Below, in pieces: positions 1-64,000 of a stretch of DNA of 64,000 bases. The notes beneath the pieces were generated by a model that did not search any database, was not told the origin of the DNA, and saw only the letters and a program-made list of their open reading frames with translations. Both the position numbers and the translations under genes were made by a program. Each line of letters starts with the position of its first letter. Position 1 is the first letter of the stretch. The DNA is taken from the NCBI GenBank assembly GCA_000165345.1, contig CM000433.1:512001-576000 (forward strand), in the 5' to 3' direction.

Positions 1-1607
1 TTAGGGAGATAACAGGTTCACAGAAACTTATCCAAATTAAGGATAGTTCTCAAAACTTTTATTTGGGAAAATATAGCATCAAAGGTTCAGATATAATAGG
101 TAAAAACTACTATAGTACTTTAAGCTTAGAAGATGGAAAATGGGTAATTGGTTCAATTTTAAACAGTGAGGAAATATTAAAAGATATCTTGAGTATAGAT
201 GCTAATGCCGAGAATAATCAAGTAGATGAAGAAAAAAGTATTAATAATATGCAAGAATTGAAAAAGAAAAGAACAAGATATAATCAGCTTTTAGGTAGAG
301 AGGTTGAGGTAGATTCAGATGACTCCAATTCTGAAAAGGAATCAGGAGATGAACAAGATAAATTAGAAAAGGTAAAAAGAAAAAGAAATGAAATTTTATC
401 ATTAAACAAGGCAAATGATAGTAACTTGATCAGATCTTTAGCATTATCAAGTAGTTCTTTTAAGAATAAGACAAACTTTTCTAAAGAAAAGTACATTAAG
501 AAATTGCAATTAAGATATTTAAAACAAATTATATTACTGCCATCTACACTATTGAATATTATAGAAACTTCAAGCTGTCAACCAAAAATTAGATCTGATA
601 AGCTAAGTCCAAATTCAGTTGGGCCAAGATGGGGTCAATGTACTGTTAGAATTGAAACAATAGGAAACATATTAACTCACGGTAACGTTTCATCTGGTAG
701 TAAAGTACTTTTATATGATAATTTGAGTAATGGTGTAGTTGGAGGATCAATATATCGTCAGTTATGTAATATTGGAAGTTTATATGAAATATCAATGAAT
801 AAATTAACTTTTGATACTTTTGAAGGGTACTTTCATGGAAAGCTTGCAATAAACTTTGAAGCAATAGTAAATGATCAAAAACCAAAAGTACACTATCATA
901 CAATTCCAATGTCAGCATTAGAAATATTTTATAAGGAAATGGAAAAATTACCTGATGAATTTTATGATGAAAATCAAGGTTTTCTAACAGAAAAATTAGA
1001 TATAAAACATGAATGGCTTAATTATAAAATTAATACACATTCAAAAGGAGATCTGAATGACGAAAAATCCCAAAATAAAAAGAAAAGAGTTTACAATAGA
1101 ATTAATATGCTTGAAAACCTATATTCAGAAGGAGTAGATACAGTTATTCTAGTAATTGATCAAGTTAAATGGCAAACAACCGTGAACTTGCAAAATAATA
1201 GAAAACAAAATTCGATAGAAAACACTAAAAATGATAGCAATGATATCAACAATAACCATTCTAATCATATCCAAGATGATAATTCCGAGTCTAATCGTAT
1301 TATTGATGAGAAAACTATTTATTTCGATATAGAAAAGATGATACAAGTCACGCAAGAATATCTCAAGCCAGGAGGTAAGCTTCTCATTTTCACTCCTTTT
1401 ATGACAACAGAGCTACTCCAAATCCACCAAGATTTATCTCTCTCAACAAGAGTTGATAATTCGAAATTCCACCCTTTTATTGGTATTAAGCTTGAAGAAA
1501 CCTTTATTAGAGAGCATCAAATTATTGACCAAAGGACTCACCCCACAATGGATGCAAATCTACCAATTTTTTCAGGTTTTTTGCTCTCTGCAATTCATAT
1601 TTCATAG
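1..1607 (+). CDS. TRM6: tRNA (adenine58-N1)-methyltransferase non-catalytic subunit TRM6/GCD10. It is 5' partial: the frame is open from the window edge, and the listed ORF start at 63 is a TTG.
   Basis: Translation aligns to human TRMT6. EKYIKKLQLRYLKQIILLPST matches DKYIKKKKKKYEAIITVVKPST; the ETIGNIL..GSKVLLYD..GVVGGSI block and the C-terminal THPTMDANLPIFSGFLLS block also match. No in-frame stop between nt 3 and 62. Confidence 0.7.
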   Translation, partial: REITGSQKLIQIKDSSQNFYLGKYSIKGSDIIGKNYYSTLSLEDGKWVIGSILNSEEILKDILSIDANAENNQVDEEKSINNMQELKKKRTRYNQLLGREVEVDSDDSNSEKESGDEQDKLEKVKRKRNEILSLNKANDSNLIRSLALSSSSFKNKTNFSKEKYIKKLQLRYLKQIILLPSTLLNIIETSSCQPKIRSDKLSPNSVGPRWGQCTVRIETIGNILTHGNVSSGSKVLLYDNLSNGVVGGSIYRQLCNIGSLYEISMNKLTFDTFEGYFHGKLAINFEAIVNDQKPKVHYHTIPMSALEIFYKEMEKLPDEFYDENQGFLTEKLDIKHEWLNYKINTHSKGDLNDEKSQNKKKRVYNRINMLENLYSEGVDTVILVIDQVKWQTTVNLQNNRKQNSIENTKNDSNDINNNHSNHIQDDNSESNRIIDEKTIYFDIEKMIQVTQEYLKPGGKLLIFTPFMTTELLQIHQDLSLSTRVDNSKFHPFIGIKLEETFIREHQIIDQRTHPTMDANLPIFSGFLLSAIHIS

Positions 1608-2036
1608 TTTGTTTACACAATTTCTTGTATATACTTATTTTTTCTTTTTATTAACTTTAAAATTTATTTTATTTATAAGGAAAGGAATTGACACGTATGG
1701 CGGTAAAACCCTACCACTAATTGATAGATAAAGTGCATGCAAACATTGTCACCGGTAATATCAGTGGTGTGTTAGAGGCTTCCAGTGGATAAATATAATT
1801 AAATTACTTTTTTCATTTTATTTAATTAATAAATTTTTTTATTTTCTATTTTTTTGTGTTAGTCTTTTTACGAGTAATTAAACTTTGTAAATAAATAGAC
1901 AATAATTTTATGATTTATAAAGGAAAGAAAGAATCAATCAAACAATTGAAGTAAAGAGAGAAGTTCAAAGTGAATAAAGGAGGAGTAATTTTTTTATGGA
2001 TAAGGAAATAAGTCGATAAATTGTTCTTAGAAATAA

Positions 2037-3001
2037 ATGAATGAGCTAGATTCTTGGAACAGAAAATGGAGAACATTATGGTGTTGGACTCATATATATG
2101 TTCATTACAAAAGAGCTCAGATTTATACAAGAAATTTACCTGAGGAAGTAAAATATATATATTGGAATAGTAAGCATTCTCAGTTTGCTGAATTGATATG
2201 GAGAAATATATCAGAGTTACGAGGATGGTGGATTAAAGTGGGGCAGTTTTTGTCAACAAGAGGAGATTTACTTCCAAGAGAGTATGTGACATATTTGGGT
2301 AAATTACAAGATATAATGCCCTGTATGGAGTGGAATATTGTGGAAGGAATATTAAAGGAGGAATTAGGTAAGGATATTGAAAAAGTGTTTAAAGAGATAC
2401 AAGAAAAGCCAATTGCAGCAGCATCAATATCTCAAGTACATAAAGCAGTATTGAGTGAAGGAGAGAAAAAAGTAGTGATTAAAATACAGTATCCAAATAT
2501 TCAAGAGACTCTTAATCATGATATGAAGAATTTGGAACAATTAACATGGGCTTTTGGTCTGTTAGAAGATTATTCTGATTCTATTCATATTCTAAATGAA
2601 TGGAAAAGCTCTGCGTATTCAGAACTTGATTTTAAGAATGAGCTAAAGAATCAAAAGAGAGCATATGAGATGTTTGAGGATTCAGGGATAGAAATAATTA
2701 TTCCTAAAGTTTATACAGAATATACAACTGAAAAGATATTAACAATGGAATATATTAAAGGTTTTAATATATTAAATAAAATGCTATTAAAAGAAAATAG
2801 AGTTAATAAAAGGGAATTATTGGAAATATTATGTGATTCCTTTGCTTATCAGATTCATATTCATGGTTTTTTTCATGGTGATCCTCAGCCAAGTAATATT
2901 TTAGTGGTTTATGATGAACTAAAGAGAAAATACATTCCAGCAATTTTGGATTGGGGAATGGTTAAGATTTTTGATAAAAGTAAACAAATTGCATTTTCAA
3001 A
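2037..3001 (+). CDS. ABC1/ADCK (UbiB-family) atypical kinase, exon 1. The exon ends in phase 2 just before a GTAAGT donor.
   Basis: ABC1 motifs are present: WIKVGQFLSTRGDLLPREYV, AAASISQVHKA, HGDPQPSNILV, LDWGMV. GTAAGT lies at 3002-3007. Confidence 0.7.
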
Positions 3002-3052
3002 GTAAGTTTTCTTAAAAATTGTTATTATTATTTCTTAATTTACTATTTAAAG

Positions 3053-3230
3053 AATGGTATATAGTATTTCAACATTAAATTTGATGGGATTTATAGAATC
3101 ATTTGAAGAAATGGGATTTAAATTCAAAAATGATCATAGAAATTCTATAGATCCTGAAATGTATATGGATGCTTTGAGAATAGTTTTTAAAGAAATTGAA
3201 ATAGATAAAATAGATCAAAGTTCAATAAGG
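3053..3230 (+). CDS. ABC1/ADCK kinase, exon 2 (after a 51-nt intron, 3002-3052)
   Basis: Acceptor tttaaAG at 3051-3052 restores the frame (aa + a = K). The exon ends in phase 0 at the GTAAGT donor at 3231. Confidence 0.5.
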
Positions 3231-3320
3231 GTAAGTTGAGAGATTATAAATGTTATGTTTCTTTATTAAAACATAAAGAAACATAAACAGGAAAGAGGTA
3301 ATTATTAATTCATTCAATAG

Positions 3321-5210
3321 GAGTCAGGATATGCAGCGTATAAAACAGCAACGGAACTTTCATATATGAAAAGTGGACAAATTAATGATTTAAATCTAAT
3401 GGATTACTGGCCAAATGATATAATATATTTTGTAAGGATTTTATCGTTATTACGTGGTATATGTGCTGAATTGAATGAGAGTATACCGATTTTGAAAATA
3501 TTATCCAGAAGAGCACAACAATTCTTATATTTAGAGTCAATTAATTTAGAATTAAATAAACAACAGTTATTAAAAAGAAGATTTACAAATAAATTTGAAA
3601 GGAGATTAAGCGATTACATTGAAAAAATAATGAATGAAAATAATGTATTGGGATTACAAATAGCTGTTATAAAGAATGGAAAGAATTTAGTAAATATTTC
3701 AAAAGGTATTAAGGGAGAATTAAATGGAAATCAGATTGATGAAAATACATTATTTAATGGCTTCTTTATCAATCTTGGAATTTTGGTAATTGCAATATTA
3801 ATATGTGTGGAAAAGGGTTATATATCTCTGGATGATCCAATTTGTCATTATTGGGATGGTTTTATAAGATATGGAAAGAGGAACATAACATTAAGGCATG
3901 TTCTTAATCATAGATCTGGTGTAATATCGTTTTTTCCAGAGGATATGGGTTTAAAAGAATTGTTAAATTATGAAAAGATGGTCCGAATAATTGAAGATTC
4001 TGCTCCACAGGTTCCAATAAATCAAATTACACGATATAATCCTTATTTTTTAGGTTGGATATTATCGGAATTGATAGCATTATTAACAAATCAATCAACA
4101 GCAAAGTTTATAGAGGAAAATATAATAAACCCATTTAATTTATCTGATGGTATAAAGATGTATTTACCTGAGTATAGCTTGAATAATGACCAAGTAAGTA
4201 TTTATCAATCTGAAAAGTATGATGAAACAAATATTGGGACTAATAATAATAATAATAAGTTCTTATTTCCTCTATTTTCCCCACGTTCTTCATCATCATT
4301 TTTTGCTCAAGAAGAATTTTCTTCAAGTATAATGAGATTATCAAATATTAAAAGTAAATTAGAAAATAGTAATGGTACTCAATTGATGAATGAAATAAAA
4401 GATATAATAATTCAAAAGTTAACCCCAAAAAGAATAAATAAGGAAGAAAAAGAAAAGGAAAAAGAGAAGGAAAAAAATATTAATGATTATAATGAAGAAG
4501 ATAATAATGATGAGAATGCTAATATGATTGATTTTTATGAAAGATGTGCATTGGTAAATAGAAAAATGAAGTTTTCTTCAATATCTTTTAAACAAGTACT
4601 TGAAAAACTTAAATCATCTGACTTATATAAATTAAAAAATTATGGTTATCAAGATTTTAACAAAACAAAAATCAATTTTAAATTATCAACCTTGGAGTAT
4701 TTTTTTTTAAAACCACATATATTAGATCCCTTAATATATAATTCAAAAAAATTAATAAATAAATGGATACCACCTACAAATGGAAGATATACATCTTTAT
4801 CATTAGCAAAATTATATGACCACTTAATTAGAGGAGAGATTATAGGAGATGAATTATTAAAACAAGTTATTAAAAATGAATCAATTACTTTTGATAATTC
4901 TATCGAAGGATTAATATTAACATATGGAGGTCCTAGAAAATGGTCTCTTGGGTTTCAAATTTTAGAATGTAAAAAACTTTATTATCATCAAAATAATCAA
5001 AAAGATGATGATCAACCTTGTTTTAAAGGAATCGGTCAATTTGATACTGGTGGTAATTTATCATTTTGTTTTCCAGAAATTGATTTATCTATTGCCATTC
5101 TAACAAATGATTATGTTAAAGGATCTTATATATCACAATCAATATTACGTTACATATTAGAAAACTTTGGATTATATCTGAACAATTACGTTCCATTACA
5201 TTTTTCTTAG
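3321..5210 (+). CDS. ABC1/ADCK kinase, exon 3: kinase C-lobe followed by a beta-lactamase-like domain (after a 90-nt intron, 3231-3320)
   Basis: Acceptor caatAG at 3319-3320 keeps frame 0. The ABC1 C-lobe motif DLNLMDYWPND..LLRGI is followed by a beta-lactamase-fold block (LQIAVIKNGK..., LRHVLNHRSG). Confidence 0.6.
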   Translation, partial: ESGYAAYKTATELSYMKSGQINDLNLMDYWPNDIIYFVRILSLLRGICAELNESIPILKILSRRAQQFLYLESINLELNKQQLLKRRFTNKFERRLSDYIEKIMNENNVLGLQIAVIKNGKNLVNISKGIKGELNGNQIDENTLFNGFFINLGILVIAILICVEKGYISLDDPICHYWDGFIRYGKRNITLRHVLNHRSGVISFFPEDMGLKELLNYEKMVRIIEDSAPQVPINQITRYNPYFLGWILSELIALLTNQSTAKFIEENIINPFNLSDGIKMYLPEYSLNNDQVSIYQSEKYDETNIGTNNNNNKFLFPLFSPRSSSSFFAQEEFSSSIMRLSNIKSKLENSNGTQLMNEIKDIIIQKLTPKRINKEEKEKEKEKEKNINDYNEEDNNDENANMIDFYERCALVNRKMKFSSISFKQVLEKLKSSDLYKLKNYGYQDFNKTKINFKLSTLEYFFLKPHILDPLIYNSKKLINKWIPPTNGRYTSLSLAKLYDHLIRGEIIGDELLKQVIKNESITFDNSIEGLILTYGGPRKWSLGFQILECKKLYYHQNNQKDDDQPCFKGIGQFDTGGNLSFCFPEIDLSIAILTNDYVKGSYISQSILRYILENFGLYLNNYVPLHFS

Positions 5211-5233
5211 TTATTTTATTACATATAATATCG

Positions 5234-5274
5234 CATGCATGCATACGATACCTATTAGGTAACTAGGCGGGAAG
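5234..5274. promoter_or_regulatory. GCATGCATGCA plus an E2F-like AGGCGGGAAG, lying in a convergent (3'-3') gap
   Basis: Motifs seen directly. Their function is inferred. Confidence 0.4.
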
Positions 5275-5541
5275 ATCCACGTAATTCACTGATAAAGAAA
5301 TAAAGAAAATTCGCAATTAAGTTTGAGAAACATGAGATATAGATAAATTATAAGAGCACTAAGAAGCAGTATTATTATTATTTATTATAATGATGTAGTA
5401 AATTGTTGGGAAATAACTATTATTGTTTTAAAAACCATCATTCATTGTCTTATCTAATGTTTCTGAAACAAAAGATATAATTATTTTTGTTAATCTTTCT
5501 CCTTCATTTCTTGCTTTTCTCTTATACTCCCTATTTTGGTT

Positions 5542-8500
5542 TCAGGGGACTGCTCTATGGGGCGCGATTGGTGGGTTGGAGATTCCTCCATCGAGTTTAC
5601 AAAGGTTAGGGGAAGTCTTAGTTAAATTGTCTCCGCATATATTGTTGTCATTATTAGAGTTGTTACTGTTCTCCGTTCTATTTCCGCTGTGATCAGAATT
5701 ATCGATACTTGATTGGGTAAGTCTTCTATTAGGGGAATTTGTTTCAATGGTGGATGATGAGATTGAGATCCCTGGACAAGTAATGGTAGAGGGGGAAAAG
5801 TGATGGATTAATTTCCCTTTGAGATCATCCTCCATCTTCGTCAAAAAATTTGGTTCTTTTGATGGAGTTAGATAGCTACCATTTAAATTACTAATATTAG
5901 GGAGAGTTAGATTATTTTGTTGGTTGGTATCAATTACTTTGGTGGGAAATGCTATAGGAGGGAGCAAAGGTGAAGAAACTGTAGTTGTGGATGCGGTTGT
6001 GGTACTAGAATTAAGGCCAGTAGTAGCAGTAGTAGTGTTAGTAGTAATAGCAGTAGTAGCATTAGTAGAATTAGCAATGACTGTAGCGATATCATTAGTA
6101 GTAACAGTGGAAGCAGCAATATCTGGCACATTGTTGGTAGTGTTGATCATGCAAGTGGTAGAGGATGAGGAGTTATCATCAGTTCCTGTACAGGTCTTGA
6201 TAGCCTGTACGTTTTGTTGTGATTTCTGAATTAGATCTAAATACAGCTTATTGATATCAGCTCCTCTAATCATCTTTGAATCACATAAGAACTCATCTTT
6301 TGTGGAAACAAGCCTAAATAGCTCTCCTTGCTTCTTAAGCTCCTTCCTTAAGCTTTCCCTTGTGCTTGGGCCAATTCCTGTTTTGGCTTTCTTTCTATCC
6401 ATGTTACATGGTAAATCCATCCAAAAGGAAAGTTTCTCTTTTGCAACCATTTTAAGTCCTTCTCCTCCACAAATGCTGGACAATATATCCGGAACAAGTT
6501 TTGAGAGATGCATCTCTTGCTGCATAGATCCATCTTCTCCTTTATTATTATTATTATTCTCATTGTTACAATCGGCATTGCTACTTTTAACTCTTCTAGA
6601 TCTGAGTCCTTGAGAAATGCTTCCTCCTTCCTGTTGATTTCCTTGTAATCCTCCTCCCTCTCCTCCTTTATAATGATGGTTTTGCGAACCACTACCACTA
6701 TTGTTAGAATAATAATATTCAGAATAGTCTCCTGTAGAAGATGATCCATCCAAAGGTGGTTGTGGAAGGAAAGCAAATTTCCCAGAAAATGCTGGGACAT
6801 AATCCTTAACTAAATGAGGTACAGTCTCCACACTAAAATGAAGATTCTCAATTCTGCTTAATTCTGAAGGGGAAATAATCATTTGGGAGCCATTAATACG
6901 ATTACTTCCGCCATATCTTCCGTAGGTACTACCAGTAATGTTTGTAGAGGAGGTAATAGCATTACCATTACTTTTTATCATACTAGAAACTGTGTGGTCA
7001 CTAAGATCCATCATTCCTTCGCTGCCTATAGAAATCCCTCCCTGTTCTGATTTTGTATTGATGCCGGTACTATCTTGTCCGCCTCCCTTAGAAGATATAG
7101 AATTCAGATTTGAGTTTTGGGTACCCTTTATAGCTTGTTCACTTTCAATAATTGAAAGTAAATTAGAAGCTTGGAATCTACCTGAACTCCTCGATGCTCC
7201 TGTTCCTCTACCTGCAGCTCTCCTACTCATTCTCCTCCCTACAGAACTTTGAGCTGTTGTACCAGAACCAACTATTGATGAAGAGGATGAAAGAGCTGAA
7301 ATTGTAGCCTTTCCCTCCAAATCATCAATCAACATTTCTCCATTTCCTGAACCATTTATTAATCTAGATGAATTATTGCCCATTCGAATATTATTAGATC
7401 CACCTAGCCCAGAAATCAAATCCATAGCATGACTACCACTACTTCCATGGCCATCTAATAGGCTCTCTGACCCTCTTCTAGAGGAAGCTAACTCCTCTGG
7501 AGTCTGTTGTTTACTTACTTTAACTCCTCGAATTGCTGAAGCACTTAAACCTAAAACCGCGCGCAACTCGTCTCCTATCAATGAGTGATGGTGAGTACTA
7601 TGTAGTTGTTGCTGTTGTTGCTGCTGCTGTTGAAAATGCTGTTGCTGCTGCAGTTGTTGTAAGTCTCCAATTCCTCCCCCTTGTCTTGCACCTACTCCTA
7701 CTGTCCCACAACCACCAACTATAGGAATGCAGCCAGGGGCTGGGATAGCAACAGGAACAGATACTGAGTTAGAAGCAGAAGCTGCCATAGACTGTAATGA
7801 CTGTTGTAGCTGGATCTGTTGTAACTGAAGTTGTTGCTGAAGATGATGTAGTACCGGCTGAAAACCTGGATGCAACCCGCCCGCCCGCTGCATTTGAGCG
7901 CCAATGTGGGGAAATGATTGCATGTGATGCATTCCTTGAATGGGCGCCAAATTTTGAAGAGCGTGGAGTTGCTGAAGATGGGGATGATTATGAAGCTGTT
8001 GTTGTTGCTGTTGCTGCTGTTGTTGCTGCTGCTGCTGTTGTTGCTGTTGTTGTTGTTGCTGCTGCTGCTGTTGTTGTTGCTGTTGTTGTTGCTGTTGCTG
8101 TTGTTGTTGCTGCTGTTGGGTTAGATAAGCTGCAGCCAAAGCCCATTCTTTCATCTGTAACTGTCTTTGTAACATCTGTTGTTGTTGAGCGAATGCGAGC
8201 ATTTGAAGATGTTGGTACATTTGTTGTTGTTGTTGCTGCTGCTGTTGTTGCTGCTGTTGCTGTTGTTGCTGTTGTTGAACCTCCTCAAACTTTTCTTGCT
8301 GTTGTTGAGACACCAGATTTTCTTGCTGATCCTGGAGCTCTATTTTGCTGGAGGTATTCTCTTCACCCATCATTTTGGAATCAATTTCCATCCCTTTCAT
8401 ACCACAATCTTCTTTGTCAATTAACTCATCGGCGCTCGTCGCTTTTTGTGCTGAAATATTCTCAGTTTCTACTATAGGCCTTACCTCGGCTTTTGGTTCA

Positions 8501-9456
8501 TGCTCTTCAAGCGCAACACATAACTGAGATTTAGAATCCGTTGTTTCCGTTGACTGAGGTGGTTGACTTATTATGTCTAAGAAATTAGCAGCATTATTAG
8601 GAGGATTAGAGTTTAATGCGTAAGAGTTGTTCGCATTCTGGAGATTCTGGATTTGTCTTTGAACCTGGAGTAGTTGTTCTTGGCTTATTTGTTGTTTATT
8701 TGATTGGCTCTGGGGAAGAGAAGGTACTGAAGGATTTAAGCCTTGAAACTGGTGGTTACCAACAACTTTGGGAAGTATTGGGATTAGTCCTAAAGGAGTA
8801 AGCGCCAGTGTTGGTTGAGGAGGAACAGTCTGTGCTGAAGTAGATAGATCTTCATTGGAGCCCAGTATTTGAAACTGGCCATTCAGTTGAACTTGTGAAA
8901 GAGCTGGTTCTGTTATTCCCGCATTTCCTCCTCCTCCTCTTCCATCTCCAGCGATTGTATTTGTTGCATTTGGATGTAATTGATTACGATTCTTATTAAT
9001 CTCATGAAGAATCATCTGTGCTGCAGCAGCTTTTAATGAGTTCGATGGTTTGGTTCCATCTTCTTCTCCAAGTTCAATTTTCTGACCCTGTTGACTACCA
9101 TTATTAGGAAAATTACCATACATAAAAGGAAAAGAAGGATGGCTCCCTCCTCCCATTGCAATTTGTTGGGCCAAGAATTGATTGGCTGCTGTAACTGCAT
9201 TCATCTGAGAATGTGGACCTTGGATAGAAATACCTCCATTTTGTCCTAATAATCCTCCTCCTGCAACCAAAGGTAGACCATTTTGGAATCCTAAAGAAGC
9301 TGATGACGCATTTAAGCATGTAACACCTCCTCCAACTCCACCATTATTACTATTACTACTATTATTACCAATATTATTGTTACTATTATTCACATTACCT
9401 ATGCATGCTCCAATCATAGGATTCAAACCTTGTATTCCAATGTTAGAGTTCTCCAT
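5542..9456 (-). CDS. Large Q/T/S/N-rich low-complexity protein with long polyQ tracts, probably nuclear. No confident family assignment.
   Basis: Uninterrupted 1304-codon ORF starting at an ATG, with several pure polyQ runs of 20-45 residues. Confidence 0.6.
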   Translation of the reverse strand: MENSNIGIQGLNPMIGACIGNVNNSNNNIGNNSSNSNNGGVGGGVTCLNASSASLGFQNGLPLVAGGGLLGQNGGISIQGPHSQMNAVTAANQFLAQQIAMGGGSHPSFPFMYGNFPNNGSQQGQKIELGEEDGTKPSNSLKAAAAQMILHEINKNRNQLHPNATNTIAGDGRGGGGNAGITEPALSQVQLNGQFQILGSNEDLSTSAQTVPPQPTLALTPLGLIPILPKVVGNHQFQGLNPSVPSLPQSQSNKQQISQEQLLQVQRQIQNLQNANNSYALNSNPPNNAANFLDIISQPPQSTETTDSKSQLCVALEEHEPKAEVRPIVETENISAQKATSADELIDKEDCGMKGMEIDSKMMGEENTSSKIELQDQQENLVSQQQQEKFEEVQQQQQQQQQQQQQQQQQQQMYQHLQMLAFAQQQQMLQRQLQMKEWALAAAYLTQQQQQQQQQQQQQQQQQQQQQQQQQQQQQQQQQQQQQQQQQLHNHPHLQQLHALQNLAPIQGMHHMQSFPHIGAQMQRAGGLHPGFQPVLHHLQQQLQLQQIQLQQSLQSMAASASNSVSVPVAIPAPGCIPIVGGCGTVGVGARQGGGIGDLQQLQQQQHFQQQQQQQQQLHSTHHHSLIGDELRAVLGLSASAIRGVKVSKQQTPEELASSRRGSESLLDGHGSSGSHAMDLISGLGGSNNIRMGNNSSRLINGSGNGEMLIDDLEGKATISALSSSSSIVGSGTTAQSSVGRRMSRRAAGRGTGASRSSGRFQASNLLSIIESEQAIKGTQNSNLNSISSKGGGQDSTGINTKSEQGGISIGSEGMMDLSDHTVSSMIKSNGNAITSSTNITGSTYGRYGGSNRINGSQMIISPSELSRIENLHFSVETVPHLVKDYVPAFSGKFAFLPQPPLDGSSSTGDYSEYYYSNNSGSGSQNHHYKGGEGGGLQGNQQEGGSISQGLRSRRVKSSNADCNNENNNNNKGEDGSMQQEMHLSKLVPDILSSICGGEGLKMVAKEKLSFWMDLPCNMDRKKAKTGIGPSTRESLRKELKKQGELFRLVSTKDEFLCDSKMIRGADINKLYLDLIQKSQQNVQAIKTCTGTDDNSSSSTTCMINTTNNVPDIAASTVTTNDIATVIANSTNATTAITTNTTTATTGLNSSTTTASTTTVSSPLLPPIAFPTKVIDTNQQNNLTLPNISNLNGSYLTPSKEPNFLTKMEDDLKGKLIHHFSPSTITCPGISISSSTIETNSPNRRLTQSSIDNSDHSGNRTENSNNSNNDNNICGDNLTKTSPNLCKLDGGISNPPIAPHRAVP
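7981..8128. repeat. CAG/CAA (CTG/TTG on the + strand) trinucleotide tract encoding polyQ. Similar tracts lie at about 7600-7662 and 8222-8292.
   Basis: Direct repeats of ttg/ctg visible in the sequence. Confidence 0.95.
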
Positions 9457-10500
9457 ATCTCTGACTTGTTATATTTATGTGATCACTTTTATATTAAACT
9501 AAGTATTTATCTATTAAGGTCTTTAAATTACTTGAATGATCAATCAATTTTAGTACTATAATTTACCTTTCTCATATAGAAAGGAAGAAAAATTCACTCT
9601 CTCCTTGCTGATATATAATATATATATTATATATATCTTTTCAATAACTTGATTATTCCAATTTCCATATAAATGTTCATACACGTATTAATATATTATA
9701 TTATATATAAGCAAAAATATACATACATTATATCTTTTACATATTCATCAAATATATTTTTATAAATATATATATCTTGTTATTGCTCTTGAATGTAACC
9801 TTATTATTATTATTATTATTATTGTTTAACAAAAAAAATACAATCAAACTTTTCTTTCTAAGTCTGGAATTTAATCTTCCCTCTAGTTACATTCTCAATT
9901 ATCACGATTTGAACAAATTCTTAACCAAAAATATAGTCTGCTTTGTCAACCAATACTTGCTTTTCCCTCACACAAACCAATAAACACGATTTAATTTAAA
10001 CTTGAGATATATGTAAATTCTGCTTTTTACGTATTAATTGTACTTTAATATAACTTTAAGACCTGTACCAATACGTATTTTTGCTTTTTATTTGATATAA
10101 TAATGTATTTTCTCCTCACTATAATATTAATTGTTGTGTTTTACTGCCATTACCAATTTTGATTTTATAATCTTTTGCAGTTAAAAATTTGGAGCCTATT
10201 AAAATTAACTTTCAGTCTGAATTATTACTATTATTAAATACATAAATTTGACTTTTTAAATTCAATATACCCAATTATTAATTATTTACTTACGTATACT
10301 TTTTTAAGTGTGACCTTTAAATTAACTTATATATATTATTTAAATATGTAAATATTATTATTTATATAATATATATGTATCATATTACTCTTTTCCGCCA
10401 ATACCTTATTTCTATCTCTTTTTTATTTATTAACTTATTTGCACAATATGTGCAAAACCTTTTTTTTTCTTTCCCCTATTTCCCACCCCCTTCCTCACAT

Positions 10501-10584
10501 TAGGCGGGAATCTCATTAGTACCGGCGCTATACAAATATTGCAGTGTCTTTATCAAAATTTGAGCGCTTTTATTGGCGTGGGGA
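10501..10584. promoter_or_regulatory. Relatively GC-rich island with TAGGCGGGAAT (E2F-like), TACCGGCGC and TTGGCGTGGGGA, inside the 2-kb divergent region 9457-11536
   Basis: Motifs seen directly. Confidence 0.4.
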
Positions 10585-11536
10585 ATTAATTTAAGAATAA
10601 ATTTTTAGTTATATTTTATAATATTTGGCTGATTTTATATTAATATTTTATGTATTTTAAAAGAATTGGGATGATTAATAAGAAAAGGAATATCTATTAT
10701 TGTGATAGTTGCGGTAAAAGTATATGTATACTTGGTACTGATAACTTGTGATACTAGAAATTGATCCACTTTGTTATTGTAAGTCTCTTTTCATTGTGTA
10801 GAGTTCCCATTTTTATTCTTAAATTGTTTCACACTCTATTCTTCAATTATTTTCAGCTTACCCACTTATTATCTTCTTCTTATTAGACGCCATTGCCATA
10901 ATTAAACTCTCCCTCAGATGTCACAATATGACACGTGGTAAGCTTTAGTATTCTAATAAGGTTAAATTTGGACGGCAATTCACTTTATATAAAATTGATT
11001 CCATTTTTAAATATAACTCACTTTGTGTTTAGAGTATAACCATAGTTTAATTTTATTGTTACTATATTTTTTTGTTGGATTTTTTTTTTTTCCTTTCCTC
11101 CTTTATTAAACTTTATTCACAGGCGCGCTTCTTGTCTCCACCAAGAAACTAGAAGAAAAGGAAGGAAAAAGAAAACAAAGAATAAGTCTTAATCTTACAA
11201 TATTAAGTGGTTAAATAAATTAGTAAAAGAATTTCTTATCATTCTTAATGCCATATTTCTTTAAATAATCATATCCAAGTGATAATCTGAAAAAAAAAAA
11301 CCAATTAAAGAGAAGATTTAATAAAGTATATTTATATTGAAGAAATAATATATAAATATATCATATATTTCATCAACAATATAATTTATTCAACCACGAA
11401 TTACTTGGAATTGTATTGAAATTCATTTTTTATTTTTCTTTAATTAAACCAAAGATTTAACTCCAGCCCTGATATAAACTGAATATTTTTATTTATTAAT
11501 CATTTAAAAATTTGATATAGGTATTCTCTGTAAATC

Positions 11537-12025
11537 ATGACAGCTTCAAATGCACCAAATAATAGTGGAAATAAAGTTGAAACCATACAACTTAGTTCAC
11601 TTCCTCCAGCAAAGCTGTTTCAACTTAGAGATCAAACCCAAGATGAAATGAACGAGCTTTCAATTAGAATCCAACAATTAAATGTTGTTTTGAATAGATT
11701 TAATGGATCCAGAGAAGCATTGGAACAACTTAAACCTGAAAACAAAGATAATACCATTTTAGCTCCAATTAGTCAATCAATTTATGTAGATGCAACCATT
11801 TGTGATGTTGAGAATGTATTGGTTGATATTGGTACTGGTTATCATGTTGAAATGAGAATCGAAAAGGCTAAAGTACATTTTGATAATAAAATTGAAATGA
11901 TCAAAAAATCGATTGAAAAGATTTCCAAATCCTTTAATGATAAGAATAAGATTTTCGATGCCATAAATTCCATCCTTATGGAACAAATCAAGGCCCAACA
12001 ACAAGGTATTGAAGCTAAAAAATAA
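11537..12025 (+). CDS. PFD5: Prefoldin subunit 5 (alpha-type)
   Basis: The IYVDATICDVENVLVDIGTGYHVEMRIEKA block matches the prefoldin-5 signature (LVDiGTGYyVE), flanked by coiled-coil regions. ATG start at 11537. Confidence 0.8.
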   Translation: MTASNAPNNSGNKVETIQLSSLPPAKLFQLRDQTQDEMNELSIRIQQLNVVLNRFNGSREALEQLKPENKDNTILAPISQSIYVDATICDVENVLVDIGTGYHVEMRIEKAKVHFDNKIEMIKKSIEKISKSFNDKNKIFDAINSILMEQIKAQQQGIEAKK

Positions 12026-12370
12026 TAATTATACCATTATTTTTTCATCTTTTACAATATTTTCTTATTCAATCCTTTTTTAACTCACACATATATATGC
12101 TTATTCATTAATCTGATGATAAATTTAAACCATTTAATTAATAATTTACACATTATTTCATCTTCTTTAATAAGCTAACTTATAATTTTTAAATATTCTT
12201 CCATTTTATCCTCCACATTCTTCAACTATTCCCTCTAATATATATGTTTGTTTAATTATAATTATCTATTTAATTCATTAACATTTTAATACAAATATTT
12301 TCCCTCCAAAATTGGTAATTTATTATTTTGCATGCATTGCCATCTTTTTTCTCCTTATGACAACCTCTAT

Positions 12371-12397
12371 ACCGGTCACTGTTGGCGCCAACACGTC
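12371..12397. promoter_or_regulatory. ACCGGT + TTGGCGCCAA (E2F-like palindrome) + CACGTC, about 170 bp upstream of DUS3
   Basis: Motifs seen directly. Confidence 0.45.
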
Positions 12398-12556
12398 ACC
12401 TTTGAAATTTATATATAAATAGTCAAATTTGTTGAATTATTGAAACCCAATTTAAATTAAAAATAAACTTGTTAGGTAAAAGAAGGTGTATAAATTACTT
12501 TATAAAAAGCTGGAATTGGAATTCGGGATTTTAGGTCATTATAACTCTGAAAAAAT

Positions 12557-14680
12557 ATGGGGGAACCATCCAATGAAATCCCAATAGATTCAGAAAGAAG
12601 GGACTATGTAAAAAAATGTATAGAAAATAGTGAAGCCCCAATAATGATGGAATACTTGAGTCCTTTAATATCATCGAAATGTCAGAATGAGACTGGAATT
12701 TCAGAAGTGAAAAAACTGAAGGAAGACCAAAATGAAGCCAATTCTTCAAAGAAAAGAAGTATTAGAGGATCTTTTAAAGCCAGTGAGAGGTCTCAAAATC
12801 TGAATTATATTGCAAAAATGGATGACTTAGATCGTCTTTGCTCAAATATTGCAATTTTTGGAGAATGTAAGCTTGATCATAATACTTGTAAAAAAAGCCA
12901 CAACATTGAAGAATTCTTAAAAATTAAACGTGAAGAAGCTGAATCGAAAATTCGTGATCATGAAGAATCTCTTCTAATTCAAAAGTCATGTCCTCTTTTT
13001 GAAAATTATGGAATTTGTCACCTTGGACTTAATTGTGAATTTGGACTTTCACATTTTAATGAATCTATTATGGCAAATGTTAACAGTAAAGGTGAAAAAG
13101 TTACTCCTGAGCATCTTGAAGAATTCTTTAATTCATTTGAGAAGAATACTATTGATATCCAATTAAGAACTGGGTTAAGAAAAAAAACGATGAATTTTCC
13201 TAAAACCAAAGATTTTTTTGATAATTACGCTTTAAGTACAAATAAAACTTTAAAAGATTGTGAAAAAAATAATCCAAAACCAAATTGTAAAAAAGCCCAA
13301 AACTTTGACAATCCCTTATTAGTAGGTTTAAAAAACACTGATAACTCAACATCTCTTGATGAAAAGGGCCCAAAGACTATTACTGAAATAAATAATCAAC
13401 CAAATATTGAAATACAACAAGAATTAAAGCTTTCAACTGAAGATATGCTGATTGGAATCTCCATACATGAAAAAGAAAAATGTAAGCATAAAATCTTTAG
13501 AAATAAACTCATCCTTGCTCCACTTACTACCGTTGGAAATCTTCCATTTAGAAGACTTTGTTTAAAATTTGGAGCTGATGTCACTGTAAGTGAAATGGTA
13601 TTATGCAATGAAATCCTTTCTGGGAAAGCTTCTGAGCTTGCATTACTTAAAAAAAGCCCAGAAGAAAAATATTTTGGTATTCAACTTGCTGGTGGTAACA
13701 AATCTACAATTATTAAAACTGGTGAATTCATTAATGAGCATTGTGAATTTGACTTTATTGATATTAATGCTGCTTGTCCATTAAAATCTCTTCATGATAA
13801 AGGCGCTGGAAGTATACTTGTTGATCGAGTTTCAGAACTTGAAACTATGGTTAAAGGGCTTAAAAAAGTTATGGATGGTAAACTTGTTACTGTCAAAGTT
13901 AGAATGAGTCATGGAGGATCACCTATTAATAAAAATCTTTCTGAAAAGGATTACTTTGAAAATTTTGAAAACTGGCCAGTAATTTACCACAATATGAAGA
14001 CTCACAAAATTTTAAATATTCTTTGTGACTCTGGAATTGATGCTTTAACTATACATGGTAGAACTTCATTCCAAAGATATACCAAAGAAGCTGATTGGTC
14101 CTATATTAAATATTGTTCAGTATTAAATTCCAAATTATATTCAAACAAAGTTGTCAATAATATTCAAAATAGTAATCATTCTCTTATTTGTCCTTCAATC
14201 ATTGGATGTGGGGATATTATTAATTTTCAAGATTACCAACAACATATCCAAAATGATCTTGTCGATTCTGTAATGATTGGAAGAGGAGCTTTACTAAAAC
14301 CCTGGATCTTTACTGAAATCAAAGAAAATAGGAATTGGGATATTTCTGCTAGTGAGAGATTTGATATTATCAAGCAATATGTCAATCTTGGACTAGAACA
14401 TTGGGGTACCGATAAAAGGGGAATTGCGCTTACTAGAAGATTCCTACTTGAATTTCTTTCATTCTTCCACAGGTATATCCCAATTGGTATTCTTGAACAG
14501 CCTATTCATACTCAAAACTTTAATTGGAGAACACCCAAATATATTGGTAGAAATGATCTGGAAACTATGTTAGCATCAAGTAACTCTAGTGACTGGATCA
14601 AAATCTCTGAAATGATACTCGGAAAAGTCCCCAGTGATTTTGTTTTTATCCCCAAACATAAAGCCAATAGCTCCCATTAA
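12557..14680 (+). CDS. DUS3: tRNA-dihydrouridine synthase 3-like (DUS3) with N-terminal CCCH zinc fingers
   Basis: CCCH fingers (CSNIAIFGECKLDHNTCKKSH; CPLFENYGICHLGLNCEFGLSH) precede a DUS TIM-barrel (LILAPLTTVGNLPFRRLC...GADVTVSEM). Confidence 0.85.
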   Translation: MGEPSNEIPIDSERRDYVKKCIENSEAPIMMEYLSPLISSKCQNETGISEVKKLKEDQNEANSSKKRSIRGSFKASERSQNLNYIAKMDDLDRLCSNIAIFGECKLDHNTCKKSHNIEEFLKIKREEAESKIRDHEESLLIQKSCPLFENYGICHLGLNCEFGLSHFNESIMANVNSKGEKVTPEHLEEFFNSFEKNTIDIQLRTGLRKKTMNFPKTKDFFDNYALSTNKTLKDCEKNNPKPNCKKAQNFDNPLLVGLKNTDNSTSLDEKGPKTITEINNQPNIEIQQELKLSTEDMLIGISIHEKEKCKHKIFRNKLILAPLTTVGNLPFRRLCLKFGADVTVSEMVLCNEILSGKASELALLKKSPEEKYFGIQLAGGNKSTIIKTGEFINEHCEFDFIDINAACPLKSLHDKGAGSILVDRVSELETMVKGLKKVMDGKLVTVKVRMSHGGSPINKNLSEKDYFENFENWPVIYHNMKTHKILNILCDSGIDALTIHGRTSFQRYTKEADWSYIKYCSVLNSKLYSNKVVNNIQNSNHSLICPSIIGCGDIINFQDYQQHIQNDLVDSVMIGRGALLKPWIFTEIKENRNWDISASERFDIIKQYVNLGLEHWGTDKRGIALTRRFLLEFLSFFHRYIPIGILEQPIHTQNFNWRTPKYIGRNDLETMLASSNSSDWIKISEMILGKVPSDFVFIPKHKANSSH

Positions 14681-15283
14681 TTTATTGCAATTTTATTAAA
14701 TATTATAATAAATCGCATGTAGGCGGGCTTTTTCTTATCTATAGTCTTTTTCTATATATTATATATTAGCTCACAGGTAAATATGCACTTTAATATCAAA
14801 AATATTTTTTCATGATTGCGAGCAAAAAAAAGAGATTCTTTTAATATTTTCACACTTTACTCTTTAATCTTGGTTTGTTATTTTTGAATGTCCCAATTTC
14901 TTATTGTCCAAAATTTTCAAAATATTACTTGAGTCTTCTACCGGAAATATTATATTATTTATTATATATTATAATAATATAATTACTTATATTTATATAA
15001 CATAAATATAAGTAATTATATTACTCTTAATATATATTACTTTTAATAGTAAATTTATGTATAATTTAGACTATTGGTAGCATTTGGCGCCTTTTGGTGA
15101 TCAACAAAAAGCTCTAGTAGGCGGAGAAAAATTAATGAAATTAAATTAGCACCAATTCCTTCACGAATTTATGAGAGATGAGAATATCTTGATTAATTTG
15201 AATACTTGAATCTGCTAAGAAGCTTATTATTGTTAGATGGAAAGAAATTCGAAAGCTTTGCAAATTTTATTGTTAATAATAAA

Positions 15284-18200
15284 ATGTCAGTTTTGGAAGT
15301 TTGTAGTAAGCTTAGAAAGCCAGGATTACAGCTTTCAGAGCTATGTACATTAATTAACACTCTTGGAGACTGCTTGTTGTTTGAGATCTTGGATGGAAAT
15401 CAGAATGTAGCTCAAATCAAATCTGGTTGGGAACAACTTATTGAGATTCTTATTCAAACAAACCACCCCACAGTGAGACATATTGCATTTCAGAATGTCA
15501 AATATATTCTAAATGGTAAAAATTGGATTACTGAAAATAAACATGCTCTTTCTGAAATCTGTTCTGGAGTTATTAAACTTTTATATCATTGGAATGAAAA
15601 TATTCAACTGGAGATTTTGGATATAATTCTTCAAGATGAGTTTCCTATTGGAAAAAACAAGTTACCTCTAACCCAACCATCCATCTTATCTTCTCTAATC
15701 AACTCTGATATTGAGATTTTGAATTACTTGCTTTCTTTGATGGTACAATATAATAACTGTCAATTTTACTTTGTAGTTCTGAAGATGCTTAATTCATTCA
15801 AATTTGCAATTAAAGATATTCAAACAAAAGAAGCTGTAAAGAGTATTGTTGATCAATTGTGTCAGCTCGAAAAGAATTTGAGCTTGGATGAAATTAATAG
15901 AGAAAATACTTTAAATGATGAAAATCTCCAATGCATTAAAATGAATTGTGAATATTCAAATCAAGAATTTCTTGTCATCATTTTTGAAATCTTTAATAAC
16001 ATCCCAAATAAGTTCCAAGATGTCAAGGTTGTATGTTATAATATGATTAAGGACGAATTGAATCTTTTGCTTTCTGAGGATTTACTTGGAACTATTAATT
16101 ATTGTCCATATTATAATCTTATTGAAAGTGGATTTAAAGCTATGACTAAAACTTCCTTGTATCATCCTTTAGTTTCACTTGATCATATGAAATGGATGAG
16201 AGGTATTTGGAATCTGATCAGCTTTAAGATTTTTGGTAATAGCTCAAGTAAATACCCTAAGGAGGAACATGAGTCGATTCTTTTCAAGATTTTAAGTCAA
16301 GCGATGAAGTCAATATTAACTTTTTACTTGGAAATGGGCCAGGTATTATTTATATGGGATTTTGAACTGAAAGAAAATAATATTAATATTGAAGTTGATA
16401 ACAAAATTGTCAAAGATGAAACCATATTCATATTTAACTTAAATCAAATTGTCCAAGAATTCATTGAATTTATTTCTAATCTACCAAAAGAATATTTCTG
16501 CTCAAATGATGGAGTTTGTGAGTACATTTCAATTCTCTCTTCCATAATTAATATAGGACTAGAACTTGATCATGGAAAAATTTTGGGTACCCATAAATTT
16601 TATTATGATAGATCTTTTATCAAATTGGTGCTTTCTATAGCTCATTTTTTGGAGGGTATCAAAGAACTTGAGATATTTCAACCATTTCAAGAAAAAAATC
16701 CTAAACTTCTTGAATCTTACTTTATACTTAACTTTATACTCTGTAAATCCTATTATTTGCTCAATATTGTTGGTAATTACCATCAAGTTGATATAAAAGA
16801 CCAAAGTCTTATTAGAGAATTGAGCTCAAACTTTATTGAATGGATAATTTCTCAAAGTAACTTACATATGGATAAATTTTTGTTATTCTTTTCAGAAAAA
16901 ACCATTAAAGCTTTATATTTTGACTTAATCCCAAGTTGGATTACTCAGAAAAATAAATACCGAAGAATTGGTTTATCCTATAATAATAATCCTGAAATAA
17001 TGTTCTTGACCTTACTTAGAAATCTATACAAATACGCTTTTTTGGATGGTCAGAATGATCTCCCAATTAATGAAACTCTTAACCAAGAAGAAATAACCAA
17101 ACTTTTGTCCAATTTTTATTTTTGCTGTCTTTACTTTCATAGATTAGATTCAATGGTTAGAAAAGAAACTTTAAAAGACAAAATTGAGCTTCAAGAATGT
17201 GATGAAGAAATGATTCTGTCATTTTTACCATGTTTACATATAACTAATACCTACAAATATGCCAAGTACTTTGCAGTTATTAGAAGATACAAAATTTCTA
17301 AAGCAATGTTCGAATCAATAAAGCTCTATACTCTTGAAAGTCGTGCTTGGATTCATATTTTAGTATATATTACCCAATTTTATGATTGTATTATGTCGTT
17401 TTTAAGAACTAATGAAGCTTCTGAATATCAAAGTAACTCATCCTTACAATTAACTTTGCAAAAAGACCTTGTTATCCAACTCAGGTACATCATAATAAAT
17501 ATCGAGTCTGACTTCAAATTTATTAATAACTCCAATATCTGCTTCTTTTCGAGTATATATTTCTTAGCAATCCATAAGATTAATGAATTTTTCTCAAAAA
17601 GCTTCAATTCAAGATTCAATGATGAATCAGATAATCAACAAATTGATCATTTTGTAACTCTTTCTTATTTAGTGGACATTCTTAAGACTTTATTTGGACT
17701 TGCAAATATTGCAAAACCTATTTCCACACATACCTACCAAATTATAACTCAAATTTACTGGTCATTTAAAAAGATTACTCTGAAAGTTCTTATTTCTTAT
17801 ATGAAATTTGCAATGGAGTCCTTCTCTGAAATAGAAGATAACCCAAATAATCAAAAATCTATTAATAAGAGCTCAGACTTATTAAAACAGACTCTGCTCT
17901 TGGCCTTGGGCCAAAAAATACCCAAATTTAATATTCTTATTGAAAAAAGTTTTATTGATAATGCTTTCAATATATTCAAACTTATTGAATTTAACACTTT
18001 TCCCCAGGTAAAGTGGCAGTTTGTTCGAAGAAATGTTAGTTCCGAAAACCTTGCAAACATTTTTCTATTAAACCTAAGAAAACATCCAAATGATCTTTTG
18101 ACTTCTCTTTCAAAGAATCCTCGCAAACCTGGTGAAAAATCATCCTTTTCACTAGTTTATCTCCGAAACTCCATCCTTAACAATGATAATCCTTCTTCAT

Positions 18201-18763
18201 CTTCTTTGTCAGAAAACCACTCAAAATTCCCCGAAAATGCTTATTCTATTGACTTAGAGTCCCGCCTATGGCAAAATGTCAGACCTGACACAATTTTGCA
18301 TGCATGCATGCATTTACTTGCGCATGTGGGGAGATTCCCGCCCATACTGCTTGTACAGAAGACTCTTCCACATATTTACTTAAGGGGTGAAATTCTGGGT
18401 TTACAGAACAACAAAGATTGTGTTAATCCTTCAGGAACTTCTTCTGAAACTGCAAATGTGGGTAATGACCACCAAGTGGTTCCAGTATTGAAACTATTTG
18501 GATTCTTTAAAAGTGGTTTCCAAAAGAATTTATCGGAAGAGTGCCATTGGGTTAGGATAAAGCTTTCTTATTTATTTAAGGAGGGTGAAGAGCTTCCAGC
18601 TTCACATATTTTGGACTTATCTATAACTGAAGCTCACTTTTCTTGGGCACAACCAATTGTAAGAATTCCAAATGCTCAAAAACTTAAAATTATTTCAGTA
18701 CCTTTAAATCGGTACAAGATTTGTATCGGAATTCCTTATACAACCTTTATCAACATCCTTTAG
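15284..18763 (+). CDS. Large hypothetical protein, helical and leucine-rich. Coordinates are from the first ATG; the ORF opens at a TTG at 15206.
   Basis: Long uninterrupted ORF (1185 codons) with a coding-like, non-repetitive composition. Confidence 0.55.
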   Translation: MSVLEVCSKLRKPGLQLSELCTLINTLGDCLLFEILDGNQNVAQIKSGWEQLIEILIQTNHPTVRHIAFQNVKYILNGKNWITENKHALSEICSGVIKLLYHWNENIQLEILDIILQDEFPIGKNKLPLTQPSILSSLINSDIEILNYLLSLMVQYNNCQFYFVVLKMLNSFKFAIKDIQTKEAVKSIVDQLCQLEKNLSLDEINRENTLNDENLQCIKMNCEYSNQEFLVIIFEIFNNIPNKFQDVKVVCYNMIKDELNLLLSEDLLGTINYCPYYNLIESGFKAMTKTSLYHPLVSLDHMKWMRGIWNLISFKIFGNSSSKYPKEEHESILFKILSQAMKSILTFYLEMGQVLFIWDFELKENNINIEVDNKIVKDETIFIFNLNQIVQEFIEFISNLPKEYFCSNDGVCEYISILSSIINIGLELDHGKILGTHKFYYDRSFIKLVLSIAHFLEGIKELEIFQPFQEKNPKLLESYFILNFILCKSYYLLNIVGNYHQVDIKDQSLIRELSSNFIEWIISQSNLHMDKFLLFFSEKTIKALYFDLIPSWITQKNKYRRIGLSYNNNPEIMFLTLLRNLYKYAFLDGQNDLPINETLNQEEITKLLSNFYFCCLYFHRLDSMVRKETLKDKIELQECDEEMILSFLPCLHITNTYKYAKYFAVIRRYKISKAMFESIKLYTLESRAWIHILVYITQFYDCIMSFLRTNEASEYQSNSSLQLTLQKDLVIQLRYIIINIESDFKFINNSNICFFSSIYFLAIHKINEFFSKSFNSRFNDESDNQQIDHFVTLSYLVDILKTLFGLANIAKPISTHTYQIITQIYWSFKKITLKVLISYMKFAMESFSEIEDNPNNQKSINKSSDLLKQTLLLALGQKIPKFNILIEKSFIDNAFNIFKLIEFNTFPQVKWQFVRRNVSSENLANIFLLNLRKHPNDLLTSLSKNPRKPGEKSSFSLVYLRNSILNNDNPSSSSLSENHSKFPENAYSIDLESRLWQNVRPDTILHACMHLLAHVGRFPPILLVQKTLPHIYLRGEILGLQNNKDCVNPSGTSSETANVGNDHQVVPVLKLFGFFKSGFQKNLSEECHWVRIKLSYLFKEGEELPASHILDLSITEAHFSWAQPIVRIPNAQKLKIISVPLNRYKICIGIPYTTFINIL

Positions 18764-18800
18764 GTAATGACCAAATGTTTAGGGGTTTTTCCTCCTCGAA

Positions 18801-18825
18801 TTGGCGCCAAAGTTTGCGCATGCAT
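18801..18825. promoter_or_regulatory. TTGGCGCCAA + GCGCATGCAT in the convergent gap between the large hypothetical gene and the CPSF6-like gene
   Basis: Motifs seen directly. Confidence 0.4.
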
Positions 18826-19273
18826 TTCAGATTTGAATTAGGCTTGCAAAGCTCCATATGCTAAAGTTTAGAATCTTTAAATTAACAAACTTTAATCTTA
18901 ATCTTCTCATTCGCAACAAATATAAACTGAAAAGAAAGAAAAGTCTTAGTTTAACTAATTTATACTGGCATAAATATATACTTAACTTATCCTAATCTAA
19001 TGGCTAGGCTTAGCTTCCTCACATTAAAGCTACTGTAAGATTTCTCAATTTAATATATAATATAATAGTAATGTAGTGTTGGAGAATTATATACTTTTCC
19101 AATACTGAATTGATCATTTCTTATAATATTAAAAAATAAAAAAAACTGATATTTAGGTGGTGGAAGTAGTGGTAGCCATGGTAAAAGTAATACATACTTT
19201 CTAGTTATGCATAGTACCGATTAATAATATAATGCTCATTTTCCAAGAAATGGCAAACTCTCTATTTGCGTTT

Positions 19274-21847
19274 TTATCTCCTATTACTCCTCCTTTCCCA
19301 TCCTCCTCTTTCTGCTAATGACCTACTCTCTCTATAAGAATTCTTAGACCCTCTTGAGCCATTATTACCACTGCTACCGCCTCCGCCGGAGCTTCTACCT
19401 TCCCATGGCTTTTCCTTTGACGAATTTGAAGAAAATTTACCCAAATCTTTCCTAACATGTTTAGAAGATGACTTCCTTTGAGGACTTCTACTCCTAGAAC
19501 TTTCACTAGATGATCTATGTTTTTTCAAGGAAGATTTGCTAGACTTTCCGTACTCTAAAGAATTTCCGCCTAGAGTAGTAGATCCTCCCGAAGATTTCTT
19601 ACTATTAGCACCGCTTCCTCCTCCGCTCCCTCTCTCAGAGCCTTCCTTCATATTAGAAGTTACCATTGATGACCCTCCTGATCCTTTATTCGTTGAACCT
19701 TTTTCCTGATCTCCACTTCTATCTCTTTCCCAATCTTTATCTCTGTGTCTTTCCTTTTCAGACCTCTCAGCCTTAATATCTCCCTTATCTACCCGATCTC
19801 TGTCGTTCTTTTCTCTATTTCTATCCCTATTTCTATCTCTTTCTCCTCGCTCTCCTCGCTCTCCTCGCTCACCTCTTTCTCCTCGATCTCTGTCTCTATC
19901 TCTATCTCTATCTCTATCTCTGTCTCTATCTCTATCTCGATCTCGATCTCGATCTCCTCGATCTCCACGTTCCCCCCTTTCTCCTCTTTCTCCTCTTTCA
20001 CCCCGATCCCCTCGTTCCCTGTCTCTCTCAAGCTCACCTCTTTCCGCGCGATCTCCTCCTCTTTCTCTATAATCACGTCTTTGGCCAGCAAACCTTCTGC
20101 TACTTTGGCCACCTCCTCCTGATCCAGATCCTTGTCCTCCGCCAGTATTGAAATGTTCGTTATCATCCCTAAATGAATTAACCATATCTCCATTATTACT
20201 TTCACATCCTCCGCTTTGTCCTGTTGAGTGGTGATCAGACAAACCATGTTCATATTTAACAGACTTAGATCCACGTCCACTATTACTATATTGATAACTC
20301 TCTTCCATACTTTGATTATTATTATTATTAGAATTGTTATAGTTACTACTCAAATTTGGTCCTGAGCTACTATCATGACTCTTTTTTAATCCCTTATTTG
20401 GATGGTCTCCTAAAGCAGAATTTGTATGGTGATTGGCATTATTATGAGATAAAGTCGAATCTTTCATTTCTCCACTGTTTACTCCTCCAATATCTTCATC
20501 AAAGTGATTTAATTGATCTGAATCGCTTTCAATATTAACATAATTTGAATTGGTAATACCAGCATTATTAGAAATATTGTTAAAGTTGGATCTTGCCTTG
20601 GATGAAGGATGTTTGGTTGAAGCTGTTGCTGCTGGTCTGTTTTGAAGTCTAGATGGAGGAATTAGATCTTTTAAATGCTTAAGTGCTTCAACATATAAAG
20701 GAGGAAACCAAGACGGAGTACCATCAGGGAAGTAGTATGATGCATAATCAGCAAATCTAGGCTGTACAAAACCAACAATAGTGCCTGTCTCTGGCTGGAT
20801 CTCTAGACCTGCAGTCTGTACATCAACTCCAACTAATTGGCATATCATTGCCAAAATCTCCTCAGTAATAATTCCGCCCCTACTCCAATGAGGAGTAATA
20901 TTATCCAAAGCAATATGTAACTCTCCGTGAAGAGGTAAAGGAACCACATATAATGGGCGGCCCTCAAACTTATTTGCAAAGCTTGCTGATATACCTTGTA
21001 GTGCTTTAGGAGCACTATCTGAATTAACATATTCAATTAAACAAATTCCCAAAGACCTTCCATCCTTAGGCCTTTCTATTATCCTTACTGCTCTTATAGC
21101 TCCAAATTCAGTAGCTAGCTCACGTACATGTATATCATTAATCCACCACATTAGATTTGAAATAACTATGATTGATCCCACTCGAGTCATAGCTCCTCCT
21201 GTTCCTGGATCAGGGTTCACTCTCTCAGGTAATTCTGGGGGAGATCCAAGGAATACTACTCGGTCTCTTCTTACAAATGAGACAGATTTACTAGCTTTTG
21301 GAGCTATTGAAACTCCTTTACCATATGGAATGTTTGTGTAACTCCTACTGTTAACCTCCTCTGCAAGTATTACTCCTCCTATATCCTCCTCTTCTTCCTC
21401 CTCCTCAAGTATTGTAGTTGAAGCAATAACTTTTTCATTTTCTTGAATTTCACCATGGAAATCCTCCCCTTCATGTCTAGCTTTCAATCCAGCAACTCCT
21501 GATCTTGAAACTAAGTCAAATCCTTCTTGATTAGTGCCAGAATATGCATTGTTTTCTCTTTGATTTTGATTTAAATGTCCCAATTCACGGCCCAAACTCA
21601 TATCTGACATGGAAACATCCTCTATTCCATGATAATTTCCTCCAGATGCAACCCCATGCTTAGTTAAATCTTCATTCAATAATTCACTGTCTCGATGGTC
21701 AGCCTCACGAGCCATATTAGATTCAGCTGCCACCATAGAACCCTGAATTGGAGCCGATGAATATGTCTTTTCCAATGATATTGGAACCACTCCTAAACCT
21801 GCATACCAATCATCCTCATCAATATTGTCACAATCCCTATTGTCCAT
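19274..21847 (-). CDS. RRM protein with a C-terminal RD/RE/RS-like domain, CPSF6/CFIm68-like
   Basis: The RRM contains NLMWWINDIHV (compare CPSF6 NLTWWTTDEDL). The C-terminus has (RD)n, (ERG)n and S-rich repeats. Confidence 0.6.
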   Translation of the reverse strand: MDNRDCDNIDEDDWYAGLGVVPISLEKTYSSAPIQGSMVAAESNMAREADHRDSELLNEDLTKHGVASGGNYHGIEDVSMSDMSLGRELGHLNQNQRENNAYSGTNQEGFDLVSRSGVAGLKARHEGEDFHGEIQENEKVIASTTILEEEEEEEDIGGVILAEEVNSRSYTNIPYGKGVSIAPKASKSVSFVRRDRVVFLGSPPELPERVNPDPGTGGAMTRVGSIIVISNLMWWINDIHVRELATEFGAIRAVRIIERPKDGRSLGICLIEYVNSDSAPKALQGISASFANKFEGRPLYVVPLPLHGELHIALDNITPHWSRGGIITEEILAMICQLVGVDVQTAGLEIQPETGTIVGFVQPRFADYASYYFPDGTPSWFPPLYVEALKHLKDLIPPSRLQNRPAATASTKHPSSKARSNFNNISNNAGITNSNYVNIESDSDQLNHFDEDIGGVNSGEMKDSTLSHNNANHHTNSALGDHPNKGLKKSHDSSSGPNLSSNYNNSNNNNNQSMEESYQYSNSGRGSKSVKYEHGLSDHHSTGQSGGCESNNGDMVNSFRDDNEHFNTGGGQGSGSGGGGQSSRRFAGQRRDYRERGGDRAERGELERDRERGDRGERGERGERGERGDRGDRDRDRDRDRDRDRDRDRDRDRDRGERGERGERGERGERDRNRDRNREKNDRDRVDKGDIKAERSEKERHRDKDWERDRSGDQEKGSTNKGSGGSSMVTSNMKEGSERGSGGGSGANSKKSSGGSTTLGGNSLEYGKSSKSSLKKHRSSSESSRSRSPQRKSSSKHVRKDLGKFSSNSSKEKPWEGRSSGGGGSSGNNGSRGSKNSYRESRSLAERGGWERRSNRR
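19795..20060. repeat. TC/GA-rich microsatellite-like tract (tctatc/tctcga units) encoding the (RD)n/(ERG)n dipeptide and tripeptide repeats
   Basis: Near-perfect tandem units visible in the sequence. Confidence 0.9.
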
Positions 21848-22090
21848 TTTATCGATCTATTCCTCAAAACAAACAATAGCTTTGTCTTTCTCCAATAATT
21901 CCACTTAGTTGAGCAAACTCAACTCAAACTCCGCAAAGGAAAAAACAAATATTTCCTCTTATCCTCAAACTTCCTTTATCCGCCTTCTCTATCTTGAAAG
22001 ACCCAACAAATCTCAATTAATATTCCAATTTTTCTCCTCTTCTTTTTCTTTATATATAATTAGTTTGATACAATATTTTTTGTGGCGGTA

Positions 22091-22106
22091 TCAATTGGCG
22101 CCAATG
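22091..22106. promoter_or_regulatory. CAATTGGCGCCAATG (an ATTGGCGCCAAT 12-bp palindrome: an E2F-like core overlapping two CCAAT boxes) in the divergent promoter between the CPSF6-like gene and TRM61
   Basis: Motif seen directly. Confidence 0.45.
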
Positions 22107-22278
22107 AAGAATTTTATTTAAAGTCAATTTTGATAAACTGGTAACAGATTAAAATAAAGATTTTCAGAATAAATAGGGAAGAGCTGGTTATATTTTGATT
22201 CGTTGTTTTGAGCTCTTGACACTCTAGGGCTTATATCCAGTATTCATTTTAAGTAGCTTGTTTAATAAGGAAGGAATA

Positions 22279-23217
22279 ATGAAGGAGGATGAAGGAATAC
22301 CGGAGCCAACAAACTTAGGAAATGTATCAGCATCTCTTGAAGACTTGGAGGAAAACTTTGAGGGAAGTAATATAGTGAATAAGAGTTATACCCAGAGAAG
22401 AAGGTATGAGATGTGCAAGAATGGAGACCTGGTGGTTTTGTTTGGAGGATACGAAATGGTTATACAGGTCTTTCTGGAACAAAATGGAAGAACTCAGACT
22501 AGAAATGGGGTCTTCTTACATAATGAGATTATTGGGAAGAATTTTGGAAGTCGAATATTTGATACATCCAAATCAAAGTGGATGGTAGTTTTGAAACTTT
22601 CTCCTGAACTTATCTCAATTTCCCTCAATCATCGTACCCAAATACTCTACCAAGCTGACATTTCATTAATATGTGTGCTCTTGGATGCATCCCCTGGAAA
22701 AAACATTATTGAAGCTGGAACTGGAAGTGGATCTCTTACTGTTTCACTATGTAGGTCAACAAATCCTGGTGGAGCTGTTTATACTTTCGAGTATGATCAG
22801 AAACGCCATTTGGAATCTATCCAAGACTTTCAAAAATATGGTATTTCCAATGTTGTCTGCCAGCATAGAGATGTATGCAAGGATGGCTTTATATCTCCTC
22901 TTTTAGATATTACGAAAACCACTATTCATGGAATTTTTCTTGATCTTCCCTCCCCATGGATTGCCATTAAACATGCAGACCAAGTTCTTCAAAAAGGAGC
23001 AAGTATTGTAATTTTCTCGCCATGTATCGAACAGGTATCCAAGAACTGTAATGAACTTAACTTACTCAAATATATCCATATAAGAACTTTTGAAGTACTT
23101 TATAAACCTTGGGGAATTGTTAGAGGATCTTCAAAAAAGTTCCCTACAAAAGGTCTAAGGTATCAACTTCCAATGAGAGGCCATACAGGTTATTTGTCTT
23201 TTGCTATTAAATCATAA
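22279..23217 (+). CDS. TRM61: tRNA (adenine58-N1)-methyltransferase catalytic subunit TRM61/GCD14. Coordinates are from the first ATG; the ORF opens at a TTG at 22258.
   Basis: Strong alignment to human TRMT61A: RTQILY..DIS, EAGTGSGSLT, FLDLPSPW, FSPCIEQV, GHTGYLSFA. Confidence 0.85.
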   Translation: MKEDEGIPEPTNLGNVSASLEDLEENFEGSNIVNKSYTQRRRYEMCKNGDLVVLFGGYEMVIQVFLEQNGRTQTRNGVFLHNEIIGKNFGSRIFDTSKSKWMVVLKLSPELISISLNHRTQILYQADISLICVLLDASPGKNIIEAGTGSGSLTVSLCRSTNPGGAVYTFEYDQKRHLESIQDFQKYGISNVVCQHRDVCKDGFISPLLDITKTTIHGIFLDLPSPWIAIKHADQVLQKGASIVIFSPCIEQVSKNCNELNLLKYIHIRTFEVLYKPWGIVRGSSKKFPTKGLRYQLPMRGHTGYLSFAIKS

Positions 23218-23810
23218 AATGTGATCTCATAAAAACATTTCTCTCATTTTTTTTTATTGAGCTGAGCATGTAGCTTAAATAATATATATTATTATTCATG
23301 TATTATGCAATTTACCGATGGAATTCAAAATAAAAGGGAAAAAAAGAAGCCATAACTTTTTTTCAATACATTATAAGAATTATCTTTCAATTCAATCCCA
23401 ATCAATTTATTTTTTTCTTTCTCTTAATCCAATTTTAAATTTTCGATCAAAAATTGCATGCATGCAATTTGAGACAGGCTATTATTTTTATTAATACGGT
23501 ATTGAATTAATAAAGGTTTTTCATTACTTTGTTTCTCTTCATGATCTTTTTCAACTATTGTACCATTTCAGGTAATATTAGTTTTCTTATAAACAAATAT
23601 TAATTATAATGCAATTAAATCCTCAAATATTAAAAATATATATATTTATATATTACACTTATTTCAAGCCTTGCTTTTCCATTATTGCATATTTTATCCC
23701 CTCATTGCCAAAATCGATTTAAGCGGGAAATTTGATTTGTTTGGAAAAAAAATGTATTTATTTGAATGCAAAAGTAAATTAAACGAATAAATCTGAATTC
23801 CAACAAGTAC

Positions 23811-23903
23811 ATGAGCTGCCAAATAACTCGAGTTACCAAAGAGATTAGTTCGATTATTCAACGTTTCTCTTGTCCAAACCTTCGTTCATACTTCAACAGA
23901 AAC
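23811..23903 (+). CDS. Candidate small unannotated gene, exon 1 (31 codons, ends in phase 0 exactly at a GTAAGT)
   Basis: ATG 23811...aac|GTAAGT at 23904. An E2F-like AAGCGGGAAA lies about 90 bp upstream. Confidence 0.3.
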
Positions 23904-24052
23904 GTAAGTTTAAATCTCTCATTTATCTAACATAAACTGAAGCTATTCTCCCTTTAAACCAAACTGGAATTCACCATTTTAAATCAACTGATTCTTTTTT
24001 TTAATTATTTTTATTTTGTTAAATTCTTCTTTTTTCCTTTTTAAATCCAAAG

Positions 24053-24211
24053 TTCCTTGCACTTTATAATAGGTATCATGTAAAGCTTAACAAAGATCTC
24101 AAAACAAAGAATGAGTTTTGTAAGGAACTCAATGATTACAAAGAAATGCTTGAAAGACAAACCACCATTAGTAATATTTATTATACTGGAATGCTCAATA
24201 CCACTAAATAA
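24053..24211 (+). CDS. Candidate small unannotated gene, exon 2 (52 codons plus stop). The proposed intron is 23904-24052, with a polypyrimidine tract before the AG.
   Basis: Acceptor ccaaAG at 24051-24052. The open frame runs to the TAA at 24209-24211. Confidence 0.3.
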   Translation, partial: FLALYNRYHVKLNKDLKTKNEFCKELNDYKEMLERQTTISNIYYTGMLNTTK

Positions 24212-24857
24212 TTTGCTTTAGTCATTATAATCCTTTATATTTGTAATAACTCAACTAACACTCTTCTTTCGCTCTCTCTCTTTTCCTCTCTATCTTTGTC
24301 TCTATTTCCTCACATCTTACACACACACCCTCTTTTTATCTCCTATTCATTTCCTTATCATCCCAGTTATTCTTCTCTTTTTTCGTAATTTTCTCACAAG
24401 CACGCCCAATCTTTATATTTTTATTACATATTCCAAAAAAGGCTAAAATTTAGTTTCCCGCCCAATCGACTCTGACTTATTCTTGTTACATTTTAAACGT
24501 GTATATAAATATATATATTATAGGAAATATATATATTGAAAGGTATTTTGTGCGTGAGATAGATAGATTGGCCATATATATCGAATAAGACAATTCTCTT
24601 GCATTGATCTTGCTAATTCCAAAAGCAGTAATTGAGAATTTGGAACGCAAATTGAGATTGTGGAAATTGCTCTCAAAATTCAAATAATTTGAAAGTTATG
24701 TGATCTTTCAATCCCACACACTCAAGACTGGTTGTTTAATTCTTACCAATACATAAGTGAAAAGTTTAATAACAATTAGTTGAATAAATACTGAGCATTG
24801 AGATTTCTTATATGAAGTTCTGAAAATTGGTAGAAAGCATAATTGATTCCATTAAAG

Positions 24858-27800
24858 ATGAGTAATATATGTATTGAACCAGAACTTGAAGGATGGAAGG
24901 AATTTTTGGATGAAAAACTTACAGAAAATATACTTAATACTGGTTACTTATGTTTGGAAATCCCAGAAAGTTTCAAATTATCAAAAGTGACTCCTGAAAA
25001 TAGTTCAAATTACCAATATAGCGTAATGTACACTCCTTGTGATATACGAGAACTTGCTCTTTATTGTGGAGAAGAGCAAGGTAAGTACGTCTCACAACTC
25101 TTGAAGCTAGTATTTGAAAGGCTACTTCAACTTGTTGGAATTAATGATATTTTTCTTCATAATAATAACACAAAGATACCATTTCAAAGTTCCAGAGAGT
25201 GTAAGAAGCTCAAATTGGATGAAGAAAACTGTGATCAAAGTAAATTAGATCCTCTCTTGAAATTAGAATTATCTTCAAATCATGAAAATAAATCTAAAGA
25301 AGAAACTGAATGGTTTCTTTGTAGAACTGTGAGTGTAAATAGCCATAGCCTTCCATTATCTACACCAATTAATTGGATTAGCTGTGAAGATATTGAACAT
25401 ATCCTTCATACTGTAAAAGATGCATTCCACTTACATGATATGTTTTATTTATGCTTTCCATTAAGATTGAAACACTCATGTACTCATGAAGATAAGGATA
25501 GAATTGGAATTAATGTTTCTGCTCAAAAGGAAATGGTCATTTTGTTAACAGAAAAGTTTTCTGAGTTTTCAAATCATGTTAAAAAAAGTATATACTTTAA
25601 TAGTTTAGTTGGTGAAGATCTTGAGAATGGAGAAATTAATGTTGAAACAAATCCCAAAGTTGATCAAGTGAAACTGATTGAATCAAAAAATTGGAATAGA
25701 TACTATCCAATGAATTCCCTTCGTGTTGGACTTTTCATGACTTTAAAAATTTCAACAGTGAATTTATTTAAGATGAATCCCGGACTCTTTCAAACCCCAC
25801 TTTTCATTAATCCCTTTTATAACTCTACTTCTTGTCCTTCATGTTATTTTTCATGGCTAAGACTTATTAATTCCAAAAATGGTGATGACAATAATTCATC
25901 AAATTCCAGCACTTTTGACGATATTGAAAAGGTACTAAATGATGAAGAAATGCTTATTCTTGCACTTGAAACCAAAGTTAGAATATTTCTTAATGGCTCA
26001 TCCCCACATGAGGAATATATCAAAGTCAGAAAGGTAATTCAAAATAGTACTGAAACGAATGGAGAATTAGCTGAAAATATACCAAATATTTACGCAGGCG
26101 AAGCAATTTGGCCAGGAATCACTTCTAAAGGAGCATTTAATCCAAAAGTTTTGATTGGATTGATCAACGCTAATTCCATGGTTCTTGGAGCCAAGTTAGT
26201 TAATAAAACCCATGAAAATGAGCATGAAAATGAGCATGAATATGAAGATGAAAATAACAATAATGAAATGAATACTGAGAATCAGATCAATGTTGAAGCT
26301 CGAACGTCAATAATTGAGGGTGCTGATCAATGGACCCAAGGAGGAGAGATTGCATTTCAAAGTAAATACAGTGATATTGAATTATATGAGAAGAACTTGG
26401 AAGACTTTATTTTCGAGAAAATTCATGATGAAGATCTCAATTGTTGTGGATCAAAAAGAAAAGAAGAATTTCCTAATGATATAACCATTGGTAGTACCAG
26501 ATTAATTAAAGTTTGCAGTAAATATACAATGGTTCCATACTTTGGATCCAGGAGCATTGTAAAAATCAATGATTCTCAAGTACATGGCTGTTCTGCATTA
26601 GGAATTTCTCGTGATAAGAAAAATCTGAGTAAAAATATCTCTGTGAACCTTCTTTCTCAGATATGCAGCTATCTGCCTCTAAAGGACTTTTCAAATTTCA
26701 GATTAGTTTGCAGAACTCATTGCTGTCGTACAATCTTCAATTCTTATGTTCAAAATTTGACTTTATTCGAATCTGATTTGTACCTTCCAATTCTTGGTCA
26801 GCTATACCCACTTTTATCAAAAGCAAAATCCATTTCAGTTATTCAAACCTTTGATGAGAAGTTTAACCAATTTGAAATGTTTAACTCAGAATTTAATGGT
26901 AGTGTTGCTAATCTTCATTCTCAATATTGCAGAATTCCTCCAATTGCAATTCAGTGTTTGGCTGCTTATACTCCCAAAGTTAAGAAGATGATCTTTACCA
27001 ACCATTCTAATGCTAATCTTGCGAAAATAATCTCAAGAGCATCAGGAAGGAAACCTGAGACTATTGTAGTTTCCCAAAACTTTGCAAACAATCAGTCTCT
27101 TGGAATTAACTTTAATGCTGATGAAAATCAAGATAATTATGGAGATGAACAAATTAGTCAAGAGATCATCGATTCTCTAGAAAACTCTGGCCAAACAATC
27201 AATTTTCCAGATGGCCTTAATGGTGGTGATATTGCTGGTGAAATTGGGGATGAAATTAATGGTGGTAATAGTAGTAGTGATGTTAATGGTGGTAATTTAA
27301 ATGGTGATATTATTAGAAGTAATACCAATATGATTAATAATGGCAATAACCAAGATATGAACGAAAATACTCAATTTTCCAACTCAAATCTATCAAGTAA
27401 TCCAGGTCAAAACTCGCAAGAAACTGAACTTTCAAATACTGATCAATCACTATTATTAAACTTGCAAACATTTCCAGAAAGTGGAACTTCAATATCACCA
27501 AGTCTCATAGAAATTCATATAATCGGAAGCATTGAATCTTCAAACAGTCTTCCAACAAGTCTATTCAGAATACCAATCACAGCTCCTTTCAGAAAGCTCA
27601 TTAGGTATTTTAGAGATGTTGCAGCTATTCATGAAGGTATAATTGACCTATATATTCTTAGATATGGAATCAAAGATAGACTTATTCCAGATTTATCTCC
27701 AATTGACTATGGAATATTAAGAGGTCCAACAGTATTGTTTGCAATCGGCTATAAAACGCTTCAATACTCTCAAAAAATATGGATTTCTCTTTTTCTTGTT

Positions 27801-28082
27801 GGTTCTGTGCATTTTCCATATCTTCCAAAACTCAGGTTTAATGCATCTATGAGCACTCCCTTTTCTAGGTTGGCAGAAAGCTACTCAAGAAACGTTAATA
27901 TTTCTGTCACAGACGTAATGTTCATATATAAAGACTCTGAAATCGATCTCAATCTTTCTCCCTACGATTACAATGTTTCCGAGAATGACACAATTGAGGT
28001 TATTCTCCGAACTAGGATTAATAATGATAATGTTAGCAATTCAATCATTTCCGACTTCAACAATGGAAGCAACGCCCTTTAA
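24858..28082 (+). CDS. Large hypothetical protein with an F-box-like motif
   Basis: 1075-codon ORF from the ATG. LLSQICSYLPLKDFSNFRLVCRTHC resembles an F-box. Contains HENEHENEHEYEDE and N/G-rich low-complexity inserts. Confidence 0.5.
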   Translation: MSNICIEPELEGWKEFLDEKLTENILNTGYLCLEIPESFKLSKVTPENSSNYQYSVMYTPCDIRELALYCGEEQGKYVSQLLKLVFERLLQLVGINDIFLHNNNTKIPFQSSRECKKLKLDEENCDQSKLDPLLKLELSSNHENKSKEETEWFLCRTVSVNSHSLPLSTPINWISCEDIEHILHTVKDAFHLHDMFYLCFPLRLKHSCTHEDKDRIGINVSAQKEMVILLTEKFSEFSNHVKKSIYFNSLVGEDLENGEINVETNPKVDQVKLIESKNWNRYYPMNSLRVGLFMTLKISTVNLFKMNPGLFQTPLFINPFYNSTSCPSCYFSWLRLINSKNGDDNNSSNSSTFDDIEKVLNDEEMLILALETKVRIFLNGSSPHEEYIKVRKVIQNSTETNGELAENIPNIYAGEAIWPGITSKGAFNPKVLIGLINANSMVLGAKLVNKTHENEHENEHEYEDENNNNEMNTENQINVEARTSIIEGADQWTQGGEIAFQSKYSDIELYEKNLEDFIFEKIHDEDLNCCGSKRKEEFPNDITIGSTRLIKVCSKYTMVPYFGSRSIVKINDSQVHGCSALGISRDKKNLSKNISVNLLSQICSYLPLKDFSNFRLVCRTHCCRTIFNSYVQNLTLFESDLYLPILGQLYPLLSKAKSISVIQTFDEKFNQFEMFNSEFNGSVANLHSQYCRIPPIAIQCLAAYTPKVKKMIFTNHSNANLAKIISRASGRKPETIVVSQNFANNQSLGINFNADENQDNYGDEQISQEIIDSLENSGQTINFPDGLNGGDIAGEIGDEINGGNSSSDVNGGNLNGDIIRSNTNMINNGNNQDMNENTQFSNSNLSSNPGQNSQETELSNTDQSLLLNLQTFPESGTSISPSLIEIHIIGSIESSNSLPTSLFRIPITAPFRKLIRYFRDVAAIHEGIIDLYILRYGIKDRLIPDLSPIDYGILRGPTVLFAIGYKTLQYSQKIWISLFLVGSVHFPYLPKLRFNASMSTPFSRLAESYSRNVNISVTDVMFIYKDSEIDLNLSPYDYNVSENDTIEVILRTRINNDNVSNSIISDFNNGSNAL

Positions 28083-28350
28083 ACAATTTACAAACATTTC
28101 AATTCGATTATTAATTTTGTGTTGATCCAACCATCATTACTTCCCTAATTTTTTTTTCACTTCTTCTATTCCCAGTTACAATGCATTCACTTGGATATTC
28201 TGCATACAAACCTTCTCTTAAAACTTAATTTCAAACTTTATTTTTTTCTCGATTTTTATTACTATTTAACTATCTTCTCTTTCTTTTGAATAATTTGTAC
28301 ACATCCTAATTGCATGCGAATTCTTCTACAACTGCTTCTATTTGCAATAT

Positions 28351-28419
28351 GCATGCATTTTTTATTTATTACGTGTACTATTTTTTATGATACCCCACAT
28401 CTTGGCGCCCAATGACGTG
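28351..28419. promoter_or_regulatory. GCATGCA ... TTGGCGCCCAATGACGTG cluster upstream of the Yip1-domain gene
   Basis: Motifs seen directly. Confidence 0.4.
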
Positions 28420-28831
28420 TCAATTATAAGAAATAAATAATTTTTTTTGGGATATTAAAATTTGAATAATTAACTGAACAAGCGGATTTTTTCTTTTTAA
28501 AAGATCAGATTAGTTTGGAGAAGGAAAATAATAAGAAGGAAATAACTATTTCAAATTTCTATATACTTTTTTTGTGGCCAAATTTAGTAAAAAAGAAATT
28601 CAGATTTGCAAAAATACTTTAATTCAACTAAATCAGCAATAAAAACAAAAAAAAAAAGAGGATACAAATTGCCATAATAAAATTTTTTAATTAAACTCCT
28701 CTTTCCTAAAAGGAATCTCTGTACAGGACTAACTATAACATTTTAAAACTAAGCAACTTTGAAATCTTACTATTGTAAATTCTCCTATTCTCTAGCCTTT
28801 ACTATTTATTAATCAGCTCATATTGTTAATA

Positions 28832-29794
28832 ATGAATGTGGACGACTTAAATTTCAATATAGAAACTGTGAATTTAGATTCAGAGCTGGAATTTGAGACC
28901 TTTGATAGAAAAACTCACGTTGAATCTCAACCCTTAAAGAATTCTGGTTATTTGGGTAGAATTGATGAGTTTGAACCAGGAACTTCTATAGGTGGTGAAA
29001 TAGGACAATCTTACATGAGTGGCCAAACTCAAAAAGGGCTTGAAGGTGAGGATTTAGTCTCTAGGTTCCTTGGATGGTTTAATCCGGTCAATTGGCAAGT
29101 ACTTAAAGGACACTTTAACGTTACAACTGAAGAAATTAAACAGAGATTAATTAGCATTGCATTAGTCACATTTTCAAAGAAAAGTATATTGAAAAATATT
29201 AATACATTTATGACAAATATAAAAAATCCTGCAATTAGTGGAATTTCTGTTTTCCCTCATAAAGGACAAAATGACTTATTTGAAAATGGCTTCGAACTTT
29301 TTTACTGTAAAAGTCTTGACCAAAATAAACGTAGTGATCTTTATGGACCTTTTTGGCTAAATATAACTATGGCTATGCTCATTGGTACATACTCAACTAT
29401 TCTTCCACATCTCAAATCCAAGTACGTCTTAAATCCTGATATTACTCGTCTTACAATGTCTTTCTCATATATATTCACCAGCCTTGCCATTACTTGCTCT
29501 GTTATTTATGGAATTCTACTATACAACAGAGAGAATCTTCCAATAACTTTGATTTTCACTATATATGGATACAGTTCCTTGACGTATTTTCCCGGAATAT
29601 TACTTATTATATTGTTTAACCATACCATCCTGAACTGGATATTTCTTACTATATCATCACTTTTCAATATGATGTTTCTCTATAATTCACTATTTATCAA
29701 TGGGAGTAGAACTCACACCCACTTAAACGTGGCCTTATGTGTTATCATCCCTAATATTCTCCATATTATTCTCCTAAAGTTCCTATTCTTTTAG
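28832..29794 (+). CDS. Yip1-domain family membrane protein (YIPF-like)
   Basis: DLYGPFWLNITMAMLIG motif followed by multiple transmembrane helices. Confidence 0.6.
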   Translation: MNVDDLNFNIETVNLDSELEFETFDRKTHVESQPLKNSGYLGRIDEFEPGTSIGGEIGQSYMSGQTQKGLEGEDLVSRFLGWFNPVNWQVLKGHFNVTTEEIKQRLISIALVTFSKKSILKNINTFMTNIKNPAISGISVFPHKGQNDLFENGFELFYCKSLDQNKRSDLYGPFWLNITMAMLIGTYSTILPHLKSKYVLNPDITRLTMSFSYIFTSLAITCSVIYGILLYNRENLPITLIFTIYGYSSLTYFPGILLIILFNHTILNWIFLTISSLFNMMFLYNSLFINGSRTHTHLNVALCVIIPNILHIILLKFLFF

Positions 29795-30140
29795 GAGTTG
29801 AATATTTCTATCCATAATAAAAGTTAGGAATTGTGAAATAGTCAAAGAATATTAAATGAAATGAGAAGTAAAGAGTAAATAGAAAGAGGAGTAGATTAAT
29901 AGATATAATATACAAAGACCTATAAATAGGATGTATTTAGGTAAAAAAAATAAGTTTTTAAATAACAAACCTAAATAACGATGTTATTGTATAAATAGCA
30001 CTAATACAATGCCAAAGCTTAAATGTTTCAAAAACTTGCCGAATTGACTTTTTATGTGTTATCTCTACTTGTTTGTTTAATCCACAAGATCCACTAATCC
30101 CCACTTAATCCAGGGAAGCCAGAAAATTGATTGAATGGCA

Positions 30141-35000
<4,860 letters not shown>

Positions 35001-35771
35001 AACTTCAATGTAGAAGCTCCCACACTTTGGAATTCTTCATATAATAACTTGAGTATAATTGGCCGAGCCACCACCCGGCCCAGGATGTTGGTTTCCTCAG
35101 TCTCCTATACAGCGTAAGTCTCCTATTCAGTGAAGACTAAGTGGCCAATTACTTGTGTTTTTCTAACTTTTTCATAAAAAAATCGCTTTCTTAGCTTTGT
35201 GAGATTATTTATTTTATTACCCTTTTAATTGTGTACATTTTTCATAAACTGCCTTTTGCCGCCTATTTTATTATTTTTAATTAAACTGGGTAATGACAGT
35301 AATCCAATACCGGCGTTACAAATTTTAATGATTTTTTTCATGCAATATAAATTTTAAATAGAATAAGAAAAGGCTGAAAATATTTTGGAAGAAAATTTTG
35401 ACTTTTAGTATATTTTGAAATTGAAAAAAGGTAGAATTAAGTCAAAAATGTACGATATTAAGTCAAAGTGTAAAACTAAAAAAAAAAGATTATAAATCTA
35501 ATATTACTTTTGAACTATTGTTTGTAAATAACAGGGCATAGCAAAAAATCTTAATTCATAATAGCGGTAGAAAGAAATAATTCAAACTTTTTGAACTCTA
35601 TTAATATCTCTGTCCAGCTTTAACAATATATAATAACCCCGCATAATAATGAAATACTTTATAATGAGAATAAACGAATAATATAGGGGTTTAATTAACT
35701 TGGTGAAAATTAATCCTTAGGATTCGATGAACTAATCCAAATCTTAATACGTTTAGGTAAAGTAAATTCAT

Positions 35772-36656
35772 TCAAATCATTATTTGAGGATCCAAATCTT
35801 TAAAGTATGGATGATTCATAGCATCTCTTGCGGAAATTCTCTTATTTGGATCAAAGCAAAGCATATTAGAGAGCAAATCAATTCCCTCTTGACAAAATCC
35901 AGGAATTATTGAACTCCAAGGCTTCTTTTCAAAGACCTGAAAAGTTCTCTGTTTCCATAAAGGCAATTCCTGAACTTGTGGCCATTCACGAGGATTCGGA
36001 GTTCCTAAAATTGAAAATATCTTCGGAAGCTGATCATCGTCTGTTACACCAGGGAAAAGAGGCTTTCCTGTAATCATCTCAGCAAAAATACAACCAATAC
36101 TCCAAATATCAACAGAAGTCGAGTACTTTTTGCTGCCCATCAATACATCGGGAGCTCTATACCAAAGAGTTACAACCTCATGAGTATAACTTCTAACAGG
36201 TATCCCAAATGCCCTTGCAAGTCCAAAATCAGCCAGCTTAAGTGCCCCATCACTATTAATCAAGAGGTTTTGTGGTTTCAAATCCCTATGTAATATCCGA
36301 TGTTGATGACAATGAGCAACTCCCCTCAAAAGCTGATATAAATATATTTTTATCTGACTATCCTGTAATCCTGTCTTGTTCTCATCCAGTACTTTTTTCA
36401 AGTCCTTTTCCATGAACTCAAAAACTAAAGTTAAACATCTCTCAGAGTGGATAACATCTATTAAGCTCACAATGTTGGGGTGGTGAAGCTCCTTTAATAG
36501 TGATATTTCACGAATTGCTGTGGAAGGAATTCCCTCATCTTCAGCGTCCAATCGAATTCTTTTCAACGCTACAATTCGGCCCTGACTATCCTTGGCTTTG
36601 TAAACCACCCCGTAAGTCCCCTCTCCAACCTTTTCCAGTTTCTGATACTTTTCCAT
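35772..36656 (-). CDS. Cyclin-dependent kinase, Cdc2/CDK1-like (PSTAIRE type)
   Basis: [76 protein letters not shown]. Closely resembles Plasmodium PK5 and other apicomplexan CRKs. Confidence 0.9.
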
Positions 36657-36830
36657 TAAATACAGAAATCCACAAATATACCTCCTTTTAGAACGTTTAT
36701 TGGGATTATCAGCCCCTTTATATTACCAAAATTCTCTTAATGTCAAATTACCTCATTTTATTACCGCCTTTTTCCGCTGCCTTTCTTCCCTGCCCCTAAC
36801 CCTCACCTGTGCAAAACTCTACCTCAAAGT

Positions 36831-36840
36831 TTGGCGCCAA
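36831..36840. promoter_or_regulatory. TTGGCGCCAA(T) in the divergent CDK/MED6 promoter region
   Basis: Motif seen directly. Confidence 0.45.
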
Positions 36841-36964
36841 TATGCTAACATACCCTTTTGACATAAACTGTGTAGGTAGGAAAATTATATGGAATTAAGT
36901 GAGAGTTTAAGTAGCTTTAATTTACCTTTAAAGTTTAAATCTTCATATTTCCCAATCTAATATT

Positions 36965-37125
36965 ATGACTGATATCCTTGGAGTTCCCCTCTGTTCTTTT
37001 AGAGATGATCTCTGGCTCGGAAGATTTACTTTGACTCCAGAGAATGCTTTGGAATATTTTTATCTGTCCCCATTTCACGACCCAAATAGTCTAAATATTC
37101 AAAGAAAACTTGGGAAGCACACTGA
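36965..37125 (+). CDS. MED6: Mediator complex subunit 6, exon 1
   Basis: PENALEYFYLSPFHDPNSLN matches human MED6 [29 protein letters not shown] donor at 37126. Confidence 0.65.
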
Positions 37126-37237
37126 GTAAGTTTCTTGTAAGAATAATACACCATTTTTCTGGCCTGTATTATTCATTACTACGATCTTTATGTATTCTTG
37201 CAAAAAAATTTGAATTCATCCTATTCCATATTTTTAG

Positions 37238-37638
37238 TGCTTCCGAAGGATTTGAATATAGAATAACTTATATTAACGAAGAAGGTCTTGGAAATGTTCC
37301 GCAACCTCCTGGATCTACTTGGAACACTCCTAACCAATTCGGAATTTTCATAATCCAAAAGTTTTTCATTGAGTTCCAACGTGAAATCCCTCTCAATATC
37401 TACTATATATTATCAGGTACAATTTATGAAGCTCCAACTCTTAGTAATGTCTTCCTTCACAGAACAGCAGAAGCCTTTCTTAGTATGGAAAAAATATTTG
37501 ATACATTGAGTGAAATGTCAAGATTCAGTCTTTATGAAGGATATACCTGGGACAATCTTGAAGTAACCTCAAAAATTAACTCTGATATAGAAAATGCTGA
37601 TTCAAAAAATACCAATAGTGGTGAGGAAGAAAGCTTGG
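37238..37638 (+). CDS. MED6: Mediator complex subunit 6, exon 2 (after the intron 37126-37237)
   Basis: Acceptor ttttAG at 37236-37237. GFEYRITYI...YYILSGTIYEAPTLSNV matches MED6 GIEYILLH...YYIIAGVIYQAPDLGSV. Confidence 0.65.
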
Positions 37639-37726
37639 GTACGTTTCTTCTTTTTCTATTTTGCGTTTTTGTTAAACTAAATTACTTTAATTAATTAACT
37701 CAATTAAATAAATTCTTAATCTTTAG

Positions 37727-37836
37727 TTGAAATAACATATTCATCCAGCAAAAACTCTAAGATAGATAATATTCTCATGTCCACCAAAAAGGAGCTCTTC
37801 GAAAAGATTACAAACTTCGAAAAGTCAAAGAGTTGA
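37727..37836 (+). CDS. MED6: MED6, possible exon 3 (hydrophilic C-terminus). The alternative is read-through of exon 2 to the stop at 37694.
   Basis: GTACGT donor at 37639 and ctttAG acceptor at 37725-37726 keep the frame and end at the TGA at 37834-37836. Confidence 0.35.
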
Positions 37837-38419
37837 ATCATCCTCCATTAAGCTTTCATCAAAAATATATATATACTCTAATTATTAATTCACTGTAAAT
37901 GCTTCTTTATTTGTTACCTTTCTGTGTTAATTCAGCTTTGACAATTAACTCCTATTAAAAAAACAAATACAAAAAAACATTCCATTCACTAGAAATTAAC
38001 CAATCGCACTGCTTCAATATAAATAACTTGATCTCAATTCTTGAGACTTATTTATTCGAATTCGTCTTTTAATATCTTCTTTTTTTAGTTTCTTTTTTTT
38101 AATTTGACAGATCCCATGCCTAATACTTTTATTCACTAATATGTTGGCGCCCAAATGTGAGGTCCGGATTCCTTATTTCATGAAAGAAAGTTTGAGAAAG
38201 TTGGCAAAAAATAACGAAATAGACTTAAAGCATATTCAGTCATAATCTGGGAATAATTATGTTATATGAAACTTTTAAAACACTGAATTGAATGTTTTTT
38301 TTCCTGAGAATCTTTAAACTGCCCTTACTTGGTAATTAAAGAGTAGTTACCCAAAATAAATACATTAAACTCTGAAAGTTTTACAATACATAAATATCGA
38401 AATTAAATAATTAAAGAAA

Positions 38420-41119
38420 ATGGGTCTCAAATTTTCCACAGTTTCGTTGGCATTTGCTGCATCACTGTTTACAGTGCAAGCTGTAATAATGTACCTTTGG
38501 ATGTATCAAGATACTTTCTTATTTTTAATGTTTTTAATAGGAGACATACCATTACTAATGAACTTTTTGCTCAGAAGACACGAGTCAAATAGTGCTATTT
38601 CTGGAGGTCTTCAATGGTTTTGGTATAGTTTGATATTAACCCTTAAAATGGTTTTTTTAGTTTGGCACAAATCATTTGATACCCATGCAAATACAACGCT
38701 TATAGATAGATTACCATATACACTGTTTCCCTCTTCAATCATCCCAACAATATTATTCATTACGCCAGCAATTTATATTCTCCTGTCTTTCAGAGCTGCT
38801 CCACAATTATATGGCTCACCTATTTATGTGCTTTCAACAGAAAGTTTATTACACTCAGATTTGGTTACGCATGTCCTCTTAGACTTAATTGATATACTTG
38901 TTCAAATGCAACATGAGCAGTACCCAGCAAGTCTATTAATACATTCAACTTGGATTTATATGTACTCAGGTATTGTTTTAACTTTGGTATTGTTTTTCCA
39001 TGGTCTATCATTTCCAACAAGTGGAGGAGAACCAACTATTTCTCAAAGGCAGGGCGGGGATGTTTATATAGTAAGAAAGCACGCAGCTTTGGTTGGTATA
39101 TTTCTTGTTGACATTCCTCTATTGATCCTTAGAACATATATTTGGCTTCATTTTCCAGTATTTCCAGGGTTTAATCCATGGATTATGAAGAACATATTGT
39201 TCATCCCATTACAAATTGTAAGGTTAAACCAATGCAGGCTTGCTGAGAAGGAAAGATCTCATAAATCCCAAAGAGAAAGCTTCTTCTCAAGCATTGTAAG
39301 TAAAGATGAAGCAAGAAGTGGCTCGATTATTAAAAGAACTATTCTTCCATATAATTGTCAACAGCCTCAGGTGACACATAGTAAGCGTTCTGAAACCAGA
39401 AATAATACAATGGAGCTTCCTTTGATTCAAAATAAAGATGATTTTAGCGATCATTTAAATTTGAGCTCAGATAACATTAGCTCGAGCTTAAATAATAATT
39501 CATCCCAATTTAAAAATAATTTCCCATCAAAAAATGAAGGTTCTAGTATGCAAAATATTGGTAGCAATAATTTTTCAACTGGAAATATACAGAAATCCTT
39601 TAATATGAGTATTAGACAAAGAATCCCAAATAACGACGAAATTGGCTACCAAGAAAATGCTTCAGGACAATTTTCTCAAAATTTTTCAAATAGGAATGAC
39701 CATTCGAGCAAAGAAGTTGATTCTACAATTAAAAGAAACTTTGACCACATAATTAAAGATATTAATTCAACTAGAAAAATTCCAGCTCGAAGTTTTTCTC
39801 TTGGGACGATTTTAAAGCAGATCATTTTCATGTTCCAAAGAAGTGGCCAATCTTCATATTTATCTTCAATTCTCGATAACACCTTGAATGTAACTCAATT
39901 CCAAAATATCAGGCTTTCTCTTGCACTTATAATCCCTCTAATTTCCCAAATTGCACTTTCTGTGGTATGTAGAACACCAGAACAAGGTGGAATGGAAGTT
40001 CAATGTAATTTGAACTGGTTTTTCCCAAATTTAACTGAAGAAGGTGGATTTTATAAAATGAAGTGCAATGCAACTTATATTTCATTTATGTGTATTAACT
40101 TTGTCTCATACAACCTATTGTGGTTTGGAATGACAAAATACTTTGAAGTCTTTTGTGGGGCAATTTACCAACTTGTAATCTTTAGCTCCTATTTCTTTGT
40201 AGTTCACAGCATAAGAAATGCAAAGTTTGTTGATCCTTTTCTTTCTGGGGTCAATATGGATATTGGGAATATTTTGGTTTTACTTTGCGTTTGCCCCGCA
40301 GTCCTTACCCTACTATTCAATTATTTCCCTCTATCTAGTGCCTTTCTCGGAAGAAAACATCTCAGACTTGCAACTCCATTTTCAAAAAAACAGTGGATTG
40401 TAAACAAAATTCCTGTTAACACTGAGCAAAAGAACCAAGAAATCGAAATTAACAAGATTCCAAACGAAAGTAAAAGTTCCAGAGATGATGAAGTCGGCTA
40501 TCTTAATATTGGATCTTGTTTGCTTCTTTTAAATTGCAGATTTGGAATTGCCCCAGTAAGCATGAACGAGCTTCTAATTGGTCCTGATACAATCAAAGGA
40601 ATCAGACTTATTGACCTTCTATTGTCTACTTTCTATAGAGACGTTTTATTCATTTTCGTTACCAGAGGCATTTTACTTACACTTTGTTTTACATGGGCAT
40701 CTCTTGGAGTATTTGTTTCGCACATAACTTTCATGATTTTCTATGGAATTACTTCCCATACTATCAGGCTTCTTGCACTCAGAAGATTTGAACTCAAAAT
40801 CTTATTTCAGAAGATTCTTAGAGATATTGTTAAAGAAGATACCATCATCCCAAATTTCTCCAACCAGTCTTCAATTATTCTTTCCAACTTCAACCAATTA
40901 TATAGAAATGAAGAATGGAAAAATTCTAGTCTTCAACAGTCATTCTTTAAAGACAAACAAGCTTCTATTCAACACAATGAACTCTTGCAAATTATTAACC
41001 AAATCTCCCTCCCCTACATTTCTCACAACAATATAGTCAAGAAATACTCTTCTTCAGGATTTTTCTCTTCTCCTGGGAATATTTTACTTCCATATACTAT
41101 TGGAACTATTCCTCTATAG
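38420..41119 (+). CDS. Hypothetical multi-pass transmembrane protein with a low-complexity N/S-rich central loop
   Basis: 899-codon ORF from the ATG, with many hydrophobic helices at both ends. Confidence 0.55.
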   Translation: MGLKFSTVSLAFAASLFTVQAVIMYLWMYQDTFLFLMFLIGDIPLLMNFLLRRHESNSAISGGLQWFWYSLILTLKMVFLVWHKSFDTHANTTLIDRLPYTLFPSSIIPTILFITPAIYILLSFRAAPQLYGSPIYVLSTESLLHSDLVTHVLLDLIDILVQMQHEQYPASLLIHSTWIYMYSGIVLTLVLFFHGLSFPTSGGEPTISQRQGGDVYIVRKHAALVGIFLVDIPLLILRTYIWLHFPVFPGFNPWIMKNILFIPLQIVRLNQCRLAEKERSHKSQRESFFSSIVSKDEARSGSIIKRTILPYNCQQPQVTHSKRSETRNNTMELPLIQNKDDFSDHLNLSSDNISSSLNNNSSQFKNNFPSKNEGSSMQNIGSNNFSTGNIQKSFNMSIRQRIPNNDEIGYQENASGQFSQNFSNRNDHSSKEVDSTIKRNFDHIIKDINSTRKIPARSFSLGTILKQIIFMFQRSGQSSYLSSILDNTLNVTQFQNIRLSLALIIPLISQIALSVVCRTPEQGGMEVQCNLNWFFPNLTEEGGFYKMKCNATYISFMCINFVSYNLLWFGMTKYFEVFCGAIYQLVIFSSYFFVVHSIRNAKFVDPFLSGVNMDIGNILVLLCVCPAVLTLLFNYFPLSSAFLGRKHLRLATPFSKKQWIVNKIPVNTEQKNQEIEINKIPNESKSSRDDEVGYLNIGSCLLLLNCRFGIAPVSMNELLIGPDTIKGIRLIDLLLSTFYRDVLFIFVTRGILLTLCFTWASLGVFVSHITFMIFYGITSHTIRLLALRRFELKILFQKILRDIVKEDTIIPNFSNQSSIILSNFNQLYRNEEWKNSSLQQSFFKDKQASIQHNELLQIINQISLPYISHNNIVKKYSSSGFFSSPGNILLPYTIGTIPL

Positions 41120-41341
41120 TATTCTCCCATATCTCTTATATGCTCATTATATTGCAGCATTAATTGATTTTATACTTATATATTTTTTTTAGTATTCAAA
41201 CATTTATTCACTCTCTTTTTTTAATATTTAATTCGTATTATTATCAATCAATAATATTTTTTATTCAAACTCTACTCTTAAAATTCTATCCTTTACTATT
41301 TATTCCGCTTCCACATGCAAAAATTCTCAATTCCTGTCATT

Positions 41342-41417
41342 GCATGCAAATTTTATGCAAACCATTTCTTAATACCGGTTTATTATTAACATTTAGGCGC
41401 CAAGACCCAGACACGTC
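41342..41417. promoter_or_regulatory. GCATGC + ACCGGT + AGGCGCCAA + CACGTC module 60-130 bp upstream of the U6 snRNA
   Basis: Motifs seen directly. Confidence 0.45.
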
Positions 41418-41446
41418 ATTATGAAGTTAAATAAAGTTTTTTTTAA

Positions 41447-41454
41447 TATAAAAA
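41447..41454 (+). promoter_or_regulatory. TATA-like element (TATAAAAA) about 20-25 bp upstream of the U6 snRNA start
   Basis: Sequence and position relative to the U6 5' stem. Confidence 0.5.
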
Positions 41455-41466
41455 CTGAAAGGTTAA

Positions 41467-41582
41467 GTGTTGGGTTCTCCTTGCGGGAACCCGATTCTAA
41501 AATTGGCTTTAAAAACAGAGAAGATTAGCAAACCCCTGCGTAAGGCTGGTTTCATTCGCCGAAAGGTATAACCAATTTTTTT
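41467..41582 (+). ncRNA. U6: U6 spliceosomal snRNA (Pol III; terminates in a 10-T run)
   Basis: Exact CUAAAAUUGG, ACAGAGAAGAUUAGCA and CCCCUGCG..AAGG blocks match human U6. It has a 5' stem-loop gggttc...gaaccc and a T10 terminator at 41576-41585. The 5' end is uncertain by about 5 nt. Confidence 0.85.
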
Positions 41583-41925
41583 TTTCCTTTATTTTTTTTA
41601 TTACAAAAGATAAACTAGGCTCATATGTTAAGTGATATATTCTTCTATGTATACCGGAATCTATTTTCAGGTTCTGAATTCAATCAATGAACTATTATTT
41701 CTAATCCAAAAAACCATAAAAACTTAGATAAATGCTAGAATTTTATCCTTTCTAGATCATACATGAAATACTAAGCTATGATTCTATAGCAAAGCTCGTT
41801 ATATATCCTTTATAGCTATTAAATTTTAACCTTTTCCTAATTTATATTTGTCTCTGCTAGACGTGACATGAAATATGTCAATTTAACAATAATTAATTGA
41901 TCTGAAACTTCCAACATTTTATAAA

Positions 41926-44900
41926 ATGGAAAATGATACGAAAATATGTGGAGTTCAGCCATTAAGCTCACTAAAGCCTATTAACTCTGTTTTGGCAATT
42001 AAACTTCGAAATATTGATCTTATTTTAGCAGGATTTGGAAATGAGCTGAGAATATACTCCCAAAACTTTGAAACAATCTACGATCAATTAGTTTACCACG
42101 ATTCTCATAATATTTATGGGATAAAATATGGTGAGTTAGATGATTTAGTTGCTATATATGGTCTTAACAAAGTTGTTTGGTGTCGTATACATATTCAGGA
42201 ATCACAACAAGATATCTCCGACTCAAAATGTCAGAAAATTCATTCTATCAAAGTTGGAGAATTGAACGAGTATGATCTTTTCCTTGAATCTTGTAATTAT
42301 CTTAAAGGAAAATGGCTAATTGGAAGTTCTACTGGCAAAATAAGGCTTTGTCAATTTGAACAACAAACCCAAGATTATATCATTCCTAAGATTCAAAATC
42401 TTATCATCCCTCAATCTCCAACTCTATATTGCATGAAATTTCATATACTTACTGATTCTGAAGAAGTCATGATTGTATCAGGATCTGCTTTCTCTACTGT
42501 CAATGTTTCAATATTAACCATTAATAAAGAAAGTATTATTCAGGAACAAATCCTTAAAGCTCATAATGGAGTTGTATATGATCTCAAGATTATAGGAGAT
42601 GGATCTGGTATTCTATCTTCATCTGATGATAGAAAGATTATTCTTTGGATGAAAGAAGAAAATTGTCTAGAACTTTCTAAAAATACTCAAAAGTTCCGAT
42701 TCTATCCTAAATATATACTAATTGGGCATGAGGCTATTATATGGTCCATAGATACTTTATGGGAAAAAGAACTAATAGCATCTATTTCTGAAGATGGAGA
42801 TCTATTTATTTGGAATCTAAAAGAAGTTAAATCAAAATCTTATGTCAATATAAATGGTAATGATATACAATGTATTAATGGTCCTAATTCAAAAGTATCA
42901 AAAGCTCATCAAGGAAGAGGAGGAAGAGTTATTCATTCTATGTCTCAATTATTAGAAAATAATAAAAATTATTGGTCTTTTATTACTGGAGGAGAAGGAG
43001 GAGATTTAAAAGTCTGGAAATTTTTTATAGGATATGAACAAACTAATATTGAAGATGACAAATTTGAGTTAACTTGTGAAGATGATTATTTTGCATTTTC
43101 AGAATCGAAAATCTCTCCAGATATAAATAACCAGCCGGAAACTAATGATTCAAATTCTATTTGGTATCAAGGAGCTCATTTGATAGATCAATCTAAACTT
43201 ATTGGAGTTACCAGACAAGGAATTCTAAGCATTGGGATGAAATGTTCTCAAGGTTCATCACATGAGTGGGAAAGTATTAAAATTCATGATTTAGGAGATT
43301 TGGTGTATTCAATGTCTTCTTTAGATAACGGACATTTAGTTCTTGGATCTTCCAGAGGGAAAATTATACATGGACTAGTAAATTTAATTAAAAATGAAAT
43401 GGAAGTTAAAAATGAGCTTTTCTTGCCAAATTGGACAGAAAATATTACTTTTGTCCAGTATTTTACTATTATAGAGAATGAACTTTATCTTGCATTTTCT
43501 TCATGTTCTAAAGGATTTGTTGGAGCTTCAGTATTCCACAAAATTGATCACAATTCAGAAGATGAATCCACTAATCCATGGATTACGTCAATAGTACCAA
43601 TAAAAGGAACCCCAAAATATGGAGAATTAAAATGTTTGGATATTTTTAAATATAATAATAATACTCAAGGTAAAATAGTATGTGGAACAGTAAGTGGAAA
43701 CATATTTATATTGAATTTCAAAGTTTTAAAAAAAGAGGTTAGTCAAGATAGACTGGGGATTAGCTCGATTTCTGATGGATTAGATACTATTATAGAAATT
43801 TGGTTATCTAATGTATTAAGTGCTTCTCATAAGGGGAATGTCTCAAGTCTTAACTGGATTAATGATTCGAACAATAATTTGGTATTTCTATCAACAGGTC
43901 AAGATGGCAAGATTAATCAGTATTCAGTGAAAGATGAAGCTACATTAGAATGGTCACATAGATGGAATTCCCAGTGTGAATATATAGTTAGATGTTTTAA
44001 GTTGAATAACAGTAATTGGTTAATAATAGGAGCAGTAAAACATGAGTTATTCTTTTACTTAGCGAAGGAAAATGTTACATCTACTCCAATATTATTATTA
44101 ACACATAAATTTGGAGGAATTAAACGTTCATTCCAAATTAATATAAGAAATTATAATGATAAGGATCTTTTGGAAGTGATTTGGTGTCAGAAACCATCAA
44201 TTAGGATTGATCAATTGAATATTAGAAAGATTTTAGAAAGTCAAAACTTTTCAAATAATTTCCTTAATCCATTATTAATGACAAAGTGTTTAAACGTGAA
44301 TCCTCCTTCAAGGCTAATTCATTCTTCAGCTTGGATGAATAATAATATAGTAATTTTTGGAGGGGAGGACCATATTGTAAGATTTTATGATGTATCAAAC
44401 CCCTCAAAAATGTGTTTAATACATTCAATTAGGCTTTTAGATCCTATTAGAAGGCTTAAAGTGGTAAATATAAGAGAAAATGTTGAAATTTTAATGATAA
44501 CAGGTGGGAGACAAATGTTTCATATGTTTGAGATTAGAAAAGAAAGGAGTGAGAGTGATATTGTGATAAAGACAATTTTTTCGAATAATAATGACAAGAA
44601 ACAGAATAATTGTAGATTTATCTCACTAGATTATGTAATTGAACCAATTTCAATGGGTGAAAATTATAAGTTGATTGTAATTGTAGGTTCGAGTAAAGGA
44701 GAAATATTGATATTTTCTTTCCAATTATTAGATTTGGGAGAAAAGTTGGAATTTAATTTGAAGAAAATTGTTACTTTTGGTTTACCTTTTGTACCTTTTT
44801 CAATAAGAGCGGAAAATGATTCAGGAGAGATTTTGGTGCTTGTGGGGCTTTCAAATGGGAGCATTAAGGTACTCAAGAGTAGAAATTTAGGAATATCTAT

Positions 44901-45279
44901 AAATGATTTTAACATAGATTTAGAACTCAAGTTTGAGATAAAAACTCACAATTCTGGAGTAAATTCTGTAATACTATTGGATACGGACAAGAAAGATTTC
45001 AGATTAATTGCGTCTTCTGGACATGACCAAAAGATTTCAATTTCAAGAATAATTACAGACAAGAAAAAAGAAGATAGTATTATAGTGGAAACATTATTTT
45101 CAGTTTCGAATGCTCATTTTTCTTCTATCAGAGACCTTTGTTATGATCCAATAAAAAGAATTCTATATTCGATTTCATGGGACCAAATACTTAATTCTAA
45201 TAGATTCGATGAACTAATGCTAAATTTTGTGGAAACAAGAAAGTTTCCAATTTCTATTTGGGATCCAAGTAAGTTTTAA
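41926..45279 (+). CDS. WD40-repeat protein, WDR6/Rtt10-like (the tRNA 2'-O-methyltransferase partner family)
   Basis: Multiple WD repeats (e.g. GHEAIIWSID..ASISEDGDLFIWNL). Length is 1117 aa. N-terminal, central (HSMSQ..FITGGEGGDLKVWKF) and C-terminal blocks align with human WDR6. Confidence 0.5.
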   Translation: MENDTKICGVQPLSSLKPINSVLAIKLRNIDLILAGFGNELRIYSQNFETIYDQLVYHDSHNIYGIKYGELDDLVAIYGLNKVVWCRIHIQESQQDISDSKCQKIHSIKVGELNEYDLFLESCNYLKGKWLIGSSTGKIRLCQFEQQTQDYIIPKIQNLIIPQSPTLYCMKFHILTDSEEVMIVSGSAFSTVNVSILTINKESIIQEQILKAHNGVVYDLKIIGDGSGILSSSDDRKIILWMKEENCLELSKNTQKFRFYPKYILIGHEAIIWSIDTLWEKELIASISEDGDLFIWNLKEVKSKSYVNINGNDIQCINGPNSKVSKAHQGRGGRVIHSMSQLLENNKNYWSFITGGEGGDLKVWKFFIGYEQTNIEDDKFELTCEDDYFAFSESKISPDINNQPETNDSNSIWYQGAHLIDQSKLIGVTRQGILSIGMKCSQGSSHEWESIKIHDLGDLVYSMSSLDNGHLVLGSSRGKIIHGLVNLIKNEMEVKNELFLPNWTENITFVQYFTIIENELYLAFSSCSKGFVGASVFHKIDHNSEDESTNPWITSIVPIKGTPKYGELKCLDIFKYNNNTQGKIVCGTVSGNIFILNFKVLKKEVSQDRLGISSISDGLDTIIEIWLSNVLSASHKGNVSSLNWINDSNNNLVFLSTGQDGKINQYSVKDEATLEWSHRWNSQCEYIVRCFKLNNSNWLIIGAVKHELFFYLAKENVTSTPILLLTHKFGGIKRSFQINIRNYNDKDLLEVIWCQKPSIRIDQLNIRKILESQNFSNNFLNPLLMTKCLNVNPPSRLIHSSAWMNNNIVIFGGEDHIVRFYDVSNPSKMCLIHSIRLLDPIRRLKVVNIRENVEILMITGGRQMFHMFEIRKERSESDIVIKTIFSNNNDKKQNNCRFISLDYVIEPISMGENYKLIVIVGSSKGEILIFSFQLLDLGEKLEFNLKKIVTFGLPFVPFSIRAENDSGEILVLVGLSNGSIKVLKSRNLGISINDFNIDLELKFEIKTHNSGVNSVILLDTDKKDFRLIASSGHDQKISISRIITDKKKEDSIIVETLFSVSNAHFSSIRDLCYDPIKRILYSISWDQILNSNRFDELMLNFVETRKFPISIWDPSKF

Positions 45280-46410
45280 CGAATAAATTATTCACAACGA
45301 TCACTAATTACATTTACATTTTAGGCTGTATTTCTATTTCTAATAGTAATGATAAAATATTAATTTCAGGAGGCTCAGGATCCTGCCAGCTATTTAATCT
45401 TGTTTAAGTAACTAATATTAGTATTAATAACAGAAAAAAATAGACTTTCCACATTAATCGAGCTTAGCATAAAAAAAATTTCAATAACATACTTCCTTAA
45501 GTAGTTTTAGCTTGTATATTAAATCCTTATTATTTTAGAACTTATATTCATGAAACCAAAAAAAAATTTCTTATTTAATTTATTATTGTGTACAAGTAAA
45601 AGAAGATTAATATATACTTTTTTTACTTTATTACACGTAATCCGACAGTAAAATAATATGGCTTCTATACCGGTAGTTACATGCAAAATGAGGAGTTTGC
45701 CGCCACAAAGAAGCCCGCCAACATTGCCCACAATGTCTGTGTCGAGAGGTTGTTTGAAATAAATACAACTTGAGTTTAGAGCAAGAAATTTGGCTTAAGT
45801 AAGGAAAGGAGAAAATTTTTCAAAAGGAGTATTGAATAGGGTAAGTTTAGGTGTATTTAGATGGGTGTTTGTTGATGAAGGCGGAGTTTTGCCAGATTGG
45901 GTGTAATAATGGAAGAAATGCAGTGTGGATTAAGCAGAGATCAGGCCAAGAGCCGCATATTTGTGCTTGGTTAGATGTTGGCTTGGATGAAAGATTCTAT
46001 GATGGAGGGACTACACACAGGCACACACAGGTTGTATTTATGTATTATTATTTCATTACGATGAGTGGGTTGTGGCGATAATTTGTAATATGAAATGCTT
46101 AATGAGATATGGGTGTGGTGTGGGGGTACGTATGAGCCGAGGAAATGTATTTTTTTTTCTTTTCTGAATGAAACAAATTGAAGTTTGTGACTTAATACTT
46201 CTGTTCAGGATTCTCAGATAACTTTGAAGAAAGAATTACAACAGTTAAACAAATTCAATCTTTTCTTTCTCCATCTAGTTTATTGGCTTTATACTACAAA
46301 AAGAAATTCGGCAATATTACGTATTCAGTGGATTATTCTATTTGTCTGGGCTAGACACTAAGCCTCATCAACATTCATCCTTGTATAAACTCGTTAACTG
46401 TAATTAATAG

Positions 46411-47136
<726 letters not shown>

Positions 47137-47775
47137 GAACAATGTCTATTAGGTTGTAGCAAAGAGAAGAGTTGTTTACTAATGAATCAAGCTATAGAGT
47201 TTTTAACAATACTGGGAAGTGAGGAATAAAGTAAAGGAAGATCAATTTAGGGAGGAGATTTGTTGATGAATATTTTTCAATTGAAAAGGGAGTTTTGGAG
47301 GAACATAGGATAGTAAAATACATAATTTACTATCTTTAAGTGATTCCCTTTTTTTCTTTTGAATATAAAGCACTATGTTACTTTTTTGGTTCTCTTTGGA
47401 ATGCCGACCTTTTCAAATCTTCGGAAATTGGTTGGGATGGCAAGAGTTACATTGATTGACTATCAGGAATTAGTGTATATCCTTCAACAAAAGATATCTC
47501 TATTAGTGATTATGCGCCATTTGCTGGTCTTGATGCCTTTTCATAGTTCTTAACCCTTCCAATGGTAATGACAGGATGCGGATATTTTATATTGGGCTAT
47601 CAACTCTCAGGGATGACGACCCTTGCTGACCTAATAATGAGTGTGTTGTTTTAACTTTATTGGGAGGAATAAAGTATTTTGTTAGATATTATAGGACTTT
47701 ATCATATCTAATAGATTGTATAACTGTAATTTTATTTTTTTTTCTTTTGAAATTTTGTCAGGTTATTCTAGAATT

Positions 47776-47849
47776 GCATGCATTTTACCGGCATGTAAGC
47801 ATTCAACAATTTCCTTGAAAGAAAAGCCATGAAGGAATTGGCGGGAAAA
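47776..47849. promoter_or_regulatory. GCATGCA + TACCGGCATG + TTGGCGGGAAAA (canonical E2F consensus) 40-110 bp upstream of MLH1
   Basis: Motifs seen directly. E2F consensus TTTSSCGC. Confidence 0.5.
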
Positions 47850-47887
47850 TTCGAATGAAGTAAGTTTTTTAAGACTTGGGAATATAA

Positions 47888-50341
47888 ATGGGGAGGATAA
47901 GGAAATTATCTGATGAAGTTATATCCCGAATTGCAGCTGGTGAGGTAGTTGTGAGCCCATCTCATGCACTGAAGGAGCTATTGGAAAATAGCTTGGATGC
48001 AGGTTCAAGGAATATTATATTACAATTAAGAAAAGGAGGAATTCAAAGTTTGCAGATATCAGATGACGGCTCTGGGATAGATAAGAATGACTTTCCAATG
48101 TTGTGTGAGAGGTTTGCTACTAGTAAATTAACAACAATGAAGGATATTCAATCTTTGAAAACTTTTGGATTTAGAGGGGAAGCATTATCAAGTATAAGTT
48201 TTGTATCTCAATTAAGTATAACGTCTAAGACAGAAATGTCAGATTGTGCATACAGAGCATCATTTTCAGATGGGAAGATGATTTCAGAATTGGAAGAGGT
48301 AGCTTCGGCAAAAAGAGGAACAATTGTCCAGATTAATGATCTATTTTATAACATGCCATCAAGGCAAAGAGCAATGGGTTCAGCTTCAGACGAATATGCT
48401 AGATGTTTGGACTTAGTTCAGAAGTATTGTATAGAGTTTCCTGAAGTATCTTTTAATGTGAGAAAATTTGGTCAAAATACGAATGATTTGAGGACAAATG
48501 GTGGAGTAAAAACGAGAAAGAATGTAATAGGTTTGCTATATGGCTCAAATGTGGTTAAAGAATTAATACAGTTTACAGTTTCAAGGGATTCAGAGAGACC
48601 AAGAGATTTAAATAAAGAAAAAAGTAATGAATTAAGTTTAAAAATTCCTGATTTTTCAGCAGAGCTGTATATTTCGGGATTGGGATATAATCCAAAGCAA
48701 AACACCCTGATTATATTTATTAATGGAAGGTTAGTAAAGAATAATGCAATCAAACAGGCAATAGAGACAGCTTATCAGTATACAAAGTCAAATTATTGGG
48801 CATTTGTATCAGTAAGAATACCTTCCGAAACAATAGATCCTAATATTCATCCAACAAAGAATTTGGTTTATATTAGCCACGAAACTTTAATTTCAGATGC
48901 AATACAAAGGAAAGTAATGTGTTCTCTTCAGGCTTCTAATTATTCAAGAAACATGGTCTTGGAAAGGAAACCAAGACTTGAACTTAAGGATTATTCTAGT
49001 TCTGGTGAGACAAAATCAAACTATATGGACTCCACAAAAAATGTAACAAGAGTCAGAACTGATTCAAAACAGCTAGTTTTGCAAGAGTATTCATCTAATA
49101 GTATATCGAAACATTCAAATATTTCTCTAATTACTATAGAAAGTAAACAAGATAATTCCAATGGTATTGCTAAGAATGTTCAATGTTCTTCAATTAAACC
49201 CAATGGAGGCGAAGAAAACTCAAAAGAAGAGGTGAAATTAAGTGAGAAAGATCACCAAAAACTTCAAAATGGAGATAATGAAGTACTAGAACATAGTTTT
49301 AACTTAAATAAAAGCTCTGAAGACCAAACAAATGAGAATTTTCGAACCAAATTGTATCACCCGTCAACCTCAGAGAATTCACTAAAAAATAAACAAATCT
49401 TTAGATTATTTGATATATCCAACTACGCTATGGATGCTCATGTACTAAGTTGGTCTCTGACTAATGATTCAATCCCATTAATCAAGGAAATGAAGAACTT
49501 TCAAACGAAAGTGAAACAAAAGTTTCTAACAGAAATTGAGATTATGAATGATAATACTGAAGCCTCCAAAATGGAGTACTTAAAAAGTCTAACAAAGAAT
49601 ATTATTAATGGGATTTATATTGGACAAATAAAATCTTCTTGGTCTATTATACAAGCAAAAAACCAAATTTTACTGATTAATATTGAACAAATGTCCAAAA
49701 TAGCCTTAAAACAATCACTTATTTGTAGACTTGGATATATCCCACTATTGAAATTGAACCCTCCAGTAAGCCTAGGAGAACTCTCACTATTTGGAACTGA
49801 AAGTGTTAAAAATTACAAATTAAATGAGAACGACCAGATTCAGCTCAAAGATTTTATTAATAGTCAAGCTTATTTGTATTTTGATATTCTAAAAGTGCTT
49901 GGGATAGATTTCGATTCTTCAAACAACTCTTTCTCAACACTTCCCCTATTTTTTGGGAATTTTGTTCCAAATATAGATTTTTTACCGGAATTATTTGAAC
50001 ACGTCATCTTTGCATGCTGGAATTTCCACATTGCGCATGCATGCAAACAAAAATTATTAAATACCGGTAGTGCACAAATTTTAAATCCACATTTTAATGA
50101 GGAAAACAACTGTTTATCAGATAAAATAAGTGAAGATTATATTATAAAATTATATGAGCTATTTATTGAATTGATTGAAATATTGGTGGATTATTACCTA
50201 TTTGGTATTGAAGATAATGAACTACTTTTTCAAGCTATAAGAAATAATAACAACTTGATCCTTGTTGAGGATCAGATTTCTCAGAACATTATTGAGCTCT
50301 CAAGTCTAGAGAAGTTATACCGAGTCTTTGAGAGATGTTAG
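47888..50341 (+). CDS. MLH1: DNA mismatch repair protein MLH1 (MutL homolog)
   Basis: The N-terminal GHKL ATPase matches (IRKLSDEVISRIAAGEVVVSPSHALKELLENSLDAG; FGFRGEALSSIS). The C-terminus ends ...YRVFERC, as in MLH1. Confidence 0.9.
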   Translation: MGRIRKLSDEVISRIAAGEVVVSPSHALKELLENSLDAGSRNIILQLRKGGIQSLQISDDGSGIDKNDFPMLCERFATSKLTTMKDIQSLKTFGFRGEALSSISFVSQLSITSKTEMSDCAYRASFSDGKMISELEEVASAKRGTIVQINDLFYNMPSRQRAMGSASDEYARCLDLVQKYCIEFPEVSFNVRKFGQNTNDLRTNGGVKTRKNVIGLLYGSNVVKELIQFTVSRDSERPRDLNKEKSNELSLKIPDFSAELYISGLGYNPKQNTLIIFINGRLVKNNAIKQAIETAYQYTKSNYWAFVSVRIPSETIDPNIHPTKNLVYISHETLISDAIQRKVMCSLQASNYSRNMVLERKPRLELKDYSSSGETKSNYMDSTKNVTRVRTDSKQLVLQEYSSNSISKHSNISLITIESKQDNSNGIAKNVQCSSIKPNGGEENSKEEVKLSEKDHQKLQNGDNEVLEHSFNLNKSSEDQTNENFRTKLYHPSTSENSLKNKQIFRLFDISNYAMDAHVLSWSLTNDSIPLIKEMKNFQTKVKQKFLTEIEIMNDNTEASKMEYLKSLTKNIINGIYIGQIKSSWSIIQAKNQILLINIEQMSKIALKQSLICRLGYIPLLKLNPPVSLGELSLFGTESVKNYKLNENDQIQLKDFINSQAYLYFDILKVLGIDFDSSNNSFSTLPLFFGNFVPNIDFLPELFEHVIFACWNFHIAHACKQKLLNTGSAQILNPHFNEENNCLSDKISEDYIIKLYELFIELIEILVDYYLFGIEDNELLFQAIRNNNNLILVEDQISQNIIELSSLEKLYRVFERC

Positions 50342-50480
50342 AGATTCGACAAAATTTAAATTTGGAAGCTAGGTAGTTTATTGACCTATAACAAATAACA
50401 AAGCTAAAATATGCTATTTATATTAATCAAAGCTTAGATTTAGACTAAGGCAAATATTAAATTCTTATTCCATATTAACT

Positions 50481-51587
50481 TCACTTTGGAATCTGGATTG
50501 TACTAAGATTACTATTATTTTTACTTGACAAGTACGAAAATGATGGATCTAAAAGCATGATATTCTGGTTGATATTATTAATTAGTGCCGGATGATATTG
50601 GTTACTTGGTTGGTTGTTAAAGTATAATGGTACATTATAATATGGCATATTTGCTAAATTAAAGTATGAATCTGGGTTTAACATTATCTTTGGTATTTCT
50701 GGCAAGAGTACTTGGGATAATGTAGGGGATGATGATGATGCGGTAGAAGACCATGATTGATTAAGATTTGTGCTTTTACTCTGACTCTGATGATTAAATT
50801 GTATTATTTGATGTATTAATGAAGTATCAAAACCTACATTCTCTACTTTACTTTGAGATGTAGTAGCCTTTTTCAAGTCATCGTTGCTCTCCTGTAGAAA
50901 ATCATTACTATTATCAAGAGCCACGACATTCTTCTCAGCACTTACTACTTCTTGTTTCTCAAAGATTTCTGTTGCTGCTGTTGCAAGCAAATATAGGTAA
51001 GAAGAAGAGGGTAGATGGTAGTCCTTATGGCTACTTTTCATATCTAAGTCTGAAAAGTTATTTTCAAATTTGAATACAAAATTTGGTGAAACCTCTGGAG
51101 ATACTGGGGAAGATGATGAGTCAATATTATTATAATGGCCTTTCAATGAGGAGTATTTGACACTAGAAATGGATGGAGGCGAATGATTTGCAGCATTATT
51201 GTTACTTGCTGTAACATTTCTTTCTATCAAATTTTCACTATATAGTTCATTCTTAAGCGAAGCAAGTCTTTTATTACTTGTTACTGATGGCGAGTTTTGC
51301 TCATTAATCGAAGATCCATTATAGCTTAAGCTCTTTCTACCTCTCTTATTTATAAGTTTCATCTTCCATGGGTCGCTAAAGTCAAAAGGTAGTTTATTAT
51401 TATTATTAATAAATTTGAATGCATCTCTTGCCATATTCCATGCATTCTCTTCCCCGTATTTGTTAAAGGAGTAGGACTTTTGGTGCCTCCCATTTTCCCC
51501 TGAAACACTGGAATTCTTTATTCTGTAGACTAACCGTACCTCATTCTTATTTACCGGTTTATATATTTGAATTGCTCGAGCTTCCAT
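50481..51587 (-). CDS. Putative ApiAP2-type DNA-binding protein: one AP2-like domain near the N-terminus, low-complexity remainder. Coordinates are from the first ATG; the ORF opens at a GTG at 51593.
   Basis: EVRLVYRIK..GRHQKSYSFNKYGEENAWNMARDAFKF resembles the strand-strand-strand-helix AP2 fold (compare GKRKSKYFSVSKYGFEQAK..A). Confidence 0.4.
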   Translation of the reverse strand: MEARAIQIYKPVNKNEVRLVYRIKNSSVSGENGRHQKSYSFNKYGEENAWNMARDAFKFINNNNKLPFDFSDPWKMKLINKRGRKSLSYNGSSINEQNSPSVTSNKRLASLKNELYSENLIERNVTASNNNAANHSPPSISSVKYSSLKGHYNNIDSSSSPVSPEVSPNFVFKFENNFSDLDMKSSHKDYHLPSSSYLYLLATAATEIFEKQEVVSAEKNVVALDNSNDFLQESNDDLKKATTSQSKVENVGFDTSLIHQIIQFNHQSQSKSTNLNQSWSSTASSSSPTLSQVLLPEIPKIMLNPDSYFNLANMPYYNVPLYFNNQPSNQYHPALINNINQNIMLLDPSFSYLSSKNNSNLSTIQIPK

Positions 51588-52325
51588 AAACACACATTAC
51601 AAAACTAAATCTCTCCTTTTAATTCTAATTCTTTAAATATATTCATCAATATTTGCCTACTTTTTGTTTTCCTCTTGATGATTTTTTGCTAACTTAATTT
51701 TTTCTTTTTCAGAATGGTTAAAAGATCTTCTCACTTTGTTCTTTTTTACTTTTTAAATACTACCTGTCTAAGTATATTCAAAGTGGTAGAAGTTTTAAAT
51801 TCTTTATAGCCTCGTGGTGCAAAGAAAATAGAATGTGTGCATGCGTGCACAGTTCAGTCAGGCGGCTATTAAAGTCAGAATGGGACAGCAACAAATATTT
51901 GTTGAAAAATTTGTATACTAATTTTGCTGTCTATGGCAAGCTTTATAATTTTTTTAAAAGATCCCCTTTGACTCCGTTTAAAGCTTACAGGAAAATATTA
52001 TTTACTTATTTTTTTTATTGAAAAATATTTGATTTCCACTCCTTTCTCGTATTTTTTTCTCTTTCACCCATCTTACTCCCTAATTTTAGAAGTATTTTAG
52101 GAAATTAAATTACGCTTTCCTCACTGTCTCCAAAATTATACTAATTTTACATTAATATTAATTATGTGTGCATGCATTTGCACACATTTTAGGAATAATT
52201 ATAATATAAAGTAAAAACGTGGAAACTGAAATAAATCTAAATTGCAAATATTTACTCTTAAAATGTATTACTGGAAACTAATTAAACACCCAATAAACAT
52301 TTTTTGTTTTTTTAAAATATATATT

Positions 52326-53027
52326 TTATTTAATTTTATTAACATGCAAATTAATTTTATATGATATAAAAAACGTGGATAACATAATAACAATCAATAG
52401 AGCCTTTGAGAAATGGTGGAAGAGGAATTCAATAACATTTGCATTGCTCTGCTGAACCTTCTTCTCAATACACCTATTGACCTCTAGAATTCTTTCCTTA
52501 TTACATAATTTCTGATTCAGTTCTATTCCAATAAGTTTGGAATCTTTGTTGTCTTCTGAAAAACAACTCTTTATTGTTTTCCTGCAAAAATCCAAAAGGC
52601 TTTCATCCTGCGCGGCAGAACTGCATGCCTGCACTCTGGCGGGCTCCCCGCACTCCCCAAAAATTGTGCAGAGCTTCTCTGCACAATAGAATTCCCCGCT
52701 TTGGAGAGATGGGTGAGACTTTCCCATGTGTTGGTCATAGGTTTTTTCATCTTGAAATATTTCCCCACAAAATCCGCATTGTCTTTCTCCCGTTGGGTAA
52801 ACTATATTGATTTTTTCTTCATAGTTGAATATGTGGTGTTCTTGGTTGAAAGCACATTCAGGCAGTAAATGCTTTGAGATATCTTTTTTATCTTTTAGAA
52901 GTTTCCTTATTGCATGACTTACTCTTCTGGAGACTTGCCTTGAACAGTTGATATCACAGTATATTTGGGATATCTTTGTTAGAAAAAATAAAATAAGCGC
53001 CAAATGGAATGTTTTAGTATGAGCCAT
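52326..53027 (-). CDS. Hypothetical secreted or type I membrane Cys-rich protein. Coordinates are from the first ATG; the ORF opens at a TTG at 53036.
   Basis: N-terminal signal peptide (MAHTKTFHLALILFFLTKISQIYC), many Cys including CGFCGEIFQDEKTYDQHMGKSH, and a C-terminal hydrophobic segment. Confidence 0.4.
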   Translation of the reverse strand: MAHTKTFHLALILFFLTKISQIYCDINCSRQVSRRVSHAIRKLLKDKKDISKHLLPECAFNQEHHIFNYEEKINIVYPTGERQCGFCGEIFQDEKTYDQHMGKSHPSLQSGEFYCAEKLCTIFGECGEPARVQACSSAAQDESLLDFCRKTIKSCFSEDNKDSKLIGIELNQKLCNKERILEVNRCIEKKVQQSNANVIEFLFHHFSKALLIVIMLSTFFISYKINLHVNKIK

Positions 53028-53971
53028 TCTTTCCAATTTTTATTACTGCTATTGCCTGCTTTTTGAAGTATTTAAACGTAATTTGACTAGTTTGGACTGA
53101 CTAGCTATGCTTTGAATATTATTTATATATGCTCGTAATTAAATCGTTTTTTTTCTTCATATACACCACATTAATATTTTACACAATTAGAGTACGTACG
53201 CACACACTTTCATAGAATTAAATTCACAATAAATATTCAAATAAATTTAAATGCAATAAAGTATAATTATCTATTTCATCAGCATTCCTCTAAATACATA
53301 GAATTATCTGTTTAATTTGGTAAATAGCATTTACAATTCCTTTTAAAAAGAAAATAGTCTGAATTTAAGTCTCTTTTCGATCCTAGAATCTCAAAAAAAT
53401 ATTTCTGTATTGTATATTAAAATTTATTATAAATATTAAAGCCAATGGGATTCGAACCCAGCTGCGCTTTTGCCGTTTCTTTTTTCTGCTCCCTATTACA
53501 ATAAACATGTAATAATAGTTCAAATTACATGCAGCCGGCGGGCGCAAATTGGCGGGAACTGTCTCAAATTTTTATATTATTCAGGTTCGAGCAAGGATTA
53601 GGGAAAGAAAGTGAAAGGAAAGAAGAAAAGGAGGAGATTACACTTTAGACAATTTGGATTAGTTTGAAGAGTAGTTTGCTTATGAGAGGAATTGAGAGAT
53701 TATAGACTGTGTGAGATTTTTCTTTTTTCAAAAACAATACAAATATTAAGTTTTAAGGTTTATTATTAAGTTTTAGTGGTGATTATAACTATTCAAAAGA
53801 AAACAGAATTGGCTAAATAAAGTTTTGACAGAAGATATTTAGGAAAAGTTGGTAGTAATTTGCAACTTTTGAGTACTGTAGTAGTAATTTTCCAAATAAA
53901 CAATTAAGCCAAGTCTTTATTCAATTAGTTAATAAGAACAGTTTACAATTATATTATTATGATGGCTGTAA

Positions 53972-55060
53972 ATGCATTTTAAAGGAGATATATGGAAAGT
54001 TATATTTAAGCACAGAATGCTATTTGTTTCTTTCCTAGTTCTGGGGTTGGCTTTAGTTACATATATATTGATAGGAAGTTATAAGATAAAGTCTGAACCA
54101 GATGATGACAAAGTTATTAGGCAGGTATTTTATAGTCAAAATTATGAAATTAGCAAAGAGGCAGATAAGGAAAGTTGGAATACTATTAGTGGAAATATAT
54201 TGAAGGATTCAGAATTGTATTTATCGATAGTAATTCCAGCTTTTAATGAAGAGGATCGAATTTTAAAGAATTTAAGCTCAATGGTCTATTATATGGAGAG
54301 TAGGAATAGAGAGGATCCAAAGTTTATATATGAAATAATCTTGGTGAATGATGGTGGAAGTGATGATACCTTGAAAATTTGTGAGGATTTTTGGAGACAA
54401 AAAATCCAAAATAAAGAAATAATTGGAGGCAGAATGCGTTTATTATCTAGTCTTGTAAACAAAGGAAAAGGATTTGCTGTCAAAATTGGGGTTATGGCAA
54501 GCCTCGGGAAATATATATTAATGGCAGATGCAGATGGAGCAACTAAAATTGATTGCTTCTCTAAAATGGAGGACATCATTTTAAGTAAAGACGAACAACA
54601 ACAGATTATTTTTGGGTCTAGAAATATAAATGCTTTATCGGAAGACAACGTTTCTAATATTGAGAGAGCTTGGTATCGTCAGATTTTGAATACAGCTTTC
54701 CATAAGATTATGAAAGTTATTATCAATACAAATTTAAATGATACTCAATGTGGGTTTAAGCTCTTCTCAAGGAGATTAGCCAGAGTAATCTTCCCTTCCT
54801 TGCATATTAAAAGATGGGCTTTTGATATTGAAATTGTAATCATTGCCCAAATTCTTAATCTTGAGATTCAACCAGTCAGTGTTGATTGGAAAGAAGTCCA
54901 AGGTTCGAAGTTGTCCGTATTTTCGGACTCCATTAAAATGCTCTTGGATATCCTAATCCTTAAATCATTTTATATTCTTCACATATGGAAAGTCAAAGAT
55001 CATAGTCTATTGGGTAGGCCCTGCGAAAAACCAGTACCTACTTATAGGAAAACCAGCTAA
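53972..55060 (+). CDS. ALG5: Dolichyl-phosphate beta-glucosyltransferase (ALG5, GT2 family)
   Basis: N-terminal TM; LSIVIPAFNEE; LVNDGGSDDT; LMADADGAT; CGFKLFSR. These are the typical ALG5 blocks. Confidence 0.85.
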   Translation: MHFKGDIWKVIFKHRMLFVSFLVLGLALVTYILIGSYKIKSEPDDDKVIRQVFYSQNYEISKEADKESWNTISGNILKDSELYLSIVIPAFNEEDRILKNLSSMVYYMESRNREDPKFIYEIILVNDGGSDDTLKICEDFWRQKIQNKEIIGGRMRLLSSLVNKGKGFAVKIGVMASLGKYILMADADGATKIDCFSKMEDIILSKDEQQQIIFGSRNINALSEDNVSNIERAWYRQILNTAFHKIMKVIINTNLNDTQCGFKLFSRRLARVIFPSLHIKRWAFDIEIVIIAQILNLEIQPVSVDWKEVQGSKLSVFSDSIKMLLDILILKSFYILHIWKVKDHSLLGRPCEKPVPTYRKTS

Positions 55061-55600
55061 AACCCATCATTTTCAAGGAAGAAAACTAAATTAGAGACTC
55101 GTCAGCTCCATTACGCAATTTTGGGCCAAGAGAGACGTAGTAGAGAACAAAAATATATAACATCTAAAAATAAGTCCCTAAAGGGATATCAATTGAGAAA
55201 AGTTATGAAATAAAAGTATCAAAGTAATGAGTAGATTTGCGAAAATGGTGATCTGCTCCCACTAAAGATTCTATTAAAATATACTCCTCAGGCCGTGGTT
55301 GTAACAAGGTATAAGATTTACGGCTTTGCCATTCTCTTCAATAAAAGCAAAAATTGCCTCTCTGACTTTGGCACTCATCATCGAAGATTTAGAACCGGGA
55401 GGATCAATCCAAGTGACTCCCTTGTTCTTGATAAAATTCTCTAAAATAGCTTACGAGACAAACCATTCCTACCCAGTATATTGTCTCTTTATTATTTTGG
55501 TAATAATAATGAAAAACTCCAACATTTAATATTTGATTCTACTTGAATACTAGTATAGTCAATACAAGACAGCTATTAATAGTGGCAATTCAAACAATTA

Positions 55601-55723
55601 GGCGCCCAAAATCGGGCGCCATTATACACAAGCCAAAGCAATATTAGTGGAGCACAAAGCGGTCTGTTCTAACAATTTTTGGCGGGAACTACATGCGAAA
55701 TGAGAATTTCATTTCTGCATGCA
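55601..55723. promoter_or_regulatory. AGGCGCCCAA, GGGCGCC, TTTGGCGGGAA and GCATGC in the convergent ALG5 / aminopeptidase gap
   Basis: Motifs seen directly. Confidence 0.4.
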
Positions 55724-56081
55724 ATTTTATGCTTTTTGAAAAAGGATTACAGTTTTAGCTAGCAATGACATATTGTCAATTTAAGTATCGTCCTAAATGG
55801 CTGTTATCTATGTTTTTTTAAATATTTTTTCAACTTTTCAATTCTAGGTGTAATTAGTTTTAAAATAGGAGTTGACCTTTGTAAAAAAAGTGAATATTCA
55901 AGCTTAGATTTGACAGAGAGAATTCCTTAAGACTTATGAAAAATCCCGATTTTTTCTTCTAATAATCTACCTTTCTATGTTTCTATCCCTCTACTTCAAT
56001 ATTGCGTGACCGAGACTATTCTTTGTTATTAAAAGAAAAGATGAGGCTATTGGCTGAAAAGAGAGCTGTTTGGCAAATTGG

Positions 56082-57656
56082 TCAACATTTTGAGGAAAGC
56101 TCTTTAATAATAGTAACTAAAGTCTTGACGCCAAAGCCATTACCAAAGGTTCCCATTCCAGAACAACCAGCAATATCAATGTGGGCATATTTCACATTCT
56201 TGTCTACAAACTCGCACAAAAAGGCAGCTGAGGTAGAAATTGGGGCCTTTCCTTCAGAAGTATTATTTAGGTCAGCAATTTCAGATTTGACCATTTCTTG
56301 AAATTCTGGGTCTAAAGGTAATTGCCAGAATTTCTCATAAACAGTTTTGCCGCATGTTTGAATCATCTGGAATAATTCGTCATTATTTCCAAGAACAGAA
56401 GCATATCTGCCCTCAAAAAGCCTATAGTTAGCCCCTGTCAATGTAGCTAAATCTATGACAGTCTCGACTTTGAGGTTGCAAGCATAGACAAGGGCATCAG
56501 CTAGAGTGAGTCTTCCCTCTGCGTCAGTATTACCAACTTCAATGGTTTTTCCATTAGAGGCAGTGATAATACACCCTGGTAAATAAGCATCCCTGGAGAC
56601 CAAATTATCACATATTGCTGAAATAAAATGAACTTCAATATTCTCTGGCTTAATTAGCCCAACTGAGAGAGCTGTGCCAAAAACAGCAGCAGCACCTCCC
56701 ATATCTCCCTTCATAAAATGAATCATTTGATGCTTAATATTGTATCCACCAGTATCCATAGTAATTCCCTTACCTACTAAGGCAATTCTCTTTTTAATCT
56801 CTCCCTTTGGTTTATAAGTAAGGTGGACAAATTGAGCTGGGGACTTGCTACCCTGTGCAACAGCTAGAAAAGCTCCCATCTTAAGTTCTTCACATTCTTT
56901 TGGTTGAAGAATCTTTCCTTCAAGCCCAACAGATTTTGCCATACTAATAACTTCTTTTGCCATATTGACTGGGTCACAATAATTTGGAGGAGCAGATGTA
57001 AGATCTCTTGCGAATAATAAACCCCTAGAAACAGATTGAGCATCCAGAACTCTACTATTACAGTCCTTTATAGTATCTTCTGACCTAAGAACAAAGTGAA
57101 TTCTTTCAATCTTCTTTGTTGGTTTCTTTGGCTCAGAGCCTACAATGTTTCCTTTAAATCTCTTTTCAATTGTGTTATCGATTGGAAACTGAGTACAGAA
57201 ATACATAATATCTGAAGATACCACATTATCAAAACCAAGAACAACTGTAAAACTTTGAATATTCTTATTTTTTTTCTGGAATTCATTCATTTGAGTTATC
57301 ATTTTATTGAAAAATACTGGACTTGTTTTCTTATTCTCACCAAATGATATTAACATCAAATACTTAAACGGGTATTTTGGAGGCAAATTCACATGAATTG
57401 TATTATTTTCATCTTTAAGAGATGATTCTTGATTTGCGGTTTCTATAATATCTTTAAGTATTCCATTTAAAATAGTGTCTAAAGATTCATAAAATGAAGG
57501 TATACTTTGCATAATATCTTTATTTGGAACGCATAATACGAGACAGTCCCCTTTTAAGCTTTCGTCATATTTATCTTTTAGGACTGAAAATTCAAATTTT
57601 AATGATTCATTAAATTCCGACATTGGAATGCATTCTGGATGTATTGGATTTACCAT
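56082..57656 (-). CDS. Leucyl aminopeptidase, M17 family. Coordinates are from the first ATG; the ORF opens at a TTG at 57719.
   Basis: VGKGITMDTGGYNIK and the NTDAEGRLTLADALVYA signature of M17 peptidases. Confidence 0.85.
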   Translation of the reverse strand: MVNPIHPECIPMSEFNESLKFEFSVLKDKYDESLKGDCLVLCVPNKDIMQSIPSFYESLDTILNGILKDIIETANQESSLKDENNTIHVNLPPKYPFKYLMLISFGENKKTSPVFFNKMITQMNEFQKKNKNIQSFTVVLGFDNVVSSDIMYFCTQFPIDNTIEKRFKGNIVGSEPKKPTKKIERIHFVLRSEDTIKDCNSRVLDAQSVSRGLLFARDLTSAPPNYCDPVNMAKEVISMAKSVGLEGKILQPKECEELKMGAFLAVAQGSKSPAQFVHLTYKPKGEIKKRIALVGKGITMDTGGYNIKHQMIHFMKGDMGGAAAVFGTALSVGLIKPENIEVHFISAICDNLVSRDAYLPGCIITASNGKTIEVGNTDAEGRLTLADALVYACNLKVETVIDLATLTGANYRLFEGRYASVLGNNDELFQMIQTCGKTVYEKFWQLPLDPEFQEMVKSEIADLNNTSEGKAPISTSAAFLCEFVDKNVKYAHIDIAGCSGMGTFGNGFGVKTLVTIIKELSSKC

Positions 57657-57825
57657 TTTCTCAATTTCTTCAATTCTTCTTGGCTCAAAAATAATCAATT
57701 TTGATGTAACTAAGTCCAACCTTAACTCAGGAAACTATACAAAATTTTTATTGTCTATTAAATACAAAAATTTTAATCACACAAAAATTATTTTTTTTTT
57801 CAAACTTTTCCCACTACTGGCAATG

Positions 57826-57856
57826 TACCGGCATTTGCATACATTTTACCGGTATA
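57826..57856. promoter_or_regulatory. Two copies of TACCGG (TACCGGC and TACCGGT) in the divergent aminopeptidase / PGAM promoter
   Basis: Motifs seen directly. Confidence 0.35.
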
Positions 57857-58358
57857 CAAAAAAATAAGAAAAATAATAATATATAACTAGCAGTTCTCGC
57901 CTAAAGTGAATAAAATAATTAATATAAAAATAAAGTAAAATCTAATACAAATAATATTTTGGCATAATTAGATTTACCGTTTGAATCTAATTTTTTTTTT
58001 TTGGTAAATTTAAGTCAAAGTTAGTATCTTCTAACTAATACTAGTTTTATTTGGTTCTTCTAATTATTCATATTTTCCTCTTTTTTTTATAATCATCGGT
58101 CTGTGACTTAGATATAAACTCAACTACAATTGAAATAAAAAACCAATAAGAAGAGTACTGATTAAAGTATATACAATATTTTATTATATCCAAGGGTTTT
58201 GAGTTGATCACTAGAAATTGGATTTAAAAGTATGTGGCCTTGGTGGCTTTTTTCTTCTTTTAAAGCAAATAATAATACTTAGTAAAAATTCGCAAGTCTA
58301 AACATAGCAAATCAATAATAATAAAAATACTTGATTTCTCAATGTAAATATTGAAAGG

Positions 58359-59456
58359 ATGATGTACAAGAATATGCCAGTAGATCTTGTACTTGTGAGA
58401 CATGGACAAAGTGAAGGTAACTTAGCTCAAAGGTTAGCAAGGCAAGGGGAATTACATACATGGACTGGAGAGTTTCGACGTAGACACAACAGTCAATATA
58501 GACTAACTGATAGAGGAAGAGCACAAGCGAGAATAGCTGGAGAATATATTAAGAACAATATTGGGTTTACTTTTGATAAATGTTTTACTTCAGAATATGT
58601 TAGAGCAATGGAAACTGCAGCAATGTTAGGTCTACCAAATGCATTATGGAATACAGATATATACTTAAGAGAGAGAGATAGAGGAGTATTGGCAAATAAA
58701 ACTCATCAAGAAAGAGTGTTATTGCATCCAGATGAAATGGTCAGGAAGCAGAGAAACGCATTTTATTGGCAACCCTCAGGAGGAGAATCTTTGGCGAATT
58801 TGTGCCTTAGAATTGAAAGAGTACTAGATAATTTGAGTCAAAATTGTGGAGGATTAAGAGTTATAATAGTTTGCCATGGAGGAGTAATTAAAAGTTTTAG
58901 AGCATTGCTTGAGAGTGAGAGAGGGGATGTAAATACTAAGATAAACAAAATTAATAATTGTCAGATTGTTTGGTATACTAGAAGAGATCCAGAAAAAGGT
59001 TCAATAGCGAATTCTTATAATTGGGTAAAGTCTGTATGTCCATGGGATCTTTCCTTATCATCAAACACTTGGAAACATATTCATAGACCAACTTTTACCA
59101 ATGAGGACTTATTACAAATCATTCAAAAAGTTCCCCAATTGGTAAATGCTCCTGTATTAGATATTATGGAGGATTCTGATAACTCAAGTCCGATCGAATT
59201 TTCTCCAAATCATGAAGGAAATAATAGTTCAGTTAAGAAAAATACAACAGCAGAAACAAGCGAAGAACTTTGTGAACATAATTTTAATGCTTCTACTAAT
59301 GGCTCCAAACAAAATATTTCTAATAGTGATTATACAGATGAAGAAATACTGGATGACTCAGATATACAAGAAGACGACGATCTCATTGATTTTAATCCTC
59401 AAATTTTTGTTAGTAAATATTTTAAAGATTACAATACTCAAGATAATATAGACTAA
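58359..59456 (+). CDS. Histidine phosphatase / phosphoglycerate mutase family protein with an acidic C-terminal tail
   Basis: The LVLVRHGQSEGN catalytic RHG motif and a conserved CHGGVI block. Confidence 0.7.
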   Translation: MMYKNMPVDLVLVRHGQSEGNLAQRLARQGELHTWTGEFRRRHNSQYRLTDRGRAQARIAGEYIKNNIGFTFDKCFTSEYVRAMETAAMLGLPNALWNTDIYLRERDRGVLANKTHQERVLLHPDEMVRKQRNAFYWQPSGGESLANLCLRIERVLDNLSQNCGGLRVIIVCHGGVIKSFRALLESERGDVNTKINKINNCQIVWYTRRDPEKGSIANSYNWVKSVCPWDLSLSSNTWKHIHRPTFTNEDLLQIIQKVPQLVNAPVLDIMEDSDNSSPIEFSPNHEGNNSSVKKNTTAETSEELCEHNFNASTNGSKQNISNSDYTDEEILDDSDIQEDDDLIDFNPQIFVSKYFKDYNTQDNID

Positions 59457-59516
59457 GAAAAAACCTACTTAATTCTTCTTTCACTACTTTTTATTATTTG
59501 TTCTTCCCCCCAAGTC

Positions 59517-59575
59517 TGCGCATGCAGTTTGCACATGCATGCATTCTGCCACGTAAGATTGCGCGCGCATCCTAA
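59517..59575. promoter_or_regulatory. GCGCATGCAG, CACATGCATGCAT and GCGCGCGC in the convergent PGAM / PUF gap
   Basis: Motifs seen directly. Confidence 0.35.
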
Positions 59576-59676
59576 ATGAAATTGCATACAAGAATGAAGA
59601 AAAGATAAGTAAATAAATCTGTGAGTATAAATAGAAGCTGTGTGGTAGGGGAACAAAGGAATTAAATTTAATTATG

Positions 59677-61656
59677 TTATAGGTGAATTTTTTTCTTGTG
59701 TTTAGGGCAATTTGAAAATTCTAAAGAATCTGAAATTTGAGTTGTTTTTTGTCTTTTATTTGGTTTCTTGTTATTATTTGCATTTTCTATAAACGAATTA
59801 TTTTGTACATTAACATTAATATTTGTGTATTTGGCAACTAATTCAACTCCTGTTGTGCTATTGTTTGATTCTTTGAGATTAGAAATACAATCTTGAATTA
59901 CATCCTTAATTAGTTCTTTAACTCTTACTCTCCACATTGTACATGACTTGAAATCCTTTTGTTGGAAATTTTGTCCAATCATCTCAACTAAAATAAAAAC
60001 AGCTCTGGAAGATAGCATTTCCAAAAGTGACTTTTCAAATATAACTATAATAGTATTTCTAAAAGGGTCAAATTCAGATGAAATATTTGGTGGTAGCTCA
60101 TTAATTAATTTTAGAATAGAAACAAAAGCTCTGTGACCAGTATTATCTTTTAGAAGGTGGTAATTGTTAGTAATCAGTTTAGAAAGTAAATCATTTATAA
60201 GTTCAAGTACTTTATTATGATATTTCTGTCCAGATATTTCATTATTTTCTAAATAATATTGTATCAGGGCTAAAATAAGCTCTTTACCACTAACATTTAG
60301 AATAAGATTCTCCAGGATAGATTCTTGATCTTTTGAATTAAATAAAAGATTTTCTAAAGCAGGCAAACATATTTTATTCATTTCTTGAATTCTCACTTGC
60401 GTTGATTTTAAAGATGTAAAGGATTCCAAGCTTAAAGCCCAGTATTCATATTGAGTAAAGTTTCTAAGGCTTACTTGAGGAACTAATAAGTATGTGATTA
60501 ACTTAACAGAGAAAGAATTCATTAAAATCTGTCTGTTTAATTCTCCTTCAGAAATAAATGAATTCCAAATAATTTCATTTAGTATTTTTGTATCATCAGT
60601 TGTAGAAATTAATCTAAGTAATAATATATAATCAACAGGATTCATAGCTAAATCCATTATATCTTTCTTAATATTTTTAAGCAATTTCTTTCTTTGTTGA
60701 GCTTTTGCAAATCCAAGTAATACTACTAAAGAATCAACACCTTCTTTAGTACTTAGAAGACTATAGGATCCTTCAATAATCTGATCTAATAAAGAAGTCA
60801 AACAATTTTTCCCTTCTTGGGATATCTTTTCTAAAGATAAATGTTGGTTACTAATAGGAATCTTTTTTATAGTAACTTCATCATTTTTTTGTTCTTGATC
60901 ATCTAATTGGTAAAATGATATACAACATTTAATATAGTTCCAGATTAAAAGATGTACAAATGGTCTATCCAATAATTCTCCATCAACAAATTTTTGAATA
61001 TTTACAACAGAATTCTCCAAAACACTCATTTTTGCATTTTGATGTTCTAAATTTGAAAAGAAAGTTACAAAAGAACGATTCTTTGATTTAGAATCTCCTC
61101 CATTTGTGGTATAAAACTGAGCCAATTTTGTACTTAAGATTCGGAATAATATTTCATTCTTAATACTTTCCCAGGATTCACTTGGATTTCTTTTTTCACT
61201 GAATACATGCCCAAAGACTTTTGATCCATATTTTGAATAACCAAGTTGGTCAAATTTAGCAAGTAGTTCATCTCTTATGGTTTTTCTGATTTCTGGAGAA
61301 CCATAATTATACATTTTTTCAACCATCTTACTGGAATGGCTATCAATTGAAAGCTCCACTAAATAGTTCTTCATCTTTTCAAAGATGGCTTTTCTATATG
61401 TATTTGAACCCCATTTGAGGATAGATTGAATTCCTCTTGAATACACAGGTTTGCGACAAATCTGCAAAAATTTAGCTTTAATTAAGTTCCATAATTTTTC
61501 AATAACTTCTTGAGTTTCTTTCTCTTTTACTGATTTTTCTGTGTCTTTTCCAACTGTTTGAAGTAGGTTACTATATAATGTTTTAAATTCCTTATCCAAA
61601 GGGTCAGATCCCTTTTTCAAGGTTTTCTTGGTTGTTTTTTCATTCTTGTTTTCCAT
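59677..61656 (-). CDS. Pumilio-family nucleolar protein, PUF-A/PUM3 (Puf6)-like
   Basis: Repeated helical PUM-like units. Blocks align with human PUM3 (e.g. the DYILLLRLISTTDDTKILNEIIWN block matches AFDCIDDTKLVKQIIISEII). ATG at 61654-61656. Confidence 0.5.
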   Translation of the reverse strand: MENKNEKTTKKTLKKGSDPLDKEFKTLYSNLLQTVGKDTEKSVKEKETQEVIEKLWNLIKAKFLQICRKPVYSRGIQSILKWGSNTYRKAIFEKMKNYLVELSIDSHSSKMVEKMYNYGSPEIRKTIRDELLAKFDQLGYSKYGSKVFGHVFSEKRNPSESWESIKNEILFRILSTKLAQFYTTNGGDSKSKNRSFVTFFSNLEHQNAKMSVLENSVVNIQKFVDGELLDRPFVHLLIWNYIKCCISFYQLDDQEQKNDEVTIKKIPISNQHLSLEKISQEGKNCLTSLLDQIIEGSYSLLSTKEGVDSLVVLLGFAKAQQRKKLLKNIKKDIMDLAMNPVDYILLLRLISTTDDTKILNEIIWNSFISEGELNRQILMNSFSVKLITYLLVPQVSLRNFTQYEYWALSLESFTSLKSTQVRIQEMNKICLPALENLLFNSKDQESILENLILNVSGKELILALIQYYLENNEISGQKYHNKVLELINDLLSKLITNNYHLLKDNTGHRAFVSILKLINELPPNISSEFDPFRNTIIVIFEKSLLEMLSSRAVFILVEMIGQNFQQKDFKSCTMWRVRVKELIKDVIQDCISNLKESNNSTTGVELVAKYTNINVNVQNNSFIENANNNKKPNKRQKTTQISDSLEFSNCPKHKKKIHL

Positions 61657-61941
61657 TTATGTATATTATTTCACTTATTCTTTACTTTTTTTTTAAATAA
61701 TTTATTAATTATTCTTTTTTCTGCTATTACAAGCTGGCTTTGTCAAGCTTTGACTAGTTCCTTATTAGAACAACTTTGCCAGTTGTTAATCGTATAAATT
61801 AAAAAGAATGAAGAGTATTGATTATATTGTCACTTTTGTAACCTTCAACCCTAACTTGAAATCAAAATTACTTTGAAGATAAATTTTCCAACTTTCCGAA
61901 AGTTTTTTTTTTTTTGTATTTAAAATTTTACTACATATTTA

Positions 61942-62005
61942 CGCCGGTATAGAAAAATGAATAATCACAAATTTAAAGTGGGTAGTTGGCGCCGAATTTG
62001 GCGCT
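61942..62005. promoter_or_regulatory. CGCCGGTATA + TTGGCGCCG + TTGGCGCT in the divergent PUF / uL30 promoter
   Basis: Motifs seen directly. Confidence 0.4.
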
Positions 62006-62263
62006 CAATCTGTAAGTAAAAAAATGACATTTTGATTAAATAAGCAAGAAAATTGGTTAAAGAACTAAATATTTAGAGAAATTAATTGTTTGGTTTCTGT
62101 TGAAAAGCTTAATTTTATAAATTTACGAACAATTTGAGAAGACTAAGAGGAGAGATTGTTTTATTAAGGAATTGAAATTAAATTCTCTAAAATTAAGCTT
62201 AAAAACTTAGGATTAAAATAAGGTAAATATAATAAAAATAAGTAAATTTAAGTTATAAAAAGG

Positions 62264-63070
62264 ATGGAAGAGAAACATATTTTGAAACCAAGAAATGATG
62301 GTGAGAGTTTGAAAATAGCAGAAGGAATATTACGCCGTAGAAAGATTGTTGACACTGATAGAAGACTTAAATATAGAGAAGAAAGGAGAAAGATTAAAAA
62401 AGAGTTACATAAGCCAGAAATTCAAACATTACAGAGAATTCTTAAAAAATCTAGGAATAATATTCTTGATAAGAGAAGACTTAAGAATAAGGATAAGAAG
62501 CCATATCTAACTCCAAAGAAGACTAATGGTAGGCTTATAGTATTGGTGGTGAGAAATAGTCGATTTTGTGGATCACTAGAATCAAACAGAAAACTTCGTG
62601 ATTTAGGACTGGTGAACAAATTTTCTGCAGTAATTTTGAGTCATACTGATGAGACAATTCGTGTTTTGAGGGAAGTAAAGCCCTATGTTTTTTATGGATT
62701 TCCTAATTTAAATTTATTAAAGACTCTAGTTTTTAAAAAAGGAGCATTTACTCATCAAAATGTCCAATCAAAAGGTCAAAGTAGAGCAAAATTATCCGAA
62801 AAAAAACAAGGAAAAGTTCTTCTTACTGATAATAACATTGTAGAAGATAGACTTGGTGAAATTGGTGTTTTATGTACTGAAGATATTGTTACTGGGCTAT
62901 GGAATGGTTGTGAGACTCAACAGGATAAGGAAATATTTGAAGCTATTACAAGCAATCTTGCTCCTTTTCAGCTTTGTAATTTAAAGAGAGCGGAAGGATT
63001 CGATGCTAAGAAATTTGAGAGTGGATTTCTTGGAAAAAGTATTAATGAAAAAATCAGCAAAATTATTTAG
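62264..63070 (+). CDS. Ribosomal protein uL30 (L7) family. It is divergent and may be the RLP7-type biogenesis paralog rather than cytosolic RPL7.
   Basis: Basic N-terminus, then FYGFPNLNLLKTLVFKKG...APFQLCNLK, which is similar to the RPL7 C-terminal half (WPFKL). Confidence 0.55.
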   Translation: MEEKHILKPRNDGESLKIAEGILRRRKIVDTDRRLKYREERRKIKKELHKPEIQTLQRILKKSRNNILDKRRLKNKDKKPYLTPKKTNGRLIVLVVRNSRFCGSLESNRKLRDLGLVNKFSAVILSHTDETIRVLREVKPYVFYGFPNLNLLKTLVFKKGAFTHQNVQSKGQSRAKLSEKKQGKVLLTDNNIVEDRLGEIGVLCTEDIVTGLWNGCETQQDKEIFEAITSNLAPFQLCNLKRAEGFDAKKFESGFLGKSINEKISKII

Positions 63071-63571
63071 TTACTTAAGTTCATTATACACTTCTATTCA
63101 ACATTGTTGGGGCTAGTTGCTCGATACTGATACTTCGACGGTAAATCTACTAATATCATAACTACTACTATAACTGTAGGTACTTCAAGAAATCAACTTT
63201 TTCTCAAAATATTTGCCTCTCACTATTAAAGAGCTTATATATATACATATATGCATGCATGCATGCATATATCCTACAACTGTGACAATCTTGACCAGAA
63301 CCTATTCTAATACCGAAGATTTTCTAACCTTTCTATATTGGCCACTCTCCCCCCCTCGTGTTGTTACTATCCTACTCTCAGTAGTTTATTTTATAATTTT
63401 CACTTTTAACCCACTCCCCCCTCCCCTTTCCTTTTCTTTCTCTCTTTAGACTCGTCCTCTCTCTTCCTTTTATTACCAGTGCTTCAACTCATGCGCCATA
63501 TGTGCCCCCGCCTATTTGAACGCGGGCAAGTGCCGCATGTGCCCGCCCATTTCTTTAATTGAAATAATAAG

Positions 63572-63830
63572 TATAAATAGGCAAAAAAGAAAACATGACA
63601 AGGCTCCCGTCTCGAGACGTGAAGTGCAGGTCATGAGGAGGGGTATATACGCAACAAAATACATTATAAGGTACATACTGGAGTGTAGCAGATCACAAAT
63701 GGCTGGGGGGACAGCCCGAAGGATTGGCCAGGGAGATCAATAATTAAAGTTTACAACTAATGTTGAATTTTGGACAAAACGAGTGAAGATCATCGTTTAA
63801 ATGCTGTGAAGCACAGTATGTGCTAACGTC
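63572..63830 (+). ncRNA. Candidate Pol II small RNA or 5' end of a gene beyond the window. It has a TATAAATA box, a GC-rich structured segment, an Sm-site-like AAUUUUGGA and a terminal hairpin.
   Basis: TATAAATA at 63572-63579. The GC-rich body sits in otherwise AT-rich DNA. AAUUUUGG at about 63765 is followed by a GCUGUG-AAG-CACAG hairpin. No match to U1, U2, U4 or U5 could be made. Confidence 0.25.
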
Positions 63831-64000
63831 TCTTGAGTCATAGAGAGAATGTAAAGAAGATTAAGGTTACTGATTCGATACTTGATAACGAAGAAGCTAA
63901 CATTGGAATATCTAGATTGAAGCAGGAAAGTAATATTGTGCGTGTAAGGTGAATAGGATCTAGGTAATTAAGAATTTGGACTTTTAATAAGGATAACATA

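Follow-up and report, generated by a model that had tools for sequence, protein, structure and literature searches.

The U6 snRNA gene of Cryptosporidium parvum and its conserved upstream elements: a probable type-3-like Pol III promoter with sites resembling Pol II promoter motifs

On sequence evidence, the locus at 41472–41585 (+ strand) of the 64,000-nucleotide stretch analysed in this study, hereafter the window, was confirmed as a genuine U6 spliceosomal snRNA gene of Cryptosporidium parvum. With a probability of roughly 0.6, we consider that the gene is functional and transcribed by Pol III from a type-3-like promoter lying wholly upstream, in which a fixed basal core is combined with more loosely spaced, shared activator sites. 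The U6 promoter is already a CRISPR tool, and the gene was therefore known before; resolving the architecture of its promoter adds a modest new detail, which brings no surprise and overturns nothing.

Searching with the Rfam covariance model RF00026 gave a match at 41473–41580 (+) with 62.2 bits (gathering threshold 44, E = 2.7e-13) covering model positions 1–105 of 105, so the original prediction of a U6 gene at this place passed the covariance-model check. It was the sole Rfam match in the whole window at E <= 1. The same two genes flank U6 in eight Cryptosporidium species, among which the gene is nearly invariant, and the orthologous loci scored 55.8–63.4 bits with RF00026. For the orthologue search a 1159-aa protein was used instead of the RGG/RRM protein, which is of low complexity and returned two matches only. 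No further snRNA gene was found in the window or in the orthologous loci compared, and scans of metagenomes beyond the genus revealed no match to the Cryptosporidium-type U6 cores. The identity and conservation of the gene are observed directly, as are the positions and conservation of the elements upstream of it.

The RNA begins with a stem-loop of 8 bp (41472–41492, + strand; fold −12.8 kcal/mol, z = −3.3). Since this hairpin begins at G41472, the start of 41467 in the original prediction is about 5 nt too early. An 8-bp hairpin was present in four species (e.g. stem GGGUUCUC/GGGAACCC versus GACUCACC/GGUGAGUC), differing stem sequences giving the same structure in a Logan species of 86% identity and in C. 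andersoni, and RNAalifold detected compensatory pairs in it. The +1, predicted at G41472 or G41473, was placed from the RNA model and the hairpin, and all element offsets are counted relative to 41473. The ACAGAGA box and AGC triad, ACAGAGAAGAUUAGCA (41515–41530, +), were read directly and are invariant in 8/8 species. The gene ends in a run of ten T residues (T10; 41576–41585, +), read directly as a Pol III terminator, at which transcription would end; a T-run of 6–12 nt was found in six of the seven other species, and C. ubiquitum has T7. Both features lie where they had been predicted, as does the TATA box, and TATA plus T-run bear out the Pol III reading that was proposed with them.

The region directly upstream contains zero indels from −60 to +1 across the eight species. 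The TATA box TATAAAAA (41447–41454, +) occupies −26 to −19. TATAAAA is found at −26 in five species and an A/T-rich variant at −26/−27 in C. xiaoi, C. ryanae and C. andersoni, giving a TATA-like box at −26/−27 in all eight. Conservation further delimited a candidate PSE/USE-like element at 41411–41437 (+), composed of ACACGTCAT with the core ACGTCAY at −60, GAAGT at −50 and AAAGT at −40; ACGTCAY begins 34 bp upstream of TATA. Six species have ACGTCAY at −60; variants with one or two mismatches stand at −60 in C. felis (GCGTCAT) and at −61 in C. andersoni (CCATCAT), so that all eight have a form of it. GAAGN occurs at −50 in six, and AAAGT or AAGGT at −40 in seven. The offset of this proximal block is the same in seven species and shifted by 1 nt in C. 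andersoni.

When −82 to −15 was aligned, identity reached 72% with 18 invariant columns, versus 47% column identity in a neutral control, the 300–400 nt spacer from U6 to the next gene, where the sole conserved element adjoins the ATG of that next gene. The distance from the upstream stop codon to U6 (159–365 nt) and from U6 to the next ATG (307–401 nt) are both variable. As the distances from the elements to U6 are steady while those to the flanking genes vary, the elements appear tied to U6 and not to its neighbours.

The CACGTC hexamer at 41412–41417, noted originally as one of four motifs, is by our reading of the alignment really part of ACGTCAY. Judged by position and conservation alone, ACGTCAY together with GAAGN and AAAGT, two blocks that had gone unnoticed, may behave like a PSE or USE. 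The plant USE consensus RTCCCACATCG itself is absent from −40 to −80 of U6. In the promoters of protein genes, too, sequences of the ACACGT(CA) type adjoin E2F-like sites, with no constant order or orientation; therefore the ACGTCAY of U6 might instead be an ordinary activator site that is immobile in a short promoter.

Further upstream, the conserved elements are placed more flexibly. The nearest, at −77 (41396–41403, +), is the E2F-like site GGCGCCAA, which reads TTGGCGCC on the opposite strand and matches the published motif 3 DTTGSCGCCH; the minus strand of the site, read as TTGGCGCCT, fits this consensus. The core GCGC[CT] was found at −73 to −76 in 8/8 species, the site of C. andersoni being TTTGGCGC and starting at −80. 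An E2F-like factor may bind at GGCGCCAA.

We also considered whether a SNAPc-like complex binds the whole stretch from GGCGCCAA to AAAGT (about −78 to −36) as a single long PSE peculiar to the lineage, in which case the likeness to the E2F motif would be coincidental. The stretch is the best-conserved upstream part in all eight species and covers the −40 to −70 zone of PSEs, and SNAPc has been reported in most eukaryotes (PMC10887745). However, the spacing from GCGCC to ACGTCAY varies by up to 3 nt and the E2F-like site appears flipped in C. andersoni, which argues against one rigid complex. Moreover, most promoters in the window carry the generic motif, with which GGCGCCAA is identical; a PSE of 43 bp would be long; and we found no report of SNAPc for Cryptosporidium in the literature. 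We regard one extended PSE as rather improbable, and prefer a proximal element with a separate E2F-like site.

Three more elements follow. The element ATACCGGT at −101 (41372–41379, +) is ATACCGG-like in 5/8 species, at −93 to −113, and absent from C. xiaoi, C. ryanae and C. andersoni. At −132 lies TGCATGCA (41341–41348, +), an AP2_1-type motif; the site, TGCATGCAA, is identical to the published motif BGCATGCAH, and a CATGC or TGCATG core is present at −123 to −137 in seven of the eight species. An octamer-like ATGCAAAT at 41344–41351 overlaps this AP2_1 site, a curiosity only. The distal element CCACATGCAAA at −162 (41311–41321, +) corresponds to CCACATGYAAA, which is kept at −162 to −171 in the four closest species. 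A similar GCTTCCACTTGCAA was seen within a conserved block upstream of a YIF1-like gene. TTCCACATGC, at about −163, is the one string that resembles the plant USE, and was rejected as such for its wrong position and for being kept in four species only.

Both the E2F-like motif and AP2_1 are published generic promoter motifs of C. parvum, the E2F-like motif being overrepresented in 114 of 200 expression clusters (PMC3734150). Open chromatin at 5′ ends likewise has E2F as its top-ranking motif (bioRxiv 10.1101/2025.01.17.633476). In the window, GGCGCC was 14-fold denser in intergenic than in coding DNA. An E2F/AP2 motif pair was also seen at 18803–18823, between convergent genes, where no annotated gene starts.

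GCATGC (41342–41347), ACCGGT (41374–41379) and GGCGCC (41396–41401) were all found at their predicted positions, and so was CACGTC. For this set the original prediction had offered a choice, either activators shared by Pol II and Pol III genes or a PSE-like role. We infer both, for different motifs, and the either/or form is not kept. GGCGCC and GCATGC, published Pol II motifs, would behave as shared activator sites, since both are kept upstream of U6 while their spacing is flexible; ACCGGT is found in only 5/8 species; CACGTC, within ACGTCAY at about −60, would take the PSE-like role.

The resemblance to Pol II motifs allows another arrangement, in which the TATA box, perhaps with ACGTCAY in its ACGTCAT form, alone serves U6, while the E2F-like site, ACCGGT and TGCATGCA are the regulatory region of a Pol II unit. 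The unit might be an antisense or unannotated transcript, or the WD40 gene that lies 450 bp downstream, and U6 would simply be nested in its promoter region, the genome being very compact. In this genome the motifs are indeed those that are standard at Pol II promoters, and in no species is there an E2F-like site between U6 and the WD40 ATG, so that the WD40 gene may depend on an upstream site. The YIF1-like gene shows that a conserved block can sit some 420 nt away from an ATG, and the pair at 18803–18823 illustrates that these motifs may occur away from annotated gene starts. On the other side, the distance between GCGCC and U6 stays within 3 nt in eight species, whereas the distance from GCGCC to the WD40 ATG differs by about 100 nt among them; a conserved element of its own precedes the WD40 gene, about 65 nt ahead of the ATG; and a Pol II transcript would need to cross U6 and the T10 run. 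We therefore judge it unlikely that these sites belong to a Pol II unit in this way. The E2F-like, ACCGG and CATGCA sites could still serve the WD40 gene or an unannotated Pol II transcript besides U6 or instead of it.

The motifs are clustered beyond chance, even inside intergenic DNA. Over the whole window we found five clusters with at least three motif kinds per 100 bp (0.058 expected) and two complete four-motif clusters (0.0004 expected). When only the 17.9 kb of intergenic DNA was considered, three clusters with at least three motif kinds remained (0.20 expected, P = 0.0005), and the two four-motif clusters were set against 0.003 expected, with 0 of 50,000 permutations.

The four-motif set other than that of U6 lies upstream of a DUS3-like gene (12329–12399, +, located by motif search; ATG at 12557). 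There the motifs (12330–12397) are in the same order as at U6 with a different spacing. Only CATGCA and TTGGCGCCAA of this block are invariant in four species, and its CACGTC was found in none of the three other species compared, not even the closest, C. meleagridis. The DUS3-like cluster is followed neither by a T-run nor by a conserved block resembling an RNA. The YIF1-like gene has its conserved block some 420 nt upstream (28310–28424, +), nearly invariant in five species; besides two copies of TGCATGCA it holds TTACGTGTAC and TTGGCGCCCAAT, together with a G-box in reverse and ACACGTCAT in inverted orientation; the cluster in it (28312–28419, outside long ORFs) is without ACCGGT and has CACGTC inverted. 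The two remaining clusters of at least three kinds, at 31509 and 50000, are inside long ORFs.

These comparisons bear on the claim that one composite module had been copied between U6 and protein genes, which does not hold: the spacing differs at the DUS3-like gene, the YIF1-like block has one motif inverted, and the motifs are not conserved together. A profile of the U6 proximal block found U6 promoters only (46–63 bits), with nothing else above 9.6 bits in 190 kb. A single conserved module of the same order and spacing is not supported by this profile search or by the DUS3-like and YIF1-like comparisons.

Several other candidates were tried and rejected. The cluster at 31509–31554 in the UCH ORF is not a module, as in C. 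canis only GGCGCC is kept, inside a conserved coding stretch. Other small RNAs behind the other motif clusters were sought with Rfam (E <= 1) and ARAGORN, which gave nothing besides U6. As a structured RNA the YIF1-like block was discarded, since RNAalifold paired only the TGCATGCA palindromes mutually (with the C. canis segment misplaced), and as a small ORF too, because it holds only short ORFs of 22–35 aa with no sign of coding. Lacking a convincing RNA fold and signs of coding, it was taken as regulatory DNA. A scan for sigma-70 promoters and intrinsic terminators is irrelevant to eukaryotic DNA and was uninformative.

It might also be supposed that the motif cluster is due to chance or hitch-hiking and plays no role, with U6 driven by TATA and intragenic sequences in a yeast-like manner. 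The invariant U6 body leaves room for intragenic control elements, and A/T-rich genomes yield many TATA-like strings (42 TATAAAA sites in the window). Yet the upstream blocks stand at fixed offsets genus-wide while the neighbouring spacer is unalignable, and the clustering statistics speak against chance. No downstream B box was found: searching 39034–43862 for GGTTCGANNCC with at most two mismatches gave no match. Downstream of U6 there was no conserved block except the WD40-proximal element. Guide RNAs, moreover, are reportedly driven by upstream sequence alone (PMC7448269). A cluster without any role is accordingly very improbable.

The arrangement we favour has two parts, a division which, like the pairing of factors with elements, we infer from sequence. 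The basal promoter would consist of the TATA-like box at about −26 and the lineage-specific proximal element at −62 to −36. The latter (ACGTCAY −60, GAAGN −50, AAAGT −40) would correspond in function to the PSE of vertebrates or the USE of plants, and these elements keep constant distances to one another and to the predicted start site. The putative activator sites are spaced more loosely: every species has the E2F-like GGCGCCAA at about −75, and subsets of the species have ATACCGG, the AP2-type CATGCA and CCACATGCAAA farther upstream. Most likely they are activator or open-chromatin sites common to Pol II and Pol III genes, and they may act like Oct-1/Staf in the vertebrate DSE or like the GC-rich MSP in monocots. 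The conservation of the E2F-like motif at this place suggests that the dominant Pol II promoter motif of the parasite operates at a Pol III gene.

To our knowledge, Cryptosporidium is the only apicomplexan genus reported to retain E2F/DP. We might speculate that U6 is under direct E2F control through the genus-wide GGCGCCAA at −75, and that ACGTCAY is a lineage-specific PSE for a divergent SNAPc-like factor which also stands beside E2F sites at some Pol II promoters, as in the ACACGT–E2F pairs. This is a tentative and, in our estimate, unlikely extension; if true, one activator pair would coordinate the supply of spliceosomal RNA with the main Pol II programme of the parasite.

CRISPR work in Cryptosporidium relies on the C. 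parvum U6 promoter for every guide RNA. Guides are inserted behind this Pol III promoter, presumably that of the present locus (PMC7448269). Footprinting across species suggests that about 170 bp contain all conserved elements, and that the genus-wide core is about 80 bp, with the E2F-like site, the ACGTCAT block and TATA. The footprint points to minimal or cross-species promoters and to bases that should be left unaltered, and is a first map, open to testing, of a type-3-like Pol III promoter in an apicomplexan.

Two of the known U6 systems fit poorly. Yeast SNR6 combines TATA with an intragenic A box and a downstream B box, and trypanosomatid U6 depends on an upstream tRNA gene; both resemble the Cryptosporidium locus in that a TATA-like box precedes a U6 gene transcribed by Pol III. 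A promoter of the SNR6 type was rejected, there being no B box within 2 kb, and the trypanosomatid type likewise, as the window contains no tRNA gene (ARAGORN; Rfam).

Plant U6/U3 promoters are closer. In plants the gap between USE and TATA is three helical turns for Pol III, and in monocots a GC-rich MSP is found upstream of the USE (PMC9845283). The Cryptosporidium promoter is likewise compact and entirely upstream, with an element about three helical turns before TATA (near −26 to −30) and a GC-rich auxiliary directly upstream of that element (GGCGCC −75, ACGTCAY −60, TATA −26). In sequence, however, ACGTCAY is unrelated to the USE RTCCCACATCG, and the GC-rich element is an E2F-like palindrome and not RGCCCR.

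In human, the PSE lies 40–70 bp upstream and the TATA box specifies Pol III (PMC9652321). With vertebrate type-3 promoters the Cryptosporidium promoter shares the gene-external layout, a Pol III-specifying TATA and an element whose place between −40 and −70 is fixed. Upstream activator sites used also by Pol II genes are a further likeness, to judge by the title of PMC3499247, and Pol II-type activity near U6 genes has precedent, to judge by that of PMC2082468. The two differ in that the activator sites are at −75 to −165 in Cryptosporidium versus −170 to −250 in vertebrates, and are E2F-like and AP2-type versus Oct-1/Staf.

The cited studies of C. parvum promoter motifs analysed protein-coding genes, with snRNA genes and polymerase III unmentioned (PMC3734150; bioRxiv 10.1101/2025.01.17.633476). 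At U6 the sequences are the same as these generic Pol II motifs, but the gene that follows them is transcribed by Pol III, and their positions are tied to its start site. Lineage-specific upstream elements together with activators common with Pol II genes are the rule for animal and plant U6.

The window is AT-rich (32% G+C) with densely packed long open reading frames, and the U6 gene with its upstream motifs is located inside an 806-bp gap between a TMEM121-like gene (38420-41119, + strand) and the downstream WD40-repeat gene, which starts at 41926 (+). The 899-aa TMEM121-like product is identical to C. parvum EAK87974.1 and QOY41686.1 (CPATCC_002267), and its orthologues in named Cryptosporidium species show 54-89% identity. 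The Rfam U6 model spanned 41473-41580 (+) end to end with 62.2 bits, over the gathering score of 44, and was the sole match in the 64-kb window; no other Rfam family was found there at E <= 1, and no tRNA genes were found. G41472 is the first base of the 5' hairpin, and the T-run at 41576-41585 (+) is composed of exactly ten Ts. The original prediction had described a U6 gene ending in ten Ts, preceded by a TATA box and GCATGC, ACCGGT, GGCGCC and CACGTC motifs, and all these elements were confirmed in place.

Seven orthologous loci (C. ubiquitum, C. canis, C. felis, C. xiaoi, C. ryanae, C. andersoni and a Cryptosporidium species from a Logan assembly) were compared, and every one contained a U6 match in the same intergenic gap (55.8-63.4 bits). 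The RNA body from CUAAAAUUGG through the terminator did not vary among the species compared. The 5' hairpin keeps 8 bp although its strands differ: C. parvum has GGGUUCUC/GGGAACCC, the Logan species GGGUCUCC/GGAGGCCC and C. andersoni GACUCACC/GGUGAGUC, which indicates genuine covariation. The U6 gene is real and ancient.

With the footprint anchored at the U6 start (41473 = +1) in eight species, the upstream region splits into a rigid zone and a flexible zone. The rigid zone (-62 to -19) contains ACGTCAY at -60 in six of the eight species (C. felis has GCGTCAT at the same offset, and C. andersoni has CCATCAT at -61), GAAGN at -50 in six, AAAGT/AAGGT at -40 in seven, and a TATA-like box at -26. 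Five species have TATAAAA as this box; the others have TTCAAAAT, TTTAAAAT or TTTAATTT. No indels were found between -60 and +1 in the eight species; from -18 to -1 the length is fixed and the sequence is not conserved. The -82 to -15 block showed 72% identity with 18 invariant columns.

In the flexible zone, content is conserved and position is not fixed. All eight species carry GCGC[CT] at -73 to -76; ATACCGG was found at -93 to -113 in five and CATGC at -123 to -137 in seven, and the four closest species have CCACATGYAAA at -162 to -171. A single long PSE may span the whole region from -78 to -36, but this is opposed by the 3-nt spacing variation and by the flipped site of C. andersoni, whose E2F-type site reads TTTGGCGC, the same consensus on the opposite strand. 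Two sequences upstream of U6, ATGCAAAT (41344-41351) and ATGCAAAC (41356-41363), resemble the octamer found in the distal elements of vertebrate snRNA genes; the likeness is probably coincidence, because they overlap an AP2-type TGCATGCA site.

The U6-WD40 spacer, used as neutral control, was essentially unalignable (47% column identity). Its lone conserved element, GTCTC..CTAGACRTGACA, is located ~65 nt before the WD40 ATG. In the window this element reads GTCTCTGCTAGACGTGACATGA (about 41850-41871); it is kept in seven species and partly in C. andersoni, its CACGTC hexamer reads GACATG in most species, and it probably belongs to the core promoter or 5' UTR of the WD40 gene. Distances from the neighbour genes to U6 differ by 100-200 nt among species, and therefore it is to U6 that the upstream elements are tied. 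Alternatively, the distal sites may serve a Pol II unit, for example the WD40 gene, which lacks its own E2F-like site, but the positional tie to U6 opposes an exclusive role of this kind. Chance origin of the upstream motifs is excluded because of their conservation.

Two of the four hexamers are already published and are among the best-known C. parvum promoter motifs: GCATGC is AP2_1 (BGCATGCAH), to which the cgd2_3490 AP2 domain binds, and GGCGCC is E2F-like motif 3 (DTTGSCGCCH), for which 114 of 200 co-expression clusters show overrepresentation (PMC3734150). E2F is also the leading motif of open chromatin at 5' ends (bioRxiv 10.1101/2025.01.17.633476), and 11 of the 13 GGCGCC sites in the window are intergenic, mostly at gene starts. 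The strings ACCGG and ACGTC are absent from the text of the PMC3734150 motif paper and of the ApiAP2 binding-specificity paper. Each hexamer is 4- to 14-fold enriched in the 17.9 kb intergenic DNA of the window, and their clustering is non-random: three intergenic clusters combined three or more of the motifs (0.20 expected, P = 0.0005), and all four motifs came together twice in intergenic DNA (0.003 expected). The four clustered CACGTC sites in the window all extend to RACACGTCAY (0.28 expected). ACACGT/ACGTGT, which the published survey of C. parvum motifs does not mention in its text, is intergenic at nine of ten sites (1691-1756, 12391, 28371, 28415, 41411 and others), and four of the nine intergenic sites have an E2F-like core no more than 20 nt away (0.67 expected, P = 0.003).

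A single module common to U6 and protein genes, as originally proposed, was contradicted by spacing, conservation and profile search. Orthologous DNA was compared at the two best comparison loci, the DUS3-like promoter and the block upstream of the YIF1-like gene. Of the motifs in the DUS3-like promoter (12329-12399), CATGCA and TTGGCGCCAA alone are unchanged across four species, with TATACCG kept in three; CACGTC is missing from all three other species, including C. meleagridis, the closest relative compared, and the start-to-start distance from GGCGCC to CACGTC is 8 nt versus 16 nt at U6. The YIF1-like upstream block (28310-28424, +), strikingly well conserved in five species ~420 nt before the ATG, has no ACCGGT, an inverted ACACGTCAT abutting the E2F-like site, and the extra elements TTACGTGTAC and a reversed G-box. 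A profile built from the U6 -82 to -15 block and searched over 190 kb of window and loci gave 46-63 bits for the U6 promoters, and no other sequence exceeded 9.6 bits. The cluster in the UCH ORF was rejected as a module, not being conserved as a unit.

Other sites were also observed. The ~130 nt around the YIF1-like block (28300-28425, +) are nearly invariant in five species, with counterparts at about 23030-23160 (L017) and about 22815-22945 (L015), and are conserved even in C. canis, where the flanks are unalignable. They contain TTGCATGCAAAT, GCTTCCACTTGCAA, TGCATGCA, TTACGTGTAC, TACCCCACA (the reversed G-box), TTGGCGCCCAAT and GACGTGTCAAT; the distance from the ORF is unusually long for so compact a genome, and the block may give rise to an unannotated transcript or to a long 5' UTR. 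An E2F-like site paired with GCATGCA at 18801-18825, between convergent genes (3' ends 18763 and 19274), is conserved in C. canis (L014 13120-13160), there also with ACACGTCAT abutting; such a promoter-type cluster without an annotated gene start could point to a transcript that is antisense or unannotated. At 49998-50068, within the final 340 nt of the MLH1-like ORF (47888-50341), AACACGTCAT and ATACCGGT lie clustered with three GCATGC sites, which may be coincidence. A perfect tRNA-type B-box consensus, GGTTCGAATCC, is located at 53448-53458 (-) in an E2F-rich divergent promoter region (53037-53971), and neither ARAGORN nor Rfam revealed a tRNA or other RNA there.

The U6 gene is already known, alveolate U6 genes having been catalogued (PMC5028923), and the C. 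parvum U6 promoter is in routine use as a tool. Two features appear to be new: a proximal element with rigid spacing throughout the genus, and an E2F-like site located in a promoter for Pol III. No paper was found that treats snRNA promoter elements or SNAPc in apicomplexans.

The U6 promoter is probably gene-external. Both yeast-type control (downstream B box) and trypanosomatid-type control (upstream tRNA gene) were excluded, as no B box was found within 2 kb and no tRNA gene in the window. In type-3 promoters, the PSE is located 40-70 bp upstream and the TATA box specifies Pol III (PMC9652321); in plants, the USE lies three helical turns from a TATA at -28/-30 (PMC9845283). The C. parvum ACGTCAY begins 34 bp before the TATA, and since this geometry fits documented type-3 promoters, ACGTCAY-GAAGN-AAAGT plus TATA may be read as the basal Pol III promoter. 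The E2F-like, ACCGG and CATGCA sites would be activator sites that U6 shares with Pol II genes, the factors themselves being putative. Monocots carry GC-rich MSP enhancers directly upstream of the USE (PMC9845283); in C. parvum, the GC-rich E2F-like site is located 13-16 bp above ACGTCAY.
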